In this document: piece after piece, positions 1 through 64,000 of the stretch
Layout: each line of letters begins with the position of its first letter
Numbering within the stretch: the stretch's first letter is position 1
DNA from: Octopus vulgaris
Taxonomy: Eukaryota
DNA length: 64,000 nucleotides
Reading direction: 5' to 3'
NCBI GenBank assembly: GCA_951406725.2
Contig: OX597816.1
Coordinates: 23,808,001 to 23,872,000, forward strand
Position numbers and translations under genes: made by a program
Notes under the pieces: model-generated
Databases searched by the model: none
Told to the model about the DNA's origin: nothing
What the model saw: only the letters and a program-made list of their open reading frames with translations

Positions 1-298
<298 letters not shown>

Positions 299-471
299 AG
301 ATACATACATACATGTACGCATGCATGCATACATACATACAGCCAGACAAGCATGCATACATATACATACATTCGTGTGCGCATGCATACACACATCCAA
401 ACATATATACATAAATACATGCATACATGCATACATCTCCGTATTCCCTTCCTTGGATCTTTCCTTTTTCT

Positions 472-506
472 GTTTCTGACGAAGAGTTCCGCTCGAAACG
501 TTAAGT
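472..506 (+). ncRNA. Minimal type I hammerhead-like motif (short family C element)
   Basis: gttt-CTGACGA-a-GAG ttccg CTC-GAAA-cg-TT-aag. Core is intact, helix II is 3 bp, helix III is the palindrome AACGTT, helix I is weak. Confidence 0.5.
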
Positions 507-551
507 CCTCCTTCTTTCTTTCCTTTCCTCAGCGTCCAAGAACACTATACA

Positions 552-812
552 GATTGCGCCTGTAATGTACGAATTATCCGGTCGATTTCTCTTTCTGTAA
601 ATCCCAATTTATCCAGATTCTCCTTTAAGCATTTACTAACAAAACCTAGTGCTCCAACTATTATTGGTATTAATATAAATTCATAATCTGGATATAGAAG
701 ATGGAGGTTACGAAGCAGTTGTCCATAGATATCCTCTTTTTCTTTGATTTTCAAAGAAATATATTATATCTGCAGGGCAGCTGATTCTATGATGGTACAT
801 ACTTTTGTCCTT
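552..812 (-). pseudogene. Fragment of the restriction-like endonuclease (RLE) C-terminus of a non-LTR retrotransposon (R2/R4/NeSL type)
   Basis: Translation KIKEKEDIYGQLLRNLHLLYPDYEFILIPIIVGALG shows the K..KY / P(I/V)(I/V)xGxxG pattern of RLE domains. Confidence 0.6.
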
Positions 813-888
813 ATGTATGTATGTATGTATGTATGTATGTATGTATGTATGTATGTATGTATGTATGTATGTATGCATGCATGTATGT

Positions 889-1061
889 CAGGAGTGGCTG
901 TGCGATAAGTAGCTTGCTAACGAACCACATGGTTCCGGGTTCAGTCCCACCTGCGTGGCACCTTGGGCTAGTGTCTTCTACTACAGCTTCGGGCCGCCCA
1001 AAGCTTTGTGAGTGGATTTGGTAGACGGAAACTGAAAGAAGCCCGTCGTATATATATGTGT

Positions 1062-1147
<86 letters not shown>

Positions 1148-1300
1148 TACGTCTCCGTCGCTTAGCGGTTCGGCAGAAAGAGACCTATAGAATAAGTACT
1201 AGGCTTACAAAGAATAAGTCCTGGGGTCGATTTGCTTGACTAAAGGCGGTGCTCCAGCATGGCCGCAGTCAAATGACTGAAACATATAAAGGAATAAAAG
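889..1300 (+). mobile_element. tRNA-derived SINE family 1 with internal (TA)n(TG)n and LINE-like tail
   Basis: Head aggagtggctgtg..ggttcagtccc, body ggtagacggaaactgaaagaagcccgtcg, tail ggcggtgctccagcatggccgcagtcaaatgactgaaac. More than 10 copies in the window. Confidence 0.85.
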
Positions 1301-2007
1301 AAAAAAGAAAATATGTATGTATGCATGTATGTTTGTATGCAAGAAAGTTAAAACTTAGTGCGCAAGCACAGCAGAGTTCAAGGTCAATCTGTACCGAGCG
1401 GCTTTACTCTGAGTGCTTTAGCTTCGTTACTATGGCAACAGTCCGGATACTTATTGATCTGACCACGTACGCATTTATATACGTTGCGTAATTTTTACTG
1501 TTAATCTAAGTCACGATATTGTTGTGGCCATTGTTGCCGCTGCTATTGTTGTTGTTGTTATGTGAGTATTTTTGACAGAGAGAGAGAGAACGAGAGAGAG
1601 GGGGAGACAGAGAGGGAGAGAAAATTAGTGTATATTCTATGTCTGTTTCAACATTGTGAAGCGCTATTACATTTGCTTACATCGTTAATCGTCAGTTTTT
1701 TTAATGGCGGTGATGGGAAGGAATTGCTTATAGGATAGATATGCTGTTTATTAATGTTTTTCCTGTCTAGTTTTGCTTTGTGTTATGTTATGCAATGCGT
1801 TGCGATTATTCCATTTCGAAAATACATGCTGAGCCGGGGGAAAAGCTTAGTAGCTTTAAAGCCAATATAACAGAGGGAGTCGAAAAGTTTACAAATTTTA
1901 CGTTCGCAATTAAATTTGCAAACTACGTCGGGAGTTTAATCATAGGCTTACAGGTTTGGGTTTATAATAGATGAGGGAAGTTTTAAATTTTAATGTTTTG
2001 TAGCGTA

Positions 2008-2048
<41 letters not shown>

Positions 2049-2051
<3 letters not shown>

Positions 2052-2277
2052 TGCAGGAGAGGCTGTGTGGTAAGTAGCTTGCTCACCACACAGGTAAGTA
2101 GCTTGCTCACCAACCACATGGTTCCAGGTTCAGTCCCATTGCGTGGCACCTTGGGCAAGTGTCTTCTACTATAGCCTCCCGCCTACCAAAGCCTTGTGAG
2201 TGGATTTGGTAGGTGGAAACTCAAAGAAGCTTGTCGTATATATGTGTGTGCGTGTGTATGTATTTATACATACATAC

Positions 2278-2342
<65 letters not shown>

Positions 2343-2543
2343 TGTGTCTGTGTTTCTACCCCACCCCAACATCGCTTGACAACCGATGTTGGTGTATTTA
2401 CGTCCCCGTAACTTAGCGGTTCGACAAAAGAGGCCGATAGAATAAGTATTAGGCTTACAAAGAATAAGTCCTGGGTTCGATTTGTTCGACTAAATGCGGT
2501 GCTCCTGCATGGCCACAGTCAAATGACTGAAACAAATAAACGA

Positions 2544-2545
<2 letters not shown>
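2049..2545 (+). mobile_element. SINE family 1, full length
   Basis: Same head, body and tail as 889-1300. Confidence 0.85.
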
Positions 2546-2587
<42 letters not shown>

Positions 2588-3088
2588 CGCATTCCTTGCG
2601 TCATCAGATCGATAAACGACGGCTGATGACTTCCTTGATAAACGCTAAGCCTTTATCTAGGAATTTCCTGAGAGGAAATAAAATTCGTTTCCCGTTGCCT
2701 TCTTTTGGTTGTTTATTTTTATTTCTTTATTTTTATAAAACTTTGTCATGTCGCCAATATACAGACAAGTTTTTCACACCTGCTTGGGAAGAAATTATCC
2801 TTCCGAATTTTAGCACAAGGCCAACAGCTTTGAGCGTGAGAAAGAAGTCAGTTACATCGACCCCCAATATTCAACGGTACATATTTTATCAACCTCGAAA
2901 AGGATTTAAAGGCTAAGTTGACCTCGACAGCAGCTGAACTGAGAATGTCATAAACCGGAAGAAATGTTGCTAAGCACTCGCCAGAGACTTATTCTATTAG
3001 TCTCTTTTGCCGAACCACTAGGTTACTGGGGATGTAAACACGGCAACACCTGTTGTATAGCAGTAGTGGGGGACAAACACACACACAC

Positions 3089-3142
<54 letters not shown>

Positions 3143-3191
3143 ATACATACACACACACATACATACATACATACATACATACATACATACA

Positions 3192-3222
<31 letters not shown>

Positions 3223-3561
3223 GTGTATATATGTATGTGTATGTGTGTGTGCGTGTGTGTATACGACTGACTTTTAGTTTCTTATTTCTTTATTGCCCAC
3301 AAGGGGCTAAACATAGAGGGGATAAACAAGGGTAGACAAACGGATTAAGTCGATTACATCGATCCCAGTGCATAACTGGTACTTAATTTATCGACCCCGA
3401 AAGGATGAAAAGCAAAGTCGACCTTGGGAGAATTTGAACTCAGAACGTAACGGCAGACTTCTTTTAGTTTCTGTCAACTAAATCCACTCACAAAAATTTT
3501 GTTGACTCGTGGCTACTGTAGAATAAATTCGGCCAAGGTGCCACGCAGATAAAAAAAGAAA

Positions 3562-3705
3562 CCAGTCCTCCAGGATTGGGGATTGGCGGAAAGTTAATCC
3601 TCTACCCCCGTAAAAAGTCGAGTTGGTTACAGAAACTTCCATAGATCAAAACCTTCTCGACTCTGGAGAAACCGTGATGGTGAACAGGATAGCAACAGAA
3701 ACCAG
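3562..3705 (+). mobile_element. Fragment of a putative RTE-type LINE 5' region
   Basis: gtcctccaggattgggg...tacccccgtaaaaa motif; near-identical to 4583-4661 plus 5069-5130. Confidence 0.5.
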
Positions 3706-4179
3706 GAACGTGGTTGGGGAGTAAACTCGTTACTACAAAGTCGATTTCGACGGAATTTGAACTCAGAACGTAAATACGAACGAAATGCCGCTTAAGCATT
3801 TCACCCGAAGTGCTAACAATTCTGCCAGCTCGCCGCAAAAACCTAGTCTATTATTTGTGTTTGCTTTCATTAGGTTTCCTGTTGCCCCAGGTGTTCTTGT
3901 TATAAGGTACCATTTTAAGGCTGCAAACTAGTAGAATAATAAAATCTGTCGGAAAAATTGCCTTGAGGTATTTCTTCCGATTCTGAGTTCAAATTTCGCT
4001 AGGTCCAACTTTGCCTTTTGTCCAACCAGAATCGATAAAGTATCAATTAAAAACTAGGGCCGATAGTATTGATGTAACCTTTCCCGTCAAAATTACTGGC
4101 CTTGAGCCTGAATCAGAAGCTATTACAAGACATCACGTTGCCAGCAAAATACAGACAGGTTCACCCCACCTACCTGGTT

Positions 4180-5210
4180 GTCCGCGCGACTTGAAATGCC
4201 GGAGTTTTTTTGAAGAAGTGGGGGCCGTGACAACCGTCACCCTAACGGGCACATCCAGTCGGTGATTGATAGTGGGACGGCCACAAGTATATGGGTAGCT
4301 GCGAAATAAGTAGGATGGACCCATAGTGAGACCACTTGGTGAATAAGCAGTCGTGGACTATATGGCGACAGATTCATTAGGGCGAGTAGAGTCGCAGAGA
4401 CTGGAATCTGTGCCCTCCAAATACCTCTTGTGCCCAATGACGATTCTGTCAGGCGAACTGGAACCGCCTTAAAAGTTCCCCATCACCACCAAGCTGTGTG
4501 GTTTTTACACCACCGGGCTTTCAGATCCGTTAGACCTCTGGGTGCTGGAATAGTATTTTTAACGTTGCGTTAAAAATACCCGGTCCTCCAGGATTGGGGA
4601 TTGACGGAAGGTTAATCATCTACCCCCGTAAAAAGTCGAGCTGGTTACAGAAACTTCAATAATAAGGCGGCGAGCTGGCAGAAACGTTTGCACGCCGGGC
4701 GAAATGCTTATCGGTATTTCATCTGCCGTTACGTTCTGAGTTCAAATTCCGCCGAGGTCGACTTTGCCTTTCATTCTTTCGGGGTCGATTAAATAAATAC
4801 CAGTTACGCACTGGGGTCGATGTAATCGACTTAATCCGTTTGTCTGTCCTTGTTTGTCCTCTCTGTGTTTAGCCCCTTGTGGGTAGTAAAGAAATAGGTA
4901 TTTCGTTTGCCGTTACGTTCTGAGTTCAAATCCGCCGAGGTCGACTTTGCTTTTCATCTTTTCGGGGTCGATAAATTAAGTACCAGTTACGCACTGGGTC
5001 GATATAATCGACTTAACTCCTTTGTTTGTCCTCCCTATGTTTAGCCCCTTGTGGGCAATAAAGAAATAAGAAACTTCAATAGATCAAAACCTACTCGATT
5101 CTAGAGAAACCGTGATGAACAGGATAGCAACATAAAGCAGAATGGAGGAGAAGCTGGAATGAGACCAAAATATGTGCCTCATGGCACGGTGAGAACTACG
5201 TAACTAACCC
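4180..5210 (+). mobile_element. Putative RTE-type LINE 5' region interrupted by a family 2 SINE
   Basis: GC-richer block with the gtcctccaggattgggg...ccccgtaaaaa motif. Collinear with 3562-3705 once the SINE is removed. Outer boundaries are approximate. Confidence 0.45.
4662..5068 (+). mobile_element. SINE family 2 (head plus two ~180-bp body units) with 13-bp TSD
   Basis: Head aaggcggcgagctggcagaa, B-box-like gagttcaaattcc, conserved block gactttgcctttcat..ttcggggtcgat..aagtaccag. TSD agaaacttcaata at 4649-4661 and 5069-5081. Confidence 0.88.
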
Positions 5211-5449
5211 AGTTGCTGAGAACGTAATGAACCGGAACAAATACCGGAAAGCAATACATTGTTCGACGCACAACAAACAGTCCTGCAATTCCACTGCTCT
5301 GGACTTAGCAAAGAACAAAAAAAAAAGTAAAGCTGACCTCGGCGAAGTCTGAACTCACAACGGAAAGAACCGGAAGAGATACATCAATGCCTTTCATTCG
5401 ACGCTCTAACGATTGTAGTCAATAACAAGTGCAAGCTTGTGATTGGATG

Positions 5450-5800
5450 CAGCATTTTGTATTCTGTTTTATGAGTTCTTGCTTTTTTTTATATAATAAT
5501 AATGTGTTCATTTATTCTATAGTTAATGTACGTTTGATTCATGTAATATAGTTTATGTGTGGTTTGTGTATTTTTAATAAGTGTTCTGTCTGATGTATTT
5601 ATTGCGTTGTATTAGTGTCTGTATTGTTCGATTGGTTTGCTCTATTAGCTTGTTTGTATAGACGTTGTTGATTAGCGTTTGTTTTATCCTGTTGATATCA
5701 TTGTTTTGTGCTTCGGTTGTGAAGGAGAATCTAAATGCTTTTCCAAGTAGAGAGATTTTGCCATTGACATTCATGAAACAGAAACACAAGTGATTTTGAG
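5450..5800 (-). pseudogene. Decayed Penelope-like element ORF fragment (RT C-terminal region)
   Basis: KISLLGKAFRFS...DINRIKQTLINNVYTNKLIEQT resembles the post-RT 'RA...E+..IK..L..NGY' segment of Penelope proteins. Confidence 0.5.
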
Positions 5801-5854
5801 GTGATGCGGTGATGATGGCGGTCGTGGTGGGGCGAAATATTTAGACTCGTAACA

Positions 5855-6768
5855 TCACCGCCAACAACAAAAACCACCATTATATCATTGCCACTACCAC
5901 CACCACTATCACCAATACCACCACCACTACTATCACCACCACCACTACTATCACCACCAGCATCATCACTATCATCACCACCACCACCATCACCACCACC
6001 ACCACTATCACCACCACCACCACCATCACCATCACCACCACCATCACTACCACTGTAACCACCACCGCCACTACTATCACCGCTACCACCACTATCATCA
6101 CCACCACCATCACCACTAGCATCATCACCACCACCACTATCATTACCACCATCACCACTATCACCACCACCACCATCACTACTATCACTGCTACCACCAC
6201 TATCCACCATCACCACTAGCATCATCACCACCCTCACCACTATCATCACCACCACCACCACTATCATCACCACTACCGCACTACCACCACCACTACTATC
6301 ACCACCACCATCACCATCGCCATCACCACCACCATCACCACTATCATCACCACTACCACTATCATCACCACCACCACCACTGTCATCACCATCACAACTA
6401 CTACCATTACCTTTACCAAACTCACCAACACCACATCACGGCCAGCATCCTGAGCAGTAACCACCACAACCATCGCCGTCACCCGTATTATGAATACCAT
6501 CAATACCACTGTCAGAATCACCGATACCATTACTACCACCGCCATCACAACCACCAATACCCCTAACACCACCACCACCATCACTATCTCCACAACCACC
6601 GCCACCGCCACAACCACCTATACCACCACTACCACCAACACCACTATACCACCACTACCACCAACACCACTAACACCACCACACTATCACTATCTCCACT
6701 ACCAACACTACCACCACTACCACTACCACAACCACCACTACCACAACCACCACTACCACCACCACCAG
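5855..6768. repeat. Degenerate (ACC)/(ATC)/(ACT) triplet repeat
   Basis: Directly visible; explains the poly-V, poly-G and poly-T ORFs. Confidence 0.95.
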
Positions 6769-6927
6769 TTCTTACACTGTGTTGACCGGAATATGAAGTG
6801 CTGCGTGATGTTTAAAAAGAACTGAACAAAGTGCAATTGTTGTTGACGAGATGTGGTTAAAAATAGAACAGGTTATGATGAATCAGCGTTCAAGTGGAGC
6901 TGGGGGTCTGCAAATATTGGGACGGAA

Positions 6928-7722
6928 ATAGAGAGAGAGGAAGAAGAGAGGAAGAGCAAAGAGAAAGAGAGAGTAAAGATTGGGATAAAGAGAAAGACAG
7001 AGAGAGTAAAGGAGAGAGTGTAAAGGAGAAAGAGAGTAAAGGAGAGAGAGTAAATGAGAGAGAGAGTAAAGGCGAAAGAGAGTAAAGGAGAGAGAGAGTA
7101 AAGGAAAGAGAGAGAGTAAAGGAGAAAGAGAGTAAAGGAGAGAGAGTAAAGGAGAGAGAGTAAAGGAGAAAGAGAGTAAAGGAGAGAGAGTAAAGGAGAA
7201 AGAGAGTAAAGGAGAGAGAGAGTAAAGGAGAGAGAGTAAAGGAGAAAGAGAGTAAAGGAGAGAGAGAATAAAGGAGAGAGAGAGTAAAGGAGAGAGAGCA
7301 AAGGTAGAGAGAGAGTAAAACCAGAGAGATAGACAGACACAGTGAGAGAAATAGAGGGAGAGAGAGGTGAGAGGGACAGAGTGGGAAAGAGAGGAAAATA
7401 GGAAGAGCAAGGAGAAAGAGAGAGTAAAGATTGAGATAAAGAGAAAGACAGAGAAAGTAAAGGAGAGAGAGAGTAAAGGAGAAAGAGAGTAAAGGAGAGA
7501 GAGAGTAAAGGAGAGAGAGCAAAGGTAGAGAGAGAGTAAAACCAGAGAGATAGACAGACACAGTGAGAGATATAGAGGGAGAGAGAGGTGAGAGGGACAG
7601 AGTGGGAAAGAGAGGAAAATAGGAATAAAGAAAAAGAGAGGGTGGGAGAAGGAGAGACAGAGATAAAGAAGGAAAGACAATGTGAGCGGGGAAAAGCGAG
7701 ACAGAAAGGAAAAGAGTAAAGG

Positions 7723-7753
<31 letters not shown>

Positions 7754-7765
7754 TGAAGAGAGAGG
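6928..7765. repeat. Purine-rich minisatellite of (GA)n with AGAGTAAAGG units and an internal ~140-200 bp duplication
   Basis: Repeated gagagtaaaggaga units. The block gcaaaggtagagagagagtaaaaccagagagatagacagacacagtgagaga occurs at about 7298 and 7519. Confidence 0.9.
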
Positions 7766-8299
7766 TGGAAGATGGCGACAGGAACGATTCAAATTTGAAC
7801 AAAGTTTGAAAGAGAGCGAGTGGGGGGAATGAAAGAGGAGCAAAGAATGTGAGAGATAGTGTGAGGATAAAGAAGACAAAAAAAGAAGAAGAGGCTAGAA
7901 CGGGAAGGATAGAGGGCAGAAGAAGAAAGATTGAAATGGGGGGAAAAGACAGAATGATAATAAAGGAATGAGAAACCGAAGGGTCGTTAGAAAAGGAGAT
8001 TTATTTATTCTATAGAAGAAGAAGAAAAAAATGAGAGAAGTACAGAGGTTGTTGGGGGTGGGGAGAAGAGAGAAGAGAAGGAATGAAGGAAAGCAAGGAA
8101 TGTTTGTTGGACAGAGGAGAAGAATGATAGAGAAAGAGAGAAAAAAAACAAGATGGAAGAACAGAAGAAAAGACAAAGTGAAGTTTGGAGAGAATTTCTA
8201 GAAACAGAATTTCAGTAGTTTTGCGTCAACAAGATTCTATCCAGTTGCGAAAAGCAAGCAAATACATCATCGTCATCGTCATCGTCATCATTTTTTCTT

Positions 8300-8389
8300 C
8301 CTTTTCTTCTTTTCCTTCTTTTTCTTCTACTACTAGTTGATCTTTTTCTACTTCTTCAACTTCTTCTTCTTCCTCCTCCTTCCTCTACA

Positions 8390-8426
<37 letters not shown>

Positions 8427-8590
8427 ATTCTTCTTCCTCCTCCTCTACTACTACTACTACTACTACTACTAAGTTTTATTTCTTCATCTTCTCATTCTTC
8501 CCCCTCTACTACTTACTACTAATAGTTCTTCTACTACTGCTACTACTACTACTACTGCTGCTGCTGCTACTACTACTACTACTAGTAGTT

Positions 8591-8626
<36 letters not shown>

Positions 8627-8875
8627 CTAGTTCTTTTTTTCTACTTCTTCTTCCTCCTCTATGACTACTACTAGTAATTCTACTACTACTACTGCTGCCG
8701 CTGCTCTTACTGCTACTACTACTACCTACTTCTGCTTTTTTTTTATATTTGTCTTCTACTTCTCTTCCCTTCTTCCTTTCCTCCTTCTTCGTGGCGGTCT
8801 TCCTTCTCTTCAACGTCGTCATCGTCTCCTTTTTCTTCTTCTTCTTCTCTACCTCCTCCTCCTCCTCCTTCTTCA
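8300..8875. repeat. Mixed (CTA)/(CTT)/(TAG)/(CCT) triplet microsatellite
   Basis: Directly visible. Confidence 0.93.
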
Positions 8876-9059
8876 CTCTTCACGTTGACCCAATCTTTAT
8901 GAATGAACTGATTACGCGTAAACTACAAGGAAAGTCCGACAGATTCACGAAACTCCGCTGTCCGTTTTAGATCCTCTGCCTCACCTTTGGCTTCCTTTCG
9001 CAGGACCCACTCAGTTATAAATACTATAGTCGCACACATGGCTGGGTAGGGGGTGTCAT

Positions 9060-9850
9060 TTATTTTAATCCTTTTTTTTTCATCATCAACAGTTTTAACG
9101 AGTTACCCAATAATATATTCTCCTTCACTGTTCACGACTTCTTGCCAACATTCCACAAGCTTGTCAATGCTTTAACGATAGAAACCACCGGGTCTTGACT
9201 CGAGGGATTCCATCGAGCCACGTTTTAAGCACCACGTCGTTGTTGGCCGAAACGCTTCGTAAGACTGTTGGAGACCGACGCAAAAAAGTAATAAGCTGAA
9301 GGTGCTATATCAGTAGAGTGGAGGCGCAATGGCCCAGTGGTTAGGGCAGCGGACTCGCGGTCGTAGGATCGCGGTTTCGATTCCCAGACCGGGCGTTGTG
9401 AGTGTTTATTGAGCGAAAACACCTAAAGCTCCACGAGGCTCCGGCAGGGGATGGTGGTGATCCCTGCTGTACTCTTTCACCACAACTTTCTCTCACTCTT
9501 ACTTCCTGTTTCTGTTGTACCTGTATTTCAAAGGGCCGGCCTTGTCACTCTCTGTGTCACGCTGAATATCCCCGAGAACTACGTTAAGGGTACACGTGTC
9601 TGTGGAGTGCTCAGCCACTTACACGCTAATTTCACGAGCAGGCTGTTCCGTTGATCGGATCAACCGGAACCCTCGTCGTCGTAACCGACGGAGTGCTTCC
9701 ACATATCAGTAGAACTTCCCAGTTGAGCTTTTGAATAGCATTTTTGGGTCAAATTAGCGACGTAAGGACGAGCTTTGTCGTGTTGAGGAAACATGTCGGA
9801 TCACCGGTCGAGTCGCTTCAGCTCGATGTGCCGGTGCAGTTGCTCAACGT
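9060..9850 (-). mobile_element. Decayed mariner transposase 3' fragment interrupted by a SINE
   Basis: Minus-strand STDIAPSAYYFFASV corresponds to the YSPDLAPSDY motif, followed by a remnant ending in KLVECWQEVV. Confidence 0.65.
9318..9702 (+). mobile_element. tRNA-derived SINE family 3, full length, 11-bp TSD
   Basis: A-box tggcccagtgg and B-box ggtttcgattcc. TSD atatcagtaga at 9307-9317 and 9703-9713. Second copy at 61130-61450. Confidence 0.9.
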
Positions 9851-9963
9851 AAAGCTAAGATCTAAACACACAACAGGTATTATTTGATTAAGTTGTAGTT
9901 TTAGAAGATTAGTTTGTTTGATTTCCAAATCGGTGTGTATTTTTAGCGTTAGATATAGAAGAG

Positions 9964-10232
9964 ACGCGGCGAGCTGGCAGAAACGTTAGGACGCGTGGCG
10001 AAATGCTAAGCGGTATTTCGTCTGCCGCTACGTTCTGAGTTCAAATTCCGCCGAGGTCGACTTTGCCTTTCATCCTTTCGGGGTCGATAAATTAAGTACC
10101 AGTTACGCACTGGGGGTCGATGTAATCGACTTAATACCTATGTCTGTCCTTGTTTGTCCCCTCTATGTTTAGCCCCTAGTGGGTAGTAAAAAAATAGGTA
10201 TTTCGTCTGCCGCTACGTTCTGAGTTTAAATT
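9964..10232 (+). mobile_element. SINE family 2
   Basis: Head plus one body unit and the start of a second. Confidence 0.85.
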
Positions 10233-10912
10233 CGCGGCGGCGGTGATAGTAGTGGTGATTTGGGATGCGGCGGCGGCGGCGGTGGCGGTAGTGGGACGAC
10301 GGCGATAGCAGCGACAGCAGTAGTAGCGGCGGCAGTGGCAGTGACGGCGGTGGTGGAAGAGACAGCGGCGATGGCGGCGACGGTGGCGGCCGGCAGCGGC
10401 GGCAGTAGCGGTGGCGGTGGTGGCGGTGATGTTTATATTTGTCTCGTTGGCTTCGTGGCTTCTGTAGTCGCTTCCGTTCCGAGTTTAATGGAATTGGTAA
10501 ACATGATGCACAATATAGTTGTTTGGTAAAATATAATGTAAAGCATTGCGACCACCTTCCTTTCCCCCCACTCAATTATGACCCCGTCACCTTACTTCTC
10601 CAACGCACCATCCTACGGCACTTCGTTTCCTCCAATCCAACTGTTACTGCCCGTAATTTCCTTGAACAGCATCTAACTTCCTTTATACGAGACGACAATC
10701 TGCATCAATTTTTTTTTACCGTCTACAGTTATTTTATTATATTTTTTCCGTAATTTGCATTAAAGAGCGCCTTTCAGATGCTAGATATAACGAAACGAAA
10801 CCGGACTACTTCGACTTGTAGGCCGCAACATCATATTCTCTGATCAGATCTACCAGATTCTTATAGTATTCGTGTTATTTTATATCATGCATCTCCCTCA
10901 TCCGAGAACAAG

Positions 10913-11342
10913 TACTCTTTACTCTCTTACTCTTTTACTCTTTTACTTGTTTCAGTCATTTGACTGTGGGCCATGCTGGAGCACCACCTTTTTAGTCGAG
11001 CAAATTGACCCCAGGACTTATTCTTTGTAAGCCTAGTACTTATTCTATCGGTCTCTTTTGCCGAACCGCTAAATTACGGAAACGTAAACACACCAGCATC
11101 GGTTGTCAAGCGATGTTGGGGGGACAAACACGGACACACAAACATATACACACACATACATATATATATATATACATATATATACGACGGGCTTCTTTCA
11201 GTTTCCGTCTACCAAATCCACTCACAAGGCTTTGGTCGGCCCGAGGCTATAGTAGAAGACACTTGCCCAAGGTGCCACGCCGTGGGACTGAACCCGGAAC
11301 CATGTGGTTGGTAAGCAAGCTACTTACCACAGAGCCACTCCT
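10913..11342 (-). mobile_element. SINE family 1, full length
   Basis: Reverse complement of the 889/2049 family with an (AAGAGTA)-type tail. Confidence 0.87.
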
Positions 11343-11385
11343 GGTAATAAGTGTCATAGAAACAGCCACCCAAGTAAAATTAATA

Positions 11386-11730
11386 AACAAGAGCACTCAG
11401 AGAGCGCAAACCTCCGCCAAGGCAACACCAGTATCCTCTCAACGATTAGCCAGAGATGATTTTTAAATGAGAATATCTGAAATAAAAGTCGACTGTTCTC
11501 ACGGACGAGAATACTAAAAATGAACCTGACCGCTTTCAAAAATTAAGTAAAACAAAAAGAAAACGGGAAAATAATCCAGAATCCTTGTCCGGCACCGGAT
11601 CGATCCCAAAATCTAATCAGTTCGTACCAGTCACGAGGGGCCAAGCATCCCTAAAAGTTTCATCCGAATCCATCCAGCGGTTCTTGAGGTATCTTGTCCT
11701 CGGACAAACAAGCACGAATGAAAACAATAA
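11386..11730. mobile_element. Non-autonomous Helentron/HINE-like repeat
   Basis: Terminal hairpin gagcactcagagagcgc next to acctccgcc. Copies at 34216-34580 and, inverted, 58075-58463, where the other end is the hairpin ttacctccacc...gcggaggta. Family assignment is an inference. Confidence 0.6.
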
Positions 11731-12029
11731 CACAGTGTCTCTCATGCACGCTCTCCTATACACACGCACACACACACGCCGCTCTCTTACTCTTGGCTAT
11801 GAAACCCTATCCTACTCTGTTCCTGGTAATTATTTCACTATGGCGTTTCAGTCTAAACACACTTTATCATTATTACTATTATTATTACTGATTGCTGTTT
11901 TTTACTTTACGTTTTCTTCACGAAGGACCACTGCCCGAAAAGTTGAAGTCACCTTCGTTTCTTCCTCACAGCGTAAAAGTAACTACTTTGTACTCCTTTG
12001 TCTTTTGTTGTGGTTGTTTTTTTATGTTC

Positions 12030-12675
12030 ACGACGACGACGACAACGACGACGATGATGATGACGATGACGATGATGATGATGGTGGTGGGGATGATGAT
12101 GATGATGATGATGAGGATGATGAGGATGATGATGGTGGTGATGATGATGATGATGATGATGATTGAATATAAAAATTATAACGAGGAGGTGGACGAGGAT
12201 TATGATGACTGCAGTTTTGGTGGAGGATAATGGTGGTACGCTGCAGTTGTTGCTGGTAGTGGTGGTGGTGGTGGTGGTGGTAGTGGTGGTGGTGGCGGTG
12301 GTGGTGGTGGTGGTGGTGGTGGTGGTGGTAGTCATCTTCGTCGAAGTCGTCATCGACGCCAACACCAATACCACCACCAATACCACCACCACCACCACTA
12401 CTACCATCACCACCACCACCCACCATCGTCCTCATCATAAACAGACAGAAGCAGTAGGTGGGCGCACACTGTTTTGGGAATATTGTATTCCACCAACGTC
12501 ATCCCCCTTCCCTCCCACCCTCACTCCCCCTCCTTCCTACTCACTGAATTCCTATCCGAGACAGTTCGGTTCTAAGCTTTAACTGTAGTTGTTGTTATTG
12601 CTGCTGTTATCGTTGTTGTTCTTGTTTTTGATAGTAGTAGTAGTAGTAGTAGTAATAGTAGTAGTAGTGGTGGTG

Positions 12676-12735
<60 letters not shown>

Positions 12736-13028
12736 TTTGTTTGCAAAAAAAAGCTAGTTATGTTTCCATGGCAATCATCTATGAAAACATTAGACTAGAC
12801 GCAAAATGGAATTTCGCTTCAAATGAATTGTTAGTGTGTATTCTTCTCTCCATTTTTCGTTTATTGTTATCGCTAATGTTGCTGTTGTGGTTGTCGTTAA
12901 TGTTTTGTTGTTGTTGTTGTTGTTGATGTTCTTGTTGTTGACGGCGATGATGATGATGATGATGATGATAATGTTTTGTTTTTGTTTGTTTTTTATACTC
13001 TCTCTCCCTCCCTCTCTCTCTTTCTCCC

Positions 13029-13065
<37 letters not shown>

Positions 13066-13187
13066 TGTGTTCTTTCTCAACCGAGGCCATTCGATATTAC
13101 TCTATAGTAATAATATCTTCACCATTAATCCATAATAAATAACAGTTCATCTTCATATAAATTCATAATCGATACCGTTTCGCCATT

Positions 13188-13236
<49 letters not shown>

Positions 13237-13300
13237 CGGCGGCGGTGGTGGTGGCGGCGTCGGCGGTGGTGTTGGTGGTGGTAGTAGTAGTAGTAGTAGT
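12030..13300. repeat. Cluster of (GAT)n, (GGT)n, (TAG)n, (TTG)n and (CT)n microsatellites
   Basis: Directly visible. Confidence 0.93.
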
Positions 13301-13475
13301 ATGTTCACATTTGGTATACAATGTTATACTTCTTATCACATTGCTTTCTTCCCTTCAGTTTTTGTTTTGGTTTTTTTGTAAACCCCCCCCCCCCAAAAAA
13401 AAAAACATTTTAAACTATCCTTGTCATGTCTCCCTCATTCGATACCCCAGTGGTAAATAAAAGAAATCATCATCA

Positions 13476-13524
<49 letters not shown>

Positions 13525-13526
13525 AT

Positions 13527-13735
13527 AGGCGTAGGAGTGGCTTTGTGGTAAGTAGCTTGCTTACGAACCACATGGTTCCGGGTTCAGTCCTACTTCGTGG
13601 CATTTTAGGCAAGTGTCTTCTACTATAGCCTCGGGCCGACCAAAGCCTTGTGAGTGGATTTGGTAGACGGGAACTGAAAGAAGCCCGTCGTATATATGTG
13701 TGTGTAGGGGGGTATCTATGTTTGTCCCCCAGCAT
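13527..13735 (+). mobile_element. SINE family 1, 5' half
   Basis: Head and body match; tail is missing. Confidence 0.8.
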
Positions 13736-13778
13736 CCCAATGAATCTATATTAAAAGATAGTAGCCGTTCCTGCTTAC

Positions 13779-13815
13779 CCCGCTGAGCAGTGTGCAACTG
13801 GTGCGGGAGCGTTAC
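13779..13815 (-). other. Candidate 37-nt exon of an unidentified host gene
   Basis: Minus strand reads tcttttattttcgtttaag|GTAACGCTCC...CTCAGCGGG|gtaagc. Good pyrimidine tract, consensus donor and two open frames, in non-repetitive sequence. Confidence 0.35.
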
Positions 13816-14205
13816 CTTAAACGAAAATAAAAGACGTAGATACAACAGTATAATTTAGAATCTCGATTTCAAACTGGGGAGTTCGTGACATCTTTGGCAT
13901 GTGTTTCTTCCTGTAATCTTGAGTTCATCAACAGTCTGAATGTAAAATATATGATTGACGGAAACTGCAGAACCCTGTTTGATATATATATATAAATATA
14001 TTTAGATATATATATATACACTCAATTACACTATAAAATGGTCAAATTTTTCCACAAGAACTTAGTTCAATTTGAAAACCCCACTAGAATGGGTTAAAGC
14101 GCTAATATATGATATATGATATGTTATATGATGTAAAAAAACATGTAATATACAAATAAATATCTGTAAATATAAAACCATCCGAATTTCTGAGTACCTC
14201 ATTTC

Positions 14206-14268
<63 letters not shown>

Positions 14269-14349
14269 CAAATAAGTAACGAGAATGTCAAGGTATTAGT
14301 GCATTATGGCCGTTTCAGGCGGCTCCATTTAATCGAATAGGCAATCATT

Positions 14350-14828
14350 ACATCATCTGTTTGGTGGGATATGAAAGGTTTAGTCCACTTTGAACTTTTA
14401 AACCCCAACCAAACGATAACAAAGGAAATTTACTGCGCTAGAAGAAAAACGACCATCTGTGGAGTCAAGACATGAGGATAATGCCTGACCACATCCAGCG
14501 AGGATGACAGTCCAAAGGCTGGAGCCGTTTGAATGAGAGGCGATGCTCTACCCACTATATTCGCCGGACATTACCTCATCTAATTATCATTTATTCCGCA
14601 GTCTTCAAAATCATTTGGACGGAAAAAATATGAATTCTGTAGACGAGGTCAGAACATTACTGGAGGAGTGTTTTTCGTTACGGACAAGGGAATTTTGGAA
14701 GAGGGGCCTTGCAAGTGTACCAGATAGATGGAAGAGCATTGTTAAAAATGAAGGAGAGTATATTTTAGAATTAAAAAGAACTTTGTTTATCTTAATTTTG
14801 GAAAATAAAAGAAGTATAAAAAATCGCA
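14350..14828 (+). mobile_element. Mariner transposase 3' fragment
   Basis: VWWDMKGLVHFELL and LYPLYSPDITSSNYHLFRSLQNHL...FWKRGL..VPDRW motifs, with stops and frameshifts. Confidence 0.85.
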
Positions 14829-15619
14829 AATAGATAGATAGAGAGATAGAGAGAGATCGACAGACAGACAGATAGATAGAGAGAGATATACTTAGGTGGT
14901 GAGGTTAATATATGCACGTATGAGTATATCTGTGCGAACGTGTGGGAATAACTGAGTATTTTCATTTTCATATATATATATATATGTATTATGTTTCTAT
15001 AACTGTATTCATTTTTATCGTTGTAAACCCCATGATGTGTCAAAAACAAAACTGAATTATTTGATAGACTGGTGAAATACGTACCAAATCAGAATAAGTA
15101 ATAGAATCTATATGATTAACCACTTTAAGTGGTTAATAAATATTACCTTTAGCATTAACACTGCTTCTGTCGTTATTAATCATTTTTTGATAATCCCGCA
15201 GTCTGTTTGCAACACCAGTTCCCGAGCAGACACTGAGATACGACATATCGCTGACGGGGTAATCGGTTGCTACACCTAAAAGGATGTCTGCCCTTGAAAT
15301 AGCGAAGGAAAGGTGAAATAACGCGTTCTGGCCGTTCAGGCGACCGTAGCAAACGATACTCGCCCACCAGTGATATAAACAAGGGTGCTTTTATGCACCA
15401 GAAGTCCATATGAGAAGTCTTCTCGTGGTAAATAACGCAGTACAATCTGTTCTAACACAACATCCACTTTACATTGGTGATAAATATTACCTTTTAGTAT
15501 TACGGATGTTAGTATTATTGTTTAGCCTCGGGTCAGCTGTGTTCGACCTCAGTTCTGATCACAAACGTTCCAAACATGCACTACACTTTTTTTTCTTTTA
15601 GACAATGTTTGTGTTTATA

Positions 15620-15850
15620 TTTATTTCTTTATTGTCCACAGGGAGATAAACATAGATGGGGACAAACAAGGACAGACAAACGAATTAAGTCGATTACACC
15701 GACCCCAGTGCTGGTACTTAATTTATCGACCCCGAAAGGATGAAAGGCAAAGTCGACCTCGGCGGAATTTGAACTCAGAACGTAACGGCGGACGAAATAC
15801 GGCTACGCATTTCGCCCGACGTGCTAACCGTTCTACCAGCTCGCCGCCTT
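15620..15850 (-). mobile_element. SINE family 2
   Basis: Reverse complement of head plus one unit. Confidence 0.85.
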
Positions 15851-16901
15851 ATGGGGTTTATAATATCATCCAATGCTTCATTCCATTTTCAAGGTGTGAT
15901 TTAAAAAAAAGATTTGACTGCTATTTCTTGCAAGATAATCAGCTCTCTATAGGCTTCCAATTATTCTTGACAAGGTGGTGGATTTAACAGAATTCGTAGA
16001 ATGCCGGAACAAAATATCTTGCGATATTTAATTACAGCACTTTATTATCTGAATTCAAATACTGCCAAGGACGAGTTTGTTTTCATCTCTCCAAGATATT
16101 TCATCTTCTCCATTTAAAAATAAATAAACAAATAAATAAATAAATAAATAAATAAATACAAGAAACTTCCTATCCAGACACTTCGTCTTCCTTGTTTCCA
16201 TGACTTTCTTTACTGATTTATAATTACAAGGAATTCAAACTAAACTATTTTATTTCAAAGCGTGCTAATTGAAAAATAAAAAATAAAAATAAGAAAAAAA
16301 AGAATAAAGATTTATTAATATAATTAGTACATAGTTTAATTTATTTCGCTAGATTTGCCATGTTTTGTTTTTGTTAATTTGTTTTGTTTATTTCTTTTGA
16401 GTGCACATTTGTTTTCCTTTTAATTTTCTTTTAATTTTCAGCCATTATAACTATGGGTTGGCGAAGGGGGTGAGTATCTGCCAGAGTCTCGGGGGAAAGT
16501 TTTATAGGTGAGTCTCATTCGTCTGCTTGGATCTTGTAGAGGCTTTTACGGATTAAGTCTTCATAGTTTCAAATTTTGATACAAAGCCAGCAAATTTAGG
16601 AGTGAAAAGGTTAGTGGAATACCTCAACTCCAGTATTCAACTGGTACTTATTTCTTTGACCCAGATTACGCCTTATTAGTGTGTAATTAGAAAGCGCGGC
16701 GAGCTGGCTGAATCGTTATCATGCCGGAAAAAATTAGCGATATTTCTTTCATTTTACGTTCTGAGTTCAAATCCTGCCGAGGACGATTGTGCCTTCCCAA
16801 CCCTTTCGAGATTCATAAAATAAGTACAAGTTGAACACTGGGATCGATGTAACTGACTTATACCCACTCCCAAAATTTCAGGCCTTGTACCTAGAGTAAA
16901 A

Positions 16902-17306
16902 TATTTACATTTGAGGGATATTTGTCCTCATCTTGTTTGTTGTTAACACAACGTTTCGGCTGATATACCCGCCAGCCTTCATCGGGTGTCTTGATGAATT
17001 TCGAAAAAAGGTTCTCATTCCTAAGGTATTTTTCGATGATATTATTATTATTATTATTATTATTATTCATATGGCGTAGTGGTTAAGAGCGCAGGCTACT
17101 AACCTCAAGATTCCGAGTTCCATTCCAGGCAGTGACCTGAATAATAATAATAATAATAATAATTATAATATCGAAAAATACCTTCGGAATGAGAGCCCAG
17201 GTTAGAAATTTCCCCAAGTCACCTGATGAAGGCTTGAGGGTATATCAGCCGAAACGTTGTGTTAACAACAAACAAGATGAGAACAAATGTCCGTCAAATG
17301 TAAATA
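16902..17306. mobile_element. Foldback element: two inverted ~135-bp hammerhead-bearing arms around (ATT)n, a tRNA-like segment and (AAT)n
   Basis: 16902-17037 is the reverse complement of 17170-17306. Right arm reads cac-CTGATGA-a-GGCT..AGCC-GAAA-cg-TT-gtg. Confidence 0.75.
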
Positions 17307-17489
17307 GACCGTCATTTAAAGATGTTTTTGTTAAATATTGTTATTGTTTTTGTTGAATAAAATTTGTTGAAAAAAAGCTGCAATAATTATGCACCATCCC
17401 AATATATTTATATAAACTAAGATATTTTTCGACCAATGATTGGTCCAGGCCATGTCATATATATATATATATATATATAAAAGATTTTT

Positions 17490-17692
17490 GAAAACGCCAC
17501 TATATAAGATAAATTTTAATTTTCTTAAAGATTTTATATACTTCTGTTGAGACTAGTAAGAAACAATTATGAACTTTTTTATTACACTTGATTTTTTTAA
17601 ATATTTTTGATAAGGTTCGTTTTCTCAAGAAGAACCGAAACATGTAAAATCTCTAAGAAAATTAAAATTTATCTTATATAGTGGCGTTTTCA
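17490..17692. repeat. Imperfect hairpin element between (TA)n tracts with a degenerate hammerhead motif
   Basis: gaaaacgccactatataagataaa pairs with tttatcttatatagtggcgttttc. Internal tTGATAA-GGTTC..GAACC-GAAA-catg-TA. Confidence 0.6.
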
Positions 17693-17742
17693 CACTTCTT
17701 TTTGTATAAATATATACCAACTCGTATGCCACCTACACTTTT

Positions 17743-17830
<88 letters not shown>

Positions 17831-17917
17831 TAATCCAAACAAGAAAGCACAAAAAAACACAACAACGCGAGGACGTGGAATAAATATAGCATTATTGGAC
17901 GCTCAGGAAAGAAGGGA

Positions 17918-17961
<44 letters not shown>

Positions 17962-18387
17962 TGTGTGTGTGTTTATATATATATCTAGCAAATATATATA
18001 TATGTGTGTGTGTGTGTAGTATAGATCTACCATGTAAAAAGACATCTTAAATTCGGTATCGTATATTTTTCTCTTGTATCTCTTAATCTTTTCTTTTTGA
18101 TAAACACTGTTATCCGAAAAGTTACATTTTTCTTCTATATTTTCTTTTGGTATATATATATAGCAAATATTGCTATATACAACTTGTATATATTATATAG
18201 GTTATGCAAACACGCAGAGAGAGAGAGAGAGAGAGAAATCACCCAAATATCAAAAGTAAAAGAAAAGCAAATGGGGGACAGATAAATATTACATGGAATC
18301 AGACATGTCAAAGCACGTGACTGAAAAAAACCGCAGAAATATACAACAAATGGACAACGATCAAAAAACTGTACAATAAAGATAAAT

Positions 18388-19376
<989 letters not shown>

Positions 19377-19593
19377 TGCCAAAAGAAAATATAGAAGAAA
19401 TTGTAACTGTTCGGATAACAGTATTTAGCAAAAAGGAGAAAAGGATTAAGAGATACAAGGGAAAAATATACGATACCGAATTTATGATGTCTTTTTACAT
19501 GATAGGTCTATACTACACATTCACACACGTGTGTGTGTGACCATATATATATATGTTCTGATACACGCACAGCCAAAAAATTAACTAACTAAC

Positions 19594-19638
<45 letters not shown>

Positions 19639-19797
19639 CACACACACTAGTGCTTGTACTGGCAGCGCTGCAATTTTCCAATCATGGGGAGAGAAAAGGA
19701 TTAAGAGATACAAGAGAAAAATATACGATACCGAATTTAAGATGTCTTTTTACATGATAGGTCTATACTACACATACATGTGTTTTTGTGTGTGTGT

Positions 19798-19830
<33 letters not shown>

Positions 19831-19859
19831 CATATATATATATATATATATGCTCTGAT

Positions 19860-19893
<34 letters not shown>

Positions 19894-20680
19894 GCTTGTA
19901 CTGGCAGCTCTGCGATTTTCCAATCATGGGGGAAAAGCCATAATTACAACTTACACTCTCTTCAAATAATATCTCCCTTCAGACAATAACCTAAATAACT
20001 GACGAATAATCAATTTACCAAAACTAACTTTGAATCCAAAATTTTCAAACCTACGCGTCCGCTTATGCAAAGTTATATAACTTGAATTTAACGCTACAGT
20101 CAAAGCTAATTACAAACCTTAATACCAGGCAAATCCATTAATTTAGAACCTAAAATTAGAGACTAAAAGCAAATACTATTAACCAAGTCGTAATTACATA
20201 TAAAACTATATATAACTATCAATTTAGTTAGATTTCCATAAAATCTTCAGCTAGAAAAACGTTAAGATAACTCCAATGAATTCAAAATTTATAAAATTCA
20301 ATGTGAGATTTTATTATTACTTCGTTATGACCCTTCAACACTCCTTACAAAGAACATAGATATAGCTCAGTCCTACTTTTAATATTCTAGCAAATAACTT
20401 AATGACTTTGATGTAACAGGTCAGCCATCGACATTTTTTTTCCCCCATCCAATGTTCATAGCTTTATTTAATTCGAATTTTAAGGTTAGAAGTCATTTAT
20501 TTCATTTCTCGCGAAGTTTGTAAAATTTTATAACATAAACAACACGATCTCGCTGGCAAGAAGAAAGCTTCAAAAATGAATTGCAAAATTCGAAGGATTG
20601 CTTTGGTACAACGTCTGCTTTGTTTCCAAAAGATATGGGTTCCAGTCCCCAAAATTTAGCGATATAAATAATATCTCCAT

Positions 20681-20897
20681 AAGGCGGTGAGCTGACAGAA
20701 TAGTTAGCACGCCGGGGAAAATGGTTAGCTGCATTTCGTCCGTCTTTACGTTCCGAGTTCAAATTCCACCGAGGTCGACTTTGCCTTTCATCTTGTCAGA
20801 GGGCGATAGATTAAGTACCAGTGAAACACTGAGGTCGATGTAATCGACTATCCCCTCCCCCTAAAATTTTAGGCATTTTGCCTATAGTAAAAAGGCT
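20681..20897 (+). mobile_element. SINE family 2 variant
   Basis: Head and conserved central block with an alternative tail. Confidence 0.8.
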
Positions 20898-21157
20898 ATA
20901 AAAATATCCACGCTCTGTTATATTAACTTACAAATAAATGACAAACACACACACACACACATGTATATATATATATATATATAATTATATATAAATTTGT
21001 GGTAAAACATTTTACCTTGCCCATATAATACAATAAATGAATTAATTGCATCGCAATTCTTAACATTTATGTATCAACTTTGTTGGGTACTTTACTGGCA
21101 GTATATTGGATATATGTTATCCCATGGTGGGTTGCACTCACAACCCCTATCTCACTT

Positions 21158-21213
<56 letters not shown>

Positions 21214-21289
21214 CATGTATGCACATATATATATATACATACATACTTTTACAACCACACACATACATACATACTTACACACACATATG

Positions 21290-21362
<73 letters not shown>

Positions 21363-22047
21363 GCGTGTGTGTATGTTCTCAAGACCGCTGTGTGACAGTA
21401 TCTGTAGAGTGGTGACAAAACTTCTTGAGAATTTAATTACTGTCCGAGTTCAGGCCCCACAGGGATTGGCTTCACCTCCCATCGCTGCAAGTTTTAATAA
21501 AAATAAATACCCTTTGTGTTCAATTTAATTTACTGTGTTGTATTCGATTTAAATATTTATTGTCTTCGATTTAATACATTTTAACCCCAACCAAATGTGA
21601 GACTCTGTGTCGCCCTTAGAAACTGATATTAAATGAAATGTATAAAAAGATATTTTTGTAATATAATTTGAAATAAATGGCGACAGATAACAAATTCTTC
21701 GGATATTATTGATATAGTCAATTGATTTGAGCCGAGTAAATTGGTTTCAAATTTTGGCACAAGGCCAGTAATTTCGAAGGAAGTTGGCTAAGTCAATCAC
21801 ATCAGCCCAAGTGTTCAGCTTGTACTTATTTTATCGTCCCCGAGAGGATGAAGGCAAAGCTGAATTTGGTGGAATTCGATCTCAGAACACAGGCGCAGTT
21901 GTGTGGTAAAAAGCTTGCTTCCCAACCACATGGATCTGAGTTCAGTCCTACTGCGTGGTGCATTGAGTAAACGCCTTCTACTATAGCCTCGGGACAACTA
22001 AAACCTTGTTAGTGGAGTTTTGGTAGACGGATACTGAAAGAAACCCG

Positions 22048-22180
<133 letters not shown>

Positions 22181-22266
22181 CATACATACACATATATATA
22201 CACACATATATAACATATATATACGTGTCTATATATATATATCTATGTATGTATATATGTATATAT

Positions 22267-22906
22267 ATTAAAGTATTAATTTCAATGAGACAAGTTCCAA
22301 TAATACTCTTCATCAAAGCCGACACTTTTCTAAACACGGAGGGTATATATAAACCATTAAAAGCGTGCAAACGCATAACATACAAAAAACATATATATAC
22401 AAATAACAGTGTAATTCTGTGCCCAAATCAAAGTCGGATAAGTAATTGCATAATTACAGAGAAGTGCAAGCTGATGAGATAACAGTTCACAATGGTCCAA
22501 AAGAGATGTCCTCAAATGAATTCAATAAATAGAAAGTCTTACGGCCGTTTCTGGGAATGTGCGAAGAAGTGTGTAGGTATTACCGAAGTTCAAAAGGGCT
22601 TACCTACACACTTCTTCGCACATTCCCAGAAACGGCCGTAAGACTCTTTCTATTTATTGAACTTCCTTTTTTGGATTATTGTGAACTGCTATCTCATCAG
22701 TTTGCACTTCTCAGTATTTATGCAATTACTTATCAGACTTTCATTTGGGCACGGAATTACACTGTTATATGTGTATATATATATGTTTTTGTTTGTTGTA
22801 TGTTCGCACGCTTATAATGGCTTATATATGCCCTCTGTGTTTAGATATGAGTCGGTTTTGATGATGAGTACTATTGACCTTGGAACTTGACTCTTTCAAA
22901 ATAATA
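22267..22906. repeat. Large imperfect palindrome (arms ~310 bp, spacer 22580-22600)
   Basis: cttacggccgtttctgggaatgtgcgaagaagtgtgtaggta and tacctacacacttcttcgcacattcccagaaacggccgtaag are exact reverse complements; similarity continues outwards. Confidence 0.9.
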
Positions 22907-24171
22907 TTAGGTCAAGTATGAAATTTGTAGTGACGTATATAGTAAACTTTACAACTGCTCATTTTGCGCTCTTGTTATATTTTGACAATCATTATTTTTT
23001 GTTAGAAAGCTGACAATTTATTTCTTTATTCTAACTTATTTTGCGCTTTATAAAGTGTTTATAAATCGTTTTTTTTTTTTTTTTTTTTTTGCTATTTTTG
23101 TTTAGAGATGGATAAATCAGAAATTCGTACTGTTTTGAAATATTAGTTCTTTCTTGGAAATACAGCATCACAGACAGCTCGGAATATTAATGGATTTTTT
23201 TCATTCTAATGTTATTACACAGCAGACAGTATCAAATTGGTTTACAAAATTTCGTTCTGGTAACTTTGACCTAACAAATGAGCAATGCAGTTGACCAGAA
23301 ACAAAGTTAGATAATGACGAACTGAAAGCCACCGTCGAGTCAGATCCATCTCAAAGTGCTTGTGAATTATCGTTGTTGTTTGGTGTTAGCAAGCAAACAA
23401 TATTGACTCACCTAGTTCAAATCGGTAAAGGGAAAAAGTTGGATAAGTGGGTTCCACATTAACTCAATGAAAATCAGAAACAGCAACGTTTGGAAGCCTG
23501 CACTATGCTACTTTCTCGTCACAAAAATTAATAATTTCTGAATCGAATTATAACATGTGATGAGAAATGGATCCAGTACAACAATTGTAAACGTTGAGCA
23601 CAATGGGTGGACAAAGACGAGCCACCATAATACAGTCCAAAAAGCAAAATTTATCAAAAGAAGCTGACGGTGTGTGTTTGGCGGTCTGGTGTAGGTGTGA
23701 TCCGTTATGATTTCATTAAACCTGGCTCATCAATCACCGCCGAAGTATACTGCAGCTAACTGGACCAAATGATGCAGAAACTTACAAAAAAAACAGCCTA
23801 GATTAATCAACAGATCCACACATCACAAAAATGACATTGGTGAAACTACAGGAGTTGGAGTTGGAAGTTCTCCATCGTCCACTATACTCACCTGATCTTG
23901 TCCCCACTGACTACCCTTTCTTCCAGAATTTGAATAACTTTTTGACAGGAAAGAAATTTAATTCTGACGATGCTGTAAAACAAGCCTTCCAAGATTTTAT
24001 TGACTCTAGATTGCCAAGCTTTTACAGTTCCGGGCTGGACAAGCTACTGCTGAAATAACAAAGTGTATTGACAATAAGGGTGCATACTTTGATGAATTAA
24101 ACTATTCCTTGTATTTATAGAACATTAGCAAACGTTTTTCTTTTCCACAAATTTCATACTTGACGATCTAA
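22907..24171 (+). mobile_element. Full-length (~1.27 kb) decayed mariner transposon
   Basis: TIRs ttaggtcaagtatgaaatttgt and acaaatttcatacttgacgatctaa with TA flanks. Transposase remnants MDKSEIR, KWVPH, TCDEKW and HRPLYSPDLVPTDYPFF; many stops. Confidence 0.92.
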
Positions 24172-24289
24172 TACTTTAATCTAATCGCTCAATAAATTGA
24201 GCACTATGCTGTTGTTTCTTGAAAAGAGTTCACCTCCATAATTGTGTGTGTGTGTGTGTGTGTTTGTGCCCTCACCACTGCTTGACAAC

Positions 24290-24548
24290 CAGAACGTAGC
24301 GGCAGACGAAATACCTATTTCTTTACTACCCACAAGGGGCTAAACTCAGAGGAGACAAACAAGGACAGACAAACGAATTAAGTCGATTATATCGACCCCA
24401 GTGCGTAACTGGTACTTATTTAATCGACCCCGAAAGGATGAAAGGCAAAGTCGACCTCGGCGTTATTTGAACTCAGAACCTAACGGCAGACGAAATACTG
24501 CTAAGCATTTCGCCCGGCGTGCTAACGTTTCTGCCAGCTCGCCGCCTT
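24290..24548 (-). mobile_element. SINE family 2
   Basis: Reverse complement match. Confidence 0.85.
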
Positions 24549-24842
24549 ACTATAAAGTATTATAATACGAACCAATAAGGGGAAGATTAAGCTGTGTCTA
24601 TCAAATTAAGGAGCCACTACAAGATACTACAGTACTAACAGTAATTTGAAATGGTTGGTGTCTTTTGAGCTTACTATTCAGTTGAACTCCTTGGTGCAGC
24701 CTGGAGAAAGGTAGTTTTCGCCGAGTCATGTTCTACAAGATTCACTAGAATGATAATGTTAATAAAACAGATTTCATTGGTGGCTCAATGTTATGGTAAT
24801 CAGCATCACTGATCTTCGGAAATTTAATATTTTATGATCAGC

Positions 24843-25217
24843 AAGGCGGCAACCTGGCAGAAACGTTAGCAAGCCGGGCGACGTTCTGAGTTCAAATTCC
24901 GCCGAGGTCGACTTTGCCTTTCATCCTTTCGGGGTCGATAAATTAAGTACCAGTTACGCGCTGGGGTCAATGTAATCGACGTAATCCATTTGTCTGTCCT
25001 TGTTTGTCCTCTCTGTGTTTATCCCCTTATGGATAGTAAAGAAATAAGTATTTCACCCGTAGCTACGTTCTGAGTTCAAATTCCGCCAAGGTCGACTTTG
25101 CCTTTCATCCTTTCGGTGTCGATAATTTAAGTACCAGTTGTGTACTGGGTTCATTCTAATCGACTGCCTCCTACCCTCTCCTCAAAAATTTCGAGTCTTG
25201 TGCCTAGAGTAGAAAAG
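24843..25217 (+). mobile_element. SINE family 2 dimer with 17-bp TSD
   Basis: TSD aatattttatgatcagc at 24826-24842 and 25218-25234. Confidence 0.9.
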
Positions 25218-25771
25218 AATATTTTATGATCAGCCTAGGGTTGAAATAAGTGTAAGATTTGAGCTCGGAATGTGAATTAATTCATTGCTTTATATTCGAT
25301 GATCCCACTCAGACAACAAACCTACGAAAACGTGGGTCAAAGCCCATTATTCGGAATAAGGAATGTGTAGATTTCTAGAGAGGAAATGGCAGTGAAGTGA
25401 TAGACATTAACTTATACTAAGGCTCAAATCTTAGTCACAAGCTCGGATTGTCAAAGTGCTTAGTACTTTTCCAAAGTGACGGCTTGTGGACTACGTTGTG
25501 CAAATTTAACTTCTACGGCCCACAAAGAAGATGGTTCCTGTTTCTGGAAGAAACGTTTCCACGCCGAACAAAATGCTTAGTGATATTTCTATGGGCTCTT
25601 TACGTTCCGAGTTCAAATCCTGCCGAGGTCGACTTAGCCGTTCATACTTTCAGGGTCGATAAAGTAAGTATCAGTAGAACATTGGGCCTATGTAATTGAC
25701 TTACCCCTCCCTCAAAATAACTGTTTTGTGCCAAAATTTGAAATAATTATTAAAAACAATCTGGCAGTATT

Positions 25772-26300
25772 GTTAGCGCATCGGACAAAATGTTAGCGGC
25801 ATTTTTCTTCCGGCTCTTTACGTACCGAGTTCAAATCCTGCCGAGGTCGTCTTTGTCTTTCATTCTTTCGGAATCGATAAAATGAGTACTTAGCGCATCG
25901 GACAAAATGTTTAGCGGCATTTCTTCCGGTTCTTTACGTTTCGAGATCAAATCCTGCCGGGGTCGACTTTGTCTTTCATTCTTTCGGAATCGATAAAATG
26001 AGTACTTAGCGCATCGGACAAAATGTTTAGCGGCATTTCTTCCGGCTCTTGACGTTCCGAGTTCAAATCTTGCCGAGGTCGACTTTGTCTTTCATTCTTT
26101 CGGAATCGATAAAATGAGTACTTAGCGCATCGGACAAAATGTTTAGCGGCATTTCTTCCGGCTCTTTACGTTCCGAGTTCAAATCCTGCCGAGGTCGACT
26201 TTGTCTTTCATTTTTTCGGGGTCGATAAAATGAGTACTTAGATCGACATGATAGACTTAGCCTTCGCCTCGAAATTGCTGGCCTTGTACCAAAATTTGAT
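25772..26300 (+). repeat. Four tandem ~116-bp units derived from the 5' part of SINE family 2
   Basis: ttagcgcatcggacaaaatg...gataaaatgagtac recurs at about 25773, 25890, 26006 and 26122. Confidence 0.9.
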
Positions 26301-27908
26301 TCAATTATTCCATTTTGCAATCTTTGAGCAATCTTTGCTACTCTAGCGACGATTTCAACCGAACACTTGAGAAAGTCATAAATGTCACAAGATCTCCTTT
26401 TTGTTTTATAACCATGGGATTGGGCCTCACAAGGAAATCAATATTACGCAACACATTGTTGGAGCCATCCGTAGTAAAGATACTCACCCCATACAAAAAT
26501 AGGTTAATTTTATCTATAAATTTATCGATCTTCGTCGTATAATATCTGGCTTATCAATTCAGCTCTGATATCGATTTTTTTCGAAATCTTTACAAAGATC
26601 CAATTTTTCAGACAATTTTTCTCTCTTTCTTCCTTTTTCGTTTCGTTTGTTTTGTTTCGTACAAGTAAATGAACTCGCTTAAGTGGTTGAAAAATATTTC
26701 CAACAGAGCATTATCCATAATATATGTGGTTGCTATAGTAGAAGTACTGTACCATTTTAGTAACAGCTTCAAGAAGTGAATGGCTTGCACAAACAGAAAC
26801 CATTTTGAGAATAGAGAATTCTCGACTTGAGAGAGAGGAGAGAAGTTTCTCTTAACAACAAGTAATATAATTCTTCCATCAAAAAATAGTATTGATCGAA
26901 AACCATTCGTAATTTAACATGGATAGATTTAAGACGTTGATTTAAAATTAGCTCAGTCAAACTCTATTGTGTCCATGGTAACAATAGTGAAAACATCGAT
27001 CTCTTATCACAACGGCAGCAAGCTAATCGTGCTATAGGATCTTCTAGATTTTACCAAACTCTCAACATGGCACGGCGACCTTTACTAGTGATTCTAGTGA
27101 TTCAGAAGATTGAATAGTCAGAAGAAATAAACCATTTTGAATGAAGTGAGAGGTAGACGCTGAAGTTTATCGTTTCATTAATGTTATCCATTAGTGTTTA
27201 TCGTTTTCTTATAATTGCGTTCTTGTAATTACTTTCTTCATTACATTTTTTTTTCTCTCTCACAATCAATATCCCAAACGCAGTTGATTGCATGTATTAA
27301 ATTATGTCGCTGGCGTTTTCATAAACCGGCCCAAACCATAGAAAACTTATAAGCGAAGAAGGAAAGAGGCCGTAATGTAAAAGAATCTGGACTGCAATGA
27401 GGAAAGGGGTTTATACGCTGAATAACCTATACAGATAACTAACAAGATATTATCGATTAGGGGACGGGGGGGGGGGGAAATTGACTAGGCAGAAATAGAT
27501 TCATATCATAGCAGAGTCGAAAATGGAATTTTGTGATGTGCATCCCTTCCCTCGGGCTATTTAATTGAGTAAATATAGGAAAATTGCCTGAGCTGGTAAT
27601 CAAAGCCGGGTTCGTGATCTCAGCCTTCCCAAAGCATACATCTTGCTCTCTAACGTTAACCGTTTTCTTTTCCTTTTTTGTTATTTGTTGTTGGTTTTTT
27701 TCTTTTTTTGTAAAAGACTGATTAATTACTAAATTCTTCTATATATCCATTCCATGTTGTACTGCAGATTGGTCTGCCCTTGGACGGTTCCAATAGAATA
27801 TCAGTTTTCCTATGAGACCAGGCTACTAATCCTTTAATCAAAACTTTCTCCTTTTTCTGGAGTCACAGAACTGATTGAGAGAGAAAGAGAAAAAAGAACA
27901 GTGGGGGT

Positions 27909-27949
<41 letters not shown>

Positions 27950-28119
27950 ACAAAGTATCACTCCATCCACTACTGGTAATTTATTTATGAAACTCACAAG
28001 ATGAGAGGAAAAATTATCTTCAGCGGGATTTGAACGTACAATGCGGGAACAAATACCATCAGATATTTCATCCGATGCTCTAATGGTTCTACCAATTCGC
28101 TGCTTTTACATAACAAAAA

Positions 28120-28373
28120 GTGGAGGCGCGTGGCTTAGTGGTTAGCGTGTCAGCATCATGATCGTAAGATTGTTGTTTCGATTCCTGGACCGGGCGACGC
28201 GTTGTGTTCTTGAGCAAAACACTTCATTTCACGTTGCTCCAGTCCACTCAGCTGGCAAAAATGAGTAACGCTGCGATGGACTGACGTCCCGTCCAACTGA
28301 GGAACACATGCGCCATAGAAACCGGGAAACCAGGCCCATGAGCCTGGCTAGGCTTTAAAAGGGCGCAAGAAGG
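28120..28373 (+). mobile_element. tRNA-derived SINE family 4 with 11-bp TSD
   Basis: A-box tggcttagtgg and B-box gtttcgattcc. TSD cataacaaaaa at 28109-28119 and 28374-28384. Confidence 0.88.
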
Positions 28374-28739
28374 CATAACAAAAACTGATATAAAATAATT
28401 CTTTTTAATTTTGAGGGGAGGGGTTGATTCGATTACATCGAATGTGACTGGTATTTATTTTATCGACTCGGAGAGAATGAAAAGCGAAGTTGACTTTGGT
28501 GGGATTTGAACTCGGCAAGTAAAGAATCGGAAAAAAATGTCACGAGATTGTGTGACGTTGATGCCTTTTCTTTCAATATAAGTAAATCCTGCATTATGTA
28601 TATAATGGGAGAATACCAGAATAGGCAGAGCGTCGAATAAAATACTTTTGTGACATTTAATAACGTTCCTTTAATGTTCTAACTTCAAATTCCTCCCAGG
28701 TCCACGTTGCTTTTCATCGTTTAAAAGTCGACAATATAA

Positions 28740-29377
28740 TATTCTTTTCTACTCTAGGCACAAAGCCCTATATTTTGGGGGAGGGGAGGGACAGTCGATT
28801 AGATCGATCGCAGTACACAACTGGTACTTAATGTATCGACCCCGTAAGGATGAAAAGCAAAGTCGACCTCGGCAAAATTTGAACACAGAACGTAACAGCA
28901 GACGAAGTACCTATTTCTTTACTACCTATTTCTTTAGCACAAGGGGCTAAACACAGAGGAGACAAACAAGGACAGACAAACGGATTCAGTCGATTATATT
29001 GACCCCAGTGCGTAACTGATACTTATTTAATCGACCCCAGTGCGTAACTGATACTTATTTAATCGACCCCGAAAGGATGAAAGGCAAAGTGAACCTCGGC
29101 GGAATTTGAACTCAGAACGTAGCAGCAGACGAAATACCTATTTCTATTTCTTTACTACCCACAAGAGGCCAAACACAGAGGGGACAAACAAGGACAGACA
29201 AACGGATTAAGTCGATTACATCGACCCCAGTGCGTAACTGGTACTTATTTAATCGATCCCGAAAGGATGAAAGGCAAAGTCGACCAAGGCGGAATTTGAA
29301 CTCAGAGCGTAGCGGCAGACGAAACACTGCTAAGCATTTCGCCCGGCGTGCTAACGTTTCTGTCGGCTCGCCGCCTT
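28740..29377 (-). mobile_element. SINE family 2 trimer
   Basis: One head plus three body units. Confidence 0.87.
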
Positions 29378-29545
29378 AAAGATATTTGCATATTGACAAC
29401 ACACCTCATGACACATTGGTTCATTGAAGCACCAATGAAGACTCCGACTTCATATGGGGCTTCGTACTGTCAACACACCAGCTTGATGAAAACCCTAGCA
29501 CTCGCCCACCTTTCTTTCAAATAACATCAATACAAGTTGAATTAA

Positions 29546-29942
29546 AAGCAGCGAGATGGCAGAAACGTTAGCATGCCGGGCGAAATGCGAAGCCGTATTT
29601 CGTCTGCCGTTACGTTCTGTGTTCAAATTCCGCCGAGGTCGACTTTGCCTTTCATCCTTTCGGGGTCGATTAAATAAGTACCAGTTACGCACTGGTATCG
29701 ATATAATCGACTTAATCCGTTTGTCTGTCCTTGTTTGTCCTCTCTGTGTTTAGCCCCTTGTGGGTAGTAAAGAAATAGGTATTTCGTCAGTCTTGACTTT
29801 CTAAATTACAATTCTACCGAGGTCGACTTTGCCTTTCATCCTTTCGGAATCGATAAAATAAGTACCAGTTGCGCACTGGGGTAGATGTAAGCGACATACC
29901 CACTACCCTGAACTTGCTGGCTTTGTACCAAAATTTGAAACC
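29546..29942 (+). mobile_element. SINE family 2 dimer
   Basis: Head plus two units. Confidence 0.85.
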
Positions 29943-30123
29943 GACGTAAGTTGAATTAACAATGAAATCTAATGAACCAAAAAGATTTATCAGATTTACA
30001 GACCTACAGCTGCTTGCAGTGGTGAACTGTACAATCTTGGGTTACACAAAATGATCTACTTGAACTCGTCCGTTCGAATAGTTATTGCGCCTTATCTATT
30101 ATCTAACTGATATTCTATCTACA

Positions 30124-30472
30124 GTGAAGGCGCATGGCTCAGTGGTTAGAGCGTCGAGCTTACGATCGTGAGGTTGTGAGTTCGATTCTCGTACCGGGCT
30201 ACGTGTTGTGTTCTTGAGCAAGAAACTTTATTTCAAGTTGCTCCATTTAACTCAGCTGTAGAAATGAGTTGCGACATCACTGGTGCCAAGCTGTATCGGC
30301 CTTTGCCTTTCCCTTGGATAACATCAGTGGTGTTGAGAGGGGAGGCTGGTATGCATGGGCGACTGCTGGCCTCCCATAAACAACCTTGCCCCGACTTGTG
30401 CCTCTCGGAGGGTAACATTCTAGGAGCAATCCCATGGTCATTCATGACCGATGGGGTTCTCCTCCTCCTATC
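30124..30472 (+). mobile_element. tRNA-derived SINE family 5 with 9-bp TSD
   Basis: A-box tggctcagtgg and B-box gagttcgattc. ctatctaca at 30115-30123 and 30473-30481. Confidence 0.85.
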
Positions 30473-30719
30473 CTATCTACACAACGATTAATTCTCAAAT
30501 GACGTCGTAAAAGATATGAAAGGCCATGCATGCAAATCAAAGTTAAGATAGGTAGAGCAAGAACCTAGAATGATACGTGCTGGACACGACATCGTAGAAC
30601 TTTATTATTTAATCTGCGATGCTTGCCAATAAGCAATAAAATATTCATACTAACTTCTGATGTGTCTGTCGATGGTTTGTCCCGATATGACTCATTCACA
30701 GACAATAGCTAAATTATTA

Positions 30720-31987
30720 CAAGGGAAAGTAAAAAATTATCTGCACTTCCATCAAAACTTTCTTTAAGTTGACCACACTGCTTTCAAAGCTCACGTGCTA
30801 AAAGGAGGTATCCTTGTGGTTACATAACAAAAGTTTAACTTTGATCCCTGCAGGTTTCTTTCTTGTGTTAAAGAGTATAAATAGCCGCTGCATTGACAGT
30901 GTGCACCAAGGAAGAACAGAGATCAGTGATCTGATTTCTCTGGTCTGAAAGAGTGTCAGGAGCTGAAATTCAATAGAATACAGGAACAACGCTCTACCAG
31001 GTGGGACTGTGTTTGAATGGATCGAGAAGTTTAAAAGTGATCGGGTAAACACGAAATATAAAGTGGGAACAGGATGCCTATCAACCTCCCCCATTGACGT
31101 GGAGAATTAACAAGCTCGAGAGACGGTTCTGGCTAACCGACGAGTGACCATCAATGGGGTAGCATGTTCTCTGCAAATTAATCTTGGTTCTGCATACGAA
31201 ATCATCCATGACAAGCTTCGTTTCCTAAAGTCTTTGCAAAATGGGTGCCAAGAGAGCTTACCGAAGTACATAGGCGCAGTCGTTTGGAGAGCTGTCAACG
31301 CTTACTCGACCGCTACAACGATAAAGGTAATTTTTTTTTTAGTAGAAAATAGTGAAAAGAGATGAGACCAGGGACCATCACTTTCAGCTAGTATCCAAAA
31401 GGCAGAGTATAGAATGGAATACCCAGAACCACCAGTGAAAAAGAAATTGAAGATTCAACCCTCCTCAGAGAAAGCGATGCTAACCGCTTTAAGGATGCAA
31501 AAAGGCCTATACTGGAGCATTACCGGGGAATGAAGTCTATGGTCACTAGTGTAAGCTACAGTGAAATGTTGTCTAACAACTGAAACGAACCAAACGCCGA
31601 TGTCCACTGTCAAACCAAGTGTTATTGTTGCACAACAATGCATACCCACATACAACTGCTCCCACAATTGAAACCATTGAACACCCCGGAACACCCTGCA
31701 GTTCAGATCACGCACCTTCCGACTACCCACACTTTAAATCGCTCAAACATCCTTTACGAGGTCGTCGATTTGCTAAGGGCGAAGAAGCGCAAAGAGCGGT
31801 GCCCAAACGGCTGCGCGACCAACCGAAAACCTTCTCCGATGAAATAAACAAGATTGTGGACCGCTGAAAAAAAGGGCATCAAAAAACAAAGAGACTACGT
31901 CGAAAAATGATGTAATTGTTCAAACCCTGCTTCTGTTTTGATAAATTACAAAAACAAGATTGCGTGCAATTTTTTTACTTGCCCTCG
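30720..31987 (+). mobile_element. Full-length decayed mariner transposon
   Basis: Imperfect TIRs ta-caagggaaagtaaaaaatt and aatttttttacttgccctcg-ta. Remnants KWVPREL, DET, LLLHNNAYPHT and APSDY. Confidence 0.85.
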
Positions 31988-32055
31988 TATTTCGAACATT
32001 CTAGACCAGATGCTATTATGTGGCGAGTGTTTGTCATAAACTATGGTTTTTAAGT

Positions 32056-32478
32056 TACCTATTTCTTTACTACCAACAAGGGGCTAAACACAGAGAGGAC
32101 AGACAAGGACAGACAAACGGATTAAGTCGATTACATCGACACCAGTGCGTAACTGGTACTTATTTAATCGACCCACGAAAGGATGAAAGGCAAAGTCAAC
32201 CTCGGCGGAATTTCAACTCAGAACGTAACGGCAGACGAAATACCTATTTCTTTACTACCCACAAGGAGCTAAACACAGAGAGGACAAACAAGGACAGACA
32301 AATGGATTAAGTCGATTACATCGACCCCAGTGCGTAACTTGTACATATTTAATCGACCCCGAAAGGATGAAAGGCAAAGTCGACTTTGGCGGAATTTGAA
32401 CTCAGAACGTAACGGCAGACGAAATACGGCTACGCATTTCGCCCGGCGTGCTAACGTTTCTGCCAGCTTGCCGCCTTA
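32056..32478 (-). mobile_element. SINE family 2 dimer
   Basis: Head plus two units. Confidence 0.87.
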
Positions 32479-32910
32479 TGGTTTTTAAGTTGCCGTTTGA
32501 GGAGTGGTATGTTATTTGATTCCTAAAGCGGAACACTACTTCTACTACCTGATTCATTCCATAACTCCAAGAAGTGTGAACCGAGTATTGGTTTAGGATA
32601 AACAGGAAAGAAAACGCTCCGATAAAGTTACAGCAAGTTTTATTGTGAATCCTTTGAAAATGGTCAATGTTATCTTCTCTCAAAGTGTTGCGTGATCCAC
32701 GTTTGTGTGTAACGTTACAAAGTGTCGAGCAGCTGTAGATGGTATGTAGAGATCTAAGGACAAGTCAGGGAAATGAAACAATTTACAGATCGCTGGTTAA
32801 TATATACTGAGAAGAAAAAAAACGGGAAAAGAGAAGCTGTATTGATCCTTGCAGGAATCATAATCCGAATTTATAAGAATCAAAATAAATGCCAGAAAAA
32901 GTAACAAAAC

Positions 32911-33160
32911 AGATAATTTTGCATAGGTAATTTTCGACTTTTGTCTGAAAAACTAGATATTTCTAGTTGTGGTTTGGCTTCTTTTTACAATACGAATGAA
33001 GAGCCAATTTTTTATCGAGAAAATTCGTAGGGATTAAATCTAACAAAACGATAATTTTGCACAGGTAATTTTCGATTTTTGTATGAAAAACTAGATATTT
33101 CTAGCAATGATTTGGTTTCCTTTTACAATACGAATGACATACCGAATTTTATCGAGAAAT
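32911..33160. repeat. Diverged ~139-bp tandem duplication
   Basis: gataattttgca.aggtaattttcga..tttgt.tgaaaaactagatatttctag at about 32912 and 33050. Confidence 0.85.
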
Positions 33161-33282
33161 TTTTTAGAGACTATGTCTATTCTGCATATTACTGGCATTT
33201 TATTTATCGACATTGCTAATACAAAGTGAAGTTTAGTACAATTTGAATACTTATTGTATGAAACTAAAATACTAAAATAGAT

Positions 33283-33803
33283 AGGCGCAGGAGTGGCTGT
33301 GTGGTATATGCGCAGGAGTGGCTGTGTGGTATATGCGCAGGAGTGGCTGTGTGGTATAGGCACTGGAGTGGCTGTGTGGTATATGCGCAGGAGTGGCTGT
33401 GTGGTAAGTAGCTTGCTTACCAACCACATGGTTCCGGGTTCAGTCCCACTTCGTGGCACCTTGGCCAAGTGTCTTCTAATATAGCCTCGGGCCGACCAAA
33501 GCCTTCTGAGTGGATTTGGTAGACGGAAACTGAAAGAAGCCCGTCGTATATATGTATATGTATATATGTGTGTGTGTGTTTGTGTGTCTGTGTTTGTCCC
33601 CCCCCCCCCCACAATCGCTTGGCAACCGATGCTAGTGTGTTTACGTCCCCGTAATTTAGCGGTTCGGCGAAAGAGACCGATATAATAAGTACTAGGCTTA
33701 CAAAGAATACGTCCTGGGGTCGATTTGCTCGACTAAAGGCGGTGATCCAGCATGGCCACAGTTAAATGACTGAAACAAGTAAAAGAATAAAAGAGTAAAA
33801 GAG
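33283..33803 (+). mobile_element. SINE family 1 with its first ~26 bp repeated five times
   Basis: (gcgcaggagtggctgtgtggtata)-type unit five times, then the normal body and tail. Confidence 0.9.
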
Positions 33804-34165
33804 ATTCATTTAGACATTAAGTCAGCCTCCTTCATTTAAAAAAAAATCTATTGGCTTCCTACTTATTCCAATTTGGTACAATGATTCTTACTTATAGCGA
33901 AGACAAGAATATATCTCTTCGAAGTTGTTTCTCTGAGTTTCTAGAATGTGTGTGTCTATTCATTCAGAAAAACCAAATATACTCCTTGGCTCATAACATT
34001 TCCTCCAGTAATGGCTTTCATGAGAGAGCATACGAGGTGCCATTGTGACCCTTTAGCGAACCCACGGTGGCTAGGATTCCATAAATCACTGGTATGATTT
34101 CGTTTGAACCATTTCATCTGTTTTCGTTAAATCTAGTTAAAATCTAGTCTTCGTTAACTTACTTC

Positions 34166-34215
<50 letters not shown>

Positions 34216-34217
<2 letters not shown>

Positions 34218-34580
34218 CAAGAGCACTCAGACAGCGCAAACCTCCGCCAAGACAACAACAACGTCCTCACAACGATTAGCAGGGGAGGATTTTTAAAATG
34301 AGAATATCTGAAATAAACTCGACTGCTCTCATAAACGGGAATACTAAAAATGAACCGAACCGCTCTCAAAAATTAAGTTAAAAAGAAAAAACAGTAAAAA
34401 TAATCCAGGATCCTTGTCTGGAAACGGATCGATCCCAAAATTTAACCAGTTCGTACCTGTCACAGGGCCAAACAACCCTGAAAATTTCATCTGAATCCGT
34501 CCAGCGGTTCTTGAGATATCTTGTCTACGGACGGCCAAACAAACAAACAAATATGACTGCAAACAATACCTCCGCCTTTA
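34216..34580. mobile_element. Helentron/HINE-like repeat (copy of the 11386 family)
   Basis: Collinear with 11386-11730. Confidence 0.65.
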
Positions 34581-34783
34581 CTAAATTCAACTGTTTTTAA
34601 TCTACTTGTTAGTCATTTTCTGGTTAATAGAAGTCATGAAATTCCAAAGGGAAAGTAAGAGACGCGCATACTTTCTTCCCCTGAGAGCATTGGCCAACAG
34701 AGATGAACCAATGTAGATGGAAACCGCTTCAAAGTTTCGGGGTCCCTGAACACCTAACTCTGTTCTTCGACATTCATATGTGC

Positions 34784-34831
<48 letters not shown>

Positions 34832-35049
34832 GTGTAAATAAATATAACTATACTAAATATATATATATATATGCATATACATAAACACATCCATAAATAC
34901 ACACACACACACATATACCATACATACACATATTTGCATATATCTACCTATATATATATATGCATATATACAAATATACATATATTTGTATATATATATA
35001 TGTATATGTATATATATGTATATATGTATATATATGTATATATATGTAT

Positions 35050-35135
<86 letters not shown>

Positions 35136-35295
35136 CTTTTCTTTCCTTTCCTGAGCGTCCAATAACACTGTACTTATTCCACGTCCTCGTGTTGTTTTTT
35201 CTTGCTTGTTCATGTTTGGATTGACTATATGTGTGTTCGTATGTGTGTGTGTATGCACGTATGTATGTATATATGTATGTATGTATGTACATATG

Positions 35296-35350
<55 letters not shown>

Positions 35351-35384
35351 GTGCGTATATATATATATATATATGTATATAAAT

Positions 35385-35420
<36 letters not shown>

Positions 35421-35895
35421 CATACACACACTTATTTCGTACATAACCTCCGATTTAGCCAGAGTAATAAATGTGTTTTGTAATATTTTATAATGTTCAT
35501 GACAAAACGTGATATCGATTTCTTATTTAACCAGAAGACCTAAAATCATTTTTGCTTCTTAATCTAAGAAAAGATTTCATCGTTCATGCCATTTTAATGG
35601 TATTAATGGCATTGGTGAACTGAAGCGAACTGACCAGAAACAAAAATTAAAGTTTGGTCGCTTTACACGGTTCACCAAAAGTTTGCTTCAATGATATGAC
35701 ACACGACGACATATTCGAAGCTTTTAAAACGTGTACGATGCTTACATCATAAAATAAAAGCTCCTTATATAAATCTCGGTGGAGAGGAGTAGAAACGATA
35801 GAGAAATGATAGAGAAATGATAGAGAGACGAGGGAGAAATGATAGAGTGCATCGCACAGGAGCAATAGGGATCTAGAGGAATTCAGTTAGAAACG

Positions 35896-36744
35896 CAACG
35901 GCTGAGAACACACACTGTTGTGTCGATTAAGATAAATTAGAATTCGAATGAATGAGAGTACTCTCAGCTATTCCCAAACTAGGTTGCATGAGCAGTGTCT
36001 ATAATTTTAAAAGATTGTTCGTTCCTTCTCGAGCCATGCCTGGTTCATAAGGGCCGGTTTCCCGGTTTCCTTGGCGTACATGTTCCCCACCTGGACGGGA
36101 CGCCGGTTCGTCGCAGGTGAGCTGCAAGATGCAGGAGGAAAGAGAGGAAGTTGTGGCGAAAGAGTCAGCAGAAGTTCGCCATTACCTTCTGCCGGAGCCG
36201 CGTGGAGCATAAGTGTTTCGCTCATTAACACACACATCGCCCGGTCTGAGATGCGAACCCACGATCCCTCGACCGCGAGTCCGCTGCTCTAACCACTTGG
36301 ACATGTGCCTCCACAACGGCTGAGAATACAAACTGTTGTGTCGATTAAGACTAACCAGAACTCGAATGAGCGAGAACGCTCTCAGACAATCCGAAACTAG
36401 GTTGCATGAGCTGTGTCTACAATTTTAAAAGGTTGTTCGTTTTTTCTCGAGCCATGCCTGGCTCATACGGGTCGGTTTCCTTGGCGTATAGGTTCCCCAC
36501 CTGGACGGGACGCCGGTCCGTCGCAGGTGGGCTGCAAGATGCAGGAGGAAAGAGTGAGTGGAAGTTGTGGCGAAAGAGTCAGCAGAAGTTCACCATTACC
36601 TTCTGCCGGAGTCGCGTGGAGCTTAGGTGTTTCGCTCATAAACACACACATCGCCCGGTCTGAGATTCGAACCCACGATCTCTCGACCGCGAATCCGCTG
36701 CTCTAACCACTAGGCCATGTGTCTCCACACAATTTTAAAAGGTT
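35896..36744 (-). mobile_element. Two tRNA-derived SINE copies inside a ~420-bp tandem duplication
   Basis: Head related to family 3. The second copy is bounded by caattttaaaaggtt at 36420 and 36730. The flank caacggctgagaa...aggttgcatgagc is duplicated. Confidence 0.85.
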
Positions 36745-37973
36745 GCAGTGTAAAATCTATTATTACCGGGTTGCATAATGCGGCGAGCTGGCAGAATCGT
36801 TAACACATTAGCCAAAATGCTTAGCAGCATTTGTTCTGACTTTGCATTCCGAGTTCAAATTTTGCGAAGGTCAAATTTGCCCTTTATCTTGTCAAGGTAG
36901 ATAAGATAAGTACTAGTAATCGGCTAGAAACCCAGCGCCCAAATTTCAGGCCTTGTTCCTTTAGTAGAAAGATTAATTATCCAGATATAATTATTCATTT
37001 CATATATGTTTTAGCTGTTAAGATGCGCGGCCTAGTGGTTAAGGTGGTTTCGATTCCCAGGTCGGGGGTTGAGTAGGTGTTCTTGAACAAAACATTAGTT
37101 TATTACAGACTTTCTGCTGCTTCCTGCATGGGAAAAGGCAGGAACATGGGAGATGGACACAAAACGCGTTGACGCTCGACAGTCAGGCCAAGAATGAAAG
37201 ATCATGGTTGGCAGGACACACAATCGTCTGAAGATCCGCAACGTGAAACTCGGAACTCGAAACAGGGTTATTAGAATATAGCGCTGTTTATATAAGTATT
37301 TACTTCCTTACATTATTTATCTTGTTCCTGTATGTCTGTAAGTATGTATGTATGTGTGTATATATATATATATAGGAAAAAAGCAACAAGAATGGATTAA
37401 AATCTCGGTACGATCGTTTCGTACGAGGACATCTTTAATAAGCTACAAAAAATGCAGTGAATACAGATGGCTCGTACTCGTCAGCCGAAAAAACATCAGA
37501 GAATTCCCAAACATCAAAAGGGGTAGATACAAAAGAGGTTGTAAGATTAACTGCATTGAAGAAAGTTCGATTCATGGAGATCCGATGAATGGTTTTAAAC
37601 TTACAGAATTTGTGCATGTCTACATATAGCTCATATTAAATTGCTAATCAAGTTGTGTGAAGAAATTTTCGGATACAGTCATGCAAAATTTCTGAAAATC
37701 CGAGTAAGAAGCAAAATGACTGTCATATCGTGTAGAGGAAAGTCTGAGTAAAAAGCAAAGTGACTGTCATAACGTGTAGAGGAACAGATTGATATTGAAA
37801 TTTACAAGAATCGCAGATAAGTTCAAGAATCGAACTTTTTTCCTATTTATTAATCACCCCACTTGTCGTATGGTTAACACCATATAGATTTCCGGTGCAT
37901 CCTAGTTAAGGACCATATTCATGTGAATTCTTTAGAATTCACTTGAATTAACTTGAATCTCAATCACTTAACC

Positions 37974-38027
<54 letters not shown>

Positions 38028-38031
<4 letters not shown>

Positions 38032-38226
38032 ACAGTTTACGAGAAAAACAAAACACGAAGACAGGTGGTGTACAAAACAAACAGATGTATTAGTAGAACG
38101 CTCAGGAATAGAAAAAGTCTTTTACGTTTCGAGCCTACGCTCTTCTACAGAAAGGGACACAGAAAAAAACAAGGAGAGAAACAAGGAGAGAAAAAAGTGT
38201 GTGTAGTGGCTAACGATCTATCATGG
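38028..38226 (-). mobile_element. Short HHR-bearing element (family C) abutting (TA)n
   Basis: Minus strand reads cttt-CTGTAGA-a-GAGC gtag GCTC-GAAA-cg-TA-aaag at 38119-38154. Near-identical copy at 60419-60625. Confidence 0.7.
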
Positions 38227-38306
38227 CAACGAAAGATGTATAGGATGGCGAATATTCTTAGAAATTTCACCACCAGTGGCCTAGCATGTATAAAATGTCA
38301 ATAGAC

Positions 38307-38506
38307 AACATATTCTTATTTTAAAATTGTGTACATTTAAACACAAGAGAAAACTACCTTTAACAGGTTATTTTTACTAGCTAGAAAAGCAGTCAAAATG
38401 ACGTGGTTTTGGTCGCTTTGACTGCTTTTTCTAGCGTGTAAAAATTATCTGTTAAAGGTAGTTTTCTCTTGTGTTTAAATGTGCACTCTTTTATATTGAG
38501 AATATG

Positions 38507-38508
<2 letters not shown>
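38307..38508. repeat. ~200-bp imperfect palindrome
   Basis: catttaaacacaagagaaaactacctttaacag and ctgttaaaggtagttttctcttgtgtttaaatg are exact reverse complements. Confidence 0.9.
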
Positions 38509-38548
<40 letters not shown>

Positions 38549-38673
38549 CATATTCCGCTCGAAACGTTAAACCCTCCTTCTTCCCTTCTTTCCTGAGCGT
38601 ACAATAATACTTTATTTGTTCTACGTCCTCGCGTTGTTGTGTTTTTTCGTTTTTTGTGTTTTCTTGTTTGGAT

Positions 38674-38700
<27 letters not shown>

Positions 38701-38709
<9 letters not shown>

Positions 38710-39493
38710 GACAAAAAAAAAATTTTGTAGAATCTTATTGCCACCAGCGGCCTAGTGGGAAAAAATTAAATAGTCATAAACCATTTTTAAGTTCAACATC
38801 ACAATCAAGGAACGGCCATAATAGGCCATTCACCCACTAGAAATAACAGCCAAAAGCTTCAACCGCAAAATAACATCAATTCCGTAAACCAGGAGAAAAT
38901 TAAAAAAACATTTACCCTGTAATTTCTTATACGATGCACCGTTTCATCTACTGTTTAATGGTAAACTAACCTGATTAAATTAAATCAAGCCAATCTACCA
39001 TAGGCCCTTAGATTCATCAGTAAGAAATAGCCAAGTCGGAACAGATATTTTTCACGAGGCATTCTCATCCCTGCCTCGGCAATATCTGACCTAAAATTTT
39101 CAAATCATCGCACTCGCGCCAAATTTATCGGCAGCAAATAAATATAAGCCGCCGATTCCATTACGGAACTAACCAGAAAATTCATAATTAATCAATATAG
39201 GGTGACAAAAAAAAAAAAAAAATTTTGTAGAATCTTATTGCCACCAGCGGCCTAGTGGGAAAAAATTAAATAGTCATAAACCATTTTTAAGTTCAACATC
39301 ACAATCAAGGAACGGCCATAATAGGCCATTCACCCACTAGAAATAACAGCCAAAAGCTTCAACCGCAAAATAACATCAATTCCGTAAACCAGGAGAAAAT
39401 TAAAAAAACATTTACCCTGTAATTTCTTATACGATGCACCGTTTCATCTACTGTTTAATGGTAAACTAACCTGATTAAATTAAATCAAGCCAA
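38701..39493 (-). mobile_element. Retrozyme-like unit A: 1.6 tandem copies of a ~494-bp non-coding unit
   Basis: 39195-39493 repeats 38701-38993 and differs only in the length of an A-run. The unit carries a complete hammerhead. Confidence 0.8.
38922..39028 (-). ncRNA. Type I hammerhead ribozyme A
   Basis: Minus strand reads ATTTCTTA-CTGATGA-ATCTA..(58 nt)..TAGAT-GAAA-CGGTGCATCG-TA/TAAGAAAT. Perfect 8-bp helix I, intact core, GUA site. Confidence 0.85.
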
Positions 39494-39559
39494 GGCTCGA
39501 CACCGTCACGGTGCCCTTAACCTGCAAAGGGAGGTAATTCCCCGATGAAGCGGAAACCA

Positions 39560-39605
39560 CACACGGACCATGGTTTCAAGGTGTATTGCCTATCATCGGC
39601 GTGTG
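39560..39605 (-). ncRNA. Type I hammerhead B (inverted copy)
   Basis: Reverse complement of 40091-40136. Confidence 0.7.
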
Positions 39606-40090
39606 GTAGGCCTCCGCTTCCTCGACGAATTCTCACTCTGCAGGATTTTCTTATATAGATTTTCAAGCAAAATACATTTGCTGATTTCGAAAATCTGTTC
39701 GAAAGCAATAATAATTCTCTAAAAGGGATATAGACAGTAACTGCTCGATAACATAAGGGACTAAAGCCATCTGAATATGGCTAGGGACAGGGCAGGGTGG
39801 TGGGGGTGTTACTGTTGCATTTAGCCCCAGGCGAACATCACCTTTCTGGTGACGTCGATGTTCGCCTGGGGCTAAATGCAACAGTAACACCCCCACCACC
39901 CTGCCCTGTCCCTAGCCATATTCAGATGGCTTTAGTCCCTTATGTTATCGAGCAGTTACTGTCTATATCCCTTTTAGAGAATTATTATTGCTTTCGAACA
40001 GATTTTCGAAATCAGCAAATGTATTTTGCTTGAAAATCTATATAAGAAAATCCTGCAGAGTGAGAATTCGTCGAGGAAGCGGAGGCCTAC

Positions 40091-40136
40091 CACACGCCGA
40101 TGATAGGCAATACACCTTGAAACCATGGTCCGTGTG
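40091..40136 (+). ncRNA. Type I hammerhead B
   Basis: CACACG-CCGATGA-t-AGG caataca CCT-t-GAAA-CCATGG-TC/CGTGTG. Helix I is extended by gaagcgga (40076-83) pairing with tccgcttc (40142-49). Confidence 0.72.
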
Positions 40137-40450
40137 TGGTTTCCGCTTCATCGGGGAATTACCTCCCTTTGCAGGTTAAGGGCACCGTGACGGTGTCGAG
40201 CCTTTCTGGTGACGTCGATGTTCGCCTGGGGCTAAATGCAACAGTAACACCCCCACCACCCTGCCCTGTCCCTAGCCATATTCAGATGGCTTTAGTCCCT
40301 TATGTTATCGAGCAGTTACTGTCTATATCCCTTTTAGAGAATCATTATTGCTTTCGAACAGATTTTCGAAATCAGCAAATGTATTTTGCTTGAAAATCTA
40401 TATAAGAAAATCCTGCAGAGTGAGAATTCGTCGAGGAAGCGGAGGCCTAC

Positions 40451-40496
40451 CACACGCCGATGATAGGCAATACACCTTGAAACCATGGTCCGTGTG
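40451..40496 (+). ncRNA. Type I hammerhead B (second tandem copy)
   Basis: Identical to 40091-40136. Confidence 0.72.
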
Positions 40497-40662
40497 TGGT
40501 TTCCGCTTCATCGGGGAATTACCTCCCTTTGCAGGTTAAGGGCACCGTGACGGTGTCGAGCCTTTCTGGTGACGTCGATGTTCGCCTGGGGCTAAATGCA
40601 ACAGTAACACCCCCACCACCCTGCCCTGTCCCTAGCCATATTCAGATGGCTTTAGTCCCTTA

Positions 40663-40700
<38 letters not shown>

Positions 40701-40788
40701 GCGCCCGCACAAGCATATATATATACACATGCATGTGTGTCTCTGTGTGTGTGTCTGTGTGTGTGTCTGTGTGTGTGTCTGTGTGTGT

Positions 40789-40837
<49 letters not shown>

Positions 40838-41395
40838 ATTGTGTGTTTGTATTAATGTAACTTATCAGGTAGATAGATGATAGATAAATGGACAGAAACG
40901 AACAGACAAACAGACAGACAGATAGACAGGTGTATATTTAGCCTATGCAATAAATTAGTTGAATGTGCTTAGAGAAGTCGGCGGTGAAATCACTCTAACA
41001 ATGCCAGGATAGGTTCTAAGCAATAAAAACATTTAGATTCGCTGCAACGACTTAAGGACTTAAATCTTAACAGGATGAAGTATAATAGGTAGATGGAAGA
41101 TGCTCAGAAGTGGAGGAAGTAGAGATAGTCGGAAGGTAGAAGGGATTAAAATGACATAGATGAGGCGTAAGAGGGTTCGAAAATCAAACATACGCTCGCA
41201 CACACGCACAAACAGACGCACACACACACACGCACACATGCACATACATATATACATACACACATACAGAAACAAGATAAATAATGTAAGGAAGTAATTA
41301 TTTATATAAAGGGCGCTATATTCTAATAACTCTGTTTCGATTTCCGAGTTTCACGTTGCCGATCTTCAGACGATTGTGTGTCCGGCCAGCCATGA

Positions 41396-41712
41396 CTTTT
41401 TACTTGTTTCAGTTATTTGACTGCGGCCACGCTGGAGCACCGCCTTTAGTCAAAAGAATCGAAGCCCGAGACTTATTCTTTGTAAGCCAAGTACTTATTC
41501 TATCGGTCGCTTTAGCCGAACCGCTAGATAACGGAGACGTAAACACACCAACATCGGTTGTCAAGTGGGGGGGGACCAAACACCGACACACAAATACATA
41601 TATACATACATACACACACACATATATATACGACGGGCTTTTTTCAGTTTCTGCCTACCAAACCACTCGCAAGGCTTTGGTCGGCCCGAGGCTATAGTGG
41701 AAGACACTTGCC
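41396..41712 (-). mobile_element. SINE family 1, 5' truncated
   Basis: Body and tail match. Confidence 0.8.
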
Positions 41713-41752
41713 GAATGTATGTATATGTATGTATGTATGTATGTATATACAT

Positions 41753-41876
41753 TATAGTGTGGGCTAGAATTCATGACTTACTTGTTAGCTATATTTATTA
41801 ATATATTAATATATATTAATACGCATATTAAGAAATATGGCTAATAAGTGAGTCATGAATTCTGGCCCACCCTATA
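41753..41876. mobile_element. Tiny Tc1/mariner-like MITE (hairpin)
   Basis: tatagtgtgggctagaattcatgacttactt pairs with aagtgagtcatgaattctggcccaccctata; TA flanks. Confidence 0.6.
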
Positions 41877-41887
41877 TGTATATATAA

Positions 41888-42070
<183 letters not shown>

Positions 42071-42335
42071 CATATTTATATATAATTTATAGTTATTTTT
42101 TTTTTAATTTATGTAATTAGATATAGACTATTACCGATATTAAATTATTGGTGGGTTTCCTACCTTATAAATTAAAATTAATATTTAACATTATAATTGA
42201 TTTTGATATAATCATAATTGTTAAGTTTTAAGTTTCTAGTTTGATAATAGAGTTTATTATAAGTAAAATTATTATATTATTTATATCTTAAAAATATTGT
42301 TTAAATATTTCTGATTATTTTTAAAATATTTCAAT

Positions 42336-42431
42336 TAACCTGAAGATTGACTGTAACCATAACTCGAATTTTTAATTGAATTTAAATTATTGTTATTCGA
42401 ATTGGTACAGCCATGAAACGATCGTAGTGTT
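42336..42431 (+). ncRNA. Hammerhead-like motif with long helix II in an AT-rich, possibly Penelope-derived terminus
   Basis: ac-CTGAAGA-t-TGACTGTAACCA...TGGTACAGCCA-t-GAAA-CGATCG-TA-gt. Helix III is the palindrome ACGATCGT; helix I is short. Confidence 0.6.
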
Positions 42432-42794
42432 TTACTCTTTATCTTTTATTAAACTTTTAATACTTTTGATATATAAAAAAAAATTAATAAATAAATAAAT
42501 TAATTAATTAATTAATTAATTAATAAAATAATATATAAATATAAAAATATACATACATACATATATATATATATATATTTGTATATAAATTTAAATTATT
42601 TAAATAATTTTTTATTTTTAACTTTTATATTTTAAAATTAATTTTATGTATTGGCTTATGTTTTTCACTGTTTGATTTGCCTAATAGTGGTTTTATCTCT
42701 AATTTAATATAATATAATATAATATATTTATACTATAAAATTGGATTTAATCCTAAATCTCATTTTTCCCTGTAAGTTTGGATTTATTCCCTAA

Positions 42795-42860
<66 letters not shown>

Positions 42861-43073
42861 CCAAGATGTAACCACTTGTGAACCGTGAACCGTTGGCGAT
42901 TTTTTCCCTCCATCTTCCTTTTTTCTTGGATTTTTCTCTATCTCCTGTTTCTAAAGAAGAGGTTTGCTCGAAACGTAAAATACCCCTTCTTTCTTTCTCT
43001 GAGCGTCTTATTAATACTCTGCTTGTACCACGTCCTCGCGTTGTTGATTTTTCTTGTTGTCCTTTTTTATCCG

Positions 43074-43124
<51 letters not shown>

Positions 43125-43448
43125 CTAGTTTCAGCTTATGAGCTGTGGCCATGCTGGGGCACCGCCATTTGGTGTTGCTACTTGGTTTCACTTCATGGAG
43201 GCTTTCTAGCAACTGCTATTTGGTGCATGAGAGAGTTCGATGCAGCTGCCCTCATCTGCCCCTCCTGCCGTGAAGTTGGTTCATCTGGGACACCTGACAG
43301 GAAGAGATCCAGCTTCATTTTAAAGACATCTGTATCCACCCCATGCAGGTCTCTCAGGTTCTTCGGGAGGATATTGAAGAGCTGTGGGCCTCGGAAGCCC
43401 AGGCTATCACAGAATCTTGTCCTACATCTTGATGGCAGGTTTGGAGTC

Positions 43449-45410
43449 CTAGGCACCACGCAGTGCGCCCGTTCTGGCATTTGCGTAACTCTCGATGCCA
43501 AAGTTCAGGACACTTCCCTCCAGGATCTTCCAGATGTATATTATGGCATATCTTTCCCGCCTACGCTCCAGGGAATATAATTTTAATCTCTTGAGTCTTT
43601 CCCAGTAGCTTACATTCTGCATAGAGGCTATCTTCTTTGTGTAGCTTCGTTGGATCGCCTCAAGTTCTGTGATCAACTTGACACTGGATGGTGACCATAG
43701 CTGAGAGCAATAGTCAAAGTGGCTTAGGACAAGTGTCTTCCAGAGGACCATCATGGTTTCTTGTTCTCTTGTTCTAAAGGTTCTAAGAATCCAGCCAGCC
43801 AGCCGTCTACATTTCATTGTCAGTTTAGCAACATGTACATGAAAGGTCGCGTCATCACTCATGTGAATACCCAGGTCACGCACTGATTGTGCCTCTGGGA
43901 TTGCAATCCCTCCGGGTCCAGTGTATTCATTGGGTATTGCATTCAGTTTTGCATGCTGATAGTATAAAGCTTGAAACTTTCCAGCATTGAACTGCATGCT
44001 ATTCTTTTCAGCCCACTTGTATATTTCGTCCAGCTCACATTGCAGGTGTTTAGTGTCCTCAGAGTTCTGTATTGCCTGTGAAACTTTTGTATCATCTGCA
44101 TAACTTGTGATCGTGGCTCTCTGCGTGGCTGAGGGCATGTCTGAGAGGGCCATTATGAACAGTAGTGGTCCCAGAACAGTGCCCTGCGGAACACCGCTCA
44201 CTATTTGTGTGTTAATGGAGGTGGCCCCATTGGCTACTACCACCTGACTTCTATCCTTCAGAAAGTCATGAAGCCATTCTCCCAGTTTTCCAACTATGTT
44301 GAGATCACGCAGTTTGTGACATATCATTCCATGATCGACTTTATCAAAGGCCTTTGCAAAGTCGAGATATATCACTTCCACATTTGAGTGGTTGAGCAGC
44401 CGTTTCAGCACCCAGTCATAGTGTTGTAGGAGCTGAGTTAAACAGCTTCTTCCTGGTCGGAAACCATGTTGGGTGTCGGGCAGCAAGTCATTCTCTTCAA
44501 GGAAGGTGATCAGCTTCCTTCTGACTATTCGTTCCATGACCTTGCTGATGTGTGAGGTCAGAGAGATAGGTCTATAGTTCTTGGCTTCCGCTCTGCTACC
44601 TCCTTTATGAATGGGGCATATTTTACCTTCCTTCAGTATTCCTGGAAGTTTGCCAGCTGCAAGGAAGCTCTGAAAGAGGAACTGCAGTGGTCTTGCTAGG
44701 ACTCTCTTACATGCTTTTAGGAGGATTGCCGGGAATCCATCGGGGCCAGTAGCTGAGTCTGTTTTCATTTCATCTATAGCCTTGGTTACATCGTCTTCCT
44801 TTATATCGATGTAATCTATCGTCGCCGCCTCTGATTTTATATCTGCAGTGGTAAAAAAGTCAGTTGGATTGGTGATTTGGAGATGCCCAAGGGGTGGAGT
44901 GAAAACACTCTTGAATTGCTCATTTAGTATTTCACTTACCCTCATTGGTTTTCCTGTAAGTGTGCCATCCTTTTCGAGGAGTGGCCCTATTCTACAGTGC
45001 ACTGTAGCTGTTTCTTTGGCATACCTGTAGAAAGCTCTGGGGTTAGATTTTATGTTTTCTATAGCCCAGGCTTCTTTGTCTGCTCTTTCTTTTTCATGGG
45101 AGAGTTGCAGACATTTTTCGATTTCCAACAGTTTTATTTTTAGGCGGGACTTTTCACTGCTTTCAATCTGTTTGTTTAGGCGATTTGAAAATTTCGTACG
45201 CCGTCTCATTAAAATTTTCCTCTCTCTGGGGATTTTGTTCTTGTGTACAGTGGCCTTTCTCTCTGGGACACATTTGTAGCATATGGCTTGCATTACAGAC
45301 ATGAATTGTTGAAGTTTCACGTCGATGTCTGGCGAGGAGAGACATTTAGGCCAGTTTTGTTTGAGGATCTCTTTCTCAATTTGTTTCCAGTTTGCCTTAT
45401 GGTAGTTCAA
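43449..45410 (-). pseudogene. LINE ORF2 reverse transcriptase portion (653 aa open, frameshifted at both ends)
   Basis: GPDG, NYRPISLTS, QHGFR, YLDFAKAFDKVDH, SGVPQGTVLGPLLF, YADD and DLG motifs. Confidence 0.95.
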
Positions 45411-46150
45411 GCTGGAAAGATTTTGAGGTTTCTTGTAGGCTGCATGTCCGTGCTCTCTTTTGGCCCGTACATGGTCAGCTCTATCATGTTGTGATCCGAG
45501 AGTAGTGTCGGTGTCACTTTCACATTATGGATGAGATCCATGTCATTTGTGAAGCAGAGATCCAGTGTGTTACCTGCCCTGGTTGGTTGGAGTATTACCT
45601 GCTCCATGTACAGGGTGTTGATGAGGTTCAGGAGGGAACTCGCCTCTCCTCGTTCACATCTTGTCATTCCTGGGAGATAAAGGCCCTCGGGCCATCTGAC
45701 ATTGGGCAGATTGAAGTCTCCCATAAGAAGCACACCTATGTGTTGTTCTAATGTGGTTAGAATTTCTTCTATTTTTATAAGGCAGTCTTCAAACTTGCCC
45801 ACATGGCTTGGGGCATCTGGAGGGCGATATGTAGCACACACAACTACATCAAGTTGCCTAATATGTACAATTAGTGTGTCACACACCGAGTTTGAGTATG
45901 ACAAGAGGACCTGGGGTGTGAGGTCCTCACGGATGTACATAGCAACACCTCCATGACTCCTTTCTTTCCTGTCGGTCCGTAGTACAGCATACTGTGGTAT
46001 GTGTAACTCCGCATCTGCTATGTCCGGTTTCAGGTGCGTTTCTGTAAGTGCTATGCATAAGGCTTGATTGCATGCAACAAAGTCTCTCAGGAACGGGATC
46101 TTTGTCCTGTTACTGAGTGTTTGCAGTCCTCTGATGTTCAGTAGGAGTAT
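45407..46150 (-). pseudogene. LINE ORF2 apurinic-like endonuclease domain
   Basis: LLNIRGL, LTETHL, DR..GGVA, YRPP, GDFN, TLDL and SDH motifs, read in one frame starting upstream of the listed ORF. Confidence 0.93.
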
Positions 46151-46180
46151 CGAGGTGAGGTGTACGTTGTTTATTTTTTA

Positions 46181-46261
<81 letters not shown>

Positions 46262-46830
46262 TGTATGTATGTATGTATGTATGTATGTATGTTATACATA
46301 TAGGACGGGCCTCTTTTCATCAAATTTACTCTCAAGGCATTGATCAATCTGGTGGCACAGTAGAAAATACTTGCTGTACTATGAGATTGAACCCGAAAAC
46401 GCGTAGTTTCAAAGCAAGCTTCCTAACCTCTCAGCTATTAGAGTTTTGTAAAGTAAAGTTCGTAAATCTATAACCATCGAATCCTCGATTCTAGAACTTT
46501 ATACTCACATCTTCAGGATGAAGTAATGTTGGCGAGTGTTGCTGCCTCTTTTATAGTAAGCTACACCTACGTGATTTGTATAGGTATTACTCTAGAATTT
46601 GATTTTTAACCGTTAGATTCATAAGCCTTCCGTAGGATATTTGTTTCTATTAGTGATTAATGCATGTTAATTTTTTTTTTTGTTAATTGTAGAATTTTAG
46701 TTGTTCTATGAGTAGTGCTTCCATCATTAATCAACAACATTTGTGGGCGGTTCTCTGTATAATACATGTGTGTTTTACTAGAATGTTCCTTTCCAGTTCT
46801 GTTCCGTGATGTATGTTGTAGTGCATTGTA

Positions 46831-47397
46831 TTGGGTTGTCTGGAATGTTCGTGCCGATTTTTAAAGACAAGAAAAAGGTCAATAAATACTTGCCATTACA
46901 TTTCTAATCAACCAAATATGAACCAGTTTGTTGCACAATGGGTCTCTATCTTTCCTTTAACTTGAAAATACCCTCTTCCCAGAATTGAGGTGGTTTCATG
47001 GCAAAGAATTCATCAAGGTATCTTTTAACGTCATCCAAGGAATAGAAATTTTTACCATTAAGACTATTCTGCAGAGACCTGAATAAGTGGAAATCCGAAG
47101 GAGCAATATCTGGTGAATATGGAGGGTGGAGTAACACATCCCAGCCGAGCTGCAGCAATTTTTGTCTGGTTCCCTAAGTATCAAGTGCCTAAAATGGACT
47201 TTCTTATCTTCCATTTTAACGGGTTACAGAATTAACACAGGTTATAGGAACATAAATCTTCTTCCACGAAAAAAATAACTTAAACTTTACTCTAAATGGA
47301 GGTGTAGTCAAATCCTATTTTATGGACTCAACCATGTTCTAAAATAAGTCGAAAGGTAAACTACTATAAATCGGTACGAACTTTCCGGACAACCCAA
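46831..47397 (-). mobile_element. Internally deleted mariner with intact TIRs
   Basis: TIRs ttgggttgtctggaatgttcgtgccgattt and aaatcggtacgaactttccggacaacccaa with TA flanks. MEDKKVHFRHL is joined to GWDVLLHPPYSPDIAPSDFHLFRSLQ. Confidence 0.92.
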
Positions 47398-48194
47398 TAA
47401 TTAGTACTCGTTGTAAGTGCTAGATCACAAGCACTTTTATGTCATACATGTAAAGCCAATACAAACAGTTGAAGTCGTGAACTTTACAAATTTCCCGATT
47501 GCGATACACTGGGAATCACATTCATCGTTAACAGCATGTTCGTATGCTTACAGGCCATTTTAAGAGCGAATTTATTTTTCTTTATTTTTAACTTCAGTGG
47601 TTTTGTAGTACACAATTAGTGTTTGGGATTTGTGACTGTGCAAAATCTCATCTGTGTTACGAACATTTTAGAATATTTGCTTCATATAAAACACTTTATT
47701 TAACAGGATTTTCATTTCTAATAATCTAACGTTAGATATATCTGTTCCGCATGCATGAAATAACCTTAATACACTTTAATCAACCATTGAAAACACTGCC
47801 GAGACTTCAATACATGCTTAAACGAAAACTTGAACACAATATATACAGATTTGTGTATATAAGTGTAACTTAATATGAGCGCGGGCGTGTGTGTGTGTAT
47901 GACCGTGCCTATTAGCACTATTACGTTTTGGTTCCATAAGACTTCACTATAATTTGCCATTTATCTACTAAGTTCATTCGTTTGGCTTCTCACATGATCC
48001 ACTGCAAATATTATGCGCAGTCAGCACAGCAAGCTAACGAAATTCTTGCTAAATTGACAATACTAACGTTGCTTTCGCCATCTTGCAAATTATATCTCTG
48101 CCTTAACGTATCTAATTAGACATCGGTGAATTTGGGCCGTAGGAGTTAAGATACACATTCACCTCATCTGGTGTACTTTTATAAGAATAAATGA

Positions 48195-48203
48195 ATGTGT
48201 ATG

Positions 48204-48266
<63 letters not shown>

Positions 48267-48279
48267 GTATGTATGTATA

Positions 48280-48314
<35 letters not shown>

Positions 48315-48605
48315 ATGTATATATTTGTATATATATATGTATGTATATATTTGTATATATATATATATATATATGTATATATTTATACATAAATATATGC
48401 ATATATATGTGTATATGTGCATATATATATATGTGTATGTATGTATTTATACATAAATATATGTGTATATATATAAATATGTGTGTGTTTGTACATGTAT
48501 ATATACATATATATATATATATGCATATATTTATGTATAAACATATGCATACATACACACAGACACACACATATATATATATACATGTATATATATATAT
48601 ACATG

Positions 48606-48663
<58 letters not shown>

Positions 48664-48940
48664 TATATATATACATACACACACACACGCTCACATAGTT
48701 GTTACATATTTGGACATATGCATACATACATTCATACATACATACATACATACATACATACATACATACATACATACATACATACAAACATACCGTAGTA
48801 GTGTTGGGTGAGCTATTGATAGTATATCGTGATACCCAACGGCCAAGGTCACCGAGGTCTAATTAAGCAAGATGTATGCGCATGCGCAAGTGTGTGCCTG
48901 TTCGTGCATGTGGATGGTTCGATGTGTATGTATGCACGTG

Positions 48941-48995
<55 letters not shown>
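48195..48995. repeat. Compound (TA)/(TG)/(TACA) microsatellite field
   Basis: Directly visible. Confidence 0.93.
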
Positions 48996-49161
48996 ACCTT
49001 ATAATATATATCTATTATATAATATATCATATATCTTATAACCGAATTTTTTTGTTCCAACCAGTTGTACAGTTCATGCACATTATATATGCATGTAGCC
49101 AAGTATTTATGTGTATATGTGTGTATGCAGTTGAATTTGAAAAATATTTTCTTAAATTAAA

Positions 49162-49537
49162 AGTGACTGTGTGGTAAGAAGCTTACTTCCCAAACACATG
49201 GTTCCGGGTTCAGTTCCACTGTGTGGCACCTTGGGCCACACCTTGCCGACCCAAAGCCTTGTGAGAGGATTTGGTAGACGGAAACAGAAAGAGGCCCGTT
49301 GTATATATGTATATATATATATATATATGTGTGTGTGTTTGTGTTTGTCCCCCCAGCATTGGTTGACAACTGATGCTGGTGTATTTACGTCTCCGTAACT
49401 TAGTGGTTCGGCAAAAGAGACCGATAGAATAAGCACTAGGCTTACAAAGAATAAGTCCTGAGGTCGATTCGTTCAACTAAAGGCGGTGCTCCAACATGGC
49501 CATAGTCAAATGACTGAAACAATCAAGAGAGAGAGAG

Positions 49538-49579
<42 letters not shown>

Positions 49580-49797
49580 TGTGTCTGTGTCTGTGTGTGT
49601 GTCTGTGTTTGTCCCTCCACCATCGCTTGACAACCGATGTTGGTGTGTTTATGTTCCCGTAACCTAGCAGTTAGGCAAAAGAGGCTGCTAGAATAAATAC
49701 TAGGCTTACAAAGAATAAGTCCTGGGGTCGATTCGTTCAATTAAACGTGGTGCTCCAGCATGGCCGCAGTCAAGTGACTGAAACGAGCAAAAGAGTA
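49162..49797 (+). mobile_element. SINE family 1 followed by a second 3' half
   Basis: The tail occurs twice, at about 49480-49520 and 49745-49790. Confidence 0.85.
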
Positions 49798-50374
49798 TAT
49801 TTAAAAAATTCTTTTAAAATAATCAAATTAACACATACCATATGGAAGGAAACTTTTGTGCCAGTGCTTTTCACTGTCTTCAGACACGCGTGATTTTGAA
49901 AAGCTGAAAATAGGCAAAAGTACTTTAACAAACACAAATATTGCAGACCAAGCTTACCCCATTCATTTTACAAGCTTTTCTTTCCATGTACAGCTTGCTT
50001 AATTCGTCTTCTTTATTTGTGGCATTAAAAAACATTTCCTTCCGAATTTACTTCAGTTATTTCAGATATATGCAATGATGACTTAACTCAGACTTTAACC
50101 AACAGCCTTGGCTTGTGTTGGGCGCACTTTCTACATACATGCTCACCATACATCTTCTGATCATTCACTTGTATAAGGTTTCCGGTCTAACGTAAACAAT
50201 GCTTATGTGTCTTGATGCCCAACACTTCGGCTCCATTGAAAAATTTCTGCCCAGAATGAGCAGGGGCCTGCTAACATTCAGATAATATCTTGAACATTTC
50301 TGCTCAAAATATTTTATATTATCTTCGTAAAGAGGCTAACGCTCACACACATGAAGTTCCACGCTATACAAGTA

Positions 50375-50923
50375 CGCTGCACAACAATTTTTGTCTCATG
50401 CTACCATATTGGGACCAGGATTCTATGGTTGTGAAACATGGTCTATGAGGGTAGTCGATCAGCGAGGGCTGGAGGTGTTCGACAATGACTGTCTCTGCCG
50501 CATTCTTCGCTGCCGACGTATTGATCGGGTTCCTACAGCCGGTCTTCATCATCGCCTGAATCTCCGGCCCCCTCTCTTCGGTGCTTCTACATCGGCGCTT
50601 AAGGTGATTCGGTCATGCGGCCCGGTGTCCAGAGGGTGTGCTGATTCGCGATGTCCTCCTCCCACCTCCACTTCCTAGTTGGCGCAAATGCACGGGCGGA
50701 CAGCTGAAGACCTGGGCAACGACGATAAAGGAGGACCTCTCCGAACTCTCAGGTCCGCAGGTGGTCGGTCTGCGCAGATGGAACCACGAATGGCTCACTA
50801 TCTCCAGTGACCTCGCACAGCACTGTCGCGCGTGGGCCGCCATGGTTCTTGATGCCGTCAGTACCAGAGAAGAAGCTGGCTCAACCCGCCCTGGGTGAAC
50901 GCCGTCACAAGTACAAGTAAGTA
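50375..50923 (+). mobile_element. RTE-clade LINE 3' fragment
   Basis: YGCETWSMRVVDQRGLEVFDNDCLCRIL and WRK..GGQLKTW motifs, with a short acaagt/aagta repeat tail. Confidence 0.8.
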
Positions 50924-52769
50924 TTGGAACCAGACACGAGACTTCAAAGCCCTGAAAGAATCGGTTGTACCTTAAACCTTAGAAATATCTTATCATCACA
51001 GGAATAATAACATCTGAGATACCAGCTGCTCACCTATACAAATTTGTCGGTTAGTTCGATTTCTGTTCCATTAACTAAGATTGGTGGTTTCATGTCTCGT
51101 GGGACACTTTGGTACATTACAATGGTCTTGTCCAGACTAATAATGAGTCTGAATGCCTTGCAAGACGAAAATATATGATCCATGAGAATTTGCATATGAC
51201 TATAGCATATGTCGTTATAATCTGCGTAAAGGACATCACAAATAAGACTGAAATATTTCTACATTGGAATCAAAACACCACAGAAAGGAGATATTGTCGT
51301 ATGTCAAAGAAACGCAGTCACATGTGAAGTCAGGGGTTAAGACAACAGCAAATTACAGGGACAAGAGGCTAGAGCCAAGGATATCACACAGTTTTCTACC
51401 ATTTTCTTCGGGAATGAGTCCCTCCACGTTCAAATAGACATTGACTTATACTTCTCTTTGCTGGTGAAATGATTTTACTATCAATACAAAGCGATTTAGA
51501 CTAGTTTGCAGAGTATTTAACACAAGTATGCCCAATTCCTATTATTGAAGATTTTGTTAAAACACGGATCTTGGACAAGATCCATTTTCTTTTCATAGAT
51601 ATCTCGTGCATCAGTCATATTCATTGTTTCTCATTCAGAATGGAAATCATCCTAAGATTCGGGAATAATATCATTTATAACAGATTTATTTAGGTGAATG
51701 ATAATAATGATAATCACCAGAATCTTCCCAACAGCTGAAAATCCATCATTGCCTCATTTTTAGAGGTGGTTGCCACATTTCGTTCAGAAATCTTTTCCTT
51801 TATAAATCCAGCCAGACTTCATCGGTTTCTTTCTGTTTCGGTTTAGCCCTCATAATGTATGTTTAATGTTTCATATAAGTTGTGGCATCCGGTGCCGGCG
51901 ACCGAGTATCGATCTATTTTATTGCATTTCAATCTGTTTCTTAAACGAAATATACACTGCCGGAAGTTCTTGTTGAACTTGTTGACAAACAACAGCAGTA
52001 ATTGTATTCACTTCAATAGACGTCATTGATTGGTTGAAATTGCCGAAATACGAGAAATTAAACAAGAAATAGCTTACAAACTACAGAATTTTCTCAAGAA
52101 CGCCAAGAGAAAAAGATGTTTTATGTGACACATTCTACCAGTATATGAAGTTTAAAAGTGTTTAGTTAGAAAGAAATTATTTTTTAAATCTGCCGGTCAA
52201 AGTGAAAAGATCCATGTTTTCGAGCCCCAAAACCAGGAAATGTTTGGTCCACCATTTCTAGACAGCACCCAGGTCTCCAAGTCAATAAAGCTCTTCTGAA
52301 ACCGAGCAACTCGTTCATAAGCCAACTTAGTCTCATCGTTGTCTTGGACGATAAATCAGACGTCATTATGTCTACAACGGACATAATACGCTCATTTGGT
52401 AATTACGTACTTTTAATTTGTCACGTCTACGCGTGTCATCATCTTCCTATCGATGCAGGGACTTTAAAATGGGGAAGTAAACGAAACAAGTGCAGAATTT
52501 GAGGTTAAATAAGACTTATGCACCATCACGGAGAATCTCTTCACCGTAATAACATGAGCCAGAGATAAGCCAAAACAAGATATTGACATCAAAAAAGGAC
52601 GCAGCAGCACGATCTTTAGAAGCCGCCGAGGTTCTCAAAAACAGACAAAACCATTCTTTACACAGCAAGATTTATGTGAGAGTAACGTTCGCCTAGAGAC
52701 CTACTTGAACCAAAGATTAAAAGATTAAAAGTGATTGACACCCCGTGGTCTAACAACGCACCGAATACC

Positions 52770-52801
<32 letters not shown>

Positions 52802-53315
52802 CATATACACACATACACATACATACATACACAAACACATACATACATACATACACACATACACATACATACATACACAAACACATACATACATATATGC
52901 ATACATACATACATACATACATACATACATGCATACATACATGCACACATACATACATACATACACATATGTACACACATACATACATGTATGCATACAT
53001 ACATACATACATACATACATACATACATACATAATACATACATACACATATGTATACACATACATACATGCATGCATACATACATACATACGTACATACA
53101 TACACACATACATAAATACATACATACATACATACATACATAAATAAATACATACATACATACATACGTACATACATATATCATACACACACATACACAT
53201 ACATACATGCATACATACATACATACATACATACATACATACATACATACATACATACATACATACATACATACATACATACATACATACATACATACAT
53301 ACATACATACATACA
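52770..53315. repeat. (TACA)n microsatellite field
   Basis: Directly visible. Confidence 0.96.
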
Positions 53316-53767
53316 AGCGATGGGCGATAAGATAAGGTCACTTGAGTAAGGAATGACCACGCTTCTTTTCTCTTTTAAGAATGCTTGTTGTTCTTGTTCT
53401 TGTTTCACCCATGGCTGCCTCTATGTTGTTGCTTACTTTGTAAAACAGTAAGGGGAGAGGGTTGCTAGCACATCACCCTCTACTCACATTTCTCCCATCC
53501 ACATCTTTACCAGATGGGGCCCTAACAAAATCCGATAATAAGTATATATGCAAATTTCTCAAATTACATGTTCCCTACTAAAATCGGGTATAATTTGGCG
53601 ATCAGTCGACTTACAACACCGTTCTTCTTCTTGATTTTACTTGGTAGAGTTTGTTTGTTGACTTGACAACAAGGTAAGCTCTGACTGGTTGTATGCAAAT
53701 GAGTTCGTTGCTGAGGGCCCGAAACTCTCGTAGAAAAAAAATGTCGCGCCCGACGTGCTAGCGTTTC

Positions 53768-54370
53768 TTATTTCTTTATTGCCCACAAGGGGCTAAATAC
53801 AGAGGGGACAAATGAGGACAGACAAACGGATTAAGTCGATCACATCGACCCCAGTGCGTAACTGGTACTTAATTTATCGACCCCCAAAAGGATGAAAGGC
53901 AAATTCGACCTCGGCGGAATTTGAACTCAGAACTTAACGGCAGACGAAATACCTATTTCTTTACTACTCACAAGGGGCTAAAAACAGAGAGGACAAACAA
54001 GGACAGACAAACGGATTAAGTCGATCACATCGACCCCAGTGCGTAACTGGTACTTAATTTATCGACCCCGAAAGGATGAAAGGCAACGTCGACCTCGGCG
54101 GAATTTGAACTCAGAACTTAACGGCAGACGAAATACCTATTTCTTTACTACTCACAAGGGGCTAAAAACAGAGAGGACAAACAAGGACAGATAAACGGAT
54201 TAAGTCGATTACTTCAACCCCAGTGCGTAACTGGTACTTAATTTATCGACCCCGAAAGGATGAAAGGCAAAGTCGACCTCGGCGGAATTTGAACTCAGAA
54301 CTTAACGACAGACGAAATACGGCTACGCATTCCGCCCGGCGTGTTAACGGTTCTGCCAGCTCAGCGCCTT
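53768..54370 (-). mobile_element. SINE family 2 trimer
   Basis: Three near-identical ~182-bp units plus one head. Confidence 0.9.
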
Positions 54371-54884
54371 CGGTTACTTCAACATAACACATGCTGACTG
54401 TGATTGATGTAATCGACTTAACTCTACCCTAAAATCACCGACCTTACGCCCAGATTTGAAACTATTATTGTTGTTGCTGTTATTGTTGTATACATACATA
54501 TATGCATGCATATATTTGTACATACATTTATAGTATACATACATGTAAGTACGTAAATATATATGTATACATCTATGTGTCTGTGTGTGTACATGTAATA
54601 TATACGTACGTACAAACATACATACATACATACATACATACATACATACATACATACATACATGCATATATACATACATACATACATACATACATACATA
54701 CATACATGCATATATACATACATACATATACATTCATGCATATATAATATATATAAACATATATGTACACACACAGACACATATATGAATGCATGTATAA
54801 TCACGTACATACATGTATGTACATACATATATACATGCATACATACATACATACACAAACACACGTATACATGCATGCATTAAC

Positions 54885-55236
54885 AACCATATGGTTCCGG
54901 GTTCAGTCCCACTGCGTGCCACCTTGGGCAAGTGTTTTCTACTATAGCCTCGGACCGACCAAAGCCTTGTGAGTGGATTTGGTAGACGGAAACTGAAAGA
55001 AGCCCGTCGTACATATGTATATGTGTCTGTGTTTGTCCCCATAACATCGTTTGACAACCGATGCTGGTGTGTTTACGTCCCCGTCACTTAGCGGTTCGGC
55101 AAAGGAGACCGATAGAATAAGTACTAGGCTTACAAAGAATAAGTCCTGGGGTCGATTTACTCGACTAAAGGCGGTGCTCCAGCATGGCCGCAGTCAAATG
55201 ACTGAAACAAGTAAAAGAGTAAAAGTGTAAAAGAGT
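54885..55236 (+). mobile_element. SINE family 1, 5' clipped
   Basis: Body and tail match. Confidence 0.87.
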
Positions 55237-55698
55237 ACACGTGTATGTATACATGTACATAAATGTATGTACATATGAAAGTATCTGTGTGTATGCAAAG
55301 TATCCGTGTGTATACATGTATATATTTAATATCCATTTCTGGGCCTATGTATACATATGTGCATATATATGCATATATGCATACGTGTACGTATGAAAAT
55401 GGAAAAGTTTCTGCCAGCTCGCCGCCTTTTAATCGATTAAAGCTGAAATATCAAAGTACACTCCCCTGCCAATGTAAAGGTACATAACTCTTACAAAATG
55501 ACTATAATTCTACAGAGTTATTTTTCATGTTCGTCGAAATGAGAACTTACGTACGTCCCTAAATTCTTGTATAGATCGTGAAACGACATTCCCTTACAAC
55601 ATAATTGTTTCTTTTGCCTGAAAACTCCAAATTTATATACATGTGTTAAGTTCCATACAAATGTCTTTGAGTATATTTGTGGCGTTTGTATATATATA

Positions 55699-56068
55699 CT
55701 AGCAGTATCGCCCGGCGTTGCTCGGGTTTGTAAGGGAAATAACTACATAAGCATTTTTAGAGAGTTATAGCCAAAAAAATAGCAAAAAAATGCATTAAAA
55801 TCGTTGACTCATCGTAGACATTTTTAGAGAGTTACTTCCCTTATATAATAGCGAAAAAATGCATTAAAATGGGAAAAAAAATGATGGTAAATTTTTTTTT
55901 TAACGTAGACTCATCGTAGACGCGCGCTAATACCCAGAAGGGCTCGATATGAATCACGACTATAAGATACCCGCTTTTGGTTAAACTGCACCGCAAAATG
56001 TGGGAGTAGTTAGGAATCTAAATCGTAGGAGACAGACACTCACACAACTTCACTTTTATATATAAAGA
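55699..56068 (-). mobile_element. Non-autonomous Helitron
   Basis: Minus strand starts a|TCtttatatataaaag and ends with hairpin cccgagcaacgccggg, then CTAG|t. No TSD. Confidence 0.8.
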
Positions 56069-56404
56069 TATATGTCCTAATCGTAAAATCGAGGCACGAA
56101 ATTGCTTTGCATTTATTGGTGCTTCATAAGTATTTACTTTAAAATATAGGAACAAAGAGTTAGCGGTGCAATACTTGGTAGAATTTTCCCTCATGTTTTA
56201 TTAATGCAATGGTGGTGGGGTGGGGTGGTGGCGGTTGGCGACGGTGGTGAGGGGTGCTGGTGGAGATGCTGCTGCTGTTGCTACTGTTAATGATGATGAT
56301 GATGATGATGGTAGTGGTGGTGGAACTGAACCCGGAACTATGTGGTTGGTAAGCAAGCTACTTGCCACACAGCCACTCCCGCGCCTATGTAGTAGACAAA
56401 GAGA

Positions 56405-56680
56405 ATAGAAAGTACTAGGTAATTGATTTTAGAGTCCCAAATGATGAGAAAGTCAATATGAGAAGTGTAATGAAAATAGTAAAGTACCAGGATCTAGCCA
56501 TTGAATTACATGGGGTATAGAAAGTATGGAAATGTATCCCTGTAGTTACGGGTGCATTGGGAACTATTGCTAAAGATTTGGATAGATAGATAGAGGAAAT
56601 TAGCATTAAACCTAGTTTAGTACAGCTCTAGATAACTGTATTGTTAAAGTTCAGCTAGAATTCTTAGGAAGGTTCTTGGC
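56405..56680 (+). pseudogene. RLE-domain non-LTR retrotransposon fragment
   Basis: VIDFRVPND...KIVKYQDLAIEL...IPVVTGALGTI read on the plus strand, with stops. Confidence 0.65.
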
Positions 56681-56934
56681 TCCTGTTAGAGAGATTTTTT
56701 TCCAACAGTCTAATCTGTTCAGTGGACATGAAATAATAATATCCAATCTACGTAGATAATTGCTTCAAATTTAGGCACACGGCAAGCAATTTTGAGTGAG
56801 GGGGTAAATTGATTACGATAATAATTGTATTTAATATCGGTAATTAGTATCCAAGACCGACTTTCTTCTTTATCTTTTTGGGGTCGATAAGTGAAGTACT
56901 AGTCAAGTTCATTTTCCAAATAACCCTCTCTCTC

Positions 56935-56988
<54 letters not shown>

Positions 56989-57103
56989 TCTCTATCTCGT
57001 TCTTTTTCTTTCTCACAATCTTCACCACACACACACACGTGTGTGTAGTCTTATGGCTTAGATCAAGGTCTAATATCTACTCTTATCAGTTTAATATACA
57101 TAC

Positions 57104-57263
<160 letters not shown>

Positions 57264-58074
57264 ACGATATATATAATATTAAAGGGTAATCAGAAATATT
57301 ACAAATTTCCATTACCACTGGCCTAGCGTGAAAAAATTTAGTCAATAGACCATATATTATTCATATAAATACAGTGTACATTTAAACACATAAGAGGCAT
57401 CTATCATAGGACTCCTTGCACGCGCGTGTATCTGTGAACAAACAAAAACAAGGAAATTCCATATGCCGAACTCATTTCTTGGATCCATCCTGAACAAACC
57501 TGAAGCATGCTGTAGTATTTGTTATTAAAACCACGAGAGACCAATCCAGTTACCTCCCTTACACTCTTCGTTCTGCCTCTCATACTAAAATGTCTGTTGG
57601 GAAAGCAAGGATGTCGCAGGATTTTCTTCTGATAATTCCAAAGAAATAAGCAAATATATACGCAAAAAATTAAAAAAAGAAACAATTAAAATTGTATGAC
57701 TCATGATTCATGAATGCCTTCAGTTGATGACCTACATTAATATTTGGCATTCTTTTCGCTTTTATTCTTTATTCTTTTTATTCCGGGCTAATGAATTGAG
57801 CATCTATGTGGCCGGTCAGTGGTCTCGTTTGAAATAGCAGCTAAATTGCACATCTTAGTCTTAAAAAAATAAAGAAACAGCAGGACGTGTTGAAATCTAT
57901 AGTCCTCGATATAGGTTGTATGAAAATAAGCAGAGATGGTGTTTTTGATAATAGGTTTGTTCTAAACAATAGCAACTAAATTCATGCCTGAGACCACCTT
58001 TAGTCTTTTGATACAAACTTCTTGTTTTAACCCTTTAGCATTCCAGTTACTCTGTCAAATGCAAAGCTTATCTA

Positions 58075-58463
58075 TTACCTCCACCTTACAGAATGCGGAG
58101 GTATTGTTTTCAGTCGCATTTGTTTGTTTGGCCGTGGACAAAATATCTCAAGAACTGCTGGATGGATTCAGATGAAACTTTCAGGGATGTTTGACCTCGT
58201 GGCTGTCACGAACTGATTAGATTTTGGGATCGATCCGATTCCGGACAAGAATTCTGGATTATTTTTCCTTTTTTTTTTTTTTTAATTTCGGATTTTTTTA
58301 CTTAATTTTTGAGAGCGTTCGGGTTCATTTTTAGTATTCTCGTTTGTGAAAGCAGTCGAGTTTATTTCAGATATTCTCATTTTAAAAATCATCCCCGGCT
58401 AACCGTTGAGAGGACGTTGGTGTTTCCTTGGCGGAGGTTTGCGCCCTCTGAGTGCTCTTGTTC
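58075..58463. mobile_element. Helentron/HINE-like repeat, most complete copy
   Basis: Starts with the hairpin ttacctccacc..gcggaggta and ends ggcggaggtttgcgccctctgagtgctcttgtt. Confidence 0.65.
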
Positions 58464-58722
58464 ACATTGTTTTCAATTAACCATGCATTATCTCATGCCT
58501 TAGAGCTTTCGATGATGTGACTGCTTATTTTTAGAATGACATTGTAGGTTAGGTGTGAGAGGACGGTTCTGGTCAGTTTGAACATAAAACTGATAGAATG
58601 TTTGGGCTGGATATCGCTGGTTTAACTACTAAAAGATTAAAATATTTTGAATTAAAATTTCACGTTAATTTATGTTCCAAACACCAGGTTGATAATGGCA
58701 AAGCAATGTCGGTAAATTCATT

Positions 58723-59181
58723 GAATCTTTTCCGTTTGAACGGCAGTTTTTAACATAATTTCTAGGTAACTAAAAAAATTTTAAACTTCGTATACTGGTA
58801 GAATGTGTTTATAAAACATCTTTTTCTCTTGGCTTTATTGAGAAAATTCTATAGTTTGTAAGATATTTGTTGTTGTTTTTCTTCAATTTCTGCAATTTCA
58901 ACCAATCAATGACGTCCATTGAGGTAAAAAAAAAAAAAGAATTCTGTGCCGTATGAATACGTCCCTCGTTTAAGAAACAGATTGGGTTTATTTACATTTG
59001 TGAAGAAGAAAAAGATACCCTTCCCCCCACCCCTAACCCCAACCCTAACCCTAACTAACCTTAACTAACCCTAACCCTAAAACAGATTGAAATGCAATAG
59101 ATCGCTTCTAGAGTCATAATTATGGGTGACAATTTCATATGACACCGCTAGAAAACACTGCCGTTCAAACCGAAAAGATCC
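58723..59181. mobile_element. MITE with ~29-bp TIRs, 8-bp TSD and internal telomere-like (CCCTAA)n
   Basis: TIRs gaatcttttccgtttgaacggcagt and actgccgttcaaaccgaaaagatcc. TSD aattcatt at 58715-22 and 59182-89. A related inverted remnant lies near 52015-52215. Confidence 0.85.
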
Positions 59182-59904
59182 AATTCATTTTATGTCAGAA
59201 ACGCTATTTTAACATTATAATATGTTTTATTGTAACTTCATTATAACAAGTTTTCAAACAGAATTAGCTTTAACTGATAAACTGATAAAAACGAAGACTG
59301 TATTTCGACAGAAGTCAAGGGCAGAGAAGCCAAACAAGCATTTCATATTTGAAGACCACATTGAATCTAAGAGACCTATATTAAAGAATATTTATTTAAT
59401 TATACAAAAATTATAATTACGTTATTGTGGAAATGTAAACAAATATTTATAACTGAACGCATCTGGAAATGTAAACTGAGACTTAATCACTTAATACTAT
59501 GCAATCAAATATGAAAATATATTATTTGGCTTTTTTGCAAAACTAAACTTGTTTCGGAGAGCTCTGCTTAAAAGGCCTCAGGTAAGTCTAATAATTTACC
59601 GTCACCACCGCCACCACCACCACCACCAGCATCATCATCATCTTATCACCAAATATTCATCATCATTACCATCAGTAGCAACATCCTCAATATCATCCTC
59701 ATCATCACTATCACCATCATCTTAAAGGCGTCGTTTTTTAATATATATACCCAGCATGTTTCGTTGCTACTTAATGGAGGTTTTGTTTGTTTTTTATTGT
59801 GTTTTTTTAATCTCGACAGCTGCATATATTGTTGTGTATGAAACGTATCTTATTGTTAAATATATGTATAAATTACACACGAATGTTGTTATAATGATAA
59901 TGGT

Positions 59905-59992
<88 letters not shown>

Positions 59993-60038
59993 TCATCAAA
60001 ATTGTTATAATGTCTTGTTGTTGAGATAGGTTCTCTTT

Positions 60039-60124
60039 CTTTCCTGTTGAGAAGATTACATTGTTTTACACCGGTTATTCCTTTGGAATAAAACTAATGT
60101 TGTCTTCGAAACATATGTCGAAAG
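60039..60124 (+). ncRNA. Hammerhead-like motif (A6U core variant)
   Basis: CTTTC-CTGTTGA-GAAGATtACATT...AATGTtGTCTTC-GAAA-CATATG-TC/GAAAG. Confidence 0.62.
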
Positions 60125-60418
60125 TAAAAGAATTTGAATAACACCTGCGTTCAACCCCATTTATTTACTTATACTATACTATATTATACTATATTTATTT
60201 ACTTATACTATTTACTTATACGATACAAATTACTGCACATTAACCTTTGAATAGGTCGCTACATCCTTGTGAATTTTGCTACATGGTAACTGTTTATTGA
60301 ATTTTCCATGTTAACTGTAAACAAAGGATAATTCATTCATCCATTTTGGGGGTCATCTTAACCTTGTTATCTCCCCTACTTTCCTCCTCGTGTTTGACCC
60401 TTCTGTCCGGCACTAGTC

Positions 60419-60835
60419 GCCATGATAGATCGTTAGCCACTACACACATTTTTTCTCTCCTTGTTTCTCTCTTTGTTTTTTTCTGTGTCCCTTTCTGTAG
60501 AAGAGCGTATGCTCGAAACGTAAAAGACTTTTTCTATTCCTGAGCGTTATACTAATACATCTTTTTTTTTGTTTTGTACACCACCTGTCTTCGTCTTTTG
60601 TTTTTTTTTCGTAAACTCTCCCTATATATATATACATAGTAAATCTCAAAAAAGAAGAAGAACGAACACAAAAAATCAACGTGAGGACATGGTACATGTA
60701 AAGTATTAGCAGACGCTCAGGGAAGGAAAGAAAGGTGGCTTAACATTTCGAGCAACGCTCTTCTTCAGAAACAGAGGAAAGTGCAATAGAAAAGAAGACG
60801 GTGGAAGAAAATTGCCAACGATTCACATGTGGCTA
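60419..60835. mobile_element. Two family C HHR elements, tail to tail around a short (TA)n
   Basis: Plus-strand motif at 60491-60526. Minus-strand motif at 60739-60772 reads CTGAAGA-a-GAGC gtt GCTC-GAAA-tg-TT. Confidence 0.65.
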
Positions 60836-60936
60836 CATTTTGAAATGACCGGAAGGGAATGGGTGGAGAAAAAGTTCTTTCTAAGACAGAAGAGTGTACG
60901 AGAAGGAGGTATGTGTGAGCATGTGCGTGCGCGCAA

Positions 60937-60975
<39 letters not shown>

Positions 60976-61129
60976 TGTTTGTGTGTGTGTGTGTGTGTGT
61001 GTAATGGCACGTGTATGTGCGTGTGTATGTGTTGTGTGTGTGGTGTATGTGTGGTTTTGGCTGTGAGTGAACTTTGTGTCTTTTAATGTTGTAGCATGGT
61101 AACAGGTGTAGCGGTCTTTTGTGTAAGAG

Positions 61130-61450
61130 GATCGTAGTCGTAGGATCGCCCAGTCGTAGGATCGCGGTTTCGATTCTCAGACCGGGCGTTGTGAGTGGTG
61201 GTGGTGGTGGTGGTGGCGAAGCCTGCTGTACTCTTTCACCACAACTTTCTCTCACTCTTTCTTCCTGTTTCTGTTGTACTTGTATTTCGAAGAGCCAGCT
61301 TTGTCACACTCTGAATCTCCCCGAGAACCACGTTAAGAGTACACGTGTCTGTGGAGTGCTCAGTCACATGCAAATTAATTTCATAAGCAGGCGGTTCCGT
61401 TGATCGGAACAACAGGAACCCTCGTCGTCGAAACCGACGGAGTGCCACGA
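61130..61450 (+). mobile_element. SINE family 3, 5' truncated
   Basis: Collinear with 9360-9700. Confidence 0.85.
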
Positions 61451-61505
<55 letters not shown>

Positions 61506-61689
61506 GTCCCAAAAATCATTATACACTGTCTCTTTTCTATTTCGCTTCAGGTATCATTGGGAGAGACGTGAGGCCATCAGCATTTGACACCTCAGACTTC
61601 GCAATTTTTATAAATGCATCATTCCTTTACCACCAGCTTTGGTGCATGTTCGAGAATGTCTGCTGTAATAACAGAATGAAAAACTCCAT

Positions 61690-61961
61690 TAATATTCCGA
61701 GACGGCTGTGATGTTGAATTTCCAAGAAAGAACTCATATTTCAAAACTGTACGAATTTCTGACTAATCCATCTCTAAAAAAAAAGAGCAAAAAACGATTT
61801 ATAAACACTTTATAAAGCGCAAAATGAGTTGGAATAACGAAATAAATGTGTCAGCTTTCTAACAAAAAATAACGATTATCAAAATATAATGATGGAGCAA
61901 AATGAGCAGCTGTCAAAGTTTACCATATACCTTACTACAAATTTCATGCTTGACGACCTAA
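61690..61961 (-). mobile_element. Left end of the same mariner family as 22907-24171
   Basis: Reverse complement similarity to 22907-23190, including the TIR. Confidence 0.85.
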
Positions 61962-62221
61962 TATATAGTTCAAATTTATAGAAAAGCAAAAGACAAAGAC
62001 AGGTGTAGGAATAACAACAAGGTGTATTAGTTTAACGCTCGGGAAAAATGGAAAAGGCTTTTACGTTTCTAGTCTACGCTCTTCTGGAGAAAGAATGAAA
62101 ATCTGAAGGACCGCTGCAATAAGTGAGTGAATCTGAGAGAGGAATATGTTCGATAAAATCATTATTAACTGATCCTCATGAATTTCTTTTACCCAAAACC
62201 AGGAACTTTTCAGCACTCCTT

Positions 62222-62266
<45 letters not shown>

Positions 62267-62423
62267 GGAGGTATAGAGACAGAGACAGAGAGATACATAA
62301 GCAAACAGATAGTGAGAGAGAAAGACAGACACACAAACACAGAGACAGACATATAGACAAACAGACAGGCAGGCAGGTATACAGACAGACACACAGACAG
62401 ACAGACAGACAGACGGATAGACG

Positions 62424-62510
<87 letters not shown>

Positions 62511-62883
62511 TGTAGCATATTTGAGAGTATATGATAGGTGTGCGTGATGGATATTTAACATGACAATACTGAATGTGCATGCAGTACATAATCTGCATTT
62601 TTGAAGACATGTGTTGGCCTATTGAGCATTACAGCAATGTTATAGTGCATATACATTCACATATATACAGATTAGTTACAGGATTCATTAGAATCTAGGC
62701 GCATCAACACGTAGGACGCCAGAACTGGCTAGGTGCCATAAAAGAGTTCACAGTAAGGTAAAAACAACCATGAGGTATTGTGTGTTATCATACAGCAGAT
62801 ATGTAGATACGCAAGTACCAAATACAATTTAAACCGTAGATCCGACGCAGGGTTAGTTCCAGGGACGGTGTAGATATAAAAAG

Positions 62884-63110
62884 AAGAATACAAATGGCGT
62901 TTAAAATTTACTACAGCTGTTTCGGTAGAATTTTATTGACGTATTTATGTATTATATCATAACATATAATCCACCATCTTCAGATAAAACTTTAAACAAT
63001 ACATTTTAACTGACGATGCTGGATATAAGCTATGATGTGATCTATGAATACATATATAAACTGCCACTGAAACAGCTGTAGTAGCTTTTAAACCCCATAT
63101 GTATTCTTTT
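62884..63110. ncRNA. Divergent (head-to-head) pair of hammerhead motifs
   Basis: Minus 62908-62986 reads tttat-CTGAAGA-t-GGTGGA..TCTACC-GAAA-CAGCTG-TA/gtaaa. Plus 63006-63084 reads CTGACGA...GAAA-CAGCTG-TA. Confidence 0.65.
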
Positions 63111-63181
63111 AATACATACATATGTGTGCGTGTTTGTGTGTGTGTAAATATATCTATTTACATATACATATATATATATAC

Positions 63182-63244
<63 letters not shown>

Positions 63245-63247
<3 letters not shown>

Positions 63248-64000
63248 TTAAATCCTTAAATCCTTAAAAATGTTTTAGCCCGAAGGCCGCGGCCATGCTG
63301 GGGCACCACCGCTGAATGAGCTACACTAGTTTGTGAATCCACCTCTGATACGTGGCACTTGATCAACAAGGGAGTTCGATGCTGCTGCCCGCATCCGTGT
63401 CTCCTGTCGTGAGGTAGGTTCATCTGGGACTCCCAACAAGAAGAGATCCAGTTTAGTTTTAAAGAAACCCACATCCACACCATGTAAGTCTCTCAGGCAT
63501 TTAGGGAGGATGTTAAAGAGCTGTGGTCCTCTGAAACCCAAGCTGTTGCAGTATCTGGACCTGTATTTTGATGGTGATGTTGGAATCCTTGGCACCACGC
63601 AGCGGCGCCCGTTCTGCGGTTGGAGTAACTTTGAATGCCAAAGTTTGGGACAAGACCCTCCAGGATTTTCCAGATGTATATCACTGCATATCTCTCCCGC
63701 CTCCGCTCCAGGGAGAAGAGGTTTAATACCTTCAGTCTTTCCCAGTAGCTGACATTTTGCATTGAGACGATTTTCTTTGTGTAGCTTCTCTGAATTGCTT
63801 CGAGTTCTACTGTTTGTTTTATATTGTGTGGTGACCAAAGTTGGGAGCAGTAGTCCAAGCGACTGAGGACGAATGTTTTCCATAGGACCATCAGTGTCTC
63901 CTTCTCTCTTGTTCTGAAAGTTCGGAGAATCCATCCAGCTAGCCGTCTGCATTTTATCACCAGATTAGCAATATGCATTTGGAAAGATGCATCATTACTC
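63245..64000 (-). mobile_element. 3' part of a second CR1/Jockey-group LINE (runs off the window)
   Basis: KCRRLAGWILRTFRTRE...SLERRRERY aligns with the 43.4-43.9 kb copy; tail (TTTAAGGA)n. Confidence 0.92.

Follow-up and report, generated by a model that had tools for sequence, protein, structure and literature searches.

A conserved hammerhead motif with a long helix II in a tandem-repeat family of Octopus vulgaris, probably copied into (TA)n by a Penelope-like enzyme

A locus joining two hammerhead-bearing families

The window analysed here is a stretch of 64,000 nucleotides from Octopus vulgaris (contig OX597816.1, positions 23,808,001 to 23,872,000). Within it, a (TA)n tract, an arm of putative retrozyme A, an inverted piece of putative retrozyme B, an arm of B and an (AT)n tract follow one another:

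38678..38705, unstranded: (TA)n target, left flank
38706..39493, minus strand: left arm, about 1.6 units of retrozyme A, with its 3' end in (TA)n
39492..39493, unstranded: A/B junction, a 2-nt microhomology, occurring once in the genome
39492..39839, minus strand: 348 nt of retrozyme B in inverted orientation, containing a single hammerhead B (39606-39557)
39841..40668, plus strand: right arm, made up of 2.3 retrozyme B units of 360 nt each and stopping at family B's short end
40090-40139 and 40450-40499, plus strand: hammerheads B of the right arm; here, as in the inverted piece, the core is CCGAUGA and U-U forms the base of helix II
40665..40695, unstranded: (AT)n target, right flank

Unit A contributes one complete and one half hammerhead to this locus, and the 3' end of its arm stops about 11 nt before the long end usual in the family. 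Its period, ~491 nt in the family, is 500 nt here because of a longer T run. The unit is without a frame of at least 120 aa, and G+C is 0.36 over 38001-40000. As in retrozymes, complete motifs occur at least twice in succession in family A, whose arrays reach 14 units. Both families are present in contigs from six sequencing runs, where no contig among those listed spans the A/B junction, an absence that carries no weight. Hammerhead B has 794 exact matches in the genome.

The surroundings hold further repeats. A third type I hammerhead-like motif, single-copy in the window, lies on the minus strand at 37403-37490, with a CUGACGA core, a 7-bp helix II carrying a 43-nt insert and a palindromic GAUC in helix III. 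A 414-bp unit, which we take to be of tRNA-like SINE type, is tandemly duplicated at 35896-36729, and a LINE-like endonuclease and reverse transcriptase (RT) region extends over two frames at 43449-46177 (minus strand). Inverted repeats of 160 nt (91%) at 37197-37356 and 41241-41400 flank the whole locus, and others of 88 nt (86%) lie directly to its left at 38301-38514; these are probably common dispersed repeats.

Anatomy and conservation of hammerhead A

An earlier note on this DNA had described hammerhead A on the minus strand, and the motif was borne out letter for letter. Its parts, with the hairpin of helix II and the upstream half copy added, are:

38922..39028, minus strand: hammerhead A, with all parts of a type I motif
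39028-39021/38929-38922, minus strand: helix I, 8 bp, 5' strand at 39021..39028; 39429-39422 is an alternative partner in the predicted double fold
39020-39014, minus strand: core CUGAUGA, position 7 being any of the four letters among copies
39013-39009/38950-38946, minus strand: helix II, 5 bp, 5' strand at 39009..39013; 58 nt (39008-38951) separate the strands
39001-38983/38976-38958, minus strand: 19-bp hairpin extending helix II past a 7x7 internal loop, -22.1 kcal/mol, with an inner UAGAU in its stem
38945-38942, minus strand: GAAA, spanning 38931..38945 together with helix III
38942-38931, minus strand: helix III, self-complementary ACGGUGCAUCGU with a palindromic UGCA loop, by sequence and folding
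38930/38929, minus strand: predicted canonical cleavage site after GUA, by sequence and hammerhead consensus
39422..39493, minus strand: half hammerhead of the truncated upstream copy, lacking CUGAUGA and keeping helix III, a GUA site at 39430/39429 and the 3' strand of helix I

Three helices surround the core and helix I is open, the arrangement of a type I hammerhead by anatomy and covariation, and the conserved 7x7 internal loop occupies the expected place of loop II. The second UAGAU that the note had placed inside the helix II insertion is present (38997-38993), and the upstream tandem copy is indeed truncated inside the 58-nt stretch, at the junction with unit B (39492/39493, within the 2-nt microhomology). 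A descriptor with helix lengths of 8/5/4 bp, one of the checks proposed at the time, matched once in the window and in none of 100 block-shuffled windows, and the motif folds with z = -4.8 against 40 shuffles. An Rfam search, also proposed, gave no hammerhead match at the locus, neither at gathering score nor at E up to 10; matches near the locus were microRNA models on simple repeats and inverted B arms. The Rfam covariance models were probably defeated by the long helix II.

The genome holds at least 1,768 exact matches to core plus helix III and none to the reversed pattern. A G10.1 subfamily of unit A has 428 matches, and older subfamilies of 75–86% identity have 175, three or four among those listed being unrelated or junction matches. 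Where samples were chosen without the core, CUGANGA is kept in 99 of 100 copies among those listed and the whole core in 53 of 55; across 227 copies from 83 loci, selected partly by core pattern, all 11 fixed core letters are kept in 223. Any of the four letters can stand at position 7 in these 227 copies; position 17 is restricted to A, C and, in a single copy, U, and is never G. Variants fixed in at least two loci occur in 0 of 11 core columns and in 28 of 96 others, again in a partly core-selected sample. The pair 10.1-11.1 is A-U, the state of the window, in 124 copies, A-C in 52, G-U in 46 and U-U in 5.

Covariation was assessed on 30 variants, namely the window copy and 29 of 36 distinct haplotypes, seven near-duplicate or junction-damaged rows having been dropped. 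Ten of 36 pairs are altered on both sides across subfamilies (5/8 in helix I, 3/5 in helix II and 1/4 in helix III), and 92% of cells, which represent sequences rather than independent events, are paired in the full fold, against 28–45% in slid controls. The true fold also beats 500 of 500 column shuffles, a test inflated by relatives; we therefore weighed the number of changed pairs. Core and helices are conserved among genomic copies, with a near-invariant core, in agreement with the note's reading. Anatomy, core conservation and covariation support both the hammerhead identity and the canonical site, and on this comparative evidence we regard hammerhead A as a real motif under selection.

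The helix II arm

According to the earlier note, the 58 nt between the helix II strands form a loop whose inner UAGAU could pair with AUCUA and turn the ribozyme off. Folding predicts no open loop; the 7x7 internal loop leads into the 19-bp hairpin. The inner UAGAU exists, and its five pairs are feasible in 128 of 227 sampled copies if G-U is allowed, but the outer fold reaches -31.9 kcal/mol and the forced inner fold -17.2 kcal/mol, a penalty of ~14.7 kcal/mol under constrained folding. The isolated inner hairpin has -0.1 kcal/mol, and inner pairing has a probability of at most 0.004 in 13 of 13 transcript prefixes, even before the 3' arm of the 19-bp hairpin exists, and of at most 0.07 across the 30 variants. 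It is matched by 379 of 500 column shuffles of those variants and lacks covariation: substitutions in the 5' strand of helix II are matched by the outer partner and not by the inner UAGAU. The exact UAGAU occurs in 79 of the 227 copies and is lost or unpairable in the older subfamilies. Two conserved folds of comparable energy were not found for the inner UAGAU, and a switch is not supported by these models; we consider it very improbable and read the inner UAGAU as part of the hairpin stem.

The long arm is kept in all 30 variants, largely through one-sided changes, and its pair 38997/38962 is broken in 25 of them. An intron within the arm (GT at 38998, AG at 38951) was rejected because GT is missing in AAGAU subfamilies and AG in the G10.1 subfamily, as was a short frame starting from the AUG in the core, which is not conserved and whose position 7 varies. 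The placing of the junction within the arm, to which the note had drawn attention, carries no special meaning: 10 of 122 5' breakpoints of family A fall in the hairpin against 10.9 expected (a few 5' ends near unit position 1 being uncertain because of the query boundary), and a hairpin-induced hotspot at the A/B junction was rejected on this expected frequency.

Insertion footprint and candidate mobilising enzyme

Insertions of A lie in (TA)n and mostly have two outward-facing arms. Among 159 arm 3' ends, 72 are near unit position 29, 62 near position 415 and 25 elsewhere, giving two fixed ends ~105 nt apart. One arm per fixed end is found in 43 of 53 two-armed loci and the same end twice in none; for unit B, whose ends are separated by 44 nt, 31 of 37 two-armed loci follow this pattern. 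The same A end at 38798 recurs in contigs from other sequencing runs. That ribozyme cleavage sets the insertion ends was rejected, as none of the 159 3' ends or 122 5' ends of family A lies at the cleavage site. Fold-back as the usual centre of A loci was likewise rejected (5' ends within 20 nt in 6/53, p = 0.45).

The two arms of a locus generally agree. In 57 of 59 loci both belong to one haplotype, as do 13.5% of random pairs; differences at three or more diagnostic sites separate the arms of 2 of 59 loci and the members of 86.5% of random pairs. In 10 of 62 loci both arms carry a variant found in no other sampled locus. With 83 of several hundred loci sampled, this agreement is consistent with a single template, probably a circle, being copied repeatedly; a homogeneous source array could also account for the shared haplotypes. 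Some loci are rearranged. In L260, L272 and L014, two-armed insertions have taken up foreign stretches of 92–263 nt at the central junction or close to it, and L123, L008 and L272 have rearrangements within an arm, such as repeated unit A segments 183-423, which suggest template jumps on the same RNA.

The genome contains intact elements with RT and GIY-YIG domains, their 781-aa frame occurring in many copies, whose cysteine linker we take to be of Neptune type. Intact Penelope-like elements end in (AT)n at two sites ~40 nt apart. Two alternative ends constitute the Penelope tail, traced to two internal start sites (PMC11167929), and such tails are described at microsatellite targets (PMC11167929, PMC8557442); the described tail is 30–40 nt long, against ~105 nt for A. 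Family A shares the one-end tail, the inverted truncated copy and the microsatellite target that make up a Penelope-type footprint, and by this sequence footprint a Neptune-type Penelope-like enzyme is the likely agent of its copying into (TA)n.

Unit A showed no homology to Penelope ends (pseudo-LTRs) in 65 loci, drawn from 150 scored among 6,136 endonuclease candidates, and no autonomous partner of unit A was found among the Penelope loci compared. L187, a candidate through a weak B match, was rejected, the match being a neighbouring B-like repeat. A young intact Penelope-like family (L176 2439-4784, L178, L181-L184) has the 781-aa frame for RT and endonuclease. Upstream of this frame, and overlapping it, is one of 479 aa that fits no Pfam family clearly; the 3' region of these elements showed no plain hammerhead core. 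The Penelope family of L187, L189 and L299 has a CCGAAGA or CUGAAGA core in the 3' region.

Fusion of A and B

The A/B junction was found once in the genome, and a propagating A/B chimera was rejected. A second clean fusion lies at C1:70.53 Mb, with a different A subfamily, and less clear-cut joins between A and B-like relatives occur in 2 more of the 83 A loci. Other repeats related to B, likewise with a (TA)n end, were seen at L013 2186-2417, L187 about 6080-6317 and L113, two of them joined to A arms. The 5' ends of many B arms lie around unit positions 349-20, where transcripts may start or stall; the query boundary accounts for part of this pattern.

The simplest reading of the fusion is probably one insertion event that used two RNAs. 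A less probable course, though a possible one, is that two insertions entered one (TA)n tract and were later joined by a microhomology deletion. Both families favour (TA)n, A and B copies stand 105 nt of TA apart at C5:30.96 Mb, and the junction here has 2-nt microhomology, with just two clean A/B fusions found. Both fusions, however, consist of outward-facing arms with no TA between them, and both join the A long end to the B short end as pure loci join long to short, a rule that with n = 2 and a chance of ~1 in 4 is weak evidence. The inverted B piece, moreover, stops within 4 nt of the start of the right arm, the geometry of twin priming; for this piece, twin priming and fold-back both fit.

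Helix III and predicted cleavage between units

All statements on activity derive from folding models, which include no tertiary contacts and underrate three-way junctions. In the lone motif, helix III has a probability of ~0.02, mispairing of the core with helix III (UGAUG with CAUCG) one of 0.30–0.44, and the active monomer fold lies 1.9–2.9 kcal/mol above the predicted minimum. Across units, helix III reaches 0.8–1.0 in all four natural two-unit stretches folded. The first crossed helix I forms in three of these and the second well in at most two; the second is poor (<0.1) in two of the four, and neither forms in one. For five of six helix III variants, pairing of two copies with each other extends over all 12 bp (-13.6 to -18.8 kcal/mol), against just -2.9 to +1.1 kcal/mol for the same variants as hairpins. 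The helix III loop is UGCA in 71 of 83 loci, UAUA in 11, a change that may be one event inherited by those loci, and the non-palindromic UACA in 1, and older subfamilies have perfect or near-perfect 12-nt palindromes in helix III. A tetraloop change that keeps the palindrome makes sense if the loops of two units pair with each other. Family A combines, in these models, the weak helix III and the palindromic loop pairing between copies that characterise double hammerheads, and hammerhead A likely cleaves mainly as a double hammerhead between neighbouring units.

This bears on the cleavage site. The position predicted by the earlier note, 38930/38929, stands as the canonical one; in a read-through transcript the predicted cut lies elsewhere. 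The upstream half copy keeps helix III and GUA, and the intact core is therefore predicted to act at 39430/39429: in the read-through fold helix III has a probability of 0.92–1.0, the crossed helix I one of 0.33–0.76 and the local helix I one of 0.0.

Alternatively, with element and mobiliser unchanged, the hammerhead might cleave efficiently in single units, and its palindromic loop would then either survive as a relic or act as a booster. Past A15.1-U16.1, helix III counts three pairs, compared with 1–2 bp in typical dimer-type motifs (PMC4209133), invertebrate retrozyme motifs are reported to cleave as monomers (PMC7229834), and the active fold is close to the predicted minimum. We nevertheless think this rather unlikely, given the loop change that preserves the palindrome, the 12-nt palindromes of older subfamilies and the mispairing predicted in the monomer. 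Weighing against the dimer reading, cleavage was reported in only one of nine predicted dimer elements by Li et al. (10.64898/2026.07.22.740005). A still less probable view is that the ribozyme is catalytically marginal and its structure is kept for recognition by a Penelope protein, or depends on that protein for folding. In the anole, the Penelope hammerhead required protein for cleavage and was dispensable for insertion, ribozyme mutants leaving insertion in vitro unaffected (PMC11167929). Arrays of unit A continue through the cleavage site, and copies with A-C or U-U at 10.1-11.1 have spread; since the A-C mismatch stands in 52 of the 227 sampled copies, activity may be dispensable. Against a marginal ribozyme, variation obeys catalytic rules: fixed variants avoid the core columns, position 7 is unconstrained and G is absent from position 17, albeit in the partly core-selected sample. 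Cleavage as a double hammerhead remains our preferred reading of the folding models.

Comparison with known systems

Family A resembles animal non-LTR retrozymes in its non-coding tandem units with one type I hammerhead each, its low G+C and the coexistence of Penelope-like elements (PMC7229834; 10.64898/2026.07.22.740005; Cervera and de la Pena 2020; Li, Clavereau and Pollet 2026). At ~491 nt its unit is above the 170–400 nt of PMC7229834 and inside the 51–972 bp of Li et al. (10.64898/2026.07.22.740005). Unlike those retrozymes, it has a 58-nt arm on helix II and is known here from DNA alone. Two-armed insertions with two fixed ends and fusions between families are not described for retrozymes in the available parts of PMC7229834 and 10.64898/2026.07.22.740005.

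Double hammerheads in tandem repeats are described in PMC4209133 (citing Forster 1988) and the legend of figure S8 in PMC3088659. Those of the newt and axolotl satellite, ASBVd and Penelope share with unit A a palindromic helix III and loop that could pair between tandem copies (PMC4209133; PMC3088659). Compared with them, unit A has a longer, 12-nt palindrome, an 8-bp helix I and a long helix II, and the loop change among its subfamilies supports pairing between units. Partial tandems, an inverted 5'-truncated copy, a tail at one end and microsatellite targets are shared with Neptune-type Penelope-like elements (PMC8557442; PMC11167929), from which unit A differs in having no RT or endonuclease frame and in its ~105-nt tail. 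Chimeric LINE-1 retrocopies and twin priming (PMC13174262, PMC4476161) resemble the fusion in joining two RNAs in one insertion and in inversion geometry; they differ in enzyme class, whereas A and B are both ribozyme-bearing and non-autonomous, each with its own fixed start site.

We found no report of family A, of the 58-nt arm or of fused retrozymes in the main texts of the listed literature on hammerheads in this animal group, long stem II, dimers and chimeras; long-helix motifs may be drawn in supplements.

A model for family A

We consider it quite probable that hammerhead A is a conserved long-helix-II hammerhead in a ~491-nt non-LTR retrozyme that cleaves mainly as a dimer and is copied into (TA)n by a Neptune-type Penelope-like enzyme. 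A multimeric transcript of unit A would be made, in which two units would pair through the 12-nt self-complementary helix III and be cut after GUH, as folding and loop covariation suggest. The monomers would then circularise, and the poor folding of helix III in a single unit would protect the circle from renewed cleavage. A Penelope enzyme, to which the footprint points, would nick (TA)n and prime from both DNA ends at two fixed internal sites ~105 nt apart, leaving back-to-back arms. The two arms of an insertion are usually of one haplotype; at this locus, RNAs of A and of B would have served, probably in one event. More tentatively, and with distinctly less confidence, the Penelope enzyme could be a dimer with a long-start and a short-start template site, able to accept two RNAs, while the palindrome gate and core-to-helix-III mispairing protect monomer circles.

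How animal retrozyme circles escape re-cutting, and which enzyme copies them, are left as open questions in PMC7229834. Since the retrozyme class, the double hammerhead and the Penelope link have all been published, the gain is moderate, and the A/B fusion is a modest addition to a known kind of element. If the tentative reading of an enzyme dimer is true, mixed A/B insertions would record a two-site Penelope machine that normally works on one retrozyme circle. The conserved 58-nt arm represents a hammerhead form overlooked by Rfam models. Family A offers natural subfamily variants, including the loop change, that are suited to testing the dimer gate, and a clear Penelope footprint together with intact candidate enzymes in the same genome.
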